From assembly GCA_040767965.1 (NCBI GenBank), contig JAXGNR010000005.1, positions 218,623-282,622 of the forward strand: a stretch of DNA of 64,000 nt, written 5' to 3'. Numbering within the stretch: position 1 is the first letter of the stretch; every line of letters begins with the position of its first letter. The notes under the pieces were generated by a model. It had not been told where the DNA came from and searched no databases. It saw only the letters and a program-made list of their open reading frames with translations. Source of the DNA: Atribacterota bacterium (GTDB lineage: Bacteria > Atribacterota > Phoenicimicrobiia > Phoenicimicrobiales > Stramentimicrobiaceae). This document shows, piece after piece, positions 1 to 64,000 of this stretch. Position numbers and translations under genes: made by a program.

Positions 1-2
1 CC

Positions 3-848
3 CCTTTTATTGCTCCTCCTTTATTTATTTCAGACCCTTACCAAATACCAAGAATGTCCTGGGATGTTGAGCCGCAACCTCCGGGATTTCCCATGTCAGA
101 AGATATAAGATTAATCTATGATAGTTTAGAACAACCCGTTGTCAGAGAAACTGCTATCTTTGGTACTGCCCAGGGTGGGTATGATATTTTTTATGGACTT
201 ATCTGGGGAACAAGAACAGCTTTTCGTATCGGCATAATTACAGTTACTTTATCAATGCTAATTGGAATAATAAGTGGTTCAATAGCTGCATATTTTGGTG
301 GCTGGATTGATGAATTGCTGATGCGAATTACTGACATTTTTTTATCAATTCCTTTTCTTGTTGCTGCAATGGTATTAACTACTATTCTGGGAAGAGGATT
401 AGATAAAGTTATGGTCGCACTTATAGCGTTTGGCTGGATGGGTTATGCAAGAGTTATCAGGGGCAGTATCTTATGTGTAAAAGAAGAGGTTTATATTAAT
501 GCTGCTAAGGCATTAGGGGTAAACGATTTTAATATTATCATAAGACATTTGCTTCCAAATACAATTTTCCCTGTAATGGTACAGGCAAGCATGAACATAG
601 GATCAATGGTAATTACAGCAGCAGCTTTAAGCTTTTTAGGTGTTGGAGCGCCTCTGGGTTATGCAGATTGGGGTCAAATGGTCAGCTTTGCACGTAACTG
701 GATTGTCGGTTCTCCTGGCAATGCCGGAGAATACTGGTATGCAGTTTTTTTCCCATCATTATTTATTGTGCTTTTTGTTCTTGCCTGGAACTTAGTAGGA
801 GATACATTGCGGGATATTTTAGATCCTCGTTTAAGAGGTGAGCTATGA
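3..848 (+). CDS. oppC: Oligopeptide/dipeptide ABC transporter permease (5' truncated by the window edge)
   Basis: Frame is open from base 3. EAA-like motif YINAAKALGV..IIIRHLLPN and C-terminal NLVGDTLRDILDPR; followed by oppD/oppF-type ATPases. Confidence 0.9.
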   Translation, partial: PFIAPPLFISDPYQIPRMSWDVEPQPPGFPMSEDIRLIYDSLEQPVVRETAIFGTAQGGYDIFYGLIWGTRTAFRIGIITVTLSMLIGIISGSIAAYFGGWIDELLMRITDIFLSIPFLVAAMVLTTILGRGLDKVMVALIAFGWMGYARVIRGSILCVKEEVYINAAKALGVNDFNIIIRHLLPNTIFPVMVQASMNIGSMVITAAALSFLGVGAPLGYADWGQMVSFARNWIVGSPGNAGEYWYAVFFPSLFIVLFVLAWNLVGDTLRDILDPRLRGEL

Positions 849-1879
849 TGCAAAAAGATAAGAATAAAATATTACAGATTAAAGGCCTTAAAACATATTT
901 TTTTACTGAGAATGGAGTTGTAAAAGCTGTTGACGGTGTTGATTTTGAAGTTTACCAGGGTGAAACATTGGGTATTGTTGGTGAATCAGGATGTGGAAAA
1001 AGCATTACTGCTTTTTCTATTATGAGGCTGCTTGATTACCCTGGGAAAATAGTTGAAGGTCAAATCATATTTAAAGAAGAAAATTTGCTTCAAAAAAGTG
1101 AAAAACAGATGAGACAAATAAGAGGAAAAGATATTTCTATGATTTTTCAGGAACCTATGACTTCCTTAAATCCTGTTCTTACAATTGGTTTTCAGATATC
1201 TGAATCATTAGAAGTACATTTTAGAATGGATAAAGCTAAAGCAAGAAAAAGAGCGTTAGAATTATTGGAAAAAGTTGGCATTCCTATTCCTGAACAGCGA
1301 GTTGATGAATACCCTCATCAGTTAAGCGGAGGTATGAGACAGAGAGCAGTGATCGCTATGGCTTTAGCCTGCGATCCCGCCCTCCTGATAGCCGATGAGC
1401 CGACTACTTCTTTAGATGTTACCATACAAGCTCAGATATTAGATTTAATGAAATCACTTTTAGAGCAATTTAACAGCTCTTTAATGATGATAACACATGA
1501 CCTGGGAGTTATTGCAGAAATTGCTGATAGAATTGCGGTTATGTATGCCGGTAAAATAGTGGAGTACGCTGCTACCCGCTCCATTTTTTACTCACCCGGG
1601 CATCCCTATACTTTTGGTTTATTAACATCAATTCCAAGACTAGATATGGATGTTAAAAAATTAGAATCAATTCCTGGAATTGTTCCTGATCCGCTTAATT
1701 TTCCAGAAGGGTGCAAATTCCACCCACGATGTGTTTTTGCCACTGAAAAATGTATCAAGGAAGAACCTCCATTAACTAAAATTACACAAGATCATTATGT
1801 TCGCTGCTGGAATACTGAGCAGGTTAACCAGGAAGCAAAGAAAATAATATTTTCCGGGAGGTTATCAAAAAATGGCTGA
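845..1879 (+). CDS. oppD: Oligopeptide ABC transporter ATP-binding protein
   Basis: Walker A GESGCGKS, signature LSGGMRQR, C-terminal oligo_HPY domain (GCKFHPRC). Confidence 0.92.
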   Translation: MMQKDKNKILQIKGLKTYFFTENGVVKAVDGVDFEVYQGETLGIVGESGCGKSITAFSIMRLLDYPGKIVEGQIIFKEENLLQKSEKQMRQIRGKDISMIFQEPMTSLNPVLTIGFQISESLEVHFRMDKAKARKRALELLEKVGIPIPEQRVDEYPHQLSGGMRQRAVIAMALACDPALLIADEPTTSLDVTIQAQILDLMKSLLEQFNSSLMMITHDLGVIAEIADRIAVMYAGKIVEYAATRSIFYSPGHPYTFGLLTSIPRLDMDVKKLESIPGIVPDPLNFPEGCKFHPRCVFATEKCIKEEPPLTKITQDHYVRCWNTEQVNQEAKKIIFSGRLSKNG

Positions 1880-2837
1880 AGCATTAATTGGTATTAAAAA
1901 ATTAGTAAAATACTTTCCTATTAAAAAAGGTGTTTTTAAAAAGACAGTTGGTTGGGTGAAAGCTATTGACGGTATCAGCTTTGATATTTATGCTGGAGAA
2001 ACTCTTGGACTTGTTGGGGAATCTGGTTGCGGAAAATCAACTACTGCTATGACAATTCTTCGCCTGGAAGAACCCACCAGTGGAGATATACTGTTCCAGG
2101 GTAAAAATCTTACCAAAATAAAGAAAAACCAAATGCGAAAATACCGAAAGGACTTACAGATAATATTTCAAGATCCATATAGCTCTCTTGACCCTAGAAT
2201 GAAAGTAAAAAATATTATAGCTGAAGGACTGTCTGCTCACAATGTTTATAACACTAAAAAGAGTTTTCAAAAAGTAGGAGAATTACTGGAAAAAGTTGGA
2301 ATTGTGCCCGAATACATGGATCGTTTTCCGCATGAATTTAGTGGAGGACAAAGACAAAGAATCGGTATTGCCAGAGCGCTAGCCTTAAATCCTAAACTGA
2401 TTATTTGCGATGAGGCTGTTTCAGCTCTTGATGTATCCATACGATCTCAGATAATTAATTTATTTAAGGATTTGCAAAAAGAATTCAATCTGACATATCT
2501 TTTTATTGCACATGATTTAAGCGTAATTAAATATATTAGCGATAGAGTTGCAGTTATGTATTTAGGTAAAATAGTGGAAATCGCACCTAAGGATATTTTT
2601 TTCCAAAAAACTCTACATCCTTATGCACAAGCATTAATTTCGGCTGTCCCAGTTCCTAACCCTGATTATAAAAAAGAAAGAATTCTTCTAACCGGAGATG
2701 TTCCTAGTCCTGCCAATCCTCCAAAAGGATGCTATTTTCATCCCAGATGTCCAAAAGTTATGCCAATTTGCTCTAAAGAGGAACCTATCTTAAGAGAAAT
2801 TGAAAAAAACCATTTCACAGCTTGTCATTTGTATTAA
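1872..2837 (+). CDS. oppF: Oligopeptide ABC transporter ATP-binding protein
   Basis: [32 protein letters not shown]. Confidence 0.92.
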
Positions 2838-2884
2838 CACTTCAGTATTTTTACATTTTCTCTGTTAAACAACATTAAATCAAA

Positions 2885-2913
2885 TTGTGTATATTTACAT
2901 TTTATGTTAAAAT
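2885..2913 (+). promoter_or_regulatory. Putative sigma70 promoter for tRNA-Arg/argS
   Basis: TTGTGT-17 nt-TAAAAT with extended TG, ~23 nt upstream of the tRNA. Confidence 0.5.
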
Positions 2914-2936
2914 TGTTCTCGAATCGGCAAATACGA

Positions 2937-3009
2937 GCGCCCGTAGCTCAATGGATAGAGCAGGGGCTTCCTAAGCCCCGTGTTGGAAGTTCGACTCTTC
3001 TCGGGCGCT
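2937..3009 (+). tRNA. tRNA-Arg(CCT)
   Basis: Acceptor GCGCCCG/CGGGCGC; anticodon arm GGGGC-TTCCTAA-GCCCC; T-loop TTCGACT; followed by CCT rather than CCA. Confidence 0.95.
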
Positions 3010-3093
3010 CCTTTTTGTATTTATTATATGATCTTATTAACGCTTAAGATCTATTTATACCAGAAACATGATAGGTAAGAGAGGAAGATTAAG

Positions 3094-4779
3094 TTGAATA
3101 AAAAAGTCAATGAAGATCTGAAACAAATAATAAAAGATGCTGTCCAAAATATGCCCAGGAAAAATAAAGTAAATATAGAGAAATTTCCAAATATTATTTT
3201 GACTACTCCTAAAAATTCTGAACATGGACATTTATCTACTAACATTGCATTGCAATTGCAAAATATTTTTAAAGAAAAATCAATGATCCTTGCAAATATA
3301 ATTGTTCAAGAAATACAAAAAAAAGATACAGGAATTTTAGAGAAAGCAGAAATAGCAGAACCAGGTTTTATTAATTTTTACCTAAAAAACAATGTTTTTT
3401 TTCAAATATTGAACGAAATAATGAGTAAAAAAGAACAATATGGCAAGTCAAATATAGGTAATAACAAAAAAATACTAATAGAATTTGTTAGCGTGAACCC
3501 TACAGGGCCATTACATGTAGGACACGGAAAATGTGCTGCAGTAGGGGATGCCCTTGCTAAAATACTTTCTAAAGCTGGATATCAGGTTTCAACTGAATAC
3601 TATATAAATGATCACGGTAGGCAAATGGATATTCTGGGAAAATCTGTTTTTGCACGTTATCGGATACTATCTGGGGAAGACGTTTCATTTCCGGAAAATG
3701 GATATAAAGGTGATTATATAACAGCATTAGCTAAAGAAATTATAGAAAAACACAATTACAGGTTTATAGGTAAGAATAATACAGAAACAATACAGTTTTT
3801 TAAAGAATATGCCCATAAAAAAATAATTACAGATATAAGGAAAGATCTTGTTTCTTTTGGAGTTGAGTTTGATAATTGGTTTAGCGAAGAAACTCTCTAT
3901 TCTGATGACAAAGTAAGACCAGTTATTAATAGGCTGTTAGAAGAAAAACATATTTATCAGCAGGATGGTGCATTATGGTTTAAATCAACTGCATGTGGTG
4001 ATGAAAAAGACAGAGTTGTAGTCAGAGAAAGCGGAGAACCAACATATTTTGCTTCTGATATTGCCTACCATGAAGATAAATACAAAAGGGGATTTGAAAC
4101 ACTAATTGACATATGGGGTGCTGACCATCATGGTTATGTGAAAAGAATGAAGGCAGTGATAGATGCTTTAGGATATGATATTGACTCATTTCAAGTATTA
4201 TTAGTACAGTTTGTTACTTTGATTAAAGAAGGTAAAATAGTTGGAATGAGCACCAGGGGTGGTGAATTTGTAAGATTAAAGGATCTTATTTCAGAAGTAG
4301 GTAAAGACGTAGCAAGATATTTCTTTTTAATGCATAGCCATGATAGCCATACAGAATTTGATTTAGATATAGCCAAATCCCAATCCATGGAAAATCCAGT
4401 ATTTTACATACAATATGCATATGCCAGAATATGCAGTATAATAGAAAAAGGGAAAAATGAAAAAATTGATATTAGTGAAGAATCTGGAATAGATCTTGAT
4501 TTATCTTTGTTAAAAAGTAAAGAAGAAATTGAATTAATAAAAAAACTGGCTAATTATAGAAAAATTATTGAAAGAAGCGCTATATATTGGAGACCATATC
4601 TGGTAGCTAGTTATTTGCACGAATTAGCATCTATATTCCATAAATACTACACAGAGTACAAAGTAATAAATCCAGATATTAATTTAACAAAATCACGTTT
4701 ATATCTAATCCATGCAACAAAAATTGTACTAAAAGATGCCCTGAAATTATTAGGAGTAGAAGCTCCAGAAAAAATGTAA
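3094..4779 (+). CDS. argS: Arginine--tRNA ligase
   Basis: EFVSVNPTGPLHVGH (HIGH motif), WGADHHGY, MSTR, YIQYAYARICSI, C-terminal LLGVEAPEKM. Confidence 0.97.
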   Translation: MNKKVNEDLKQIIKDAVQNMPRKNKVNIEKFPNIILTTPKNSEHGHLSTNIALQLQNIFKEKSMILANIIVQEIQKKDTGILEKAEIAEPGFINFYLKNNVFFQILNEIMSKKEQYGKSNIGNNKKILIEFVSVNPTGPLHVGHGKCAAVGDALAKILSKAGYQVSTEYYINDHGRQMDILGKSVFARYRILSGEDVSFPENGYKGDYITALAKEIIEKHNYRFIGKNNTETIQFFKEYAHKKIITDIRKDLVSFGVEFDNWFSEETLYSDDKVRPVINRLLEEKHIYQQDGALWFKSTACGDEKDRVVVRESGEPTYFASDIAYHEDKYKRGFETLIDIWGADHHGYVKRMKAVIDALGYDIDSFQVLLVQFVTLIKEGKIVGMSTRGGEFVRLKDLISEVGKDVARYFFLMHSHDSHTEFDLDIAKSQSMENPVFYIQYAYARICSIIEKGKNEKIDISEESGIDLDLSLLKSKEEIELIKKLANYRKIIERSAIYWRPYLVASYLHELASIFHKYYTEYKVINPDINLTKSRLYLIHATKIVLKDALKLLGVEAPEKM

Positions 4780-4784
4780 ATAAT

Positions 4785-5693
4785 ATGAAAGAAAATGTAG
4801 AAAATATTAAAAATTGTCGCTTTGTTATAATAACCGGACTTTCTGGTGCCGGCAAAAGCATTGCTATGAAATCATTGGAAGACTTAGGTTTTTTCTGTGT
4901 AGATAATATGCCTCCACAATTAATTCCAAAGTTTTCTGAAATGTTTTTACTTTCTCAGGGGAAATTATCACAAATAGCATTTGTGGTTGACATACGAGGT
5001 GAAATATTTTTTAGAGAAATTGATCAATGCTTAAATGAACTTGCTGAAATTGGAATTCAGCCTGAAATCATATTTCTTGAAGCAAAAGATGAAGTTATTG
5101 TAAGAAGATTTAGTGAAACCAGAAGAAAACATCCATTACAATTTTCACAGAGTATCCTGGAAAATATCCAGCAGGAAAGAAAAAAAATAAATGAATTAAA
5201 ATCAAAAGCAACTAAAATAATAGACACATCTAATCTTGAGACTAAAGAGTTAAAGCAGGAAATACAGAGTTTTTTTAAAACAGGTAACACTGTCGGGCTA
5301 CACATAAGTTTAATGTCTTTTGGCTATAAATATGGAATGCCTATTGATGTTGATCTGATTATCGATGCCCGTTTTTTACCAAATCCATTTTACCAAAATG
5401 AGTTAAGTGAATATTCTGGTAAAGATGAGAAAATAAGAAAATATTTATATAATTTCTCAGTCACTAAAGAATTTATCGATAAATTTTATTCTTTAATTGA
5501 TTTCTTAAGCCCATATTATTTAAAAGAAGGAAAGGATTATCTTTCAATAGCTATTGGTTGTACCGGCGGTAGGCATAGATCTGTTTTTTTGGTGAATGAA
5601 TTGTATACATTATTAAAAAATAAAGATCATCAAATAATTGTAAAACACAGGGATATCAAGAAAGCAGAAAAAGATAATAAAGAGAAAATTTAA
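4785..5693 (+). CDS. rapZ: RNase adapter / P-loop protein RapZ (YvcJ)
   Basis: ITGLSGAGKS, CVDNMP, SFGYKYG, DARFLPNP, GCTGGRHRS. Confidence 0.95.
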   Translation: MKENVENIKNCRFVIITGLSGAGKSIAMKSLEDLGFFCVDNMPPQLIPKFSEMFLLSQGKLSQIAFVVDIRGEIFFREIDQCLNELAEIGIQPEIIFLEAKDEVIVRRFSETRRKHPLQFSQSILENIQQERKKINELKSKATKIIDTSNLETKELKQEIQSFFKTGNTVGLHISLMSFGYKYGMPIDVDLIIDARFLPNPFYQNELSEYSGKDEKIRKYLYNFSVTKEFIDKFYSLIDFLSPYYLKEGKDYLSIAIGCTGGRHRSVFLVNELYTLLKNKDHQIIVKHRDIKKAEKDNKEKI

Positions 5694-5694
5694 G

Positions 5695-6987
5695 ATGTCT
5701 TTAAAAAATTTTCAATTTATTTCTTTATGGAAATGGCTTTATCCGGGAATGAAGGTCAAAAGATTCTTATTTGTTGTTCTTTTTGGGATTTTATTGATGG
5801 CTATTGGGTTAATATTTTTAATTGACCTGACCAGATTTTTATGGATTAAAGATACAATTAGGAGATTATTTGAATACTATCAAATAGCACCACATTTCTC
5901 TGGATTTTTGTTAATTATTTCCGGATCCTCACTGGTTATATTGGGAATCTCTAATATGAACCGCTCTATTCTAAAAAAAATTATACCAAATCAAATAAAC
6001 CAAATTTCAGATATAATCTATCTCCAGAACAAATTAGAAAAAGGACCTCGTATAGTTGCTATAGGTGGAGGAACAGGATTAAACACCATCTTAAAAGGTT
6101 TAAAAAAATATACAAGTAATATCACAGCAGTTGTAACTGTTTTTGATAGTGGAGGTAATTCAGGCCGATTAAGAGAAGAGATGGGAGTCTTGCCTCCAGG
6201 AGATATCAGGAATTGTTTGGTTGCCCTTTCTACCAAGGAGCCATTGATGACAAAATTGTTTCAATATCGATTTAAACTAGGCAGTTTAAGAGATCATAGT
6301 TTTGGGAATCTATTTATTACTGCAATGTCAGAAGTGAGTGGAGATTTTACAAAAGCAATTGAAAAATCCAGCGAGATATTGGCAATTAGAGGCAAAGTTT
6401 TGCCATCTTCAAAGGATAATATAACATTGTGTGCAAGTTTAAAAAGTAATGAGATAATAGTAGGTGAAGATAATATATCAAAAGGGTATGGGAAAATTGA
6501 AAAAGTATTTCTTCAACCTGATAAGGCCTTGCCATTACCAGAAACCATTCAGTCAATAAAAGAGGCTGATATTATAATACTAGGGCCTGGCAGTTTATAT
6601 ACCAGCGTAATATGCAATTTATTGGTAAAGGATATTCCAGAAGCCATCTGTGAATCCAGCGCAAAAAAAATATACATATGCAATGTTATGACTCAGCCAG
6701 GCGAAACAGACAATTACACTGTTTCAATGCACTTAGATGAAATAGTAAAATATTTGAAAAAAGATTGCCTGGATTATGTTTTAGTAAATAATAAAAAAAT
6801 AGCGAAAAACACACTTATTAAATACCAAAATGAAGGTGCCTTTATAGTTAAAGATGATTTATCAAAAAGCAATCGAAAAATAAACATAATAAGAAAGGAT
6901 TTACTTTCTGAGCACAATTTTGCAAGACATGATTCTGAAAAAATAACTAGTTTAATTATGGAAATTGTTCAAAGGGAGAAAAAATAA
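5695..6987 (+). CDS. yvcK: Gluconeogenesis factor YvcK/GlmR family with N-terminal TM segments
   Basis: IGGGTGL, DSGGNSG, PPGDIRN, GPGSLYTS, NVMTQPGET, RHD; canonical rapZ-yvcK-whiA order. Confidence 0.93.
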   Translation: MSLKNFQFISLWKWLYPGMKVKRFLFVVLFGILLMAIGLIFLIDLTRFLWIKDTIRRLFEYYQIAPHFSGFLLIISGSSLVILGISNMNRSILKKIIPNQINQISDIIYLQNKLEKGPRIVAIGGGTGLNTILKGLKKYTSNITAVVTVFDSGGNSGRLREEMGVLPPGDIRNCLVALSTKEPLMTKLFQYRFKLGSLRDHSFGNLFITAMSEVSGDFTKAIEKSSEILAIRGKVLPSSKDNITLCASLKSNEIIVGEDNISKGYGKIEKVFLQPDKALPLPETIQSIKEADIIILGPGSLYTSVICNLLVKDIPEAICESSAKKIYICNVMTQPGETDNYTVSMHLDEIVKYLKKDCLDYVLVNNKKIAKNTLIKYQNEGAFIVKDDLSKSNRKINIIRKDLLSEHNFARHDSEKITSLIMEIVQREKK

Positions 6988-7941
6988 TTGTATTATTCAT
7001 CCTTGGCGAAGCAGGAGTTAACAAAAATATTACCTAAAAATATGGCTGAACAAAAAGGAGAACTGCTTGCTTTTATCCTGATGAAAGGATGTTTTAGTGA
7101 AAATAATTTTTCAATTATCATAGAGAATCCGGCATTAAATAAAGTTATCTATTATTTATTGAAACAAGTATTCAGTTATAATCCTACGATTAAAAAAATA
7201 AGAGGAAAAAAGAAAAAAAATGAATATATAATTAACATTTCAGGTTATAAAGAGATCAGTAAGATCCTTGCTGAATTTAAGCTCAAGATCACTCAAAATG
7301 GTAAAATATTAGAAAAGCAAATAAAAAAGAAACAAAATAATAATAACAAAATAAGTCATCATGATTATTTCGCAAAGGCTTTTTTAAGAGGAGCTTTTTT
7401 AGCAGGTGGTTTTGTAAATGATCCTGAAAGAATGTATCACCTCCAAATAGCGTGTTCTTTAAAAACTGAAGCTGAGGCTATTCAAAGAATGCTTCAACAG
7501 AATTCTTTTTTGGCAAAAACAAGTTTCTGGCAGAAAAAATGGATAGTATATATGAAAAAAAGTGAGCACATTTTTGAATTTTTACGTTTCATTGGCGTTC
7601 AGAGAGCTTTGCTAAATTTTCAAGATATTGTTGCAAGGAAAGATATTTTAAATAAAGTTAACCGATTGGTTAATTGCGAAACAGCCAATCTTGATAAAAC
7701 AATTAATTCAGCCTCAAAGCAATTAATGTATATAGAGATTGTAAAAAAAAATATAAGTTTAAAGAACTTGCCTGTTAGTCTTGTTGAAGTTATCAATGCA
7801 CGTTCTGCCAACCCTTATTCAAGTATTCAAGAATTGGCAAATATAATAGGGGGCAATATTAGTAAATCCGGAATATATCATCGTTTAAAAAAAATTGAGC
7901 AAATCGCTGAAAAATACATATCAGAGGAAATAACAAATTAA
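6988..7941 (+). CDS. whiA: DNA-binding protein WhiA
   Basis: FLRGAFLAGG..DPE..YHL, NRLVNCETANLDKT, SKSGIYHRL. Confidence 0.93.
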   Translation: MYYSSLAKQELTKILPKNMAEQKGELLAFILMKGCFSENNFSIIIENPALNKVIYYLLKQVFSYNPTIKKIRGKKKKNEYIINISGYKEISKILAEFKLKITQNGKILEKQIKKKQNNNNKISHHDYFAKAFLRGAFLAGGFVNDPERMYHLQIACSLKTEAEAIQRMLQQNSFLAKTSFWQKKWIVYMKKSEHIFEFLRFIGVQRALLNFQDIVARKDILNKVNRLVNCETANLDKTINSASKQLMYIEIVKKNISLKNLPVSLVEVINARSANPYSSIQELANIIGGNISKSGIYHRLKKIEQIAEKYISEEITN

Positions 7942-8031
7942 AGTTGAGTATTTAATTGTATCAAAACAATATTTCATCTTGATAAGTCTATATTTGTAAA
8001 ATTCCTGTTTTCTAAGCATAGAAGGAGTTAA

Positions 8032-10563
<2,532 letters not shown>

Positions 10564-10627
10564 AAACCATGCTAGCAGGTTCTGAAAATAGTCAATAATT
10601 TTTATATTTGTCATATTTTTTTTAATT

Positions 10628-10645
10628 TTGTTATGTGCTTAACAT
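10628..10645. promoter_or_regulatory. Candidate Rex operator upstream of tpiA
   Basis: TTGTTATGTGCTTAACAT vs Rex consensus TTGTTAA-N4-TTAACAA (2 mismatches), just 5' of the tpiA RBS. Confidence 0.45.
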
Positions 10646-10661
10646 AATATGGAGGATGCTT

Positions 10662-11429
10662 ATGGCGCGCAAGCCTTTGATTGTCGGAAATTGGAAAATG
10701 AATAAAACTGTTACAGAAAGTATTTCTTTAATTAGAGAAATAGTTGATTTTTTAAAAAGAGAGCAAAATACTGAAATAGCTATATGTCCACCATTTACTT
10801 CAATATGGGTAGCAAGAGAATTACTGCAAGATACTAATATTTTATTAGGTGCTCAAAATATGTATTATAAAGATGAAGGGGCATATACTGGAGAAATATC
10901 AGCAAAAATGCTACAAAATATTGGTTGTAAATTTGTGATTCTCGGACATTCCGAAAGAAGAATATATTTTAAAGAAAGTTCTCAGGAAATTGCCAGTAAA
11001 GCAAAACAAGCTATAAATTATAATTTAATCCCAATAATATGCGTTGGAGAAAATTTAGAAGAAAGGGAATTGAATCAAGCAAATTATATAATTCAGGAAC
11101 AGATAAAAAGTGTATTTGAAATTTTTAAAATGCATGATATGGAAAAAGTTATTTTTGCTTATGAACCTATTTGGGCAATCGGTACTGGCAAGTCTGCCAC
11201 TCCTGAAGAGGCAAATAGCATGATTAAATTCATTCGTGCTTTAGTTCGAGAAAAATATACTGAAAAAATAGCTGAACAAATTAAGATACTTTACGGTGGC
11301 AGTGTGAATCACAATAATATAAATGAATTGATGTTGAAACCAGATATTGATGGTGCCTTAGTAGGAGGAGCAAGCTTGAATGCTTTAACTTTTTCTCAGC
11401 TCTTCAACTATAATAGTAGAAAGTATTAA
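10662..11429 (+). CDS. tpiA: Triosephosphate isomerase
   Basis: VGNWKMN, GHSERR, AYEPIWAIGTG, YGGSV, LVGGASL; RBS GGAGG at 10651 favours ATG 10662. Confidence 0.97.
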   Translation: MARKPLIVGNWKMNKTVTESISLIREIVDFLKREQNTEIAICPPFTSIWVARELLQDTNILLGAQNMYYKDEGAYTGEISAKMLQNIGCKFVILGHSERRIYFKESSQEIASKAKQAINYNLIPIICVGENLEERELNQANYIIQEQIKSVFEIFKMHDMEKVIFAYEPIWAIGTGKSATPEEANSMIKFIRALVREKYTEKIAEQIKILYGGSVNHNNINELMLKPDIDGALVGGASLNALTFSQLFNYNSRKY

Positions 11430-11596
11430 AAAATAAAGTAATTTTCAAAATAGGCAAAATTTATTTTATATAGTTACTTACTTTTCTAATATATCTTGAT
11501 TCAGATTCACATTTATGATATCATGCATAAGCATGCAAAATTATTAGACTGAGCTGATAAGTATATTGTAATCCAATTATAAAGGAGAGGGTTTTC

Positions 11597-11821
11597 ATGC
11601 CAACATGGCTAATGTTGATACAGATAATAATAAGTATTGCGCTAATAGGTGTTGTATTATTCCAGTCCAGAAAAGCAGGACAGGGTGGTGGAGTATTTGG
11701 TGGGAGCACTTTTGCTGATCATAGAGGTAGAAAAGGTTCAGAAGTGCTTTTGATGAAAATAACCACCGCAATAGCAATATTATTCATGGTTTCTTCTATC
11801 ATGATCAGTATTTATAAATAG
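11597..11821 (+). CDS. secG: Preprotein translocase subunit SecG
   Basis: 74 aa with two TMs flanking a Gly-rich loop (LFQ..GQGGGVFGGS); typical position after glycolytic genes. Confidence 0.9.
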   Translation: MPTWLMLIQIIISIALIGVVLFQSRKAGQGGGVFGGSTFADHRGRKGSEVLLMKITTAIAILFMVSSIMISIYK

Positions 11822-11868
11822 TATTATAGGTTTACATATAGAAGAATAGGAGAAGGATATACTTAAAC

Positions 11869-12903
11869 ATGGAACATTTTTTAACATCTGCTGAGATAGG
11901 ACAATATGAAGTTGATCCTAATAGGAAGTTGTTTTCTGCTAATCATGATGAAATAGAAAAAGGGCTTACTACTGATATTTATTTTATAAGAGCATTGGAA
12001 ATACTTGAATATCTAAAACTGGACAATACATGTGTGACAGCAGAAATATTTGCAAGAAAAGAAGGTATATTTGCTGGAGTTCAAGAAGCATATAATTTAC
12101 TAAAAAATAAAAAAATTAATCTCTGGTCTTTAAATGAAGGAGACTATTTTTCCTCAAAAGAAACTGTTATGAGAATAGAAGGTCCCTATAACCAGTTTGG
12201 GTTTTTAGAAACCGTTATATTAGGAATATTGGCTAGTAGTTCAGCTTGGGCGACAGCAGCCAGGGAATGCAGAGAAGCAGCAAAAGATAAAAAAATAATT
12301 TGTTTTGGTTCTAGACATATTCATCCTGCGGTTGCCCCTGTTATGGAAAGAGCCGCTATTATAGGAGGAATGGATGGTGCCAGTTGTATTTTAGGTGCAA
12401 AATTAATGAAGCAAGAACCTCAAGGCACTATACCACATACTGTAATCATTATTACTGGGGATACTGTAAAAGCAGCTAAAGCATATAATGAATGTTCCCC
12501 AAAGAATGTTTCCAGAGTTATTTTAATTGATACTTTTAAAGATGAAACCGAAGAATCGATTAGAGTAGCAAATGCCCTTGGTAAAGACTTGCTGGGTGTA
12601 AGAATTGATACACCAAGTGAAAGGGGAGGAGTGTCTCCTGATTTGGTCAGAGAAGTAAGAGTAAGACTAGATCAGGCAGGTTTTCCTGATGTAAAAATAT
12701 TTGTTTCTGGTGGTATTACCCCTGAAAGGATTAAATTATTAAACAAAGAAGCAGTAGATGTCTTTGGAGTTGGAAGCTATATTAGTGATGCATCTCCAAT
12801 TGATATGACTCTTGACATCAAAGAAGTAGAAGGAAAGCCAATGGCAAAAAGGGGTAGAATTCCTGGAAAAATTGAAAACAAGAAATTAGTTAAAATTATT
12901 TAA
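11869..12903 (+). CDS. pncB: Nicotinate phosphoribosyltransferase (short type)
   Basis: TDIYF, FGSRHIHP, GTIPH, LIDTF, VRIDTP, FGVGSYI, AKRG. Confidence 0.88.
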   Translation: MEHFLTSAEIGQYEVDPNRKLFSANHDEIEKGLTTDIYFIRALEILEYLKLDNTCVTAEIFARKEGIFAGVQEAYNLLKNKKINLWSLNEGDYFSSKETVMRIEGPYNQFGFLETVILGILASSSAWATAARECREAAKDKKIICFGSRHIHPAVAPVMERAAIIGGMDGASCILGAKLMKQEPQGTIPHTVIIITGDTVKAAKAYNECSPKNVSRVILIDTFKDETEESIRVANALGKDLLGVRIDTPSERGGVSPDLVREVRVRLDQAGFPDVKIFVSGGITPERIKLLNKEAVDVFGVGSYISDASPIDMTLDIKEVEGKPMAKRGRIPGKIENKKLVKII

Positions 12904-12957
12904 CTTTTATTTATAAATTTTAGTTAATATGCTAAATTAAAATAATAAAAACATAAA

Positions 12958-13044
12958 GCCGGGATGGCGGAATAGGCAGACGCGCCAGCTTGAGGGGCTG
13001 GTAGGCATATGCTTGTGGGGGTTCAAATCCCCCTCCCGGCACCA
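12958..13044 (+). tRNA. tRNA-Leu(GAG)
   Basis: Acceptor GCCGGGA/TCCCGGC, anticodon arm CCAGC-TTGAGGG-GCTGG, long variable arm, A73 and encoded CCA. Confidence 0.96.
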
Positions 13045-13062
13045 TTTTAAAATTTATAATAG

Positions 13063-13120
13063 AATATTCAAACATTAAGAGGAGGCTTAGCTTCCTCTTA
13101 ATGTTTGAATATTGGTTTTT
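13063..13120 (+). terminator. Long inverted repeat / intrinsic terminator after tRNA-Leu
   Basis: AATATTCAAACATTAAGAGGAGGC-TTA-GCTTCCTCTTAATGTTTGAATATT (24-bp stem with one G.U) followed by a T-tract. Confidence 0.75.
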
Positions 13121-13163
13121 ATTTAAATATTTTAGTGATTATTAAAAATAAAATAAAAAAAAT

Positions 13164-13185
13164 TAGTAATCACATAGTAATCACA
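13164..13185. repeat. Tandem 11-bp direct repeat TAGTAATCACA x2
   Basis: Seen directly; a partial inverted copy (GTGATTATTA) lies near 13136-13145. Confidence 0.8.
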
Positions 13186-13209
13186 TTATTAAAAGTCCGG
13201 GTTATTTAA

Positions 13210-13557
13210 ATGCACGAAAGATCAATAGCAAAAAATATGTTAAACCTAATTTTGGAAAAAACAAAATCTTTAAAAAAAGAAAAGACAATAAAGAAAATAA
13301 ACATTATTGTTGGTGAATTTACTATGATTCAAGAAGAATTACTTGTCCGTGCATTTTATGATTTAGCAAAATCAACAATTGCGGAAAAGGCAGAAATAAA
13401 AATTATCAATAATCCTTTAACAGGAAAATGCTTAAGCTGTAAAAAGGAATTTCTTCTTAATAAAAAAGAATTTATTTGCCCTTTCTGTAAGAGCAGCATG
13501 ATTCAAATAATAAGTGGAGATGAATTACTTATTGAAGATATAGAAATAAGCAAATAA
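13210..13557 (+). CDS. hypA: Hydrogenase nickel metallochaperone HypA
   Basis: MHE N-terminus, CxxC..CPxC, SGDEL. Confidence 0.95.
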   Translation: MHERSIAKNMLNLILEKTKSLKKEKTIKKINIIVGEFTMIQEELLVRAFYDLAKSTIAEKAEIKIINNPLTGKCLSCKKEFLLNKKEFICPFCKSSMIQIISGDELLIEDIEISK

Positions 13558-13690
13558 TAATTGTTAGGTATAATAAGGCAAACTGTAACTATATATTTAT
13601 GAAGTCTTCCAATTAAAAAACAATGATATATTTTATGAAAATAAAATATATTTTTTGCCAAATACTCTAAATTATTTTATTTTTAAAAAA

Positions 13691-13720
13691 TTGAAAGTAA
13701 CTAACTAGATATGGTATACT
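13691..13720 (+). promoter_or_regulatory. Putative promoter of the mbh operon
   Basis: TTGAAA-18 nt-TATACT with extended TG, in an AT-rich spacer. Confidence 0.4.
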
Positions 13721-13912
13721 TTTTAAGAATTTTTAATTTTAGCAAAATATTGTTTTTAATATTTTTAATTTTTTGTAACATCTAAACCGGACATATACAA
13801 CTAAAGAGGATAAATAAATATTATTGACTTTATAATTAAATAAATAAAAATACTGGAGTTAAAAATATATTTAATTTAAATAAGGACTAATAAATAGAAG
13901 TGAGGTGGAATA

Positions 13913-14422
13913 ATGGTCGGGTTTTTTATTACTTTTGTGTTAAGTTTTCTTGCCTATCTTTTTCTGGCGGCAAACCAAGGAGAGATATTAGGCTTGTGGA
14001 GTCAAAATGAGATTATATTCGCCACAATTATTTCTTTTATAGTTGCTGCCATTTCTTCTAGGGTGCTGTTTCAGAAAGGACATTATCGCTTGCTAAATCC
14101 TCTCAAATGGGGCATATTCTTGATTTACCTGTTTGGTCCATTCTTAGTAGCTTTGATAAAAGCCAATATTGATGTTGCTTATCGCGTTATAACAGGGAAA
14201 ATTAATCCAGGAATTGTAAAAATATCTCCAAATTTAAAAACTGATGCCGGAATTACCATGTTATCAAATTCAATTACGATAACACCTGGGACTCTTACTG
14301 TCGACATTGACGAGAAAAGCAATGATCTTTATATTCACTGGATTAATGTAACTAATTTAAAACCTACAATTGAAGATATTTGTGGAAATTTTCCAACTTG
14401 GATTAGGAGGATTGCAGAATGA
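13913..14422 (+). CDS. mbhA: Mbh subunit A (MnhE/MrpE-like)
   Basis: KANIDVAYRV..INPGIV, NSITITPGT, LYIHWI. Confidence 0.88.
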   Translation: MVGFFITFVLSFLAYLFLAANQGEILGLWSQNEIIFATIISFIVAAISSRVLFQKGHYRLLNPLKWGIFLIYLFGPFLVALIKANIDVAYRVITGKINPGIVKISPNLKTDAGITMLSNSITITPGTLTVDIDEKSNDLYIHWINVTNLKPTIEDICGNFPTWIRRIAE

Positions 14423-14691
14423 TTCAATTTTCTAATATATTTTTACTTTCTGGCTCGCTTTTAGCTTTCTTTATCTTTATTTCCCTTATAAGGATTGTCT
14501 TGGGACCGACTGTACCAGATCGTGCAGTGGCTCTAGACACTATTAATACTCTTGTTATTGCGGCAATGATCTTGTTTGGAGCGGCTTTTGAAGAAATTAT
14601 TTATATTGATGTTGCAATTGTTTATGCTTTGTTATCTTATATTACTACCCTTTATATTGCAAAATATTTAGAAAGGAGGGCAAAAAAATAA
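14419..14691 (+). CDS. mbhB: Mbh subunit B (MnhF/MrpF-like)
   Basis: GPTVPDRAVALD; three TMs. Confidence 0.88.
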   Translation: MIQFSNIFLLSGSLLAFFIFISLIRIVLGPTVPDRAVALDTINTLVIAAMILFGAAFEEIIYIDVAIVYALLSYITTLYIAKYLERRAKK

Positions 14692-15054
14692 ATGGCTATA
14701 CTTTCTATAGTACTGTATTTATCTTTAGCCATAGGCGTTTTTTTTAATGGACTGGGTTCTTTTGGACTAATAAGATTCCCAGATGTTTATACTCGATTGC
14801 ATGCTGCAACTAAATGTACTACTTTTGGTTCAATATTTTCCTCTTTGGCAGTCATTATTTTTGGTTTCTATTTTTGGAAAGTCTCAGGTGACTCTAAATA
14901 TGGTGTATTATCATTACACACAATTGTTGCTTTGGCCTGTCTGGTGATTACTAATCCAACTGGAGCACATGCAATTGCCAGGGCTGCTCATCGTAGTGGA
15001 GTATTCCCGAAACAAGCTGTAATGGACGAATTAAAGGAGGCTGATTTGCAATGA
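14692..15054 (+). CDS. mbhC: Mbh subunit C (MnhG/MrpG-like)
   Basis: RFPDVYTRLHAATK, PTGAHAIARA. Confidence 0.88.
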   Translation: MAILSIVLYLSLAIGVFFNGLGSFGLIRFPDVYTRLHAATKCTTFGSIFSSLAVIIFGFYFWKVSGDSKYGVLSLHTIVALACLVITNPTGAHAIARAAHRSGVFPKQAVMDELKEADLQ

Positions 15055-15293
15055 GTAATTTAATTGGATTTTCACACATAATTGTAATATCGCTGATACT
15101 AATTGCTGCTTTCTTGGCAATTAATTTAAAAGATATTTTATCTGCAGTGATTGCTCTTGCTGCCTCAAGCTTACTAATGTCACTAGAATTTTATTTGTTA
15201 CAGGCACCTGATGTAGCTATTGCTGAGGCGGCAGTTGGTGCAGCTTTAACAACAGCTATTTATATTTTTGCAATTAAGGCCACTAAGAAATAG
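15051..15293 (+). CDS. mbhD: Mbh subunit D (MrpA C-terminal-like)
   Basis: LQAPDVAIAEAAVG motif. Confidence 0.85.
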   Translation: MSNLIGFSHIIVISLILIAAFLAINLKDILSAVIALAASSLLMSLEFYLLQAPDVAIAEAAVGAALTTAIYIFAIKATKK

Positions 15294-15305
15294 AGGAGTG
15301 ACACA

Positions 15306-15572
15306 ATGAAAAAAACATTATTTGGAATAGCATTATTATTTTTCTTGGCTTTCATGATTTTTACTGCAATAGGAATGAGAGACTTTGGAATTCCAGAATT
15401 AACAGAAGTAGATGATTATTATATTAAAAATGCCCAAAGGGAAACAGGAGCCAACAATGTAGTGACTTCTATTGTATTTGATTATCGTGGGTTTGATACT
15501 CTGGGGGAAGCAACAGTTTTGTTCACTGCAGTTGTTGGGGTTACTGCATTATTAAGAGAGGTGATCAAATGA
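15306..15572 (+). CDS. mbhE: Mbh subunit E
   Basis: NVVTSIVFDYRGFDTLGEATVLF motif. Confidence 0.87.
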   Translation: MKKTLFGIALLFFLAFMIFTAIGMRDFGIPELTEVDDYYIKNAQRETGANNVVTSIVFDYRGFDTLGEATVLFTAVVGVTALLREVIK

Positions 15573-16048
15573 AAGAAGAAATGTCACGTATTGTTAGAAC
15601 AATTACCTCGTTAATTTATGGTTTTGTAATAATTTATGGTTTTTATATTATTGTTCATGGACACTTAACACCAGGCGGGGGATTTCAAGGTGGTGCTATT
15701 GTTGCATCTGCATTTGCTTTATTACTTGTGTCTTATGGGGAAAAAGGAATTGACGGTTTTTTAAAAGAGGAATTATTATCCTATATTGAGAGTACTGGAT
15801 TGGTTCTGTTTATCTCCTTTGCTTTTCTCGGATTAGGGACAACATTTTTTTATAACTTTTTGGCAAATAGTGAAAATATCTTTGGTAATTCGGTTAATAC
15901 AGGAATCAATCCTGGAGAACTGAATTCCAGTGGCACAATTGCTTTGATGAATATTGCAGTAGGCATAGAAGTTTTAGCAGCTTTGGGGGTTATTATTCTT
16001 AACATGTCTGCTGGTGCTGAAAAAATATCAAAACAGAAGGAGAATTGA
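15569..16048 (+). CDS. mbhF: Mbh subunit F (MnhB/MrpB-like)
   Basis: HGHLTPGGGFQGG motif. Confidence 0.88.
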   Translation: MKEEMSRIVRTITSLIYGFVIIYGFYIIVHGHLTPGGGFQGGAIVASAFALLLVSYGEKGIDGFLKEELLSYIESTGLVLFISFAFLGLGTTFFYNFLANSENIFGNSVNTGINPGELNSSGTIALMNIAVGIEVLAALGVIILNMSAGAEKISKQKEN

Positions 16049-16052
16049 TAAT

Positions 16053-16400
16053 ATGCTAGCGAATTTTCCTTATCTAGCTGTCGTTATTTTAATAGGAATG
16101 GGTATTTATACTTTAGTTTTTAAAAAAAATCTCATACGTATTGCTATCGGTATAACTATAATTGAAATGGGCGCGAATTTATTTTTGATTACGTTAGGTT
16201 ATAAGAAAGGATCTATTGCACCAATTTATACTCAGGCACCTGAAGGCATGAGTATGGCTTTACCAACACCTCAGGCATTAACATTGACAAGCATAGTAAT
16301 AGGTGTAGCTACAACAGCATTGATTCTTTCCATTATTATGATTATATTTAAAAAATATGGTACTTTGAATACTGATGATATAAGGAGGTTAAGAGGATGA
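16053..16400 (+). CDS. mbhG: Mbh subunit G (MnhC/MrpC-like)
   Basis: PTPQALTLTSIVIG; RBS AGGAG favours ATG 16053. Confidence 0.88.
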   Translation: MLANFPYLAVVILIGMGIYTLVFKKNLIRIAIGITIIEMGANLFLITLGYKKGSIAPIYTQAPEGMSMALPTPQALTLTSIVIGVATTALILSIIMIIFKKYGTLNTDDIRRLRG

Positions 16401-17965
16401 CTTTTATTGCTTCTCATGCGCCTGCATTGATTATTGCCTTGACTCTTTTAGCTGCTTTTTTAGTACCAATAATAGGTAAAATAAAACAAAAAATCTTAGG
16501 GATTTTCGTTACTGCTGTGCTTGGAATTACTTTAATTCTAACTTTGTTCATTGCCATACAGGTTTTCGGAAATGGTCCCATTAAATATGTTTTTGGAGCA
16601 ACAAATACTGGCTTATCGTTACCATCAGGATATTCAGTTCCGATAAGAATTATTTTTCATATTGACAGTATGGGAATATTTATGGGTTTAATAACTGCTG
16701 TTGTAACTTTTTTAGGATCTTTGTATTCTTTGGCATTTATGGCAAAGCATGATGGTATGGAAAAATATTATGCCCTTCTTTTGTTATTAACAACTGCAAT
16801 GTTTGGGATGGAATTTACTGGAGATATATTTAACTTTTTTGTTTTCCTGGAGATATCGTCAATTGCATCAGTTGCTTTGATTTCTTTCAGGAGCAATCTT
16901 TACGGAGAATCAGCTGAAGCAGGATTAAAATATATGATTGTTAGCTCCATAAGTGCTCTCATGGTTTTATTTTCTATCGGGTTGTTTTATGGACAGTACG
17001 ATGTCTTAAACATGGCTGCTATTGCAAATATTATCCAATTTAATCAAATAGACAAAATTGCTCTTGTACTTCTTATAACTGTATTGTCAATGAAAGCAGG
17101 GGCTGTTCCTATGCATATGTGGACTCCGGATGCCTATTCTGAGGCTCCTGGGGCAATAACAATGGTACTTGTCGCTGCTAGCCAGGCGAGTTTATATGCC
17201 TTGTTTAGAGTGGTTTTTTCCCTTTATAATATAAAAATGAACACCTATACCGTTGGCTGGATAATTATTATTTTAGGTATTTTATCTATGTTTATTGGGG
17301 TTACAATGGCTATTATTCAAAAAGACATCAAAAGATTAATGGCATATCACGCTGTTTCACAGACTGGTTATATGCTTTTAGGCGTTGGAGTCGGATTAGC
17401 TGTTTTAGCAAATCCTGTTGCCTTAGAAACATTTGGTATTAAGGCTATGGAGGGTGGCATTTTTCATATTATGAACCATGCAATGTATAAGGGTTTGCTA
17501 TTTTTAACGGCAGGTGCTTTATTTTATAGAACAGGTACCAGGGATTTGAATAAAATGGGCGGATTAGGCAATAAAATGATTTATACTGCAGTATTTTTTA
17601 TAATTGGTGCAGCAGCGATTGCAGGTATTCCTCCATTTAATGGATTTGCTTCAAAATTGATTATATATGAATCAGTTTTCCAATTCAACCCATTGTTATC
17701 AATAATCGCCATGCTGGTAAGTATTTTAACTCTTGCATCTTTTGTAAAAGTATTTCATAGTGCTTTTCTTGGGCCAAAAATGGAACAATATGAAGATATA
17801 AAAGAAGTGCCCAAAAGCATGCTTTTTGCAATGGGAACACTGGCTTGTATTATTGTTTTGTTCGGATTATTTCCTGATTTAGTCGTTAAACATTTAGTAC
17901 ACCCAGCAGTAATGGCTTTGATTAACCAATCCGGCTATACTGAAGTGATTTTGGGAGGAATGTAA
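16397..17965 (+). CDS. mbhH: Mbh subunit H (MnhD/NuoM-like ion-translocating subunit)
   Basis: TGDIFNFFVFLEI, PMHMWTPDAY, KRLMAYH, NHAMYKGLLF, PPFNGFASK. Confidence 0.9.
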   Translation: MTFIASHAPALIIALTLLAAFLVPIIGKIKQKILGIFVTAVLGITLILTLFIAIQVFGNGPIKYVFGATNTGLSLPSGYSVPIRIIFHIDSMGIFMGLITAVVTFLGSLYSLAFMAKHDGMEKYYALLLLLTTAMFGMEFTGDIFNFFVFLEISSIASVALISFRSNLYGESAEAGLKYMIVSSISALMVLFSIGLFYGQYDVLNMAAIANIIQFNQIDKIALVLLITVLSMKAGAVPMHMWTPDAYSEAPGAITMVLVAASQASLYALFRVVFSLYNIKMNTYTVGWIIIILGILSMFIGVTMAIIQKDIKRLMAYHAVSQTGYMLLGVGVGLAVLANPVALETFGIKAMEGGIFHIMNHAMYKGLLFLTAGALFYRTGTRDLNKMGGLGNKMIYTAVFFIIGAAAIAGIPPFNGFASKLIIYESVFQFNPLLSIIAMLVSILTLASFVKVFHSAFLGPKMEQYEDIKEVPKSMLFAMGTLACIIVLFGLFPDLVVKHLVHPAVMALINQSGYTEVILGGM

Positions 17966-17966
17966 T

Positions 17967-18308
17967 ATGAATATTGGATTATTAGAAACTGGAAGCGGAA
18001 GTTGGAATGCTATAATATGGCTAATAATGTTCATAATTATAGGGATAGCTGCAATCTGGATTAGGAGCCACGGAGAAGATCACTATAAGAAAAATACTGA
18101 CCAAACTAAACCTTTCCTTTCTGGAAACAGAGAGATAAGCAAAGAAGACTCTCATGTGGGTGCCAGCCATATTTATTGGGGTTTTACAGAGGCACTAAAA
18201 AAATACTATAAACCCCTGGTGGCTTTGCATACAGGTGACTTAAATGACTATAGTGGATGGATTGTTCTAATCCTGGCCATTATCTTAATTATCGTAGGAG
18301 TAAGTTAA
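17967..18308 (+). CDS. mbhI: Mbh subunit I (two TMs with a lateral helix)
   Basis: PFLSG..YWGF..HTGDLNDY; position between MbhH and the small subunit. Confidence 0.8.
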   Translation: MNIGLLETGSGSWNAIIWLIMFIIIGIAAIWIRSHGEDHYKKNTDQTKPFLSGNREISKEDSHVGASHIYWGFTEALKKYYKPLVALHTGDLNDYSGWIVLILAIILIIVGVS

Positions 18309-18309
18309 C

Positions 18310-18783
18310 ATGAAACTAAATAAAAATTTTGATCGTTCTCTATGGGTATTCCATTTAAATACAGGTTCTTGTAATGGATGTGATATTGAAATTGTTGCCT
18401 TATTAACTCCCAGATATGATGTGGAAAGATTCGGAATTAAACTCGTAGGAAGCCCAAAACACGCCGATGTATTACTTGTTACTGGCCCAGTTAACAGAAA
18501 AATGTTGCCTAGATTAAAATTGATCTATGATCAAACACCAGACCCTAAGGCGGTAATCGTAGTAGGTACTTGTGGAAGCAGTGGTGGTGTTTTTTATGAT
18601 TCTTATAATATAGTTGGACCGGTAGATAAGCATATACCAGTTGACGTGTATGTCCCTGGTTGTCCTATTAGGCCGGAAGCTATTATAAATGGAGTGTTGA
18701 AAGCTTGGCTCAAGCTGGAAAGAATAAGAAATGAATCAGATAAGGCAAAAATTATTGAAACAGCAAAAGAAGCCAGTTCTTAA
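18310..18783 (+). CDS. mbhJ: [NiFe]-hydrogenase small subunit (NuoB-like)
   Basis: GSCNGCDIE, GTCGSSGG, VPGCPIRP. Confidence 0.92.
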   Translation: MKLNKNFDRSLWVFHLNTGSCNGCDIEIVALLTPRYDVERFGIKLVGSPKHADVLLVTGPVNRKMLPRLKLIYDQTPDPKAVIVVGTCGSSGGVFYDSYNIVGPVDKHIPVDVYVPGCPIRPEAIINGVLKAWLKLERIRNESDKAKIIETAKEASS

Positions 18784-18809
18784 TATTAAATAAGGTTTAG
18801 GTGATAATT

Positions 18810-19322
18810 ATGCAATATATGAAACCAGAAGAGTTAATGGAATTTTTAAAAAAAGAACTAAAAGAATCTTTATTGGATATAAGGCTTGACATCAAAAGAA
18901 GGTATAAAACAAAAGAGAATCACAACATCTGGCTTGAAATCAAAAAAGAAATATTTAAAGACACGATTAAACTAATTGCTAGTTTACACTATCCCCATAT
19001 TTCCATCATAGCAGGAGAAGATACTGGAGAAAATGTTGTTTTGACATATCTGCTTTCTATATATTATGGTGAACAAGCTAAGGAAATTTGTCTTAATATA
19101 AAAATAAAACTAGATATTAAAGAACCAACTATTAGTACAATAACCGATATTATACCTGGTGCTCAAACTACTGAAAGGGAAATTAAAGAAATGTTTGGAG
19201 TAAATTTTGTTGGACTACCAGATATGCATAATATATTTTTACCGGAAGATTTCCCAAAAATATTTATCCGTTTAGAAAAAACCAAAAGGGATTGGATGAT
19301 CTCATTCAAAAATGAAAGTTGA
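18810..19322 (+). CDS. mbhK: Mbh subunit K (NuoC-like; 3' end disturbed by probable indel errors)
   Basis: EREIKEMFGVNFVGLP..FLPEDFP; the expected YPxRK motif is in another frame near 19255. Confidence 0.85.
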   Translation: MQYMKPEELMEFLKKELKESLLDIRLDIKRRYKTKENHNIWLEIKKEIFKDTIKLIASLHYPHISIIAGEDTGENVVLTYLLSIYYGEQAKEICLNIKIKLDIKEPTISTITDIIPGAQTTEREIKEMFGVNFVGLPDMHNIFLPEDFPKIFIRLEKTKRDWMISFKNES

Positions 19323-19339
19323 GGTGATTTAAATTGGCT

Positions 19340-20555
19340 ATGTCGAGTTATAAAGTACCTATTGGTCCGATTCATCCTTCGCTGGAAGAACCGATGACCT
19401 TCAATTTTGAAATTGCAGGAGAAAAATTACATCCGTAGATTTAGCCCTGGTGACAACCATCGTGGCATAGAATTTATGGGAAGAAATAGGAATATAATTC
19501 AGATTATTTATTTGGCAGAAAGGATTTGCGGTATTTGTTCTATATCTCATCCTTATGCTTTTTGCAGAGCTGTTGAAAGCGCAGCGAATATCGAAGTTCC
19601 CCCCAGAGCGGAATATATCAGAGCAATTATTGCAGAATTAGAAAGAATACATTCTCATATTCTTTGGGCTGGTGTTGCTGCTCACGAATTAGGATTTGAT
19701 TCGGTTCTGTTCCTATCCTGGAAGGTTCGAGAAAATGTAATGGATCTTCTGGAATTATTGACTGGTAACCGGGTAAATTATGGCATTTATATGGTAGGTG
19801 GAGTGAGGAGAGATATTAAGGATGAACACATCCCTAAAATAAAGCAAACTTTGGAGTATTACAAAGAAACTTACCAAAAATTAGAAGATGTATTCTTGCA
19901 GGATCCCAGCATAGCTCTGAGGACAAAAGGGGTTGGGCCATTGTCTTACGAAGAAGCACTTAATTTATCTGCTGTAGGGCCAACCACCAGAGCTTCTGGT
20001 GTTAAAAAAGATGTCAGGCAAGATCACCCATATTCTGCCTATGCAGATATGAATATAAAAGCCATTACTCCAGATGTATTTTCTGGAGAGGTAAATGGTG
20101 ATGTTTATGATAGGATTATTGTGAGATTATTAGAAGTAAAGCAATCAGTGGAAATAATTGAATATTGCGTGAATAATTTGCCAGATGGAGATATTTTATC
20201 AGAAAAGAAATTAGCCAAATTATTAGCAACACTTAAAAAAGCCACCGGTGAAGGAATTGGAAGACATGAGGCCCCCAGAGGAGAAGTTATACATTATGTA
20301 AAATTAGGCGAAGGAGAAGCCCCAGAAGTATGGAAGGCCAGAGCTCCGACTTATAATAACCTTATGCCATGGGTTCCTATGCTGAAAAATCAAGAAGTCG
20401 CTGATATTCCAATTGTTATTGCCTCCATAGATCCTTGTATAGGCTGCATGGACAGGGTTACCCTGGTAGATTCCAGTACTTATAAAAAAGAAATATTGAC
20501 CAGGGATCAATTGAGAAAATTAAGCGTTGAAAAAACCAGGAGGTTATTACAATGA
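19340..20555 (+). CDS. mbhL: Group 4 [NiFe]-hydrogenase catalytic large subunit (N-terminus frameshifted around 19420-19445)
   Basis: ATG 19340 gives MSSYKVPIGPIHPSLEEP; L1 ERICGICS and L2 DPCIGCMDR keep all four Ni-Fe cysteines; C-terminal cleavable extension present. Confidence 0.92.
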
Positions 20556-21559
20556 TTGAGAGTGGTATTTTAATATTTTTATTAAAAATATTAGGGGCAA
20601 TAGTAATTGCTTTTTTGGGAATAGCAGTTGGTCTCTTTTACAAAGGTTTAGATAGAAAAATAGCAGCCAGAATGCAATCAAGGATTGGGCCGCCAATACG
20701 ACAACCATTTTATGATTTTTTTAAACTGATGATGAAAGAAAACGTAGTTCCTGAGAATGCAGTACCATGGGTCTTTAATGGAGCTCCTTTATTGGCTCTT
20801 GTTTCAGTAATAACCATTCTGTTTTATATTCCTATTGCATCTTTCCCCGCATTGCTCGGAGGATCCGGAGATTTAATATTAATTGCTTATTTACTAGCAA
20901 TACCTGCTGTTGCATTAGTTGTAGGCGGATTTAGCTCGGGTTCAACTTATGCCAGTATTGGAGCACAAAGAGAAATGGTTTTAATGATGAGCTATGAGTT
21001 GCCGTTAGTTACAATTATTATTGCGCTTGGATGGCGATTAAATCTTGCAAACCCTGGTTTGAATATATTTTCTCTAGATATTCTCACTGCCAACCCAATC
21101 TGGGGAGTAGTAGGACCATTAGGATTTCTTGGTGCAATATTGCTCCTTTTTACTCTGGCCATCGTAACACCGGCAGAATTATCCATTGTTCCTTTTGATA
21201 CTCCAGAAGCTGAAACTGAGTTGGCAGGTGGGGCATTGGTTGAATATTCTGGCAGGAATTTAGCTTTATTTGAACTTGCAAATGCAGTTAAGCTAGTTGT
21301 TATGGCAGCCTTAACTGTTGCTCTTTTTTTCCCGTACAATTTAGCCCACTTGTTTTCTTTAAGTGGAATTCTTGCAAGTATTGTAGATATACTATTCTTT
21401 TTAGTAAAAATATTTATTGTTGTATTTTTTGAAGCTACCTATATCCGGGTAGCATTAGCCCGTTTTAAGATTAACCAAGCCTCTGTCACTTATTTGATAT
21501 ATCTTTCAATAATCGGATTAATGGGCTTATTATTAATTGTAGTGGATTATTTAATATAA
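20552..21559 (+). CDS. mbhM: Mbh subunit M (NuoH-like)
   Basis: RKIAARMQSRIGPP..QPFYD, PFDTPEAETEL..GALVEYSG. Confidence 0.9.
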   Translation: MIESGILIFLLKILGAIVIAFLGIAVGLFYKGLDRKIAARMQSRIGPPIRQPFYDFFKLMMKENVVPENAVPWVFNGAPLLALVSVITILFYIPIASFPALLGGSGDLILIAYLLAIPAVALVVGGFSSGSTYASIGAQREMVLMMSYELPLVTIIIALGWRLNLANPGLNIFSLDILTANPIWGVVGPLGFLGAILLLFTLAIVTPAELSIVPFDTPEAETELAGGALVEYSGRNLALFELANAVKLVVMAALTVALFFPYNLAHLFSLSGILASIVDILFFLVKIFIVVFFEATYIRVALARFKINQASVTYLIYLSIIGLMGLLLIVVDYLI

Positions 21560-21566
21560 TATTGAG

Positions 21567-21983
21567 GTGAAGATTATGCCTACTCCAATGGTATTTGAGT
21601 TAATTAAACAGCTTTTTAGTAAAGCATCAACCAATTGTTTTCCTGTCAAGTATTACCCGGGAGACACTACAGTAACTGAGTTGATTGATAAAGTGCAGAA
21701 AGGTGAAGCTAAGATAAATCCGCCAGTGGAAGTACCTGATAAATTCAGGGGGAAAATAACATACGAAAGAGATAAATGTATTGGTTGCAAATTATGTGTA
21801 AAAGTATGTCCTTCTGAAGCAATTGAATTTTTGCCGGAAGAAAAAAAGATCAGGATTAGAATAGATAGATGTATTTTCTGTTCACAATGCAATGATATTT
21901 GCCCGGTAAATTGCCTGCACATGTCAGAAGATTTTTTACTTGCTAATGAAGACAGGTTAAGTCCAGAGATGATTGTTGATTAA
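21567..21983 (+). CDS. mbhN: Mbh subunit N (NuoI-like 2x[4Fe-4S])
   Basis: FRGK..CIGCKLCVKVCP, CIFCSQCNDICP. Confidence 0.9.
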   Translation: MKIMPTPMVFELIKQLFSKASTNCFPVKYYPGDTTVTELIDKVQKGEAKINPPVEVPDKFRGKITYERDKCIGCKLCVKVCPSEAIEFLPEEKKIRIRIDRCIFCSQCNDICPVNCLHMSEDFLLANEDRLSPEMIVD

Positions 21984-22028
21984 ACTTAGTATATTAATAC
22001 ATAATAGATTAACTGACAATTAAAGCAG

Positions 22029-22081
22029 TTTGAATTAAAAAGAGAATGCTAAAATTCTTCAGCATTCTCTTTTTAATTCAA
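22029..22081. terminator. Bidirectional intrinsic terminator between mbhN and hycI
   Basis: TTTGAATTAAAAAGAGAATGCT / AGCATTCTCTTTTAATTCAAA inverted repeat between convergent genes. Confidence 0.8.
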
Positions 22082-22537
22082 ATCATTTAATACTTTTATT
22101 TCTTTTACTTTATCATCTTTTATGTATTTAATTATTTTTTTACAACCAACTAATACGTTCTGGCTTAAATTATCACTTAAATTTGTAGATCCTGGTTGAA
22201 TTCCAATCATAATTATTTCTTTACAAAAAGATTTTAAATAGTCTAATAAAAAAGATAAAGGAATGGAATGAGTGGAAAATTGTAGTTCTGATATTTTATT
22301 GTATGGGATAATCCTGAAGGCGCCGCTAGCTAAATTTAATTCAGCAGCATCGATAATAATAAGCAAATTTGGTTTAACATCTTTTATCTTTGATGTAAAA
22401 TTTTCAGGAGCTGTTCCACTGTCCAGACTAATCCATAGATGGTGATGAAAATTACGTGCAATAAAGGATCCAGCACCATCATCGCCTCTCAAAGAGTTTC
22501 CTATTCCTAATAAGATATTTTTTGATTCTGTTTTCAT
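22073..22537 (-). CDS. hycI: Hydrogenase maturation endopeptidase (HycI-like)
   Basis: LLGIGNSLRGDDGAG, APEN, IIDAA, STHSIPL, IGIQP. Confidence 0.92.
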   Translation of the reverse strand: MKTESKNILLGIGNSLRGDDGAGSFIARNFHHHLWISLDSGTAPENFTSKIKDVKPNLLIIIDAAELNLASGAFRIIPYNKISELQFSTHSIPLSFLLDYLKSFCKEIIMIGIQPGSTNLSDNLSQNVLVGCKKIIKYIKDDKVKEIKVLNDLN

Positions 22538-22679
22538 TTCTATGCTCCTTATTTAAATATTTGCAGTAAATCAAAAAGGATTGTAATATTATTATAAATA
22601 AAATAAATATTATTATATTATTTAAAACTAATGATGTAAAATAATAAATAATCAATATTATTAAATAAACTAAAAACTA

Positions 22680-23344
22680 ATGAAGGGGGGTGTTTCCTTG
22701 AGGCGATCAAGGCGAATTTATAAAAGAAAAACAAGAACAAACTTAGAAACATTAATAATACTGGTTGGGGCAATTATGATACTTTCTGTTGCTTTTTACA
22801 TGGCTCGTGAAAAAAGCTTTTTACCACCAGAAGAAATAAAGATATCTACTCAGGACATAATTACCGAGGACACTTTACAAGCAGATGATACTGAACAATA
22901 TTATTTAGAAGAGCAAGGTATTTCAACTGATATTTTTGAAAGTGATAAAACACAGGTTACAGAACAACCTGCTAATATCAGGCCAAGAGAAATAGAAGAG
23001 ATTACCACTGAGACATTACCAGAACAAAGTAATGTTGCAGAAAAAAGGGAAGTTGCACTGTCTCCGGTTATTGAGAATACAACCCAGGACCGGCCGAGAA
23101 TTGAACCATCACAAAATATCCCTACTGGTTCAGCATTCACTGTTCAGGTTGGATTTTTTTCTGTAGAAGGCAATGCTCGTAATCTGGCATCTGAAATAGA
23201 AAAAGCGGATTTCAAACGTTTATTGTTCAGCTTAATAATTCGTTCAAAGTACAAGTAGGAGCTTATCCAACTAGAGAACAAGCTGAAAGAGCTGCCAAAG
23301 AATTAGAAAATAGCGGATATGAAGTATGGGTTACTCAGAGATAA
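22680..23344 (+). CDS. Membrane-anchored SPOR-domain protein (frameshift near 23205)
   Basis: N-terminal TM, acidic linker, FTVQVGFF..NA; a second half-repeat FKVQVGAYPTREQAERAAKEL..GYEVWV continues in another frame to TAA 23344. Confidence 0.75.
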
Positions 23345-23464
23345 AAAATATTTAGTGAAAAATACATGAATAAAATATTCTTTAACGCTTAAAAATACTT
23401 TTAGAAAATAAAGAACTTGCAAAAAACTATATATAAAATATTTTTTAAATAAAACTGGAGATAA

Positions 23465-24124
23465 ATGGTAATTAAAATAAAGAAAAAGCAAAAAAAAACA
23501 AATGTTCCCCAAGCAACGATCAATCGGTTGTCTATTTATCACAGGTCATTAGAATTATTGATTGAAGCCGAAGAAGGGAATATAGCTGAAAATATATCTT
23601 CTTCGGAGCTAGCAAAAATAACCGGGATAACCTCAAGCCAAATAAGAAAAGATCTGTCTTATTTTGGAGAATTTGGCAAAAGAGGAATTGGTTACCCTGT
23701 ACTTAAATTAATTGGTGTTCTTAGGGATATTTTAATTGCAAATAAAAAATGGGATGTAATTATGGTAGGAGCCGGGAATATCGGCAAAGCTTTCTTGCGA
23801 TATAAGGGGTTTCAAAAGAGAGGATTTACTATAAAAGCTGCCTTTGATATTGATAAAGATAAAATCGGAAAAACTATTGATTCAACAAAAGTTATTCATA
23901 TTCAGCATATGGAAAACTTTATAAAAGAAAATCGCATTAAAATTGGCATTATTACAGTTCCATCCGAATGCGCACAAGATGTTGCCGAGAAAATGATTGC
24001 CGGGGGAATTAAATCAATTTTAAACTTTGCCCCTGTCAGTATCCGTCATCCAAAAAATGTGAGAGTAAACCATATAGACATTGCAATTGAACTTGAGAAA
24101 TTAGTTTACTACCTAAAAAAATAA
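23465..24124 (+). CDS. rex: Redox-sensing transcriptional repressor Rex
   Basis: ATINRLSIY, QIRKDLSYFGEFGKRGIGY, VGAGNIG, ILNFAP. Confidence 0.96.
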   Translation: MVIKIKKKQKKTNVPQATINRLSIYHRSLELLIEAEEGNIAENISSSELAKITGITSSQIRKDLSYFGEFGKRGIGYPVLKLIGVLRDILIANKKWDVIMVGAGNIGKAFLRYKGFQKRGFTIKAAFDIDKDKIGKTIDSTKVIHIQHMENFIKENRIKIGIITVPSECAQDVAEKMIAGGIKSILNFAPVSIRHPKNVRVNHIDIAIELEKLVYYLKK

Positions 24125-24181
24125 CTCCCTCTTTTTACTTTCTTCCTCAATTAAAATAATAACAGAAATCTGTAAAGCCAT

Positions 24182-24211
24182 TTGACATTAAGCAAATCTT
24201 TGTGATAAAAT
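24182..24211 (+). promoter_or_regulatory. sigma70 promoter of the regulator-hnd-fdh operon
   Basis: TTGACA-18 nt-TAAAAT with extended TG. Confidence 0.7.
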
Positions 24212-24225
24212 TCTTTAAGTTAGTA

Positions 24226-24243
24226 TTGTGATTAATTTCACAA
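24226..24243. promoter_or_regulatory. Rex operator
   Basis: TTGTGATTAATTTCACAA, one mismatch from TTGTGAA-N4-TTCACAA; 100 bp downstream of rex and just downstream of the promoter. Confidence 0.85.
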
Positions 24244-24316
24244 TGTTTTAAAATTAACTAATGATTTTCTGCCCAATAGGATAATACCTATAATAAAATA
24301 TAAAAAAAGAGGAAAA

Positions 24317-24655
24317 ATGAAGATAAAAGATATCGCAGCAATATTAGAAGCAGAAATATTAACTGGAGAATCATATTTAGATGTAGAAGTCGAAGAGTTT
24401 GCAGTAAGCGACTTGTTAAGTGATGTTTTGACGCTTAATAAGGAAAATTTTTTATTACTAACAGGACTGACTACCCAGCAAGTAGTGAGAACAATAGAGA
24501 TTGCCGGTGGAATTGGAGTGGTATTTATGAGAGGAAAAACACCAGAACAAGAAGCTATAGGGCTAGCCCGATCTCACCGCATTCCATTGCTTATGACTTC
24601 AAAAACGACATTTGAAGCCTGCCAAAAAATAATAGAGGCTATGAATAAAAAATAA
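24317..24655 (+). CDS. DRTGG-domain protein
   Basis: SDLLSDVL..LLLTGL..Q motif typical of DRTGG proteins found before Hnd/Hyd operons. Confidence 0.8.
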   Translation: MKIKDIAAILEAEILTGESYLDVEVEEFAVSDLLSDVLTLNKENFLLLTGLTTQQVVRTIEIAGGIGVVFMRGKTPEQEAIGLARSHRIPLLMTSKTTFEACQKIIEAMNKK

Positions 24656-24659
24656 TAAA

Positions 24660-25592
24660 ATGACAATACTACATTCAAAAGAAAAATTAACCCTTGCAAA
24701 CGAACTTATTTATGAACTAAAAGTAAAAGATGCTATGACTAAAAATGTAATAAATTTTAGTCCAGACACTACTTTTCGTCTCATTCAAAAAGCTATGAAA
24801 AAGAATAAAATATCAGGCGTCCCTATTCTTGATGAAAACAAGGGCATTATAGGTATTGTAAGCATTGATAATGTTATTTCAGCTTTAGATGAAAATTATA
24901 TAAATGAGCCTGTAGAAAAACACATGACTAAAGAAGTTGTTACTATCCCTCAGAATTATTCCCTAGTTTCTGCCATAAAAAAATTTGATAAATATAAATA
25001 TGGTAGATTGCCAGTTACAAAAAATGCCAATTCTAACGAAATAGTTGGAATTTTAACGATGGGTGATATTTTAAACTATTTATTATTTACCATACAATCA
25101 ATTGCAGAAAAAGTTGAAGAAAAAGAAGAAAAAAACAATTTAATTTCAGAAAATATGATCAAGCAGAATCTTAAAAAATTTTTAAGATTTGAAGTAAAAA
25201 AAGCTGATTTTGATAATGCAGGACAAGTTGCGAGTATCATCAGAAACTATTTGCAAAAAATAAGTCTTGATAACAAAATATTGCGAAGAGTAGCAATTAT
25301 TTGCTATGAAGCTGAAATGAATATCAGTATTCATTCTCTGGGTGGATATATCTCCGTTGAAATAAGCGAATCTGAAATTTCTATCACAGCTAAAGATTTT
25401 GGTCCAGGAATACCTGATATAGAACAGGCGGTAAAGCCGGGTTTTACTACAGCATCTGAACAAATCAGGGCTTTAGGCTTTGGTGCAGGAATGGGGTTGC
25501 CAAACATAAAAAAATGCGCTGATCATTTTTGCCTGGAATCATCAATGGAAACAGGAACTACTTTAAAAGCCATTGTTTATATAGGGAGGTAA
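24660..25592 (+). CDS. CBS-pair fused to an RsbT-like serine kinase/anti-sigma (HATPase_c)
   Basis: Two CBS repeats (VKDAMT..SGVPI; HMT..RLPV), then DFDNAG..YEAEMN, DFGPGI, GFGAGMGLPN. Confidence 0.82.
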   Translation: MTILHSKEKLTLANELIYELKVKDAMTKNVINFSPDTTFRLIQKAMKKNKISGVPILDENKGIIGIVSIDNVISALDENYINEPVEKHMTKEVVTIPQNYSLVSAIKKFDKYKYGRLPVTKNANSNEIVGILTMGDILNYLLFTIQSIAEKVEEKEEKNNLISENMIKQNLKKFLRFEVKKADFDNAGQVASIIRNYLQKISLDNKILRRVAIICYEAEMNISIHSLGGYISVEISESEISITAKDFGPGIPDIEQAVKPGFTTASEQIRALGFGAGMGLPNIKKCADHFCLESSMETGTTLKAIVYIGR

Positions 25593-25595
25593 AAA

Positions 25596-25940
25596 GTGAA
25601 ATTAAGTAATATAATTGATAACCTGTGTTTACAGAAAATCTTATTTGATTCTGACATTGAAATAAAAGCAGGATATTCTGGTGATTTAATGTCTGATGTT
25701 ATAGCAAATGCTTTCCCTGACAGTATCTGGATCACTATTCAGGCCCACCGAAATAGCATTGCCGTTGCCTTGATTAAAGAAATAAAAGCTATAATTTTTA
25801 CCAACAACATAGAAATAAACAAGGATTTAATAGAGAAAGCGAAGGAAGAAAATATAAGCCTCTTGAGAACGGAAAAAAATTCATTTCAAATTTCCGGATT
25901 ATTATACAAGATGCTGGAGGGGAATTCTGAAAAAAATTGA
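25596..25940 (+). CDS. DRTGG-like / HPr-kinase N-terminal-like protein
   Basis: GYSGDLMSDV..WITIQAHRN..VA. Confidence 0.78.
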   Translation: MKLSNIIDNLCLQKILFDSDIEIKAGYSGDLMSDVIANAFPDSIWITIQAHRNSIAVALIKEIKAIIFTNNIEINKDLIEKAKEENISLLRTEKNSFQISGLLYKMLEGNSEKN

Positions 25941-26649
25941 TTTGCATATACATTCATCTTTATCAGCTTGCGGTTCTGATGTAATGTCACCAGGACAAAT
26001 TTTAAATGAAGCATTGGAAAAAGGTCTTGGTTTAATTTCAATTACCGACCATAACGCAACATGTCATTCAAAGATTCTCCATCAGCTAGCAAAAAAAGAA
26101 AAAATAAACAGTTTGTTAGGAGTGGAATTGACAACAAAAGAAGAAGTACATTTGCTTGGCTATTTCCCGGATGAAAATAGTTTCGATGAAATAGAAAATA
26201 AGATAAATGAATGCTTACCAAAAAAAGATAACATGCCAGGTTTTTTTGGCTATCAATTAATATATGATAGAACTGACCAAATAGTAGGAATAGATTCTAA
26301 ATTCAGGCAGAATGCTCTGCAAATAGGTATTGATGATCTGGTAGATTTTATTCATAGCATTGGAGGCCTGGCTATCCCAGCACACATTAACAGGAAACAT
26401 TGTGGTTTAATTAATCAGATTGGATTTTTAGATTCTTTCAGTGAATTTGATGCTGTTGAGTTGTCAAAAGACGAATGGCAGAAAAAACAAAATAAATTTG
26501 GGGATACCTTGAATGGGTTCCCAATTATTAGCGGATCAGATAGTCATTTTATAGAGGATATTGGATTATTTTTTCTGGAAATTGCAGACAGCTTTGATAT
26601 GAATAATTTTTATTCGTTTAAAAAAATATTAGAAGGTATTAAATCTTGA
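25927..26649 (+). CDS. PHP-domain phosphoesterase (probable CTG start)
   Basis: (M)KKIDLHIHS, ITDHN, GVE..EVH, PAH, SDSH; GGAGG lies 6 nt before in-frame CTG 25927. Confidence 0.82.
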   Translation: MKKIDLHIHSSLSACGSDVMSPGQILNEALEKGLGLISITDHNATCHSKILHQLAKKEKINSLLGVELTTKEEVHLLGYFPDENSFDEIENKINECLPKKDNMPGFFGYQLIYDRTDQIVGIDSKFRQNALQIGIDDLVDFIHSIGGLAIPAHINRKHCGLINQIGFLDSFSEFDAVELSKDEWQKKQNKFGDTLNGFPIISGSDSHFIEDIGLFFLEIADSFDMNNFYSFKKILEGIKS

Positions 26650-27182
26650 AAAATATTGCTGATCATATGTTTGATATTTTTGAAAATTCTGTTAACGCCA
26701 AGGCGACCGAAGTAAAAATAATTATAAGTTATGAAAATAATATTTTTTTCTGTAGTATAAGCGATAATGGTTTTGGGATAAGTGGACCAGAAGTATTGGA
26801 TCCTTTTTATACAACCAGAAAAACCAGGAAAGTGGGATTGGGTTTGCCTTTATTAAAAAAGACCACAGAGGATACCGGTGGATATTTAAAGGTCAACAGA
26901 ATTAATGAAAATGGAGGAACTTATTTAGAATTTAAAATAAATATGTCCCATATCGATGCAAAGCCTTTTGGTGATCTAAGCAATGCATTTTTAGACATAA
27001 TTTTTGCCTGGCCTGATATTAATCTAAAAATATATTTTGAAAAATATCATCAAAAAAAAATAATTTTTAATGCTGAAAAAATTAAAAAACAAATGGAAAA
27101 GGATAAAACTGCTTTTTTTGAAATAAGAAATAGAATTTCCTGTATATTAAAAGATGAATTCAACAAAATAGGTATTTTGTAA
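26646..27182 (+). CDS. Stand-alone HATPase_c (histidine-kinase-like) protein
   Basis: DIFENSV, DNGFG, DPFYTTRKTRKVGLGLP, HID..PFGD. Confidence 0.82.
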   Translation: MKNIADHMFDIFENSVNAKATEVKIIISYENNIFFCSISDNGFGISGPEVLDPFYTTRKTRKVGLGLPLLKKTTEDTGGYLKVNRINENGGTYLEFKINMSHIDAKPFGDLSNAFLDIIFAWPDINLKIYFEKYHQKKIIFNAEKIKKQMEKDKTAFFEIRNRISCILKDEFNKIGIL

Positions 27183-27225
27183 TATCAAATATATTATATT
27201 AATTTTTATTTTGAATGGAGGAAGA

Positions 27226-27600
27226 ATGAAAAATTTAGAAGAGTTAAAAATGATGAGAGAAAAGGTTAAAAAAGACCTTGAGCTCAGATCAGGGGAGCAC
27301 CGTGTGAAAATAGTGGTAGGGATGGGAAGCTGCGGAATAGCAGCAGGTGCCAGAGAAACAATGACTGAATTTTTAGAATTAATTGAAAAAAATAAAAAAA
27401 CAGATATTATTGTTACTGCCTCTGGATGCTTTGGTTTTTGTGCGCAAGAGCCGATGGTTATTATTTATGTTGAAAAAGAGAAGCCAATTACTTATAAAAA
27501 TGTTGATAAGGATGCTGCCAAAGAAATATTTTCAGAACATGTGATAAATAATCGAATTACAGAAAAATATCTATTTTCAAAGGGGAAAAACGATGAGTGA
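27226..27600 (+). CDS. HndB-like thioredoxin-fold ferredoxin subunit
   Basis: VGMGSCGIAAGA, GCFGFCAQEP. Confidence 0.85.
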   Translation: MKNLEELKMMREKVKKDLELRSGEHRVKIVVGMGSCGIAAGARETMTEFLELIEKNKKTDIIVTASGCFGFCAQEPMVIIYVEKEKPITYKNVDKDAAKEIFSEHVINNRITEKYLFSKGKNDE

Positions 27601-28090
27601 AACCATCATAAAAGAAAAAAATAAAATATTAGAAGAAGAAAAGTATAAAAGTTTAAAAAACTATATAAAAGAAAATAAAAACAGAAAAGATTTTTTGATA
27701 CCGGTTCTATATAAAGCTCAGGATCTTTTTAACTACCTTTCTCCAGAAGTTCAGGAATTTATCTCTCGGGAGATGAATATATCGGAAAGTGAAGTTTTTG
27801 GCGTAGCCACTTTTTATTCATATTTTAAAACAAAGCCTGTTGGCAGACATACGATAACTGTTTGTATGGGGACAGCCTGTTATGTTAAAGGTGCTAAAAA
27901 AATAATGGAAGAATTACAAAAGATATTAAAAATAAAAGAAGGTGAAACAACAAAAGATTTGAGGTTTACACTTGGTTCTCAGCCGTGTTTTGGTTCATGT
28001 GGTATGGCACCGGTAATTATGATTGATAGTAATGTGCATGGCCGATTAACCCCTGACAAATTAAATTCAATTTTAGAGAAATATAAATAA
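27593..28090 (+). CDS. NuoE/HndA/HydC-like [2Fe-2S] subunit
   Basis: GVATFYS, CMGTACYVKG, CFGSCGMAP. Confidence 0.9.
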   Translation: MSETIIKEKNKILEEEKYKSLKNYIKENKNRKDFLIPVLYKAQDLFNYLSPEVQEFISREMNISESEVFGVATFYSYFKTKPVGRHTITVCMGTACYVKGAKKIMEELQKILKIKEGETTKDLRFTLGSQPCFGSCGMAPVIMIDSNVHGRLTPDKLNSILEKYK

Positions 28091-28108
28091 TTGGTAAGGA
28101 GCATATCA

Positions 28109-29905
28109 ATGATTAAAAAAATAAGAACACAGCTTCTGTTGTGTTATGGTACATCATGTATTTCTAATGGAGCTGCTGAAGTAAAAATAGCCTTGGAAAA
28201 ATCACTAAAGGAATTTAAGTTAGAAAACGAGGTAGAAATAATCACTACTGGTTGTATGGGTATATGTGAGTTAGGCCCTGTTATGATGGTTTACCCGGAT
28301 GGGATTTTCTATCAAAAAATCAAACCAGAAGATGCTCCGGAAATAATTCAGGAACATATCTTAAAAGGAAGAGTAGTTCAGAGACTTTTCTATAAAAAAC
28401 CAAAAACAGAAGAATTGGTTGATATGATTGAAGGAATAGATTTTTTTAAACTTCAAAAGAGAATTGCCCGTAGAAACTGTGGAATTATTGATGTAAACAG
28501 TATAGATGAGTATATTGGGGCTGATGGTTTTATGGCGTTAGGGAAAGCATTAACCCAAATGACACCCAGCGAAGTCGTAGATGAAGTTAAAAAATCAGGA
28601 TTACGAGGAAGAGGAGGAGCAGGATTCCCAACTGGATTAAAATGGGAGTTTGCAGCAAAAGCACCGGGAAAGCAAAAATATATTCTTTGCAACTCTGATG
28701 AAGGTGACCCTGGCGCATTTATGGATAGAAGCATGTTAGAGGGGGACTCCTTTAGTGTATTAGAAGCTATGATGATAGGAGGCTATGCTATTGGTGCTAA
28801 CCAGGGGTATATTTATGTAAGAGCTGAATATCCTCTTGCAATAGAAAGATTAAAAATTGCAGTAAATGAAATGAGAAAACATGAACTTCTAGGGGAAAAT
28901 ATATTAGGAACAGGTTTTGATTTTGATGTAGAGATCAGGATGGGAGCAGGTGCTTTTGTCTGTGGTGAAGAAACTGCTTTAATGCGCTCTATTGAAGGCA
29001 AAAGAGGCGAACCAAGACCAAGACCTCCTTTTCCTGCCAACAAAGGGCTATTTGAATGCCCAACTGTTTTGAATAATGTGGAAACATTAGCAAACATTCC
29101 TTATATAATTTTAAACGGAGCCGAAGATTTTGCGTCTGTAGGAACAGAAAAAAGTAAAGGGACAAAAATATTTGCTTTAGCAGGAAATATTCATAATACT
29201 GGATTAATAGAAGTTCCAATTGGAATTACTTTAAGAGATATAGTATACAAAATAGGAGGAGGAATCCCAGATAATAAAAAATTTAAAGCCGTACAGATTG
29301 GAGGGCCTTCAGGAGGGTGTATACCTGAACAACATCTTGATGCAGTTGTAGATTACGAATCACTAAAAGCATTAGGGGCAATTATGGGGTCTGGAGGCTT
29401 AATCGTGATGGATGAAGATACATGTATGGTTGATATAGCCCGTTATTTTATGAATTTTATACAGGATGAATCTTGTGGTAAGTGCACTCCTTGCCGTGAA
29501 GGTACCAGGGTCATGCTGGATATATTAACAAGGATATGCGAAGGGAAAGGAAAGATGGAAGATTTGGATACTCTGGAATCTCTTTCATATAGCATAAAAG
29601 ATTCATCATTATGCGGACTGGGACAGACTGCCCCGAACCCGGTCCTGTCAACGCTCCAATATTTTAAAGATGAATATATTGAACATATAAAAGAAAAAAA
29701 GTGCAGAGCTGGAGTTTGTCATAATTTAATAAAATATGAAATAGATCCGGAAAAATGTACTGGATGTACTGTTTGTGCTAAAAAATGTCCGGTTGACGCA
29801 ATTTCGGGAGAAAAAAAACATCCCCATAAGATTGATCAAAATAAATGTATAAAATGCGGTGCCTGTTATGAAGCTTGTAAATTTGGAGCAATATATAAGT
29901 TTTAG
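28109..29905 (+). CDS. NuoF/HndC/HydB-like FMN/NAD(H) subunit, long (bifurcating-type) form
   Basis: N-terminal thioredoxin-like [2Fe-2S] (C..C..GCMGIC), LRGRGGAGFPTG, DEGDPGAFMDR, GAFVCGEE, ESCGKCTPCR, C-terminal 2x[4Fe-4S]. Confidence 0.92.
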   Translation: MIKKIRTQLLLCYGTSCISNGAAEVKIALEKSLKEFKLENEVEIITTGCMGICELGPVMMVYPDGIFYQKIKPEDAPEIIQEHILKGRVVQRLFYKKPKTEELVDMIEGIDFFKLQKRIARRNCGIIDVNSIDEYIGADGFMALGKALTQMTPSEVVDEVKKSGLRGRGGAGFPTGLKWEFAAKAPGKQKYILCNSDEGDPGAFMDRSMLEGDSFSVLEAMMIGGYAIGANQGYIYVRAEYPLAIERLKIAVNEMRKHELLGENILGTGFDFDVEIRMGAGAFVCGEETALMRSIEGKRGEPRPRPPFPANKGLFECPTVLNNVETLANIPYIILNGAEDFASVGTEKSKGTKIFALAGNIHNTGLIEVPIGITLRDIVYKIGGGIPDNKKFKAVQIGGPSGGCIPEQHLDAVVDYESLKALGAIMGSGGLIVMDEDTCMVDIARYFMNFIQDESCGKCTPCREGTRVMLDILTRICEGKGKMEDLDTLESLSYSIKDSSLCGLGQTAPNPVLSTLQYFKDEYIEHIKEKKCRAGVCHNLIKYEIDPEKCTGCTVCAKKCPVDAISGEKKHPHKIDQNKCIKCGACYEACKFGAIYKF

Positions 29906-29943
29906 TATATGTATTTTAAATATTTTACAGAAGGAGAGAAACG

Positions 29944-32679
29944 ATGAAAGAAGTGAAGGTGACCATTGACGGAAAAACAGTGAAAGCTGAAGAAGGGCAA
30001 ACAATTTTGGAAGTTGCCAAAAACAATGGTATTCGAATACCTACCTTGTGCGCTATGCAGGAGATTAATCACTACCCGGGCTCTTGCCGTATGTGTGTAG
30101 TGGAAATAGAAGGAATGGCTTGTCTACCTGCTTCTTGCGTTTACCCTGTACGTGAAGGCATGATAATCTGTACAAATAATGAGAGAGTAAGAAAAGCCCG
30201 TAAAACAATACTGGAACTCTTAATAAGCACCCATCCTCTTGATTGTATGACTTGTGAAAAAAATGGTGAATGCGATTTACAGGATTTAGCTTATGAATAT
30301 GGCATTAAAGAATCTAGTTTTGGCAGAAAAGAGAAAAATTTCCCGATTGATAACAGTAACCCTTTTATATTAAGAGATTTGAATAAGTGTATCCTTTGTC
30401 GAAGATGTATAGAAGTTTGCAATGAAGTGCAGCAATCAAAAGCTATAGGAGTTGGATTTCGTGGGAGCAAATCTGAAATAATTGCAGGCCTGGGAAATAA
30501 GCTGGGCCATGAAACAAATATAACAATTGGCTCTGTTGAAAACCCTGATTATTCCAGATGTGTTTCCTGCGGGCAATGTGTAGCCGTTTGTCCGGTGGGG
30601 GCATTAACAGATAAATCTGCTGTAGGAAAAGGCAGGGTATGGGAATTTGAAAAAGTTTATACAACCTGCAATTATTGCGGGTGTGGTTGTGGGTTTGACC
30701 TGAATATAAAAGATGGAAAAGTAATTAAAGTAACTTCTAATCCTGATAGTATAGTAAATGGAATAAATCTTTGTGTTAAAGGACGTTTTGGTAATGATTA
30801 TATTAATAGGGAAGATCGAATAAAAACACCTTTAGCGAGAAAGAATGGAAAATTAGAACCTGTAACCTGGGAAGAAGCACTGGACCTGATAAGTGATAAA
30901 TTTGGTAAAATCAAGAAAGAATACGGTAGTGATAGCCTGGCAGTTTTATCTTCAGCAAAATGTACAAATGAAGAAAATTACTTGCTTATGAAATTTGGAA
31001 GAGCAGTTCTGGGTACAAATAATGTTGATCATTGTGCAAGGCTCTGCCATTCAGCAACTGTTGCCGGATTAGCGCAATCTTTTGGCAGTGGTGCTATGAC
31101 TAATTCCATTAAAGAGATTGCCCACGCTTCAGTAATTTACCTGACCGGATCCAACACTACTGAAAATCATCCTATTATTGCATTGGAAATAAAGAAAGCA
31201 GTAACTAAAAATGGAGCTAAGCTAATTGTAGCCGATCCTAGAGAAATAGAACTTACCAAGTATGCTACGCTTTGGCTTAGGCAAAAACCAGGCACAGATG
31301 TAGCTTTATTCAATGGTTTGATGAATGTAATTATAACTGAAGGACTTGAAGACAAAAAATTTATTGAAGAAAGAACTGAAGACTATGATAGGATGAAGGA
31401 AATTGTTCTTAAATACACCCCTGAATTAGTTGAAAAGATTACAGGAATACCAGCTGATGATATAAGAGAGGCTGCCAGAATATATGCTACAGGTCCTGAT
31501 ACTTCCTTAATTTACTCTATGGGAATAACCCAGCACACCAGCGGTACTGATAATGTTCTTTCAACTGCAAATATTGCCATGCTAACCGGGAATGTGGGAA
31601 AAGAAAATTCTGGAGTAAACCCGCTGAGAGGACAGAGTAATGTGCAGGGAGCTTGCGATATGGGGGCTTTACCAAATGTTTATTCAGGTTACCAGGCTGT
31701 AACAAATCCTGAAGTCCAAGAGAAGTTTTCAAAAGCATGGGGAGCTGATTTATCGGATAAATTAGGATTGACTGTAGTTGAAATCCTTAATGCAGCCTAT
31801 GAGGGAAAGATAAAAGGAATTTTTATTATGGCAGAAAATCCGGCTATGTCAGATCCTGATTTAAACCATGCCCGTGAAGCCTTAAAAAAGACTGAATTTT
31901 TAGTTGTATCAGATATTTTTATGACTGAAACAGCTGAAATGGCTGATGTAGTCTTGCCAGGTGTAAGCTTTGCTGAAAAAGACGGCACTATTACTAATAC
32001 CGAGAGAAGAGTGCAAAGATTTCATAAGGCAGTTGAACCTATCGGCAACGCAAAACCAGAATGGCAGATAATTTGTGATCTTTCACAAAAAATGGGGTAT
32101 AAGATGAAATATAACAATCCTGCAGAAATAATGGAAGAAATTGCCAGCTTAACTCCCATTTATGGTGGTATATTTTATCCCAGACTTGAAAAAGAAGGAC
32201 TGCAATGGCCATGTCCTGATATTAATCATCCGGGAACAAAGTTCCTGCATAAAGATAAATTCAGTAGAGGCAAAGGAAAATTTTTCCCCATTGAATACAG
32301 AGATGCTGCAGAACTTCCAGACGATGAGTATCCTTTGATTTTTACTACAGGTAGAGTATTGTATCATTTCCATACTGGCACAATTTCTCGAAAATCAAAA
32401 GGTTTAAACGAAGTATACAAAGAAGCCTTAGTTGAAATCAGCCCTAATGATGCTAAAGAACTAAAGATTAAAGACGGTGAGATGGTTGAAGTTACCTCTC
32501 GTAGAGGTAAAATTAAAGCAAAGGCAAAAGTAACAGATAAATCAGGCAAGGGTGTAGTATTCATGAATTTTCATTTCCATGAAGCTGCTGCAAATTTATT
32601 AACAAATGCAGCTCTTGATCCAGTTTCCAAAATACCAGAATATAAAGTATGTGCAGTAAAAATAAAAAAAGTATCTTAG
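29944..32679 (+). CDS. fdhF: Formate dehydrogenase alpha subunit (Mo/W-bisPGD, Cys-type) with N-terminal NuoG-like Fe-S domain
   Basis: N-terminal [2Fe-2S]/[4Fe-4S] motifs, [19 protein letters not shown] (Cys codon TGC), [21 protein letters not shown]. Confidence 0.93.
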
Positions 32680-32737
32680 TATAAAAAATTAAATGAAAAT
32701 AATATTTTTTAATAAATATTAAAAACCTGGAGATTAA

Positions 32738-33397
32738 TTGGAAGGCTTTAAAAGAAACAGAACCAATGCTATAAATGCTATTATATTGGCTGGAGGAAGA
32801 AGTACTAGAATAGGATTAAACAAAGATAAAAGCAAGATGAAGCTGATGGGAATAAGCTTGCTTGATAGGGTTATTGCTAATATATTAGCATCTAAATACT
32901 TTAAGGAAGATAGTATTATCATAATTGGACCTAAAGATAAATATCAAGATTATAAAAGAGTATTTGAAGATATTTATCCCCAAAAAGGACCTTTGGGAGG
33001 GATTCTTACTGGATTATTGGTTTCAGACGCCTTTTACAATTTAATAGTTGGCTGTGATATGCCTTTTATCAGAAAAGAACTAATCGGACTTCTTTTACAA
33101 AATATCTCGATTCACGATATTATTATACCCGGCTACGGCAGAGAATTATTTGAGCCGTTGTGTGCTGTGTATAGTAAAAAATGTATTGACATAATAGAAA
33201 AAAATATCAAAGATAACAAGCTGGCTGTCAAAAGTATATTTCCATATTTGAATGTGAAAATAGTAGAAGAGCATGATATTAAGAAAATCGATCCTGAGCT
33301 GATATCATTTTTTAATATTAATTTTAAAAATGATTTTTATTTAGCCAAAGATTTAGACCTGAAGAGGGGAAAACGAAAGTGCAACGATTTAAACTAG
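32738..33397 (+). CDS. mobA: Molybdenum cofactor guanylyltransferase
   Basis: ILAGGRSTR, GPLGG, CDMP, EPLCAVY, FFNIN. Confidence 0.92.
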   Translation: MEGFKRNRTNAINAIILAGGRSTRIGLNKDKSKMKLMGISLLDRVIANILASKYFKEDSIIIIGPKDKYQDYKRVFEDIYPQKGPLGGILTGLLVSDAFYNLIVGCDMPFIRKELIGLLLQNISIHDIIIPGYGRELFEPLCAVYSKKCIDIIEKNIKDNKLAVKSIFPYLNVKIVEEHDIKKIDPELISFFNINFKNDFYLAKDLDLKRGKRKCNDLN

Positions 33398-34145
33398 CCA
33401 AAAAAGTGAAAATAACCAGGATTGAAAATGGTAAAAAATATGAAGTTATAGACATAGTTGCCAGGGAAATTGAGCTAAATATATTTGTAAATAAAATAAT
33501 ATTTGCAAAATTATATTGTAGCCCAATTAATTATAAATTTCTTGGTGTAGGTTTTTTGCTTACAAATGGAATTATTAGAGAAAGAGAAAAAATAAAATCA
33601 TTAGTTGAAGATAAAGAAAATCTGGAAATAGAAATAAAAGAATTTAATAATCCTGGAGTAGGTGTTGATTTTCCATATTTTATTTCTGAAAAAATGAATT
33701 CTGATAAACCAGACGATGAAAGAAAAGGAATACAAAGAAAAAAAAACAAAATAGAAATAAAAAATATTTTTCTTTGCTAATTGAAATGCAGAAAAAGGCT
33801 TATTTTTTTGATATCACAGGAGGAGTTCATAGTTGCGGACTTGCCAATAAAAAAGGAGACATTTTATTGTTTTGTGAAGATATAAGCCGTTATAATACTG
33901 TAGATAGAATTTTTGGAGAAGCCTTCCTAAAAGATATTAATATATCTGATAAAATTATCGTAACATCTTGCAGAATAACATCTGGAATTCTAAAAAAAAT
34001 AATAAATGGTGGTGCTTCCTTCGTAATTTCACGATCCGCTGTATCTGAAAAAGCGATTGTTTTAGCAAAACAAAAAAATATTACTTTAGTCGGGTTTGCC
34101 AGAGGGGAAAGAATGAATATCTATAACAATTGTTCGGACATCTAA
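33379..34145 (+). CDS. fdhD: Formate dehydrogenase accessory sulfurtransferase (frameshift near 33770)
   Basis: E..L.IFVN..CSP..GFL in the first ORF; TGGVH, EDISRYNTVD, TLVGFARG in the second. Confidence 0.88.
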
Positions 34146-34253
34146 TAAAACCATTGGATATAATTTTTAGCAATTTAACAAAAATATTAATTTTGATTAT
34201 TTACCAGTATAAGATAAGTTTATAATAAAATATTTAAAAGAAATGAGGATTTT

Positions 34254-35207
34254 ATGTTTAAAATTATCGGCTTCATTATCCTGCCAATAACCTCTTTATT
34301 GGTATTTGGTTATGCTTTTGATGGTAACATCAAGACAAATGGTTATTCCTGGTTATTTTTTTTCCAGCTAATCCTGCTAATTGGTTTGCTGTATGGGATA
34401 AACCAAGAAAGAAAAAAAGAAATAGATAAGAAATTATCAATTAATAGTGCTTTAGATTATAACAATTTTTTAGCTGTATTCGCAGGGGCTTTTGTTGCTT
34501 TTACTTTTAATAATTACTTGGGAATGGGATCAGTTGTAGCTGCAGGGCTTGTTGGTACTATTGCTGCAATAATGATTCCTAAATTTGGCGTTCCATTGTA
34601 TTGTGGAGCTTTTGTTGGAATGGCATCATGCGTTCTTTTTACATCTTACCTATATCTGGCAATTGCAAGTATTGTAGCCGGAATAGTATTTGTATTAACA
34701 AAAAATGTATTCAATGGTTTTGGTGGGAAATTAGGTACCATTGCTTTGACTGGATGTATTCTGGCTTCTGTTTTTTCAGGAAAAAAATATCTTGCAAGTG
34801 GCCCTATTCCGACTTGGGAAACTTCTAAATATATAGTTTTATTTTCAGTTATTGCAGCAGTATTGACTTATCTGATAAGCATTAGATTAAAACATGGTGC
34901 TGTTTTTGGTTCTGGTGTTGTAGGTCTTTTGGCAGGATTAATTATGCCTTATTTATTTCCTGAAATTGGAAGTTCCCTTGCAGTTATGATGATCTGTGCT
35001 TCCTTCGCAGGCATGTCAACTCCAACCAGGATTCCAAATGAAATATTTGTTGCTATTTCAGGTTTACTAAGTGCATTCTTTTTTATTTATAGCACATCTT
35101 GTTTTGGGGGTACTGGTGGTAAATTAGGGACAATAGCCTTTATTTCTGTTATTATTATAAGAGGATTCTTAGATATGATAGATTATTTTAAAAGTAAAAA
35201 AGGTTAA
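34254..35207 (+). CDS. Uncharacterised polytopic membrane protein with a two-fold internal repeat
   Basis: Hydrophobic throughout; repeated F(V/A)GM and GGKLGTIA motifs. Confidence 0.85.
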   Translation: MFKIIGFIILPITSLLVFGYAFDGNIKTNGYSWLFFFQLILLIGLLYGINQERKKEIDKKLSINSALDYNNFLAVFAGAFVAFTFNNYLGMGSVVAAGLVGTIAAIMIPKFGVPLYCGAFVGMASCVLFTSYLYLAIASIVAGIVFVLTKNVFNGFGGKLGTIALTGCILASVFSGKKYLASGPIPTWETSKYIVLFSVIAAVLTYLISIRLKHGAVFGSGVVGLLAGLIMPYLFPEIGSSLAVMMICASFAGMSTPTRIPNEIFVAISGLLSAFFFIYSTSCFGGTGGKLGTIAFISVIIIRGFLDMIDYFKSKKG

Positions 35208-35265
35208 AGTAAAAGGAAATTTACAAAAATTATAAAGATATAAAGAACTGATAAGAAAAGTAATT

Positions 35266-35700
35266 ATGGATAAACATATGAATAGTAGAAAGATTGTCGC
35301 AATAGATCCAGGTAAAAAAAAATGTGGAATAGTAGTAGTTGATAATGAATTAAAATTATTTGAAGCAGAGGTTATCGACAACTCTAAACTGGTTGAAAAA
35401 TTACAAGGATATCTGGATAAGTATAAAATTTATAATATCGTTATTGGAAGTGGGACATATTCAAAGGAAATTATTCAGACAATAAAAAATAAGTATTCTC
35501 AATTATTGTTAACAGTAATTGCTGAAAAAAATACTACTATATTAGCTAGAAAAAAATATTTTGCAGAAAACCCACCACGAGGTTTATTAAAAATTATACC
35601 TACATCTGCAAGAATCCCGCCAAAACCATATGATGATTATTCTGCCCGAATAATAGCCGAAAGATTTTTTCAAAAGGAAAATGAAAAAAAATATAACTAG
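35266..35700 (+). CDS. YqgF/RuvX-like RNase H-fold nuclease
   Basis: AIDPGKKKCG, VIGSGT, E..TT..AR, DDYSA. Confidence 0.8.
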   Translation: MDKHMNSRKIVAIDPGKKKCGIVVVDNELKLFEAEVIDNSKLVEKLQGYLDKYKIYNIVIGSGTYSKEIIQTIKNKYSQLLLTVIAEKNTTILARKKYFAENPPRGLLKIIPTSARIPPKPYDDYSARIIAERFFQKENEKKYN

Positions 35701-35758
35701 ATATAATTTATTATTAAATATTATTTTGAAACATTAATTGCATCAGGAGGAAATAAAA

Positions 35759-36409
35759 TTGGTTAAAATAAAAATATTCTCAAATATCATGAAAAGCAAT
35801 GAAGATATGGCTTTAAAAAACCGAAAACTATTTGATGATTATCAGCTACCAGTAATAAATATGATGAGCTCTCCAGGTTCAGGTAAAACCAGCGTGTTGG
35901 AAAAGACGATTGATGAGCTGGGAAAAAATATGCAAATTGCAGTGCTTGAAGGTGATCTGCAGACAGATAGGGATGCTCAGCGTATTGGCAAATATGGAGT
36001 TCAGGTTGCACAAATTAATACTGATGGCGCATGTCATCTTGATGCAAATATGGTTAATAAAGCATTGTCAGCTTTTAACTTTGACAAAATAGACTTATTT
36101 TTTATAGAGAATGTTGGTAATTTAGTTTGCCCAGCGAGTTTTGATTTGGGAGAAAAATATCGGGTAAATCTGGTAAGTATTCCTGAAGGTGATGATAAGG
36201 TAATTAAGTACCCGGTTATTTTCAGGAAATGTGACATTCTGTTAGTTAACAAGATGGACTTATTGCCTTATATTCCTTTCAATCTGGACAGGTTAAAAAA
36301 GGAAGCTCTCAGTATTAACCCTGATATGAAAATATTTGAAATATCATGCTTAACTGGTGAGGGGATGGATAGCTGGTACAATTGGCTGAAAGAATTAATT
36401 AAAAAATAA
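35759..36409 (+). CDS. hypB: Hydrogenase nickel-incorporation GTPase HypB
   Basis: SSPGSGKT, EGD, ACHLDA, ENVGNLVCPA, NKMD; AGGAGG RBS before TTG 35759. Confidence 0.96.
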   Translation: MVKIKIFSNIMKSNEDMALKNRKLFDDYQLPVINMMSSPGSGKTSVLEKTIDELGKNMQIAVLEGDLQTDRDAQRIGKYGVQVAQINTDGACHLDANMVNKALSAFNFDKIDLFFIENVGNLVCPASFDLGEKYRVNLVSIPEGDDKVIKYPVIFRKCDILLVNKMDLLPYIPFNLDRLKKEALSINPDMKIFEISCLTGEGMDSWYNWLKELIKK

Positions 36410-36500
36410 TTGAAAGAAAAATTAAAGTAATAAAAAAATAAACAATAATAACAGACGGATAATATTTGCATTTAAAAAAAAGTATATCACAAAGGAAAAA

Positions 36501-38786
36501 ATGAAAACCAGAAAAATAATTACTATTTATGGAATTGTGCAGGGCGTAGGGTTTCGGCCTTATGTCCATAAAGGAGTCCAAAAATATCAATTGACAGGAT
36601 GGATTTGTAATTCAGAACAAGGCATAGAGATGGAGGTTGAAGGCGAAAGGTCTAATGTAAATGGGTTTATTAAAAAAATTAAAAAGAATGCACCTATATT
36701 ATCTATGATTGAAAAAGTCCTTGTGCAAGAAATGCCTGTATTTGGATATACAGATTTTAAGATAAAAAAAAGCAAAACAAGGGAAGAGAACCCTCTTGCT
36801 CTTATTCCTCCAGATATTTCCATATGTGATGATTGCTTGAGCGAATTACTGGATCCTGCTGATCGCAGATATCGCTATCCATTCATTAATTGTACAAATT
36901 GTGGTCCCCGGTTTACCATAATCAAAGAAATTCCCTATGATAGAGAAAAAACTACTATGAGTAATTTTTCTATGTGCGGTAAATGTAATTCGGAATATAT
37001 TGATATTAATAATCGTCGTTATCATGCCCAGCCTAATGCCTGCCATGATTGTGGTCCACAAGTTTCCCTTTATCTAAAAGGTAAAAAAATAGAAGTAAAA
37101 GAACCAGTTATTGAAGTTCAAAAAAGATTAGCAGAAGGACAGATTGGTATTATTAAAGGATTAGGAGGATTTCATATTACCTGTGATGCTGCCAACCTCA
37201 CAGCTGTTTCCAGATTAAGAGAAATTAAAAAAAGAGATAAGAAGCCGCTTGCAGTTATGGCTGAAAATATTGACTTAATAAAAAAGATATGCCATCTTTC
37301 TGCAAAAGCAAAAAAAATTCTAACCAGCAAAGAAAAACCGATTGTGCTTTTAAAAAAGAAAAAAAAATATTATCTTTCACCGGAAATAGCATCAGATAAT
37401 TCTTATCTGGGAGTTATGCTTCCTTATACTCCTTTGCATGCTATTTTGTTGAAGGATAGTAATTTGATTATAGTCATGACTAGTGCCAACTTCAGTGATG
37501 AACCTATTATTATTAAAAATAATGAAGCACTTGATCAACTATCTGATAAAGTTGATTTTATGCTATTACATAACAGGTCTATCTACAACAGATGTGATGA
37601 TTCGGTAATAAAAGATTCTTTCTCTAGCCCAATTATGATAAGACGTGCAAGAGGCTATGCTCCTTTTCCTATTATGTTAAATAAAAAAGTATCACAGATT
37701 CTTGCAGTCGGACCAGAGGAGAAAAATACGGTATGCTTTACTCGTGATTGCTATGCTTTCCCCACACAACATTTGGGCGATTTAAAAAATCAGGAAAATT
37801 TTGTAGCATACCAGGAGGCCATTGATCGTTTCATTCAGGTTTTCAGGTTCAAACCAAAAATAATTGCCTGCGATTTGCATCCGGATTATTTGTCCACCAG
37901 CTATGCAGAGATGTTATCAAGAAAAGAAAATTTAATATTATGCAGGGTTCAACACCATCATGCTCACATCGCAAGCTGTATGGCTGAAAACCATTTAACT
38001 GAAAAAGTAATCGGTGTCTCTTTTGATGGAACTGGGTTAGGAGATGATGGTAAAATATGGGGAGGGGAATTTTTAATTGCAAATTATTATGATTATAAAA
38101 GAGTAGGACATTTGAAATATCAAGCAATGCCTGGTGGAGAACAGGTTATTCATTATCCCTGGAGGATGGCTTTTAGTTATATTTATTCAAATTATGGATC
38201 AAAAATATCTAATTTGGATATTGGATTTATAAAACAAAGGAAACGTAAAGAAATAAATTTGCTAGAACAGATGTTAATCAAAAATATCAATTCTCCGTCC
38301 ACTTCAAGCTGCGGAAGATTGTTTGATGCTGTTTCAGCTTTAATAGGATTAAAAGAAGAGGTAAGCTTTGAAGGGCAGGCAGCTATTCAGTTAGAATCAA
38401 TATGCCAGTCTGCACTTGATGATAATTATTCTTTTAGGATTGAAAAAGAATTGAATAAATGGATAATAAATACAGAAGAAATGTTTCGCCAAATAGTATT
38501 TGATTTGAAGAATAATGTCCCTAAAAGTACAATTGCAACCAAGTTTCATAACACTGTTGCAGAATTTACTACTTCAATGTGCAAAATAATCAGAGAAAAA
38601 ACACTGATAAATGAAGTTGTATTGTCAGGTGGGGTTTTCCAAAATAGCTATTTGCTGGAACAAACAATAAAAAAATTGAAAAATAATATGTTCAACATAT
38701 TTATCCATAAGGCAATGCCTCCTAATGATGCCTGTATTTCTTTAGGTCAGGCAATGGTTGCTAATGCTAAAGAAAATAATTTTTAA
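36501..38786 (+). CDS. hypF: Carbamoyltransferase HypF
   Basis: GIVQGVGFRP, CTNCGPR, KGLGGFH, QHHHAH, NDACISLGQ. Confidence 0.97.
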   Translation: MKTRKIITIYGIVQGVGFRPYVHKGVQKYQLTGWICNSEQGIEMEVEGERSNVNGFIKKIKKNAPILSMIEKVLVQEMPVFGYTDFKIKKSKTREENPLALIPPDISICDDCLSELLDPADRRYRYPFINCTNCGPRFTIIKEIPYDREKTTMSNFSMCGKCNSEYIDINNRRYHAQPNACHDCGPQVSLYLKGKKIEVKEPVIEVQKRLAEGQIGIIKGLGGFHITCDAANLTAVSRLREIKKRDKKPLAVMAENIDLIKKICHLSAKAKKILTSKEKPIVLLKKKKKYYLSPEIASDNSYLGVMLPYTPLHAILLKDSNLIIVMTSANFSDEPIIIKNNEALDQLSDKVDFMLLHNRSIYNRCDDSVIKDSFSSPIMIRRARGYAPFPIMLNKKVSQILAVGPEEKNTVCFTRDCYAFPTQHLGDLKNQENFVAYQEAIDRFIQVFRFKPKIIACDLHPDYLSTSYAEMLSRKENLILCRVQHHHAHIASCMAENHLTEKVIGVSFDGTGLGDDGKIWGGEFLIANYYDYKRVGHLKYQAMPGGEQVIHYPWRMAFSYIYSNYGSKISNLDIGFIKQRKRKEINLLEQMLIKNINSPSTSSCGRLFDAVSALIGLKEEVSFEGQAAIQLESICQSALDDNYSFRIEKELNKWIINTEEMFRQIVFDLKNNVPKSTIATKFHNTVAEFTTSMCKIIREKTLINEVVLSGGVFQNSYLLEQTIKKLKNNMFNIFIHKAMPPNDACISLGQAMVANAKENNF

Positions 38787-38847
38787 AAATGTCCAGTGTA
38801 AAAAGTTCAAGATCTTCAAACAAGAAAATAAAGTAGAGGTAAGTATA

Positions 38848-39063
38848 ATGTGTTTAGCTATTCCAGGTAAAGTAGTTAGAATTATGAACTCAAAACAAGC
38901 TGAGGTAATGATAGGAAATTTAAAAAAAACTGTTAGAATTGATCTTTTACCTGAGGTAAAAGAAGGAGAATATTTACTTATTCATGCCGGTTACGGTATA
39001 ACTAAAATTAATCAAAAAGAGGCAGATAGTATAAATCGTGCTTGGGAGGAAATTCAATCTTGA
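38848..39063 (+). CDS. hypC: Hydrogenase chaperone HypC
   Basis: MCLAIPG start at ATG 38848; LIHAGY. Confidence 0.95.
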   Translation: MCLAIPGKVVRIMNSKQAEVMIGNLKKTVRIDLLPEVKEGEYLLIHAGYGITKINQKEADSINRAWEEIQS

Positions 39064-40160
39064 GCAAATACAATGAAGATAACAGTAAAACATTATGTAA
39101 AAATATTCTAAATAAAATCAAAGAATTAACTGATGAGAAAATAAATATAATGGAAGTATGCGGAACACATACAGTGGCAATTTTCCGATCGGGATTAAGA
39201 GAGCTTTTACCCAAAAACATAAACTTGATCTCAGGGCCGGGATGCCCGGTTTGTGTAACCCCAACCTCGGAAATTGACCATATTATAGCATTAGCAAGAA
39301 TGAAAAATACTATAATTGTAACATTTGGCGATATGATCAATGTTCCTGGGACAAATTCAAGCTTAAAAATAGAAAAGGCTAAAGGTGCAAACATCCAAAT
39401 AATATATTCTCCTATTCAATGTTTGGAAATTGCTGTAAAAAATCCTAATCAAAATGTAGTCTTGATTGGAATTGGTTTTGAGACCACTACTCCATTATTA
39501 GCAAGTGTTGTTTTAGAAGCGGCCAAAGATTCTGTTCCAAACTTTTATTTCTTTAGTTTGGCAAAACTAATGCCTCCAATAATGAGGGAGCTTTTGCAAA
39601 AAAAAGACGCAAAATTAGATGGTTTTCTATGTCCCGGCCATGTCAGTGCAATAATAGGGACTGAACCTTATCAATTTATACCATCGGAGTACCATATTCC
39701 TTGCGTAATTGCCGGGTTTGAACCTGAAGATATACTTATAGCGATTTATCATATTGTCCTCCAGAAAAGGAATAAAGTTGCCTGTGTAGAAAATGGATAT
39801 AAACGAGTAGTAAGAAAAGAAGGAAATCCAACGGCTTTAGAAAAAATGTCTGAAGTATTCACTCATACTAACAGCAGCTGGCGTGGGATCGGAATTGTAG
39901 CTAAAAGTGGATTGGATTTAAAAGAAAAATACCGTAAAATGAATGCTCGAAATTTTGAAGTAGATATTGAAAAAACACAAGAAAATCACGATTGCCGATG
40001 TGGAGATGTGCTGAAAGGTGTTATTACACCGTTGCAATGTCCATTGTTCAGAAAGGTATGCACTCCTGAAAATCCTATAGGAGCATGTATGGTCTCAAGC
40101 GAAGGCAGTTGTGCAGCTTTTTATAAATACAGTACTGAGTCGCTGGTAAAAAATATATAA
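39060..40160 (+). CDS. hypD: Hydrogenase formation protein HypD
   Basis: MEVCGTHT, GPGCPVC, GFETT, PGHVS, CMVSSEGSC. Confidence 0.97.
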   Translation: MSKYNEDNSKTLCKNILNKIKELTDEKINIMEVCGTHTVAIFRSGLRELLPKNINLISGPGCPVCVTPTSEIDHIIALARMKNTIIVTFGDMINVPGTNSSLKIEKAKGANIQIIYSPIQCLEIAVKNPNQNVVLIGIGFETTTPLLASVVLEAAKDSVPNFYFFSLAKLMPPIMRELLQKKDAKLDGFLCPGHVSAIIGTEPYQFIPSEYHIPCVIAGFEPEDILIAIYHIVLQKRNKVACVENGYKRVVRKEGNPTALEKMSEVFTHTNSSWRGIGIVAKSGLDLKEKYRKMNARNFEVDIEKTQENHDCRCGDVLKGVITPLQCPLFRKVCTPENPIGACMVSSEGSCAAFYKYSTESLVKNI

Positions 40161-40269
40161 CAAAGTGCTGCCCCGGGACTTCATCAACTGTCATCTAGCC
40201 ATCTAACATTGTATTATAAATTTGACATCATCTAGTATGTTTACACTAAAAATTATAGAAAGGAATAAA

Positions 40270-41280
40270 ATGAATGAAAAAATAATTACCCTAGATCATG
40301 GTAGCGGGGGAAAAATATCCAATAATTTAATTAAAACAGTTTTTCTAAAATATTTTAATAATAAATTCCTTAAAGAGCTCCATGATGGTGCTATTTTACC
40401 ATCATCCAATAAAAAGATTGCTTTTTCCACTGATTCTTACACAGTAACTCCACTTTTTTTTCCGGGAGGAAACATAGGCAATCTGGCAATCCATGGGACT
40501 GTTAATGATCTTGCTATGTGTGGTGCAAAACCAAAATATTTAAGTGTTTCTTTTATAATAGAAGAAGGGTTTTCTGTTGAGATGCTGGAAAAAATTGTTT
40601 TCAGCATGGCAGAATCAGCAAGAACGGCAAAGGTGCAAATAGTAACAGGTGATACAAAAGTAGTAGGACATGGTGAGGTTGATGGATTATATATTAACAC
40701 TGCAGGGATTGGTTTTATAGATAAGAATGTTTTTATCAGTGCCAGACATGCTCAACCTGGTGATGTTGTTATAGTTAACGGTCCTATGGGGAATCATGGA
40801 ATTAGCATTTTAGCAACCCGAGAAAATTTGCAATTAGAACAAGTAGTGTTCAGTGATACTGCTCCATTGTCCGAAATAGTTATTAAAATATTAAGTATCA
40901 CTGAGGAAATTCATGTTTTAAGAGATCCTACCAGAGGAGGACTAGCTACAACCTTAAATGAAATTTCTCAAGAATCAAATGTGGAAATAGAAATTAATGA
41001 AGAGGCAATTCCTATTGATGAAAATGTAAGAGATGCTTGTGAAATATTGGGATATGATCCATTATATCTGGCAAATGAAGGAAAAATGATTGTATTTGTT
41101 CCTGAAAAGTATTCACGAGAAGTATTAGATGAAATGAAGAAGTGCCAGTATGGAGATCATTCAAAAATTATCGGAAAGGTAATTTCAGATTCCAGAAATG
41201 GAGTTTATCTGAAAACCAAAATCGGCGGGAAAAGAGTTCTTGGAATGCTTAGCGGGGAGCAGTTACCCAGGATATGTTAG
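40270..41280 (+). CDS. hypE: Hydrogenase maturation protein HypE
   Basis: HGSGG, TDSY..PLFFPGG, GDTKVV, RDPTRGG, C-terminal LPRIC. Confidence 0.97.
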   Translation: MNEKIITLDHGSGGKISNNLIKTVFLKYFNNKFLKELHDGAILPSSNKKIAFSTDSYTVTPLFFPGGNIGNLAIHGTVNDLAMCGAKPKYLSVSFIIEEGFSVEMLEKIVFSMAESARTAKVQIVTGDTKVVGHGEVDGLYINTAGIGFIDKNVFISARHAQPGDVVIVNGPMGNHGISILATRENLQLEQVVFSDTAPLSEIVIKILSITEEIHVLRDPTRGGLATTLNEISQESNVEIEINEEAIPIDENVRDACEILGYDPLYLANEGKMIVFVPEKYSREVLDEMKKCQYGDHSKIIGKVISDSRNGVYLKTKIGGKRVLGMLSGEQLPRIC

Positions 41281-41357
41281 TATTTTCTTCAAAATAGTAA
41301 AAATAAATTAAGAAGCAATACAAAAAATAATTTTATTTTAAAGGAGCTAAATATGTA

Positions 41358-41879
41358 ATGAATAAAAAAGAAAGTATCTATGTGCAATTGGCAAAAGATA
41401 GTATTACATATTATCTGAAAAATGGCAGGATAATGAAACAGCCAGCAGGATTGCCTGAGGAAATAATTAAAAAAAAAGCAGGAGCCTTTGTTTCATTAAA
41501 AAAGAATGGCCAGCTAAGAGGCTGTATTGGCACCTTTGCATCAGTTCAGAAAAATCTGGCTGAAGAGATTATTGAAAATGCCGTTAGTGCTGCTTTTTAT
41601 GATCCACGTTTTTCTCCGGTTCAATTGGATGAAATAGAGATTTTAAATATTTCTGTAGATGTTTTGTCTCCTGCTGAAGAAATAAATGATATTTCCTTAC
41701 TGGATCCCAAAAAATATGGAGTTATTGTCACTAATGGATCAAAAAAAGGTCTACTTCTTCCGGACTTAGAAGGAGTAGACTCGGTAGAGCATCAATTAGC
41801 GATTGCAAAACAGAAAGCAGGGATCTTGCCAATGGAGAATTTTAAAATATTTAGATTTACGGTAACAAGACATATTTAA
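41358..41879 (+). CDS. AMMECR1-domain (AmmeMemoRadiSam protein A-like) protein
   Basis: [25 protein letters not shown]. Confidence 0.88.
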
Positions 41880-42298
41880 AATTGATTATTTTTCTTATGC
41901 TATGTTGTCAAAAATTGTCAAAACATTTAAAAATAAAATGAAAGTTCATTAATAATATTTTTTCGTAATTTTCAAGAGCGAAGAACGCAAAATTTTAAAT
42001 ATATTTTATTAATTAGAATCACCTTATTAATTTAATTTAATTCTTTTTTAATATTTTTTAAAAAAAATATGCAAAACTTCTTCTATCCACTACTATGCTA
42101 TAAGAATAATTAGAAGTTGAAAGATATTTTATAATAATATTTCATATATATTAGTTATCAAATAAATTAATTGCAAAATAACAAATTGCTAATAAGTGAC
42201 ATGTTATTATATAATTATTTGCGTTATAGAAAATATATGGATAGAATTTATATTATGAAATTACAAGTATTATCATAGATTATTTAAAGGAGTTTAGG

Positions 42299-43339
42299 AT
42301 GTTTAAACTATCACTACTTCCTACTTTTTCACGAAATATCGGAATAGATTTAGGCACAGCCTCTACTTTGGTTTATGTAAAAGGTAGAGGGATTATTCTT
42401 GAAGAACCATCGGTAGTTGCTTATTTTAAAAAAGACAACCGAATTTTAAAAGTAGGCAAGGAAGCCAGGGCAATGATAGGGAGAACACCAAGAGGGGTTT
42501 TTACAGTTCGCCCACTTCAATATGGGGTAATAGCTAATTTTGAAGTTACAGCCGAAATGATACGTTATTTTATTAAAAAAATTTTCAGGAACAATCAGTT
42601 CATAAAACCTTCTATTACTATTTGTGTTCCCTCAGGAGTCACTGAAGTAGAAAAAAGAGCAGTTTCAGAAGTTGCCTATGAATGCGGTTCACGTAATGTT
42701 TTTTTAATAGAAGAACCTATCGCTGCTGCTATAGGAGCAGGGTTGCCTATTTTCGAACCTATGGGAAATTTGGTAATGGATATTGGCGGAGGTACAACTG
42801 AAGTTGCGGTTATTTCTCTGGGAGGAATAGTGGTAAATGAGATTTCCAAAGTAGCTGGTGATTATATGAATCAGCAAATTGCGAAATATATTAAAGACAA
42901 ATATGGCTTGCTGGTTGGTGATTTAACAGCTGAATCGCTAAAAATAGCCTTTTCGAATACAAATAAAGAAAACGAAAGTAATGACTTTGAAGCAAAGGGA
43001 AGAGATCGAATTAGCGGATTACCATTTAGAATTGAACTTTCCAAAAATGATCTCAAGGAGGCATTATATGACTCAATCAAAGTTATTTCTAATACTGCAA
43101 AAACAGCATTAGAAAAGACTCCACCGGAACTTGCTTCAGATATTATCAACAAAGGCCTTATTATGACTGGTGGTGGAGCTTTGCTGGCCGGATTAGATGA
43201 ACTTTTAAAGGAACAAATAGAAGTTCCCGTCTTTATTGCAAAAGACCCTCTGTATTGTGTTGTAAAAGGAACTGGTGAAGCACTAGAAAATTATAATAAA
43301 TATCAGAGAATATTAAATAAAACTATTAAAGGCAGATAA
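42299..43339 (+). CDS. mreB: Rod shape-determining protein MreB
   Basis: IGIDLGTA, EPIAAAIGAG, DIGGGTTE, TGGGALL. Confidence 0.95.
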   Translation: MFKLSLLPTFSRNIGIDLGTASTLVYVKGRGIILEEPSVVAYFKKDNRILKVGKEARAMIGRTPRGVFTVRPLQYGVIANFEVTAEMIRYFIKKIFRNNQFIKPSITICVPSGVTEVEKRAVSEVAYECGSRNVFLIEEPIAAAIGAGLPIFEPMGNLVMDIGGGTTEVAVISLGGIVVNEISKVAGDYMNQQIAKYIKDKYGLLVGDLTAESLKIAFSNTNKENESNDFEAKGRDRISGLPFRIELSKNDLKEALYDSIKVISNTAKTALEKTPPELASDIINKGLIMTGGGALLAGLDELLKEQIEVPVFIAKDPLYCVVKGTGEALENYNKYQRILNKTIKGR

Positions 43340-43369
43340 AAAAATAAATGTTAATTTTCTACAATAAGA

Positions 43370-44203
43370 ATGGAGAATTTTTTGTACCGTATTTCTAAAG
43401 AAAAAAAAGCTTTTGTATTATTTTTATCGTTATTTTTTCTTTCTATATTAACTATTACAATTGACTATAACGGTAGTGGAGTATTTGGTTTTTTCGAAGA
43501 TTTAGGAATGTCGGCATATAAGCCTATCAATCAGTCTTTCAATACGGTTGTCAATAAAATAAAAGAATATTCTTTTTTGTTTGCTAAAATAGAAAATCTG
43601 CAAAAAGAAAACGAGATATTGAAAAATGAAAAAAAAGTTTTTTTACAAGAAAACTCTATTGCTCGAGAAAAAGCTTTTGCTTATGATAGATTGATAAAAA
43701 TGTTCCAGTTCAAAGAGTATTATTCTTATGAAATGATGGTAGCAAACATTGTGGGGAGGGAACCTGCTAACTGGTTTCATAGTATTACAATTGACAGAGG
43801 AATAAATGATGAAGTAGAAAATGATATGGGAGTAGCAAATTATAAGGGGCTTGTTGGCAAGATTGTAGAAACAAAACAAAATAATTCCCAGGTACTTTTA
43901 CTGATTGACCAGGGATGTTCTGTAGGAGCTATGGTCCAGCGTACGAGAGAAATTGGAGTAATTAAGGGTGGACCAGATACGTCTTATTGTTATCTTGATT
44001 ATATTTCTCATGACGCAGATATCAAGATAAATGATATAGTTGTTACCTCTGGCATGGGCAGTACTATACCAAAAGGAATACCTATTGGTCAAGTGGTTGC
44101 CATTCAAAAGGAAAAACATGATCTTTTTCAAAGAATTTTAGTTAAACCAGAGGTTGATTTTAATAAATTAGAAGAAGTATTTATAGTTAAAAACATTGAT
44201 TAG
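43370..44203 (+). CDS. mreC: Rod shape-determining protein MreC
   Basis: TM plus coiled coil, IDRG, GLVG, VVTSG..PKGIPIG; directly after mreB. Confidence 0.93.
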   Translation: MENFLYRISKEKKAFVLFLSLFFLSILTITIDYNGSGVFGFFEDLGMSAYKPINQSFNTVVNKIKEYSFLFAKIENLQKENEILKNEKKVFLQENSIAREKAFAYDRLIKMFQFKEYYSYEMMVANIVGREPANWFHSITIDRGINDEVENDMGVANYKGLVGKIVETKQNNSQVLLLIDQGCSVGAMVQRTREIGVIKGGPDTSYCYLDYISHDADIKINDIVVTSGMGSTIPKGIPIGQVVAIQKEKHDLFQRILVKPEVDFNKLEEVFIVKNID

Positions 44204-44223
44204 GAGATTATAGAGAATACTAT

Positions 44224-45513
44224 ATGCAAGAAATAGAATTGTTAAAAACAAATGACGGAATAAGGATTATAGCTTGCCAAATGCCTCAAATGAGTTCAAT
44301 ATCTACAGTTATAGGGATAAAAGCTGGCTCAATATATGAAAATAGCAAGCAACAAGGAATATCTCACTTCATTGAACATATGCTTTTTAAAGGAACAGAG
44401 AAGAACAAGAATACTTTGGAAATCTCTCGTTGCATAGAAGAATTAGGAGGAGAAATAAATGCTTCAACTTCAGAGGAGTGTACATTTCTTTACAGTAAAG
44501 TATTAAATAAAAACTTTGAGAATGCACTTGAAGTCATGATGGACATACTAAGCAACTCTCTTTTTAGAGAAGAAGACATAAATCGGGAAAAAGCAATAGT
44601 GATAGAGGAGATTAATAAATATCAAGATATTCCAGAAGATTGGATTACATTTTTAATAAATAAGTTGTTATGGAAAAATACTGTTTTAGAGCAAAATGTT
44701 CTTGGAAAAAAAGAAACTGTAAAAAGTCTCAATAGGCAATTAATTTTAGATTACTTCAATAAAATGTACAACCCGTATAATATGGTTATCAGCATTGCAG
44801 GAAACTTTACAAAAAGCCAATTTTTAGAAGCAGTAGACAATATTTCTTTTTCATTAAAAGAAAAAGAAATAAATAAAAATAGATTTATTGAAATAAAAAA
44901 TAAAAAACAAACAAAACCGGAATTGTTGATAATGCCAAAAAAAATAAACCAGGCTCATTTATGTTTTGGTTTTCTTGGCATTTCCAGATTTCATCCAGAC
45001 AAGATTAATATGGACTTATTAAATATTGTATTGGGTGCTGGGTTAAGCTCTCGTCTCTTCCAGAATATAAGAGTTGAAGAAGGACTTGCTTATGATATTC
45101 ATTCTTACGTACAATATTTTGATACAACTGGATCTTTTAATATATATGCCGGGGTTGATCCAAATAAAATTGAATGTAGCATTAAAAAAGTTCTGGAAGA
45201 ATTGAAAAAAATAAAAGATTACGAAATAGAAAATGCAGAGCTTAGAAAAGCGAAAGAAATGTATAAAGGAAGCATATTGATGGGAATGGATAGTACATTA
45301 AATTATGCTTTTAGACTGGGATCTCATTTGCTGATACATGGAAAAGAATATTGTTATCAAGAAATAATTAATAAAATCGAGGAAGCTAGCCCGAAAGGTA
45401 TAATGAAATTAGCAGAGAATATTTTTCACTCTGCTAATATAAATTTAGTTATTTTTTATCCTGATAATATTTCTATTGAAAAAAGCAGGATAGAAAATAA
45501 TCTAATGTTATAA
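44224..45513 (+). CDS. M16 family (pitrilysin-like) zinc peptidase
   Basis: Inverted zincin HFIEH, NAST..E, SSRLFQ.IR..GLAY. Confidence 0.92.
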   Translation: MQEIELLKTNDGIRIIACQMPQMSSISTVIGIKAGSIYENSKQQGISHFIEHMLFKGTEKNKNTLEISRCIEELGGEINASTSEECTFLYSKVLNKNFENALEVMMDILSNSLFREEDINREKAIVIEEINKYQDIPEDWITFLINKLLWKNTVLEQNVLGKKETVKSLNRQLILDYFNKMYNPYNMVISIAGNFTKSQFLEAVDNISFSLKEKEINKNRFIEIKNKKQTKPELLIMPKKINQAHLCFGFLGISRFHPDKINMDLLNIVLGAGLSSRLFQNIRVEEGLAYDIHSYVQYFDTTGSFNIYAGVDPNKIECSIKKVLEELKKIKDYEIENAELRKAKEMYKGSILMGMDSTLNYAFRLGSHLLIHGKEYCYQEIINKIEEASPKGIMKLAENIFHSANINLVIFYPDNISIEKSRIENNLML

Positions 45514-45535
45514 ATAATACAAAACTGAGGGAAAA

Positions 45536-45724
45536 ATGCCATTAGATTTAAGAATTGGAGACATTATAAAATTAAAGAAAAAGCATCCTTGTGGAGGTTA
45601 TCATTGGGAAATAACCAGGACAGGAATTGATATAGGCATAAAATGTCTCTGTTGTGGCAGAAAGGTATTAGTCCCCAGGACAAAAATAGAAAGGAGAATT
45701 AAATTAATAATAAAAAAAGACTAA
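45536..45724 (+). CDS. DUF951-family small protein
   Basis: GDII.LKKKHPCG..W..R.G.D..IKC..CGR. Confidence 0.85.
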   Translation: MPLDLRIGDIIKLKKKHPCGGYHWEITRTGIDIGIKCLCCGRKVLVPRTKIERRIKLIIKKD

Positions 45725-45749
45725 TATAAAATATATTTATTAATCTTGC

Positions 45750-45778
45750 TTGATATATTATTTTTGTAATGGTATAAT
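45750..45778 (+). promoter_or_regulatory. sigma70 promoter of the rpsF operon
   Basis: TTGATA-17 nt-TATAAT with extended TG. Confidence 0.75.
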
Positions 45779-45788
45779 AGCAACGCAT

Positions 45789-45835
45789 TTTCCTTGCTTC
45801 ATTAAAATGAGGCCAAAAAGACCAAAAGGAGGTGA
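45789..45835 (+). ncRNA. S6:S18 ribosomal-protein leader (cis-regulatory RNA)
   Basis: UCCUU can pair with the AAGGA of the RBS; inner hairpin GCUUCAU/AUGAGGC followed by CCA..AGACC; resembles the known rpsF leader motif. Confidence 0.72.
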
Positions 45836-45839
45836 AATA

Positions 45840-46157
45840 ATGCGTAATTATGAATTAATGATCTTATTAGATCCCAGTCTTCAAGAAGAAGAAATTTCTG
45901 CAATGACCAAGAAAGTTCAGCAAAGTATTACTAATAATCAAGGTAAAATCTTCAGAACAAATCAATGGGGAAAAAGAAAACTGGCTTATGAAATCAAAAA
46001 GAAAACAGAAGCTATTTATGTAGTTTTTGATTTTGAATTAGAGCCAGAAAATATTGCCAATATTGAAAAAAATATTAAATATGAAGAAAAGATTATTAGA
46101 TACTTAATTGTTCTTGGACAAGAAAAAGTCCTTTCTGCAAAAGATCAAAACAAATAA
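45840..46157 (+). CDS. rpsF: 30S ribosomal protein S6
   Basis: MRNYELMIL, WGKRKLAYEIKK; AAGGAGGTG RBS fixes ATG 45840. Confidence 0.96.
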   Translation: MRNYELMILLDPSLQEEEISAMTKKVQQSITNNQGKIFRTNQWGKRKLAYEIKKKTEAIYVVFDFELEPENIANIEKNIKYEEKIIRYLIVLGQEKVLSAKDQNK

Positions 46158-46203
46158 TCTGGAAAACATTTTTTATTATTCAGAATTAGAAAGGAAATGA
46201 TAA

Positions 46204-46443
46204 ATGATAAAAAGAGATACTTCTTATAGAGGATTTAGAAGAAAAAGAAAAGTTTGCTATTTTTGTGCAGAGAAAAAAGTAGCTGATTATAAAAACGTAG
46301 AATTGCTTGATAGGTTTATAAGCGATCAAGGGAAAATACTGCCTCGCAGGGTAACTGGAAGTTGCGCTAAGCACCAAAGATCATTGGCCATTGCAATTAA
46401 AAGAGCAAGAGAAGTTGCTTTGCTACCTTACGTTAACAGGTAA
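46204..46443 (+). CDS. rpsR: 30S ribosomal protein S18 (Zn-binding C+ form)
   Basis: [31 protein letters not shown]. Confidence 0.97.
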
Positions 46444-46529
46444 GATATTTTTATATTTTTACTTAGCTATAATTTTTAAAAAAGAGAAAAATAAAGAAAT
46501 GTTACATTCTATCGAAAGGGATTATACAA

Positions 46530-47501
46530 TTGAAGGAACGCATCTCGGCTAAATCAATTGTTGAAGGCGCTTTTCTTTCAGCTATTACTACCGTATTATT
46601 TTTAGCAAGTTTGTATATTCCTTTATTGGGAACATTGATTAGTTTCCTTTGTCCTTTGCCTATTGTTATAATATGCCTAAGGCATAACTTGAAAATTGCT
46701 CTACTATCTTTGACAATCGCTTTTTTTATGATTAGTCTGCTGGCAGGACCTTTTCAAGGATTGGTAGGATTATTAGGTTTTGGTATTTTGGGTATTGCGC
46801 TAGGAACTACAATCAAAAAAAAATACTCATTACCGGAAATACTTTTAATCGGTAGCATTAGTTCTTTTGTAGCTAAAGTATTGCTAATATTAATCGGGCT
46901 GTGGTTAATTGATGTTAATCCATTATTGCTGAGTTTAGACCAAATTGAGCAAAGTTTACAGCAAAGCTTGAAATTTTATAACGATATTGGCTTGAATCAG
47001 GAACAAGCTGAAGTTTTTAGAGATTCCATCTTGCAATCTTTAGAATTGGTAAAAATAGCTTTTCCAGCCATACTTATTACTGCTTCGTTTTTTGATACAA
47101 TAATAAATTACTGGGTTGCAGGCATAATATTAAAAAGAATTGGCTTGTACATTGAACCAATTGTACCTTTATACAAATGGAAGGCTAGTAAATCATTCTT
47201 TTGGAGTTACTTGCTGGGAATGTTGATTTTGCTGATAAATACAAGGCTCAAGGTGCCTTTGTTGGAACGAATAGGTGTAAACATACAGCTAATGTTCTCT
47301 ATCATTTTTTTATTTGCAGGATTAGCTGTTGTTGTATACGTGCTTAGGTATTATAAAGTTAAAACTATTTTTTGCTGGTTGGTGTATATTCTAGTGTTCA
47401 TACAGCCTGTTTTGTCATTATTAGTAACATGGATTGGTATGTTTGATGTTTGGTTTGATTTTCGTAAAACCATTTTTAGTGCAAACAAAGAAAACAGATG
47501 A
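46530..47501 (+). CDS. YybS/DUF2232 family membrane protein
   Basis: VEGA.L.AI, PLP, terminal G.FD..FDFR; lies between rpsR and rplI. Confidence 0.85.
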   Translation: MKERISAKSIVEGAFLSAITTVLFLASLYIPLLGTLISFLCPLPIVIICLRHNLKIALLSLTIAFFMISLLAGPFQGLVGLLGFGILGIALGTTIKKKYSLPEILLIGSISSFVAKVLLILIGLWLIDVNPLLLSLDQIEQSLQQSLKFYNDIGLNQEQAEVFRDSILQSLELVKIAFPAILITASFFDTIINYWVAGIILKRIGLYIEPIVPLYKWKASKSFFWSYLLGMLILLINTRLKVPLLERIGVNIQLMFSIIFLFAGLAVVVYVLRYYKVKTIFCWLVYILVFIQPVLSLLVTWIGMFDVWFDFRKTIFSANKENR

Positions 47502-47633
47502 AATTTTACTTAAATATGCTTTTGATTATCATCAGACTAAACAGATCAAAAAGCATTTTAATAAAATAATGATTTAATATATTAATATAATTAAAATTAT
47601 AAGCTTAAAACTCTTTATTATGGAGGTAGAGTC

Positions 47634-48107
47634 ATGAAAGTTATACTGAAAGAAAATGTTAATAATGTAGGTTTTGTTGGAGATGTAGTAGAAGTAAGCA
47701 GAGGCTATGGCAGAAATTATCTTCTGGCAAGAGGTTTAGCGGTAGAACACACTGCTGGAAATATGAAGTCTATTGAACATCTGAAACAAAAAGAATGGGA
47801 AAAAAGAAATAGAGAAAAGATTGAAGCTAAAAATTTAGCTGAAAAGATAAACCAAATTACTTTACTCTTTGAAATGAAATCTGGGAAAGATGGTAAATTG
47901 TTTGGTTCGGTTACCAATAAGGAGATTGCTGAAATGTTGGTTGAACAACATCAAATAGAAATTGACAGAAAAAAAATTGACAACCCGGAACCATTAAAAA
48001 AGGTTGGGAATTACCACCTTCCATTAAACTTGCATAAAGAAGTTACAGCAAAAATAAACGTAAAAATCGTTTCAGAAGTAACAGAAAAAGAAACTGATCA
48101 AACATAA
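47634..48107 (+). CDS. rplI: 50S ribosomal protein L9
   Basis: MKVIL..V..G..GDVVEV..GYGRNYL, GKLFGSVT. Confidence 0.97.
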   Translation: MKVILKENVNNVGFVGDVVEVSRGYGRNYLLARGLAVEHTAGNMKSIEHLKQKEWEKRNREKIEAKNLAEKINQITLLFEMKSGKDGKLFGSVTNKEIAEMLVEQHQIEIDRKKIDNPEPLKKVGNYHLPLNLHKEVTAKINVKIVSEVTEKETDQT

Positions 48108-48193
48108 AAAATAACTTATAATTAATCATAGTAAATAAGAAAAGCCAAAAAGATCGCGCTGGTAATAAATTATGTTACCAGCATTATACTGTT

Positions 48194-49552
48194 ATGAGCG
48201 TGGAGAAAATGATGGAAATAACTAGAAATGTACCGCAGAACATTAGTGCTGAACAGGCAACTTTGGGCTCTATTATTTTAGATAAAGATTCAATATTAAA
48301 CTGTATCGAGATATTAAGCCCTGAAGATTTCTATAAAAATTCTCATCAGCTTATTTATCAATGTGTACTAGATCTTTTTGAAAAAAACCAGGCAGTAGAC
48401 CTGGTTACTTTAACCGAAGAACTCAATAGGCGAAAACATTTGGAGGAAGTAGGCGGTGCCTCATATCTCACAACTCTGATGAGTAGTGTTCCAACAGCTG
48501 CCAATGTTGAATACTATGCAAAAATAGTTGAACAAAAAGCTATTGTCAGAAAATTGATTAACCATGCAACTCAGATAGTATCTATGGGGTATGAAGAACA
48601 GGAAGATGCCCGTGTATTACTAGATAAAGCAGAAAATCTAATTTTTGATGTATCACAGCAAAAATTAGAAAAATCTTTTAGCTCTATTAAGGATTTATTA
48701 ACTGAAAGTTTTGAAAAAATTGAGGATTTATATCATCGAGACAATTTTATTACAGGAGTACCTACGGGTTTTGTTGAACTTGATGAGATAACAACAGGTT
48801 TTCAACCTTCTGAATTAATTATAATTGCAGGAAGACCTTCAATGGGGAAAACTGCATTTTGCTTAAATGTTGCCCAACATGCTGCAACTCAGCATAAAAT
48901 ACCTGTAGCGATATTTAGTCTTGAAATGTCGAAATCACAGATTGTGCAAAGAATGTTATGCTCTGAAGCAAGAATCGATACACATGCCCTTAGAAGAGGA
49001 AGGATGCCTGAAGAAGATTGGCCGAAATTATCCATGGCAGCAGGCAGACTGTCCGCTGCCCCTATATATATTGATGATTCCGCTGGTATTTCCCCTCTAG
49101 AAATTAAAGCAAAGGCAAGAAGGCTAAAAGCCAAGAATAATTTAGGTCTTATTTTAATTGATTATTTGCAATTAATTCAAACCGGGCTAAGAATTGAAAA
49201 CAGGCAACAAGAAATATCACAGATTTCACGTTCTTTAAAAGGTTTAGCCAGAGAATTAAATGTCCCTGTCATTGCCGCCTCTCAATTGTCAAGGGCAGTA
49301 GAACAACGTACAGTTCAAAGACCGCGATTGTCTGATCTAAGAGAGAGCGGAGCAATTGAACAAGATGCAGATGTTGTTGCATTTCTTTATCGTGAAGAGT
49401 ATTACAAACCAAAAAGTAATAAAAAAGGTATGGCTGAAGTAATTGTAAGCAAACAGAGAAATGGTCCAACGGGAACTATCGAACTGGCATTTTTAAAAGA
49501 GTATACCAGATTTGAAAATTTAGCAAAAATACCTGATGAAGGAATTGAATAA
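48194..49552 (+). CDS. dnaB: Replicative DNA helicase (start may be 48209 or 48212)
   Basis: AGRPSMGKT, FSLEM, IDYLQL, SQLSR, DLRESGAIEQDAD, KQRNGP; no intein. Confidence 0.97.
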   Translation: MSVEKMMEITRNVPQNISAEQATLGSIILDKDSILNCIEILSPEDFYKNSHQLIYQCVLDLFEKNQAVDLVTLTEELNRRKHLEEVGGASYLTTLMSSVPTAANVEYYAKIVEQKAIVRKLINHATQIVSMGYEEQEDARVLLDKAENLIFDVSQQKLEKSFSSIKDLLTESFEKIEDLYHRDNFITGVPTGFVELDEITTGFQPSELIIIAGRPSMGKTAFCLNVAQHAATQHKIPVAIFSLEMSKSQIVQRMLCSEARIDTHALRRGRMPEEDWPKLSMAAGRLSAAPIYIDDSAGISPLEIKAKARRLKAKNNLGLILIDYLQLIQTGLRIENRQQEISQISRSLKGLARELNVPVIAASQLSRAVEQRTVQRPRLSDLRESGAIEQDADVVAFLYREEYYKPKSNKKGMAEVIVSKQRNGPTGTIELAFLKEYTRFENLAKIPDEGIE

Positions 49553-49647
49553 AAAATAATATATTTTTTAAAATTGCGTTGACACAGTAATAAAAATATA
49601 GTAACATTGTAAGGCAATTAAAAAGAATAAGGAAAAGCCAAAGTTGC

Positions 49648-49723
49648 GGGCCGTTAGCTCAGTTGGCAGAGCATCTGACTCTTAATCAGAGGGTCGCAGG
49701 TTCGAGGCCTGCACGGCCTACCA
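49648..49723 (+). tRNA. tRNA-Lys(CTT)
   Basis: Anticodon arm TCTGA-CTCTTAA-TCAGA; CCA encoded. Confidence 0.96.
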
Positions 49724-49731
49724 GTAATTAT

Positions 49732-49804
49732 GCCTCCATCGTCTAGGGGTTCAGGACACCGCCCTTTCACGGCGGCGACAGGGGTTCAAATCCCCTTGGA
49801 GGCA
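49732..49804 (+). tRNA. tRNA-Glu(TTC)
   Basis: Anticodon arm CCGCC-CTTTCAC-GGCGG; acceptor GCCTCCA/TGGAGGC; followed by CCT. Confidence 0.96.
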
Positions 49805-49826
49805 CCTTTTTTTTAATTATGGTAAT

Positions 49827-49902
49827 GGGCGGATAGCTCAGTTGGCAGAGCACCTGCTTCACATGTAGGGGGTCACAGGTTCAAGTCCTGTTCCGCCTAC
49901 CA
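49827..49902 (+). tRNA. tRNA-Val(CAC)
   Basis: Anticodon arm CCTGC-TTCACAT-GTAGG; CCA encoded. Confidence 0.95.
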
Positions 49903-49915
49903 ACGTTAAAAAAAA

Positions 49916-49991
49916 GCCGGTGTAGCTCAATTGGCAGAGCAACGGAATCGTAATCCGTAGGTTGTCTGTTCAACTCAGATCACCGGCTCCA
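49916..49991 (+). tRNA. tRNA-Thr(CGT)
   Basis: Anticodon arm ACGGA-ATCGTAA-TCCGT; acceptor GCCGGTG/CACCGGC; CCA encoded. Confidence 0.95.
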
Positions 49992-50011
49992 TTGCTTTGC
50001 AGGAAAGGTTT

Positions 50012-50906
50012 ATGCATTCCTATTACCTTAATAAATTAACTTCCCCTAGTAATATTTTTTCTCTTTTATCTCAATATCATTTATCCCCTAAAAAAAAATT
50101 AGGCCAGAATTTTTTGATAGATCAAAACATAGTAAAGATTATCGTTCATGCCCTAAACTTAAATAGTCAAGAATCTGTATTTGAAATAGGAACAGGATTA
50201 GGAGCCTTAACAGAGTCCCTATCGAATTCGGCAAAATATGTTTTTACAATTGAAAAAGATCAGCAATTAAAACCGGTTCTAGAAGATTTATTTAGAGATA
50301 AGAAAAGGCAGATTTCTATTTTATATAATGATATTTTGAATTTTGATTTAAAAAAATTCTTAACAGAAAAAAAAGAAAAAGGGATTGTTGTCAATAAAAT
50401 TGCCGGTAATTTACCATACAATATATCATTACCATTATTGAGAAAACTCATGGATCTGCATTATTTATTGGAAATAGCAGTTGTAATGGTCCAAAAAGAG
50501 GTAGCAGAACGAATGATGGCTAAACCTGGTAATAAAAATTATGGATTTCTTTCAGTTATTTCACAAAATTAATTTCATATTGATAAAATACATCTGGTAA
50601 AAACCAAATGTATTTTATCCAAAACCAGAAGTTGATTCGATGATTGTAAGAATCAACTTTTATGATAAGCCAGTAGTTTTTATTGAAGATAAAAATATTT
50701 TTCTGGAATTATTGTCAGCAATTTTCCAAAACAGGAGAAAAAACATAAATAATTCTTTAAAAACATATTTTGGAGAAAGAATTGAGCAGAAAGAATTAGA
50801 AAAAATGCTTTATTGTTTAGGAATTGATAAAAACGAGAGGGGAGAGAATTTTGACTTACCGACATATGCCTCCCTTACGAAAGAAATAAAAAACATTATA
50901 AAATAA
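50012..50906 (+). CDS. rsmA: 16S rRNA dimethyladenosine transferase RsmA/KsgA (interrupted at ~50570-50615; sequence error or pseudogene)
   Basis: KKLGQNFLID, EIGTGLG, GNLPYNI, MVQKEVAER; FYPKPEVDS and RRK..N resume in another frame. Confidence 0.88.
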
Positions 50907-51052
50907 TTATTGCATATTATATGTTAAATTGTATAAAGGTTTTTAAATTTTAAATCTCATTTTTATTAAATATGTTGATTTTTTTAGGAAACCTTGCAGT
51001 ACTTAAAAAAAATTAAAAGAATCAAGGGAAAGGAGCTTTGTGAAAAGATAAA

Positions 51053-51748
51053 ATGGCTTTTATAAATAAACAAAATATAACAAAATATTTGCTGACTTTT
51101 ATTTTAACAATTCACAGTGTGTTTATCTTTGGTCTAGCTTTATTTTTGTCTTCAGGTAATGTTAAGTGGTTTAAGGGATGGCTTTTTTTAATCTTGTTTG
51201 GTATTTCAACATTAATAACTTCTTTTATAAGAATTTATAAAAATCCTGAAATTAATTATAGGAAGAAAGAAGTAGTTTCAGAAAATCAAGAATGGGATAC
51301 AATTGCAGTCAGTTTATTGGGACTGAATACTTTTATCCTTTTAATAACTGCAGGTTTTGACGAAAAGCTTTCACTATATAATAATGTACCAGATATTGTT
51401 TCATATCTTGTATTACCATTTACATCTATTTATTTGTTTGTTCAGCTTTGGGCTAATTCTGTTAATAAATATTTTGAGGGGCAGGCAAGAATACAAGAAG
51501 GACAAACAGTTATTGAAGAAGGTCCATATGCCATTGTTAGACACTTGTATTATTCAGCATCAATTCTTTTTTGGATTTCTACCCCTTTAGCATTAGGGTC
51601 TTATTTGGCTCTTGTTCCAGGATTAATTGGTGCACTTTTAATGTTTTATCGCACAACAAAAGAAGATAAATTTCTAATGGAAAATCTGGATGGTTACCGA
51701 AAATATGCTAACAAAGTCCAGTATAAATTATTTCCTGGTATTTGGTAA
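51053..51748 (+). CDS. Isoprenylcysteine carboxyl methyltransferase / PEMT-family membrane protein
   Basis: GPYAIVRH..Y, LALGS, EDKFL..L.GY..Y..KV.YKL.PGIW. Confidence 0.85.
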   Translation: MAFINKQNITKYLLTFILTIHSVFIFGLALFLSSGNVKWFKGWLFLILFGISTLITSFIRIYKNPEINYRKKEVVSENQEWDTIAVSLLGLNTFILLITAGFDEKLSLYNNVPDIVSYLVLPFTSIYLFVQLWANSVNKYFEGQARIQEGQTVIEEGPYAIVRHLYYSASILFWISTPLALGSYLALVPGLIGALLMFYRTTKEDKFLMENLDGYRKYANKVQYKLFPGIW

Positions 51749-51949
51749 AAAAACCGAAATAATAATAAAAAATAAACAGCAAAGAAAATACCAATTATCG
51801 AGAAGCATATAAACCTTTTTGAAATTGTAAAATGGCAATTTCAAAATATAATTTTAACATTAATTTTACATACAAAAGTACAAACATCGATTTTAAATTT
51901 AGCAAAAAATATTGTAAAATTGAAAAAATACAATTGGAGTTAGAAATAT

Positions 51950-53131
51950 ATGTATATGGATGAAATACTAACTAAAGAAAATATTTTTTATGGCTATAGA
52001 AGGGCAAATGGATTAGTGGGAATAAGAAATAAAGTTGCCATTTTATCAGCCATGGATAATGTAAACCCTATTGTAAGAACTATATCAAATGAAGTGTCTG
52101 GAACTATTGCTATAACGCACAATGCAGGAAGAGGTCAATATGGAGAAGATTACAGGCAAACACAAAGGACTATAATTGGCCTTGGTAATAATCCTAATAT
52201 TGGTGCTGTCCTCATTGTTAGCCTGGAACCGGTTTCAGCTGAAATTATTAAAAAAGATATTTTGAGATCGGGTAAGAAAGTTGAAACAGTGACAGTCCAG
52301 GAAGAAGGTGGTTCTATTAACGTAATTGCCAGTGGAATGAGAAAAGCTGTTTCTTTAGTAGTTGATGCTACTCTCCATCAAAGAGAACCGTTCAAGCTGG
52401 ATAATTTAGTAATTGGGGTAGAATGTGGTGGTTCAGATACAACTTCTGGAATTTCTTCTAACCCTGTCTTAGGAAAAATTTCCGATATGATTATAGAAAA
52501 TGGTGGAATAGTAATCTTATCAGAAACTTCTGAATTTTTAGGAGCTGAGCATATACTTGCAAAAAGAGCTGCAAATTCAACTGTCTCAAAAAAAATAATT
52601 AATATAGTAGAAAATGTTGAAAATGAAACTATAAGAAGAGGAGTAAATATTAGAGAGGCTAATCCAATGCCGGACAATATAAAGGGAGGATTAACCACAA
52701 TTGAAGAAAAATCACTTGGATCAATAATAAAAGCTGGAACAAAAACTATTCAAGGCGTTTTAGATTATGGGGAACCTCCCAAAGGGAAAGGCCTTTTCAT
52801 AATGAATACCCCAGCCCCTGGAACTGATTCTTTAACCGGGCTTGCTGCGGGAGGGGTCGTTTTGGCACTGTTTTCAACCGGTGTTGGTATTCATATTGGA
52901 CACCCTGTAGCTACAACATTGAAAATTACCGGAAATCCAAAAACAGCCAGCACATTCATTGACAATATTGACTATACTGTTTGTGAAGTTATTCAAGGTT
53001 CAAAAACAATAGAGGAAATTTCAGCAGGCTTATTTCAAAAAGTCTTATTTGTTGCCTCTGGCCAAAAAACAAAATCAGAGATATTAAAGCAAGAAGAAAA
53101 TACTATTTCCCGAATAGAACCAACGGTATAA
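51950..53131 (+). CDS. UxaA/GarD-family dehydratase, large subunit without SAF domain
   Basis: GYRRANG.VGIRN, ECGGSD.TSG, LSETSE, NIKGGLTTIEEKSLG, FSTG.G. Confidence 0.85.
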   Translation: MYMDEILTKENIFYGYRRANGLVGIRNKVAILSAMDNVNPIVRTISNEVSGTIAITHNAGRGQYGEDYRQTQRTIIGLGNNPNIGAVLIVSLEPVSAEIIKKDILRSGKKVETVTVQEEGGSINVIASGMRKAVSLVVDATLHQREPFKLDNLVIGVECGGSDTTSGISSNPVLGKISDMIIENGGIVILSETSEFLGAEHILAKRAANSTVSKKIINIVENVENETIRRGVNIREANPMPDNIKGGLTTIEEKSLGSIIKAGTKTIQGVLDYGEPPKGKGLFIMNTPAPGTDSLTGLAAGGVVLALFSTGVGIHIGHPVATTLKITGNPKTASTFIDNIDYTVCEVIQGSKTIEEISAGLFQKVLFVASGQKTKSEILKQEENTISRIEPTV

Positions 53132-53728
53132 ATTAATGCAAAATTCAAAATAAAATATAAAATTATATTTTGATTAGTATATTTTATATGTTATAATTTC
53201 AACAAATAAAGTTAAAAATATTTAATTAATATTAATATAATTTCAGTTAATTGAATAACTATATTATATAAAAAGTACAATAAAAGTTTTAACATGGATA
53301 TGAACAACAAAATAAAAAAACTTTTTTACGTTACTAGTTTTTTATTGATCTTTCACAATTTTGCTGAACTAAGCATTTTTACTTCTCATATTATGTGTTA
53401 CTATCTTCCCAAGAATTTTAATATCAATTGATTATTTAAGATTATATAAAATATAAATAATATACAGATATTTGATTTAAAGAAATAATGCTATATTTAG
53501 ATATATTTAAAAGAACCTTCAATACTTGTACTTGAAACCTTAACTGTCTTTTAAATAGATTACACAAGGAAGAAAGGGGGTATTAAAAAAACAAAGCAAA
53601 GTTAGATATGTTAATAAATTTTAAAAAATAATGATATTTCTATTATTAAAAATACTTAAAGTGGATAAAGGTAGTAAAAAAAATAGAATAAACAAAGTCA
53701 GTAACTAATAAAATAAAGGAGAACATAA

Positions 53729-54940
53729 ATGAAAAGAAATTTAAAAGGAATAATAATTTTCGGAATAGCACTTGCTATTATGATCCTCAGTGTATTTGGT
53801 GCCAGTGCTGAAATCAACTGGCAACCAGCACCTGAATTTATTAAAATCGGCGGATCTATGGAAATGACCGGACCTACTGCTCTCCAGGGAGCAACTGAAA
53901 TGGCTCAATGGGAAGTAGCTGTAGAAAAAGTAAATAATGAAGGTGGTATTAACGGTATTCCAGTTCAAATAGTCTATGAAGACAACCAGGGAACAAATCC
54001 TGGGGCTCTTTCTTCAGTAAACATACTTTTTTATGACCATGAAGTTCCTGCTTGCTTTGTAACAGTGCGTAGTACTATAAATCATGCCCTTAACCCTTTA
54101 ATTGCTGAAGCAGAAGTCCCATCTCTTTATGGTGGTTCTGCCTGGTCGGTCAGAGAGCTTGGCAATCCTTGGATGTTTGGTGTTAGAACCAATGATAGAA
54201 ACGTTGCTAAGATTATGGCTCAATTTATAGCTGAAGACCTTGGCCATACAAAAGTTGCTGCCCTTTACAGTGATGAAGCTTTTGGCCAGGGCGGAAATGA
54301 AGAAACTACAAAAGCATTAGCAGAATATGGTATTGAACCTCTTACAGTTCAGAGATTCCAAAGAAATACCTTAGATTACACTGCCCAACTACTTGCTATT
54401 CAGCAAAGTGGAGCAGAATGTATTTACTCCTGGAGTGCTAACAATAATGACGATGGTATTATTTTAAGACAGGTAAAACAATTAGGCTTAGATGTTGACT
54501 TTGTTGGTAGCGCCTCTTATGCCAGTCTTGATGTAACTGTAAGGATAGCAGGAGAAGATGCAGAAGGTATATATTCTGTAGCTGATGTAACACCTGCAGA
54601 TCCAAGACCTATTATTCAAGAAGTGGATCAAATATTAAATGATAGATATGGTTATAGATTCAGTGCTTCTTGGATGTATGATGGTATGCTGGTACTGGCA
54701 GATGCAATGAGAAGAGCTGGGATTATTCAGGAAATCGATGGTAAGAAAATGATGATGCCTTTGGAAGATGCCCGTATTGCCATTCGTGATGCTCTTAAAG
54801 AAACCAAAGGTTTTAAAGAAGGTACAAGCAAGACCTATACCTGTGACGAAATAAATGACCTTGCTCACGCAATGATTGTTTTACAAATTGAAAATGGTGG
54901 TCATAAGGTTATCAAGATGCTTGACTTGTTGCCTGAATAA
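53729..54940 (+). CDS. ABC transporter substrate-binding protein (LivJ/LivK-like)
   Basis: Signal peptide, IKIG...TG, VEKVNNEGGING.P, DEAFG, DYTAQL, YDG. Confidence 0.88.
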   Translation: MKRNLKGIIIFGIALAIMILSVFGASAEINWQPAPEFIKIGGSMEMTGPTALQGATEMAQWEVAVEKVNNEGGINGIPVQIVYEDNQGTNPGALSSVNILFYDHEVPACFVTVRSTINHALNPLIAEAEVPSLYGGSAWSVRELGNPWMFGVRTNDRNVAKIMAQFIAEDLGHTKVAALYSDEAFGQGGNEETTKALAEYGIEPLTVQRFQRNTLDYTAQLLAIQQSGAECIYSWSANNNDDGIILRQVKQLGLDVDFVGSASYASLDVTVRIAGEDAEGIYSVADVTPADPRPIIQEVDQILNDRYGYRFSASWMYDGMLVLADAMRRAGIIQEIDGKKMMMPLEDARIAIRDALKETKGFKEGTSKTYTCDEINDLAHAMIVLQIENGGHKVIKMLDLLPE

Positions 54941-54958
54941 ACTTATAAAGAAAAATAA

Positions 54959-55000
54959 ATAATAAAAAAGGGCTGTTTAAAAACAGCCCTTTTTTATTAT
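54959..55000 (+). terminator. Intrinsic terminator
   Basis: ATAATAAAAAAGGGCTGTTT-AA-AAACAGCCCTTTTTTATTAT. Confidence 0.9.
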
Positions 55001-55536
55001 AAACATATGTGAAACTATATACTCACTATTATTTCTTAATAAGCACTTATTTTTATTTATATATTAAAAGAATAACGCAAAACAAGAGCAAAACAAGAAA
55101 AGATTAATGCTAAAAATTGAAAGTATTATCATTTAAAAATCTTTCTATCTTAATAATATAGTTAGATGATTAACAAAATAAAAATTAAGGGAAACATATT
55201 AGAATGTACATTTTTGACAATAGTTTTAGAGATGAGGAAAATTTACAATAAAATTGAACTAAATATGATACTGTAAAATAAGACTAGTTTACCAAGAAAA
55301 TAAAAAGATTTGAGCAATAAGCAATAATACGTATTATAAAATATACAAATAGTGAATAAATTGATAATATAGAATAAAATATATTTAACAAAACAAAGAT
55401 TGATTTAAATTTTTTATTTATTTACAGAAGTGATTTTTATATATGTAAAATATTATTTACAATATGCAAAAAGAATTGAATTTTTTAGCGGTAATATTTA
55501 TTCAGACTAACATTAAAAATACCAGGAGGATATATT

Positions 55537-56607
55537 ATGAAAGCTATTATTTTATGTGCAGGTAAAGGGACAAGGCTTAGACCTCTTACCTATACCAGTG
55601 CCAAGCATCTAATACCACTTGCCAACAAGCCTGCTTTGTATTATGGAATAGAAAAAATAAAAGCATGCGGGATTGATAAAATTGGAATTATTATTGGCAA
55701 GGAAACAGGTGAAGATATTAAAAAAGGAATTGGTACTGGCGAAAAATGGGGAGTTGTTATTGATTACATCTTGCAAGAAGAACCCTTAGGACTGGCCCAT
55801 GCTGTAAAGGTTGCAAGAGAATATTTGCAAGAGGAATCTTTTTTGATGTTTTTAGGAGATAATTTGTTGAAAAATGATATCAAAGAATATAGAAATAAAT
55901 TTGAAAGAGGAAATTCAAATGCGTTTGTCCTTCTAACACATGTAGAAAATCCACAACAATTTGGGATAGCTGTCTTGAAAAACAATAAAATTGTCAAACT
56001 GACTGAAAAACCTAAAGATCCTCCTTCTGATTTAGCCCTTATAGGTGTATATTTTTTTGATAAGAATATCCATAAAGCTATCGAAAATATTCACCCTTCC
56101 AACAGAGGAGAACTTGAAATAACTGATGCCGTACAATGGCTCATTGACAATAAATATAATGTAGAAGCAGAAGTAATTGATGGGTGGTGGAAAGATACAG
56201 GTAAGCCGGAAGATATTATTGAGGCAAATAGACTTATACTGGAAGATATACACAGGGATATGAATAATGCAGATATTGATGAAAAATCAAAAATATTCGG
56301 AAGAGTTAAGTTAGGGGAAAATGTTAAAATTACAAATTCTACTATATTAGGACCTGTAGCAATTGGGAATGATGTAATAATAACCAACTCATATATTGGT
56401 CCTTTTACCTCTTTATCAAATTCTGTTATTGTTGAAAATAGCGAAATTGAATACAGTATTGTAATGTATAATACTATAATTAATAATATTGAAAGTCGTA
56501 TGCAGAATTGTTTAATAGGAAAAGATGTGCATATTTACAGCTCAAACGAGATGCCTAGAGCTTATAAATTCATACTAGCTGATGATAGCAAAGTAAGACT
56601 AATCTAA
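55537..56607 (+). CDS. Glucose-1-phosphate thymidylyltransferase, long form
   Basis: GKGTRLRPLTYT.AK.L.P, QEEPLGLAHA, LGDN, EKP, RGELEITDA, WWKDTG; C-terminal beta-helix. Confidence 0.88.
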   Translation: MKAIILCAGKGTRLRPLTYTSAKHLIPLANKPALYYGIEKIKACGIDKIGIIIGKETGEDIKKGIGTGEKWGVVIDYILQEEPLGLAHAVKVAREYLQEESFLMFLGDNLLKNDIKEYRNKFERGNSNAFVLLTHVENPQQFGIAVLKNNKIVKLTEKPKDPPSDLALIGVYFFDKNIHKAIENIHPSNRGELEITDAVQWLIDNKYNVEAEVIDGWWKDTGKPEDIIEANRLILEDIHRDMNNADIDEKSKIFGRVKLGENVKITNSTILGPVAIGNDVIITNSYIGPFTSLSNSVIVENSEIEYSIVMYNTIINNIESRMQNCLIGKDVHIYSSNEMPRAYKFILADDSKVRLI

Positions 56608-56856
56608 TTGAGATAAGCTGTAAAATCAGTAACATTAAGTAAACAATAGCAAATAAATAAATAAATAAAGATAAAATTATTTGCTTCAATATATGTCATT
56701 TTGGTATCATTTAAATGTAAATAATATTTACACAATTTTAAAATACTATTTTAGTATAAAAATGTTCAATGAATACTTAAATAGCCTTTAATACAAGTAA
56801 CAATAAAAAAATGTTACAATTAAAATATTGTTCTAAATCTATAATTTGGAGTAATA

Positions 56857-57606
56857 ATGAAAGCAGCTGTTGGAATTGTAGGATATAAAAAAAGTGGGAA
56901 AACTACTCTTACTTTATTGTTGGCCAAAAAACTACAGCAAAAAGGTTACAGTGTATCTATAATTAAACATTCCAGCAAATCAACAAATAATGATAATACC
57001 GATACCGGTAAATTTGCTGATATCGTGCCTGAGGTAGTATTGGTTACACCTGAAAACATAAATATAATTATAAAAGAAAAAAGAAAATTAAAAGATATTA
57101 TTAATAGTATGACTACTGATTATGTCCTAATTGAAGGCTTTAAAAAATTAAAATTTTACCCCAAAATTGCCTGTTTAAGAGAAGAAGACCATATGAACGA
57201 ATTGGATGATGGTCTTTTATTGTGTTCCGCCAGCATGGACGACTCCCTTGTAAAGAACAAGACAGCTGATTATTCTATCTTAAATGAAGAAGATCTGGAA
57301 AAAATAGTTGATGAGGTAGAAAATAAATCATTTATATTGCCTGAGATAAATTGTGGCAAATGTGGTTATAAGAATTGCTATGAATTAGCAAAAGCCATTA
57401 TAAAAGAAAATGAAACACAAAAAAAATGTGTTTTTTATAACAGCGATATCTCCATTAGCATTAACGGCAAAAATATTCCCTTTAACCCATTTATGTCAGA
57501 ATTATATAAAAATATGATTTACAGTATGTTTTCTCCTTTAAAAGAAATTGATATTTTGGAAAACGCCCATATTGAAATTAAAATGGGATCTAAAAAGTCT
57601 ACTTGA
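56857..57606 (+). CDS. mobB: MobB-like P-loop protein fused to a putative [4Fe-4S] domain
   Basis: GYKKSGKTT, IKH, IEGFK; LPEINCGKCGYKNC..A..C. Confidence 0.82.
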   Translation: MKAAVGIVGYKKSGKTTLTLLLAKKLQQKGYSVSIIKHSSKSTNNDNTDTGKFADIVPEVVLVTPENINIIIKEKRKLKDIINSMTTDYVLIEGFKKLKFYPKIACLREEDHMNELDDGLLLCSASMDDSLVKNKTADYSILNEEDLEKIVDEVENKSFILPEINCGKCGYKNCYELAKAIIKENETQKKCVFYNSDISISINGKNIPFNPFMSELYKNMIYSMFSPLKEIDILENAHIEIKMGSKKST

Positions 57607-57642
57607 AAAAAATTTAAGCAAGACAAACATGAATTTATAAAG

Positions 57643-58620
57643 GTGGTTCAAATGAATGAAGTCAATTTCAATGAAGACTTAAAAGATAACAAGTACGAAT
57701 CTATTATTATTGGTGGTGGACCTGCCGGTTTAACTGCAGGAATATATCTTAGCCGTTCTCGCATAAAATCTTTATTATTGGAAAAAGGATTACCGGGAGG
57801 GCAGGCAAATCTTACCGAAATGATTGAGAACTATCCAGGATTTCCTGAAGGAATATTAGGTCCTGATTTAATGCAAAATTTTGAAAAGCAAGCACTAAGA
57901 TTTGGTTTAGAGATTAGAAATGGCAATGTCTTGAGTATTTCCCAGATAAAAGATACAGAAAAAGATTATTTTGAAGTAGAAGTAGATTATGAGAAATATA
58001 TTTCTAAAACCATAATTATTGCTTCTGGGGCAAAAGCCAGTACATTAGGAATTCCCGGAGAAAAAGAATTTACCGGAAGAGGTGTTTCTTACTGTGGAAC
58101 TTGTGATGGGGCTTTTTTTAAAGATAAAGAAATTGTCGTTGTGGGTGGAGGTGACACTGCTATTGAAGAGGCATTATTTTTAACAAGATTCGCTAGTAAA
58201 GTGTCTGTTATTCACCGAAGAGATCAGCTTCGAGCAACAAAAATATTACAAGAAAGGGCTTTTTCGAATAAAAAGATTGAGTTTATCTGGGATTCAATCG
58301 TAGTTGAAATAAAAGGAAATCAAAAAGTTGAAAGTGTAATTTTAAAAAATGTAAAAACAAATTTGAATAAAATATTTCCATGCCAGGGTATTTTTATTTT
58401 TACTGGTTATACTCCTGTTTACCCTTCTTTTGATAAATTGCCTGAAAAAATAGTAAATCAATATGGATATATTATTTCAGATGAAAATATGATGACAAAA
58501 GTTGAAGGTATTTTTGCTTGTGGGGATGTTCGCTACAAGCTTTTACGTCAGGTAGTAACTGCCTGTGGAGAAGGTGCAATAGCAGCTTTTTCTGTAGAGA
58601 AATATTTAAATATTTTATAA
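57643..58620 (+). CDS. trxB: Thioredoxin-disulfide reductase
   Basis: IIGGGPAG, IENYPG, GVSYCGTCDG, VGGGDTA, HRRD, ACGD. Confidence 0.95.
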   Translation: MVQMNEVNFNEDLKDNKYESIIIGGGPAGLTAGIYLSRSRIKSLLLEKGLPGGQANLTEMIENYPGFPEGILGPDLMQNFEKQALRFGLEIRNGNVLSISQIKDTEKDYFEVEVDYEKYISKTIIIASGAKASTLGIPGEKEFTGRGVSYCGTCDGAFFKDKEIVVVGGGDTAIEEALFLTRFASKVSVIHRRDQLRATKILQERAFSNKKIEFIWDSIVVEIKGNQKVESVILKNVKTNLNKIFPCQGIFIFTGYTPVYPSFDKLPEKIVNQYGYIISDENMMTKVEGIFACGDVRYKLLRQVVTACGEGAIAAFSVEKYLNIL

Positions 58621-58693
58621 AACAAAAATGTAATATTAATAAGCTACAAAAAATATGGTATAAAAATACAGAAAATAGGAATAACTTTAAGCG

Positions 58694-59521
58694 ATGAACA
58701 TAAATTATGGAATTTCTAGTATGTTTTTATGGCAAAACGATATCAATAAGTTAGTGACATATTTAAACGATAAGAATATTGATTATTTAGAAATTAAACC
58801 AAAAAAAAATCACTTTCAGTGTCAAGACTTAAATTCCATAAAAAAAATAAAGAAAATATTAGAAAAAAATCAAATTAACGTAACCGCAATCCATATGCCT
58901 GTCAAAGATATAGACATTTCCTCTTATGATGAATACGATAGGGTAAAATCAGTGAGAGAAATTGAAAAGACAATCATGACTGCATTTTGGTTGAACGCTG
59001 AAACCGTTATTGTGCATCCCGGAGGAAATTATGAAAATAAAAATGATTTACTCAAAAAAATCGAAACATCAATAAAGAGCTTACAAGAAATAGTTGAATT
59101 TAGTAAAAAATGGGAAATAAAAATTGCTTTAGAAAACAGGCTTCCTGGCATTTTAGGAGATAATATAACAGATCTGAAGACAATTCTAGAAAAAATCCCT
59201 TCAAATCAATTGGGAATTTGCCTTGATACTGGACATTATCACATCAATAAATGCCTCAATGAACAAAGCGGAGTAGATTTTGGAGAAGAATTTCATGTTT
59301 TAGGAAAAGACGTAATACATATTCATATACACGATAATGATGGTGTAAGGGATCAGCATTTGTTACCAGGAGATGGAAAAATAAACTGGAATTCTTTTTT
59401 TAAATTTATTAAAAAAATTAATTATAATGGGAAATTAATAATTGAAACAAAGAAACAAAAACTGGATATTTTTTCATCAAGATTAGAAAAAAGTCTGCAG
59501 ATTTTAGATAATAGTAAATAA
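58694..59521 (+). CDS. Sugar phosphate isomerase/epimerase family (AP_endonuc_2 TIM barrel)
   Basis: HMP, VHPG, ALEN, CLDTGH, HIHDN.G..DQH..PGDG, IIE. Confidence 0.85.
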   Translation: MNINYGISSMFLWQNDINKLVTYLNDKNIDYLEIKPKKNHFQCQDLNSIKKIKKILEKNQINVTAIHMPVKDIDISSYDEYDRVKSVREIEKTIMTAFWLNAETVIVHPGGNYENKNDLLKKIETSIKSLQEIVEFSKKWEIKIALENRLPGILGDNITDLKTILEKIPSNQLGICLDTGHYHINKCLNEQSGVDFGEEFHVLGKDVIHIHIHDNDGVRDQHLLPGDGKINWNSFFKFIKKINYNGKLIIETKKQKLDIFSSRLEKSLQILDNSK

Positions 59522-59659
59522 CATATAGCAAAAGAAATAAACATACATAAATAAAACTTGTCTTAATTTATAAATTATCAATAACTATATTTTGCTATAT
59601 TTAATATTCTTTGTTAAAATATTCTAGATGATAATATTTATTTTCAAGGAGGAAGTAGG

Positions 59660-61762
59660 GTGACTAAAAACGATGTTGAAAAGATAAGGACTTTTGCTAT
59701 TGTTGGTCATGGCGATTCTGGAAAAACGTCACTGAACGAAGCTTTGCTTTATGATTCCGGGATGATAACCAGACTGGGAAAGATTGAACAAGGAAACACT
59801 GTTTCTGATTATGATCCAAAGGAATCGAAGCGAGGTATTACAATTAATTCTTCTTTAGCTTACCTTAACTGGAAAGATACCACATTTAATATTATTGATA
59901 CCCCAGGATATCTTGATTTTATAATTGACACCAAATCAAGCTTGAGGGTCGTTGATGCTGCTCTAATTGTGGTTTGTGGTGTTTCGGGTGTAGAGGTGCA
60001 AACTGAAAAAGTCTGGGATTATACCGAAGAATTTAACTTACCCAGAATCTTTTTTATTAATAAAATGGATCGAGAAAGGTCTGATTTTGAAAGAGCTAGT
60101 CAAGAAATTAAGGATAATTTTGGACCAAATGCTGTTCCGATCCAACTGCCTATTGGAGCAGAAGAATCATTTGAAGGCATCGTGGATCTTTTAAAGATGA
60201 AGGCATATTATTTTAAATCTGATTCTGAAGGTAAAAGCCATTGGGAAGAAAAGGAAATACCTGAAGATTTGTCAGAAAAAGCTAATGAGTATCGACAGAA
60301 AATGATTGAAGCGGCGGCAGAATATAATGATGAAATATTAATGAAATACCTTGACGGGGAAGAGCTGAGTCAGCAAGAAATACAATCCTGCTTAAAGGGC
60401 GGGATTATAGAAAGAAAAATCTTTCCTGTGCTATGTGGATCTGCAACAAAAAATATAGGCATTGAGCTCTTGCTTGACTTTATCAAAGATTATTTCCCAA
60501 ATCCGGTAGAATTGCCGGATATAGAAGTAAAAAATATAAATGATCAAAAAGAGACTAGGTTAAAAAGATCTCTTGAAGAATCTCCTTTTTCAGCCTTGGT
60601 ATTCAAAACTGTTGCTGATCCTTATGTTGGAAATTTAACTTATTTTAGAGTCTTCTCGGGAGAGTTAAATTCAGATTCCTTAATTTATAATTCTACGCAT
60701 GATATTGAAAATAAAGTTGCAAAAATTTATAGAATGCAGGGTAAAGAGCAAAGCCCGGTAACCAAAGTAATTCCAGGAGGAATCGGAGCTATTGCTAAAC
60801 TGAAGAAAACAAATACTGGTGATACTTTATGCGATAAAGAAAACCTTATTGAATTTAAAAAAATAGAATACCCCGAACCAATTATGAAGCTGGCAATTTC
60901 ACCAAAAACAAAAGGAGATGAAGACAAACTAAGTATAGCAATAAATAGAATAGTAGAAGAAGAACCTACTATTCAGGTTTACAGGGATGAAGATACTGGA
61001 GAAACAATCATTGCCGGCATGGGAGAATCGCATCTTGATGTTGTTATTGAGACCATGGAAACTAAGTTTGGTGTTGAAATAGAAAAAAATACTCCCAGGG
61101 TTGGCTATAAGGAAACTATTCGTAAAAAAGTTCAAGCTGAAGGCAAATATAAAAAACAATCTGGGGGACGTGGTCAATATGGTCATTGTTTTGTGGAGTT
61201 TGAGCCGCAAGATAGAGGAAAAGGGTTTGAGTTTATTGACAAGATCGTAGGGGGGGTAATACCTAAGCAGTATCGCCCTGCTGTTGAAAAAGGTATTATT
61301 GAGGCCATGCAAAAAGGAGTACTGGCTGGTTATCCAACTGTAGATATCAAGGCAACCTTATATGATGGAAGTTATCATACAGTAGATTCTTCAGAAATGG
61401 CTTTTAAGGTAGCAGGCTCAATGGCTTTTAAAAAAGGAGTTACTCAGGCCGATCCTATCCTTTTGGAACCAATATATGAACTTTCAATTACTATTCCTAA
61501 GGATTATATGGGAGATATTATTGGTGATATTAACAGTAAAAGAGGCAAAATAATGGGTATGGATGAAACTGAAAAAGGCAAACAAATTATTAAGGCACAA
61601 GTAGCACAAGCAGAAATTTTCCGATATTCCATTGATTTGCGCTCTATTACCCAGGGTAGAGGAACATTTACCATGAAATTTTCTCACTTTGAGGAAGTTC
61701 CTTCCCAGATAGCTCAAGAAATAATTGAAAAAGTTAAAAAAGAAGAAGAATCAGAAACCTAA
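59660..61762 (+). CDS. fusA: Elongation factor G paralog (EF-G2 type)
   Basis: Five-domain EF-G with G1 GHGDSGKT and DTPGY; located outside the str operon. Confidence 0.9.
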   Translation: MTKNDVEKIRTFAIVGHGDSGKTSLNEALLYDSGMITRLGKIEQGNTVSDYDPKESKRGITINSSLAYLNWKDTTFNIIDTPGYLDFIIDTKSSLRVVDAALIVVCGVSGVEVQTEKVWDYTEEFNLPRIFFINKMDRERSDFERASQEIKDNFGPNAVPIQLPIGAEESFEGIVDLLKMKAYYFKSDSEGKSHWEEKEIPEDLSEKANEYRQKMIEAAAEYNDEILMKYLDGEELSQQEIQSCLKGGIIERKIFPVLCGSATKNIGIELLLDFIKDYFPNPVELPDIEVKNINDQKETRLKRSLEESPFSALVFKTVADPYVGNLTYFRVFSGELNSDSLIYNSTHDIENKVAKIYRMQGKEQSPVTKVIPGGIGAIAKLKKTNTGDTLCDKENLIEFKKIEYPEPIMKLAISPKTKGDEDKLSIAINRIVEEEPTIQVYRDEDTGETIIAGMGESHLDVVIETMETKFGVEIEKNTPRVGYKETIRKKVQAEGKYKKQSGGRGQYGHCFVEFEPQDRGKGFEFIDKIVGGVIPKQYRPAVEKGIIEAMQKGVLAGYPTVDIKATLYDGSYHTVDSSEMAFKVAGSMAFKKGVTQADPILLEPIYELSITIPKDYMGDIIGDINSKRGKIMGMDETEKGKQIIKAQVAQAEIFRYSIDLRSITQGRGTFTMKFSHFEEVPSQIAQEIIEKVKKEEESET

Positions 61763-61789
61763 ATAATAAAAAATAATTAATTTAAAAAC

Positions 61790-61818
61790 TTGTTTTAAAG
61801 GTTTCTGTTAACTATAAT
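61790..61818 (+). promoter_or_regulatory. Promoter of the small ORF
   Basis: TTGTTT-17 nt-TATAAT. Confidence 0.55.
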
Positions 61819-61859
61819 GAAAACAATAAATAATATAAGAAAAGGGAGGTGGAATTTAT

Positions 61860-61952
61860 ATGGGCTTTTTTGAAGATTTAGAATGGTATTGGATCGCGGC
61901 TATTATTGCAGCTATTGTAGGAGTTATCTGGTGGCTAGGTGGGGATGATTAG
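61860..61952 (+). CDS. 30-aa single-TM peptide MGFFEDLEWYWIAAIIAAIVGVIWWLGGDD (not in the ORF track)
   Basis: Strong RBS AAGGGAGGTGG upstream, higher GC than its flanks, upstream promoter and downstream terminator. Confidence 0.75.
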   Translation: MGFFEDLEWYWIAAIIAAIVGVIWWLGGDD

Positions 61953-62021
61953 AATATAAGATATTTTTTGCATATACCCCATAAATAAAAGAGTATTATT
62001 TTATTAAAGTATTATTGTTTC

Positions 62022-62062
62022 AAATGAGTGCAGTAAGTTAAAAGACTGCACTCATTTATTTT
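62022..62062 (+). terminator. Intrinsic terminator after the small ORF
   Basis: AAATGAGTGCAGT / ACTGCACTCATTT 13-bp stem followed by a T-rich tail. Confidence 0.82.
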
Positions 62063-62139
62063 AAAAACATTTCGGGTATTACAAATAAAGAAATTTTTAT
62101 TATTTATTATTATTAAGAATTAATCTTTTAGAAGAATTA

Positions 62140-62168
62140 TTGACTTTTAGCACTTCATTAATTATAAT
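62140..62168 (+). promoter_or_regulatory. sigma70 promoter of the leuS leader
   Basis: TTGACT-17 nt-TATAAT. Confidence 0.85.
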
Positions 62169-62196
62169 AAAACAAGTTTTCAAAAATAAATAAATT

Positions 62197-62513
62197 TGGC
62201 AGAAAACAATTGAGAATCAATAAAAACAGAGAATCAGTGCAGTTGAAAACTGATATTTGCATCTCTAGAAGCTCAACTGCTACATTTTGGGCAAGTTAGT
62301 ATATTCAATAAGATAAGCTGAATTGCTCAAAACGTTTCAAGCGTTAAATGAAATAAGGGTAGATGGGGCTGTAGCTCAGATGGGAGAGTGCCTCCTTGGC
62401 GTGGAGGAAGTCGCGGGTTCGATTCCCGCCAGCTCCACCATAATCTACTAAAAAAGGGTGGTACCACGGGAATCTCGTCCCTTGTAAATTTCTGTTACAA
62501 GTGGCGGGTTTTT
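62197..62513 (+). promoter_or_regulatory. T-box riboswitch (Leu, CUC specifier) with antiterminator and terminator
   Basis: Stem I with AGAGA box, ATCAG/CTGAT apex, GTTG loop and GAA-G-CTC-A specifier; Stem II 62285-62332; GCGTTA box in the IIA hairpin; antiterminator AAGGG-TGGTACC-ACGGG-AAT-CTCGT-CCCTT; terminator 62474-62513. Confidence 0.9.
62365..62440 (+). tRNA. tRNA-Ala(GGC) embedded in the T-box leader
   Basis: Acceptor GGGGCTG/CAGCTCC with G3.U70, anticodon arm CCTCC-TTGGCGT-GGAGG, T-arm GCGGG-TTCGATT-CCCGC, ACCA end; 76 nt. Confidence 0.97.
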
Positions 62514-62538
62514 CTATTTTAAAGGGAGTTTAATCAAT

Positions 62539-64000
62539 ATGAAAGAAATGAATGAAACTTATGATTTTAGAGAAATAGAAGAAAAATGGCAAACATATTG
62601 GTATAGTAATAATTATTTCGAAAGCAAAACAGATAAAAATAAACCTAAGTATTATGTTTTAGAGATGTTTCCTTACCCATCAGGAGAGCCTCATATGGGT
62701 CATGTTAAAAACTATGTTATTGGTGATGTAGTAGCAAGGTACAAACATAGCCGAGGTTATAATGTACTGCACCCCATGGGATGGGATTCATTTGGATTAC
62801 CTGCAGAAAATGCGGCTATAAAAAATAAGATCCATCCGGCTACCTGGACAAGAAATAATATAGAAAAAATGAAAAATACTCTTCGATCAATAGGTATAAC
62901 TTATGATTGGAATAGAGAAATATCTACCTGCAGCCCTGAATATTATAAATGGACACAATGGATGTTTTTACAACTATTTAAAAACGATCTTGCATATAAA
63001 AAGAAAGCCGTTGTAAATTGGTGTCCTTCCTGTGCAACAGTGCTAGCAAATGAGCAAGTTGTAAATGGCGGTTGTGAGAGGTGTGGTGCAGAAGTGACAA
63101 AAAAGGAGTTATCACAATGGTTTTTTAAGATTACTGATTATGCACAACAACTCCTTGATGATATGTCCACTTTAGAAGAATGGCCAGATAGGGTTTTAAC
63201 AATGCAAAAGAATTGGATTGGTCGCAGTGAAGGCGCTCAGGTTAAATTTAAAATAGAAGGTAGCAATGAAACATTATCCGTATTTACAACTAGACCTGAT
63301 ACTCTTTATGGGGTGACGTTTTTTGTACTTTCTCCGGAACATCCGATAGTTGAAAAGCTTACTAATGGTACAAAGCATGAAAAACAAATAAATTTATTTA
63401 AAAAAGAAATAGCCAGAGAAAATATCACTGAAAAAGATTTAGCTACAACTGAAAAAAAAGGTTGCTTTACTGGAAGTTATGCTATTAACCCGCTCAACCA
63501 TGATAAGATTCCAATATGGATCGCTAACTATGTTTTAATGGAGTATGGGACAGGAATGGTTATGGCAGTTCCTGCACACGATCAAAGAGATTTAGATTTT
63601 GCCAGAAAATATAATTTACCGGTGAAGGTAGTTATTCAACCCGAAAATACAACACTTTCCGGCGAGACTTTAAAAGAGGCTTATGATGGTGAAGGCGTAA
63701 TGGTTAATTCTGATAATTTTAACGGGCTTTCTAATATAAAAGGCAAAGAGCTTATTATAAAACATTTAGAAGAAAATGGTTTAGGGAAAAAAGAGATTAA
63801 TTTTAGGTTAAGAGATTGGTTAATCTCAAGACAGAGATACTGGGGAGCCCCAATACCGGTTGTCTACTGTAAAGACTGCGGTATTGTACCAGTACCTGAA
63901 AAAGAATTACCAGTTTACTTGCCAGATGACGTAGATTTCAAGCCAACTGGTCTTTCTCCATTATTGTCAAGTAAAAAATTTTTTCATACCATTTGCCCGA
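62539..64000 (+). CDS. leuS: Leucine--tRNA ligase (3' truncated; not in the ORF track)
   Basis: My translation: [76 protein letters not shown]. Confidence 0.97.

Follow-up and report, generated by a model that had tools for sequence, protein, structure and literature searches.

A tRNA-Ala(GGC) gene at the Stem III position of the leuS T-box leader in an Atribacterota genome

In the leuS leader of an Atribacterota bacterium, a complete and functional tRNA-Ala(GGC) gene very probably takes the place of the apical loop of T-box Stem III, and it would lie on a single transcript within a genuine, attenuating T-box specific for leucine (codon CUC). At least four bacterial phyla share the nested arrangement. 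T-box riboswitches are the classic example of leaders that recognize a tRNA supplied in trans; the leader described here would also be the precursor of a different tRNA. This was the core of the original prediction, a tRNA-sensing T-box leader that is itself a pre-tRNA, and it has gained strong comparative backing from the four-phylum nesting and a covarying closing helix. The identity elements of the tRNA, its status as sole gene copy, a scan without an internal promoter and contigs that bridge the tRNA junction also speak for it.

Architecture of the leuS leader

All positions refer to the window, by which we mean the whole 64,000-nucleotide stretch of DNA that was analysed. The relevant features are as follows.

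12958–13044, + strand: tRNA-Leu(GAG), the predicted trans ligand (ARAGORN; anticodon GAG, A73, CCA)
62022–62065, + strand: intrinsic terminator of the upstream gene, a 13-bp hairpin and a U-rich run (-17.9 kcal/mol, z -5.54, matched by 0 of 200 shuffles)
62140–62168, + strand: promoter, sigma-70-type, TTGACT-17 nt-TATAAT (11 of 12 consensus matches)
62190–62485, + strand: T-box leader (RF00230 model positions 1–219, full length; 72.3 bits, E 7.4e-16)
62197–62282, + strand: Stem I with AGAGA bulge, distal loop and specifier loop (CM alignment, folds)
62272–62274, + strand: specifier codon CUC (Leu), complementary to the tRNA-Leu(GAG) anticodon
62285–62332, + strand: Stem II (CM alignment; fold of 62284–62357 at -18.4 kcal/mol, z -4.42)
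62333–62357, + strand: Stem IIA/B region and the purine-rich run preceding Stem III (CM alignment)
62358–62364, + strand: Stem III 5' strand, GGUAGAU, adjoining tRNA position 1
62365–62440, + strand: complete tRNA-Ala(GGC) in place of the Stem III loop (ARAGORN; RF00005 64.4 bits, gathering score 29)
62443–62449, + strand: Stem III 3' strand, AUCUACU (sequence and folds)
62456–62481, + strand: T-box sequence and antiterminator (CM alignment, fold)
62474–62520, + strand: intrinsic terminator, a hairpin overlapping the antiterminator 3' half, then UUUUUCUAUUUU
62539–64000, + strand: leuS, leucine--tRNA ligase, continuing past the window end (TIGR00396 730.7 bits, cut-off 548.4)

The RF00230 alignment of the leader places 83 inserted bases in the Stem III loop, which is 11 nt long in the consensus. 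The alignment is full-length with the insertion penalized, and its 72.3 bits do not reach the curated gathering score (93). Of 15 RF00230 matches in the genome, one reaches the gathering score and 14 miss it. The specifier loop reads GAAG-CUC-A at 62268–62275, so that the codon is followed by a purine as is usual in T-boxes. The distal loop of Stem I is GUUGAAA, compared with GGUG in the consensus. Metatranscriptome contigs from close strains carry a G at position 62243. A CGUUA motif, similar to the F-box, occupies 62342–62346 within the Stem IIA/B region. Motif names follow the TBDB paper (PMC7778990), which gives the Stem III flanks as a purine-rich RRRNG on the 5' side and AA on the 3' side. 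In the window these flanks (AUAAG/UAAGG-stem-U-AAAAAA) are purine-rich and match RRRNG inexactly; those of the other phyla follow the form GAGYG-stem-...-AA.

The helix formed by 62358–62364 and 62443–62449 comprises six Watson–Crick pairs and one G.U pair, and its 5' strand borders directly on the tRNA. In the minimum free energy fold of the whole leader (-97.5 kcal/mol, z -3.62), Stem I and Stem II form, a cloverleaf sits on the closing helix, and the terminator is present. The enclosed 76-nt tRNA-Ala has A73, a CCA end that is encoded in the DNA, and the wobble pair G3.U70, which is the major identity element for AlaRS. The genome has 40 tRNAs, and no other among them is a tRNA-Ala(ggc).

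Downstream of the tRNA, the 14-nt T-box sequence AGGGUGGUACCACG (62455–62468) leads into an antiterminator made of helix A1 (GGG/CCC), a 7-nt bulge UGGUACC, and helix A2 (ACGGG/CUCGU). The UGGU of the bulge (62459–62462) matches the A73-CCA end of tRNA-Leu(GAG), which is encoded in the same 64-kb window and thus fits the CUC specifier and UGGU alike. The terminator hairpin spans 62474–62508 with 13 pairs in 14 stacked positions, one being a C.U mismatch, and is followed by a U-run, as in Rho-independent terminators. Its fold (62474–62522) has an energy of -13.8 kcal/mol (z -4.33), equalled by none of 200 shuffles. Terminator and antiterminator 3' strand have CUCGUCCC in common, which makes the two folds mutually exclusive. 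A simple terminator scan of the window did not detect the leuS leader terminator (0 found), which we attribute to the internal mismatch.

On the 5' side, most of 20 aligned Atribacterota leaders show the promoter-like TTGACT, together with a TATAAT-like -10 element, in register ahead of Stem I. A crude consensus promoter scan found no + strand site between 62169 and 62585; it returned seven promoter-like sites against 4.4 +/- 2.1 in shuffles, that is, not above shuffles. The upstream open reading frame spans 59660–61762, and the modelled terminator at 62022–62065 probably isolates the leuS leader from transcription upstream.

These results bear out the anatomy proposed in the original prediction. 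CM alignment and folds place the CUC specifier (62272–62274), Stem II, Stem IIA and the 7-bp Stem III helix where it had put them; ARAGORN and RF00005 agree on an intact tRNA-Ala(GGC) with G3.U70 and CCA at 62365–62440; and the antiterminator, overlapping terminator and leuS that it described beyond the tRNA were each recovered by CM alignment, folds and TIGR00396. The promoter it had set before the T-box (62140–62168) is a promoter-like site by its 11 of 12 matches, and the scan lists no internal site on the + strand. Its question of whether the genome has a second tRNA-Ala(GGC) is answered in the negative by the count of 40 tRNAs given above.

Metatranscriptome contigs are consistent with a continuous transcript. 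Two of them, X17 (62233–62462) and X19 (62238–62399), bridge the 5' junction of the tRNA, and a third, X15 (62438–62699), bridges the terminator into leuS; being assembled, such contigs are blind to starts, ends and strand and may contain DNA. No contig covers 61941–62186 and no single one reaches from the promoter to leuS, which is neutral either way.

Conservation of the nested arrangement

All 19 related loci, from relatives in two families, contain a full-length T-box enclosing tRNA-Ala(ggc) (47.5–110.3 bits), and 14 of them lie at or above the RF00230 gathering score. A search of the phylum matched the nested pattern in 80 of 86 genomes. For other phyla we used a pattern that admits any tRNA with GGTTCRAWTCC, an encoded CCA and a spacer of 5–35; it gave at least 119 loci, at least 73 of them with a true T-box continuation. 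The nesting thereby extends to at least 73 named genomes of Atribacterota, Bacillota (Syntrophomonadaceae, Peptococcaceae and others), Chloroflexota and Armatimonadota. Cultivable species among the matches include Syntrophomonas wolfei, S. palmitatica, Thermosyntropha lipolytica and Desulfitispora alkaliphila. Among the matches listed, the enclosed tRNA is tRNA-Ala(ggc) in 70 of the 70 true loci (of 73) where it is uncut by the locus edge. Another 46 listed matches, with a different tRNA or none, have no T-box continuation and were dismissed as chance occurrences; nesting of other tRNAs in T-boxes was rejected for the matches listed and may exist elsewhere.

Covariance-model matches support the pattern. 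The tRNA lies within a full-length RF00230 match at 19 loci of Bacillota-type genomes (101–133 bits) and at 8/8 loci from Chloroflexota, Armatimonadota and Atribacterota (51.6–89.8 bits). In the class of Syntrophomonas wolfei, 84 of 125 genomes have exactly one pattern match, and the reversed-pattern control gave 0. The specifier is CTC in all 46 aligned leaders (column GAA-CTC-R). We considered a two-codon specifier, as GCU (Ala) overlaps CUC in the window; this overlap occurs in only 6/46 leaders, the rest having ACUC, and the idea was rejected. The downstream gene is leuS in 90 of the 93 true nested cases among the matches listed, with ilvE coming first in 10. At three Desulfofundulus/Desulfotruncus loci, a gene of the fatty-acid CoA ligase family follows the nested leader instead of leuS.

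The helix that encloses the tRNA is maintained by compensatory change. A MAFFT alignment (alignment A1) put the Atribacterota rows out of register, and pairs were therefore counted on alignment A2, in which 62 non-Atribacterota rows include all unique rows, among them poorly pairing Chloroflexia. All five Stem III base pairs vary on both sides in these 62 rows. Across the full structure, paired cells make up 96.8%, compared with 82.6% after shuffling, and none of 500 shuffles reaches the observed value; sliding the partner strand lowers the paired cells to 43–53% in the same 62-row alignment. Among the 62 homologues, antiterminator helices A1 and A2 are 98.9% and 99.4% paired, the helices of the nested tRNA are 98–100% paired with many compensatory changes, and G3.U70 is kept in every row (62/62). 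With their cognate partners, the closing flanks reach a mean pairing energy of -8.9 kcal/mol, against -5.5 with swapped and -5.1 with shuffled ones. In contrast to the helix, the spacer between CCA and the Stem III 3' strand ranges from 2 to about 25 nt across loci. The comparisons that the original prediction had called for, a coincidence of T-box and tRNA-Ala in related genomes and covariation of the closing helix, thus came out in its favour: the former in 19 of 19 loci and in further phyla, the latter in five pairs that change on both sides and in flanks that pair best with their own partners.

Two further features fit selection on the insert as a tRNA. U occupies position -1 in 74 of 81 unique tRNA flanks, and bacterial RNase P prefers U(-1). 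A blastn check for single-copy status in 30 other genomes (E <= 1e-8) gave any match in 17; the nested tRNA is the only full-length match in 15 of these, and the other two have a second match at 76–79% identity.

Outside the two families, sister families of Atribacterota lack the T-box parts: Stem I, Stem II and the T-box sequence are absent, and the order tRNA-Ala(GGC)-terminator-leuS is kept, in 10 of the 10 examined Atribacterota loci that have no T-box. The linkage between the tRNA and leuS is therefore independent of the riboswitch. Neither this persistence nor the wide spread of the nesting was noticed in the original prediction. The position of the promoter agrees with this division. 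In genomes with the order seen in the window, the conserved promoter stands 5' of Stem I, and it directly precedes the tRNA only in families without Stem I.

We compared these lineages in a LeuS tree, an unrooted quick search on 91 N-terminal fragments, all from genomes with the tRNA linkage. The tree omits L060, L131, the duplicates L112 and L126 and fragments below 280 aa; four sequences titled 'bacterium' (L065, L066, L069 and L074) were grouped with Armatimonadota by likeness. Phylum labels need only four changes on this tree, the minimum, and the 22 Atribacterota with a T-box together with the 10 without one form one side of a branch with an SH-aLRT of 99. We therefore rejected recent transfer between phyla, as far as an unrooted tree that follows the phyla can speak to it. 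The agreement with phyla suggests a long vertical retention of the tRNA-leuS linkage. Taken with the breadth over Atribacterota, Bacillota, Chloroflexota and Armatimonadota, it also suggests that the nesting itself is old, and it may for that reason inform early T-box evolution.

Predicted operation and alternative readings

From the promoter at 62140–62168, one transcript would run through Stem I, Stem II, Stem IIA/B, the Stem III 5' strand, tRNA-Ala, the Stem III 3' strand and the antiterminator/terminator region into leuS. The tRNA lies 5' of the termination point, and every transcript, whether stopped or read through, would therefore carry one pre-tRNA-Ala. A single promoter would in this way yield constitutive pre-tRNA-Ala and leucine-regulated leuS mRNA. 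Uncharged tRNA-Leu(GAG) is expected to pair with both the specifier and the UGGU bulge, which would stabilize the antiterminator and allow read-through into leuS. RNase P and 3' processing would free tRNA-Ala, most likely after the termination decision, which falls about 150 nt past the tRNA 5' end. The original prediction went further and proposed that terminated leaders would be recycled into tRNA-Ala and that RNase P would separate Stem I from the antiterminator, possibly with effects on leuS control and on the mRNA 5' end; the conserved U(-1) gives these ideas indirect support.

Several points run against this preferred reading. They include the sub-gathering score and variant distal loop of the window leader, the sister families that keep tRNA, terminator and leuS in the absence of a T-box, and the three loci with a CoA ligase family gene in place of leuS. 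Moreover, an RNase P cut at 62364/62365 would sever Stem I and Stem II from the discriminator, and such cleavage, if fast, would conflict with riboswitch function. The substrate also looks awkward for processing enzymes, with the -1 base paired in Stem III in this lineage and the terminated 3' trailer ending in a stable hairpin.

Several other readings of the locus deserve consideration. The nesting could be a coincidence of two back-to-back transcription units, with the tRNA served by a promoter of its own, or a misassembly. tRNA genes often do have their own promoters and our scan was a crude consensus test, but the same order recurs in more than 100 independent assemblies from four phyla, a covarying helix spans the tRNA, no + strand promoter-like site is listed inside the leader, contigs from RNA libraries cross the junction, and the conserved promoter lies 5' of Stem I, adjoining the tRNA only where Stem I is absent. 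The probability of this reading is close to negligible. It is extremely unlikely that the insert is a structural mimic, never released as a working tRNA and serving as a scaffold or decoy, for example by offering its own ACCA to UGGU in cis or by attracting a protein that binds tRNA. Such a role would not be without parallel, since tRNA-like elements with non-decoding functions exist, and the A73-CCA of the insert, 15 nt 5' of the T-box sequence, is indeed complementary to UGGU. Against it stand the invariant GGC anticodon and G3.U70, and compensatory changes in all four tRNA helices; the genome has no second tRNA-Ala(GGC) gene, the insert is the sole full-length match in 15 of 17 others, and the same tRNA occurs without a T-box in the sister families. 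Those sister families, which retain everything except Stem I/II and the T-box sequence, could instead be taken to indicate that the T-box of this lineage is a relic, blind to tRNA-Leu, and that the locus works as promoter, tRNA, terminator and leuS with leaky read-through. The sub-gathering score and variant distal loop in the window, and a relative (L019) at just 47.5 bits, would fit such decay. However, 14 of 19 relatives reach the gathering score despite the insertion, sub-gathering scores are typical of the T-boxes of this genome (14/15), all 46 aligned leaders have a CTC specifier, the T-box sequence is conserved, A1 and A2 are paired at 98.9% and 99.4%, and the cognate tRNA-Leu(GAG) is present. 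We consider a relic very unlikely.

A more ambitious reading makes the nested tRNA a working part of the riboswitch rather than a passenger, so that tRNA maturation and leuS expression are coupled. In one version, quick co-transcriptional folding of the tRNA would clamp Stem III, time the decision and add about 80 nt of transcription time for the capture of tRNA-Leu; in another, RNase P and 3' processing would part the sensor from the expression platform and determine where the leuS mRNA begins and how long it lasts. The restriction to one tRNA identity at one position in four phyla, the survival of tRNA-Ala(GGC)-terminator-leuS in 10 of 10 loci without a T-box, the LeuS tree that follows phyla, the conserved U(-1) and, in this lineage, the closing helix adjoining tRNA position 1 all speak for it. 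Yet a frozen accident accounts for the conservation equally well, because a sole tRNA-Ala(GGC) gene that depends on the leader promoter moves with difficulty. The spacer of 2 to about 25 nt speaks against a precise structural role, and T-boxes generally work without an insertion, with a consensus Stem III loop of 11 nt. We regard an integrated processing switch as unlikely. The broader proposal, that the nested tRNA is an operating component coupling tRNA maturation capacity, tRNA-Ala(GGC) supply and LeuRS synthesis, is possible, if rather unlikely; if true, a functional tie and not an accident would explain why tRNA-Ala(GGC) and leuS are inherited together in four phyla, even where the T-box has been lost.

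Relation to known leaders and tRNA-containing transcripts

The reading we prefer, a leucine-responsive T-box that encloses a functional tRNA gene, departs from canonical T-boxes (RF00230; Bacillus leuS, tyrS and glyQS) in the Stem III loop. Shared with them are the Stem I specifier, Stem II, Stem IIA/B and Stem III, the 14-nt T-box sequence, the UGGN bulge, the mutually exclusive antiterminator and terminator, and the aminoacyl-tRNA synthetase gene downstream. The difference is that a Stem III loop of about 11 nt is here a 76-nt tRNA gene of another amino-acid identity. With a whole tRNA gene as its Stem III loop, the leader would consequently double as a tRNA precursor. The apex of Stem III can evidently accommodate a folded domain of 76 nt, which bears on structural models and on the engineering of T-box–tRNA modules.

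Co-transcription of tRNAs with other genes is familiar from the E. coli thrU-tyrU-glyT-thrT-tufB operon and from the 16S–23S spacer tRNAs, where RNase P and 3' processing release the tRNA from the common transcript. In contrast to the present case, the tRNAs of such operons and rRNA spacers are not known to lie inside a regulatory fold or to be followed by an attenuator that responds to another tRNA. The nested arrangement would be economical, as terminated leaders would not be waste and a single promoter would provide constitutive tRNA and conditional leuS mRNA. Leader cleavage is also known from the B. subtilis thrS leader, where it stabilizes the mRNA, and from the S. aureus met leader, which is cut by RNase III. 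In both, cleavage alters the fate of the mRNA, as tRNA processing is predicted to do here. For thrS and met, a general mRNA nuclease cuts an unstructured or duplex site, whereas the predicted cut would be tRNA maturation that releases a useful product. RNase P and 3' nucleases would then act within a riboswitch, with kinetic competition between processing and regulation and with consequences for mRNA 5' end formation.

A weak match of the window leader to RF01684 (MALAT1 mascRNA/MEN-beta; 21.1 bits) is explained by the insert being a tRNA. In the mascRNA and MEN-beta transcripts, a tRNA-shaped module sits in a longer transcript and an RNase P cut defines an end of the host RNA. These differ from the leuS leader in being eukaryotic, with a non-decoding module and no riboswitch.

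Lineage-specific insertions in T-boxes have a precedent in stem Sa of the staphylococcal glyS antiterminator, described in PMC9177973. That stem shows that the 3' domain of a T-box can take up additional, lineage-specific helices; unlike plain hairpins of the stem Sa type, which are not known to have a coding or decoding role, the insert here would be a functional RNA gene, and it is present in several phyla. Full-text literature searches, which included the accessible parts of PMC7778990, PMC2494555 and PMC1913097, returned no report of a tRNA gene inside a T-box; older T-box surveys or supplements may contain a prior mention. The insertion cost the window leader its Rfam gathering score, and annotation pipelines can thus miss leaders of this kind. 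The pipeline of PMC1913097 masks tRNAs, and pipelines that do so would split nested leaders.

Architecture of the leuS leader

The leuS leader contains a complete tRNA-Ala(GGC) gene in the loop of Stem III of a leucine T-box. The original prediction had placed the gene there, and its position stands: the tRNA called by ARAGORN and by the Rfam tRNA model (64.4 bits; gathering score 29) is enclosed by a full-length match to RF00230, the Rfam T-box model, obtained with permissive filters. The Stem III loop comprises 83 bases, compared with 11 in the RF00230 consensus. The match scores 72.3 bits, below the curated cut-off of 93, and the leader is therefore absent from a default Rfam scan; 14 of the 15 T-box matches in this genome fall below 93 bits, the leuS leader ranking sixth among them.

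Features of the leuS leader and its surroundings (window coordinates)
12958-13044, +, tRNA-Leu(GAG), predicted ligand (ARAGORN and sequence)
62022-62065, +, intrinsic terminator of the upstream gene (fold -17.9 kcal/mol)
62140-62168, +, best promoter-like site, TTGACT-17-TATAAT (promoter scan)
62190-62485, +, T-box leader (RF00230 positions 1-219, 72.3 bits, E 7.4e-16)
62272-62274, +, CUC specifier (leader sequence)
62358-62364 / 62443-62449, +, closing helix GGUAGAU / AUCUACU (leader sequence)
62365-62440, +, tRNA-Ala(GGC), 76 nt (ARAGORN)
3' of the closing helix and 5' of the terminator, +, T-box sequence AGGGUGGUACCACG (leader sequence)
62474-62508, +, terminator hairpin and U-run (fold -13.8 kcal/mol, z -4.33; none of 200 shuffles equally stable)
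62539, +, leuS start (TIGR00396, 730.7 bits)

The minimum-free-energy fold of 62176-62522 (-97.5 kcal/mol, z -3.62) contains both Stem I and Stem II, stacks the closing helix on the tRNA cloverleaf, and includes the terminator. The CUC specifier recurs in homologous leaders, CTC occupying the column after the S-turn GAA in 46 of 46 leaders (alignment of the first 125 bases). The tRNA-Leu(GAG) of the window, with its A73-CCA 3' end, matches both this specifier and the UGGU bulge. The leader carries the sequence and pairing features of the T-box family, with a cognate tRNA-Leu(GAG) and one predicted upstream promoter, and apart from its own gathering score it has the character of a T-box; the flanks of its Stem III are purine-rich but deviate from an exact RRRNG. 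The original prediction had placed one promoter ahead of Stem I, and up to 62586 the scan found no further plus-strand site; promoter-like sites in the region are no more numerous overall than expected by chance. The terminator of the upstream gene was overlooked by a simple scanner, which we attribute to its 10-base loop.

The draft genome yields 40 tRNA genes, and the nested copy is the sole tRNA-Ala(GGC) among them. The window also holds a four-tRNA cluster (Lys-CTT, Glu-TTC, Val-CAC, Thr-CGT; 49648-49991, +), and a tRNA-SeC lies elsewhere in the genome (G000:C9:20785-20880). Two further T-box leaders of this genome have after them a second match, partial and confined to the 3' portion of the model (~147-216) (G000:C14:28069-28170 / 28220-28487 and G000:C9:94609-94687 / 94325-94563) and look like duplicated antiterminator-terminator units.

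Contigs from close strains were present in four metatranscriptome runs from three studies. Two of them (run X17 record 5, 62233-62462; run X19 record 7, 62238-62399) span the 5' boundary of the tRNA, with over 31 bases on either side, and a third (run X15 record 3, 62438-62699) extends through the terminator into leuS. Relatives whose upstream sequence differs likewise contribute contigs that lead from the Stem IIA/B region into the tRNA (loose ends 62355/62356). Such contigs are blind to starts, ends, strand and level, and the libraries may contain DNA; they agree weakly with the nested leader being one transcript. In four RNA runs the contigs read G at 62243 and A at 62266, where the window has T at both. 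The G converts the distal loop of Stem I from GUUGAAA to the consensus GGUGAAA, so the T at 62243 is a strain variant or an assembly error that depresses the model score.

Occurrence and conservation

The nested arrangement is real and widespread. The region was present in 40 of 40 related genomes from two families of one order, most matches beginning just 5' of the closing helix and extending past the tRNA as far as the terminator. T-box and tRNA co-occurred in all 19 fetched loci, where a full-length RF00230 match (47.5-110.3 bits; at least 93 in 14 of the 19) encloses a tRNA-Ala(ggc). In the relatives' alignment the CTC specifier recurs, the promoter stands 5' of Stem I, and the closing helix is nearly invariant, its outermost pair being G-U, G-C or A-U depending on the genome. 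One relative's locus (L019, genome G014) reaches only 47.5 bits, has a Stem I region that cannot be aligned with the others, and has leuS beginning about 480 bases 3' of the T-box sequence; this leader may be decaying or rearranged.

Beyond the phylum, we scanned a species-representative genome collection for a tRNA 3' half (GGTTCRAWTCC, 11 bases and CCA) with GGGTGGNACC 5-35 bases further on. This returned at least 119 loci, of which 75 continue ACC-R-CG; two of these, L060 and L131, are chance matches rather than nested T-boxes, and in the other 73 the sequence goes on into an antiterminator and terminator of the T-box kind. A whole tRNA lies inside 70 of the 73, and it is tRNA-Ala(ggc) in all 70; the 46 leftover loci contain various other tRNAs, none with a T-box continuation. 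By record title, the carriers belong to Atribacterota; Syntrophomonadaceae, including Syntrophomonas wolfei subsp. methylbutyratica, S. palmitatica and Thermosyntropha lipolytica; Peptococcaceae, Desulfofundulus, Desulfotruncus, Desulfitispora, Thermoanaerobacteraceae, Gelria and Syntrophaceticus; Ktedonobacteria, Chloroflexia and Thermomicrobiales; and Armatimonadota and Candidatus Fervidifonticultor. A full-length RF00230 match surrounds the tRNA in at least 19 loci (101-133 bits; matched by coordinates among the best 150 of 375 matches) and in 8 of 8 loci of Chloroflexota, Armatimonadota and one named Atribacteria genome (51.6-89.8 bits). Within the class of S. wolfei, 84 of 125 genomes have one exact match each to a longer pattern; the reversed pattern gave none in the same 125.

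The 16 bases 5' of the tRNA pair with the post-CCA spacer at a mean of -8.9 kcal/mol (81 unique cognate pairs), compared with -5.5 when flanks are swapped between unlike loci (5870 pairs) and -5.1 with shuffled spacers; values of -6 kcal/mol or lower occur in 86% of cognate, 41% of swapped and 30% of shuffled pairs. The helix sequences vary by lineage (GGUAGAU/AUCUACY, GACAG/CUGUC, GAUAGCG/CGCUAUC, GGUAGGGCG/CGUUCUACC). When a 34-pair structure drawn from one row was applied to the alignment of 62 non-Atribacterota leaders, 96.8% of cells paired, compared with 82.6% in shuffles (0 of 500 reach 96.8%); sliding the partners by 1-3 columns left 43-53%. The suggested test for covariation of the closing helix comes out positive in this alignment: all five base pairs of the Stem III base vary on both sides. 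Of their cells 80.8% pair, and most failures fall in Chloroflexia rows, where the flanks are badly aligned. Pairing in the tRNA helices is 98-100%, with numerous compensatory changes, and G3.U70 is G.U in 62 of 62 rows. In 74 of the 81 unique flanks the base at -1 of the tRNA is U (51 of 58 outside Atribacterota, where U makes up 23% of the flank), and 78 of the 81 have a purine at -2; bacterial RNase P prefers U(-1). The nested tRNA is single-copy, retains its alanine identity elements and is bracketed by a covarying helix. We conclude from these sequence patterns that closing helix and tRNA are under selection.

Expression and history of the nested leader

RNA polymerase would transcribe the sensor, then the tRNA and then the expression platform, reaching the terminator decision about 150 nt past the tRNA 5' end. 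Since the tRNA lies ahead of this decision, each transcript would provide one pre-tRNA-Ala; leuS mRNA would be made only when tRNA-Leu(GAG) is deacylated, and the tRNA would then be freed by RNase P and 3' nucleases. That one leader simply supplies both pre-tRNA-Ala and leucine-controlled leuS mRNA is quite likely. The original prediction had gone further, to a possible coupling of tRNA maturation with leuS control; its observation is confirmed and its interpretation partly supported. Some real coupling of this kind is conceivable but rather unlikely, and a scheme in which tRNA processing is more than housekeeping downstream and itself belongs to the control, by setting the timing, by clamping Stem III, or by shaping the 5' end and the stability of the mRNA, appears distinctly improbable. 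Co-transcripts of tRNA and mRNA are familiar, as is the processing of T-box leaders by nucleases; we know of none with such nesting. The described T-boxes that we found are without a functional RNA gene, whereas here a tRNA gene replaces the Stem III loop. Insertions known to us, the staphylococcal stem Sa among them, are plain hairpins. A tRNA inside a T-box would surprise a specialist; full-text literature searches found no mention of one, with some risk of an earlier report.

The arrangement looks ancient. A phylum-wide search matched 80 of 86 Atribacterota genomes. In the window's order, where 20 of 21 genomes of one family and 27 of 30 of the other gave a match, tRNA and T-box are usually both covered by it, and in the five remaining families (32 of 34) the matches cover the tRNA alone. 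Ten loci fetched from these five families (L140-L149) gave no T-box match at E <= 0.001, and Stem I/II and the T-box sequence are not present in them; all ten have tRNA-Ala(ggc) with LeuS immediately downstream, in the order promoter-like TTGAC...TATAAT, about 20 bases, tRNA, about 10 bases, terminator, ribosome-binding site and leuS. Their terminator arms are GCUCGUCCC...GGGACGGGC, and because the arm CUCGUCCC equals the conserved T-box antiterminator 3' strand, we read these loci as a T-box minus its sensor. It looks as though the sensor was lost while tRNA, terminator and leuS were kept together; the reverse, a sensor gained by a tRNA-terminator-leuS unit, is the less likely course. In a quick, unrooted LeuS tree of 91 fragments, drawn only from genomes with the tRNA-leuS linkage, the 22 Atribacterota with and the 10 without a T-box fall together on one side of a branch (SH-aLRT 99), and the phylum labels require the minimum number of changes. 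Long vertical descent fits this tree better than recent inter-phylum exchange.

Downstream genes and neighbouring tRNAs

A tblastn search with the window's LeuS fragment found LeuS downstream in 90 of 95 records, or 90 of 93 true cases. Ten loci from the Armatimonadota / Ca. Fervidifonticultor group (L051, L061, L065, L066, L069, L070, L074, L096, L115, L135) carry ilvE between leader and leuS, which follows about 1 kb further downstream. The ilvE product is a branched-chain amino acid transaminase (two loci checked, NF005146 at 400-410 bits), and the nested leucine T-box 5' of ilvE and leuS therefore indicates a two-gene leucine operon under the riboswitch. Three loci of Desulfotruncus and Desulfofundulus (L034, L045, L116) have the same CUC T-box with nested tRNA-Ala(GGC), and their first gene belongs to the fatty-acid CoA ligase family (NF009233 in L045, the locus checked, at 827.6 bits, slightly below the cut-off of 832); tblastn found no leuS over 1.8 kb. 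Relocation of the cassette to another gene is one possibility, a role of the enzyme related to leucine another.

Some Chloroflexota have a second tRNA, tRNA-Ala(CGC), on the strand of the T-box and about 60 bases 5' of its start (L024 2780-2855, -; L087 3844-3919, -; and L058), and alanine tRNAs thus stand on both sides of Stem I/II.
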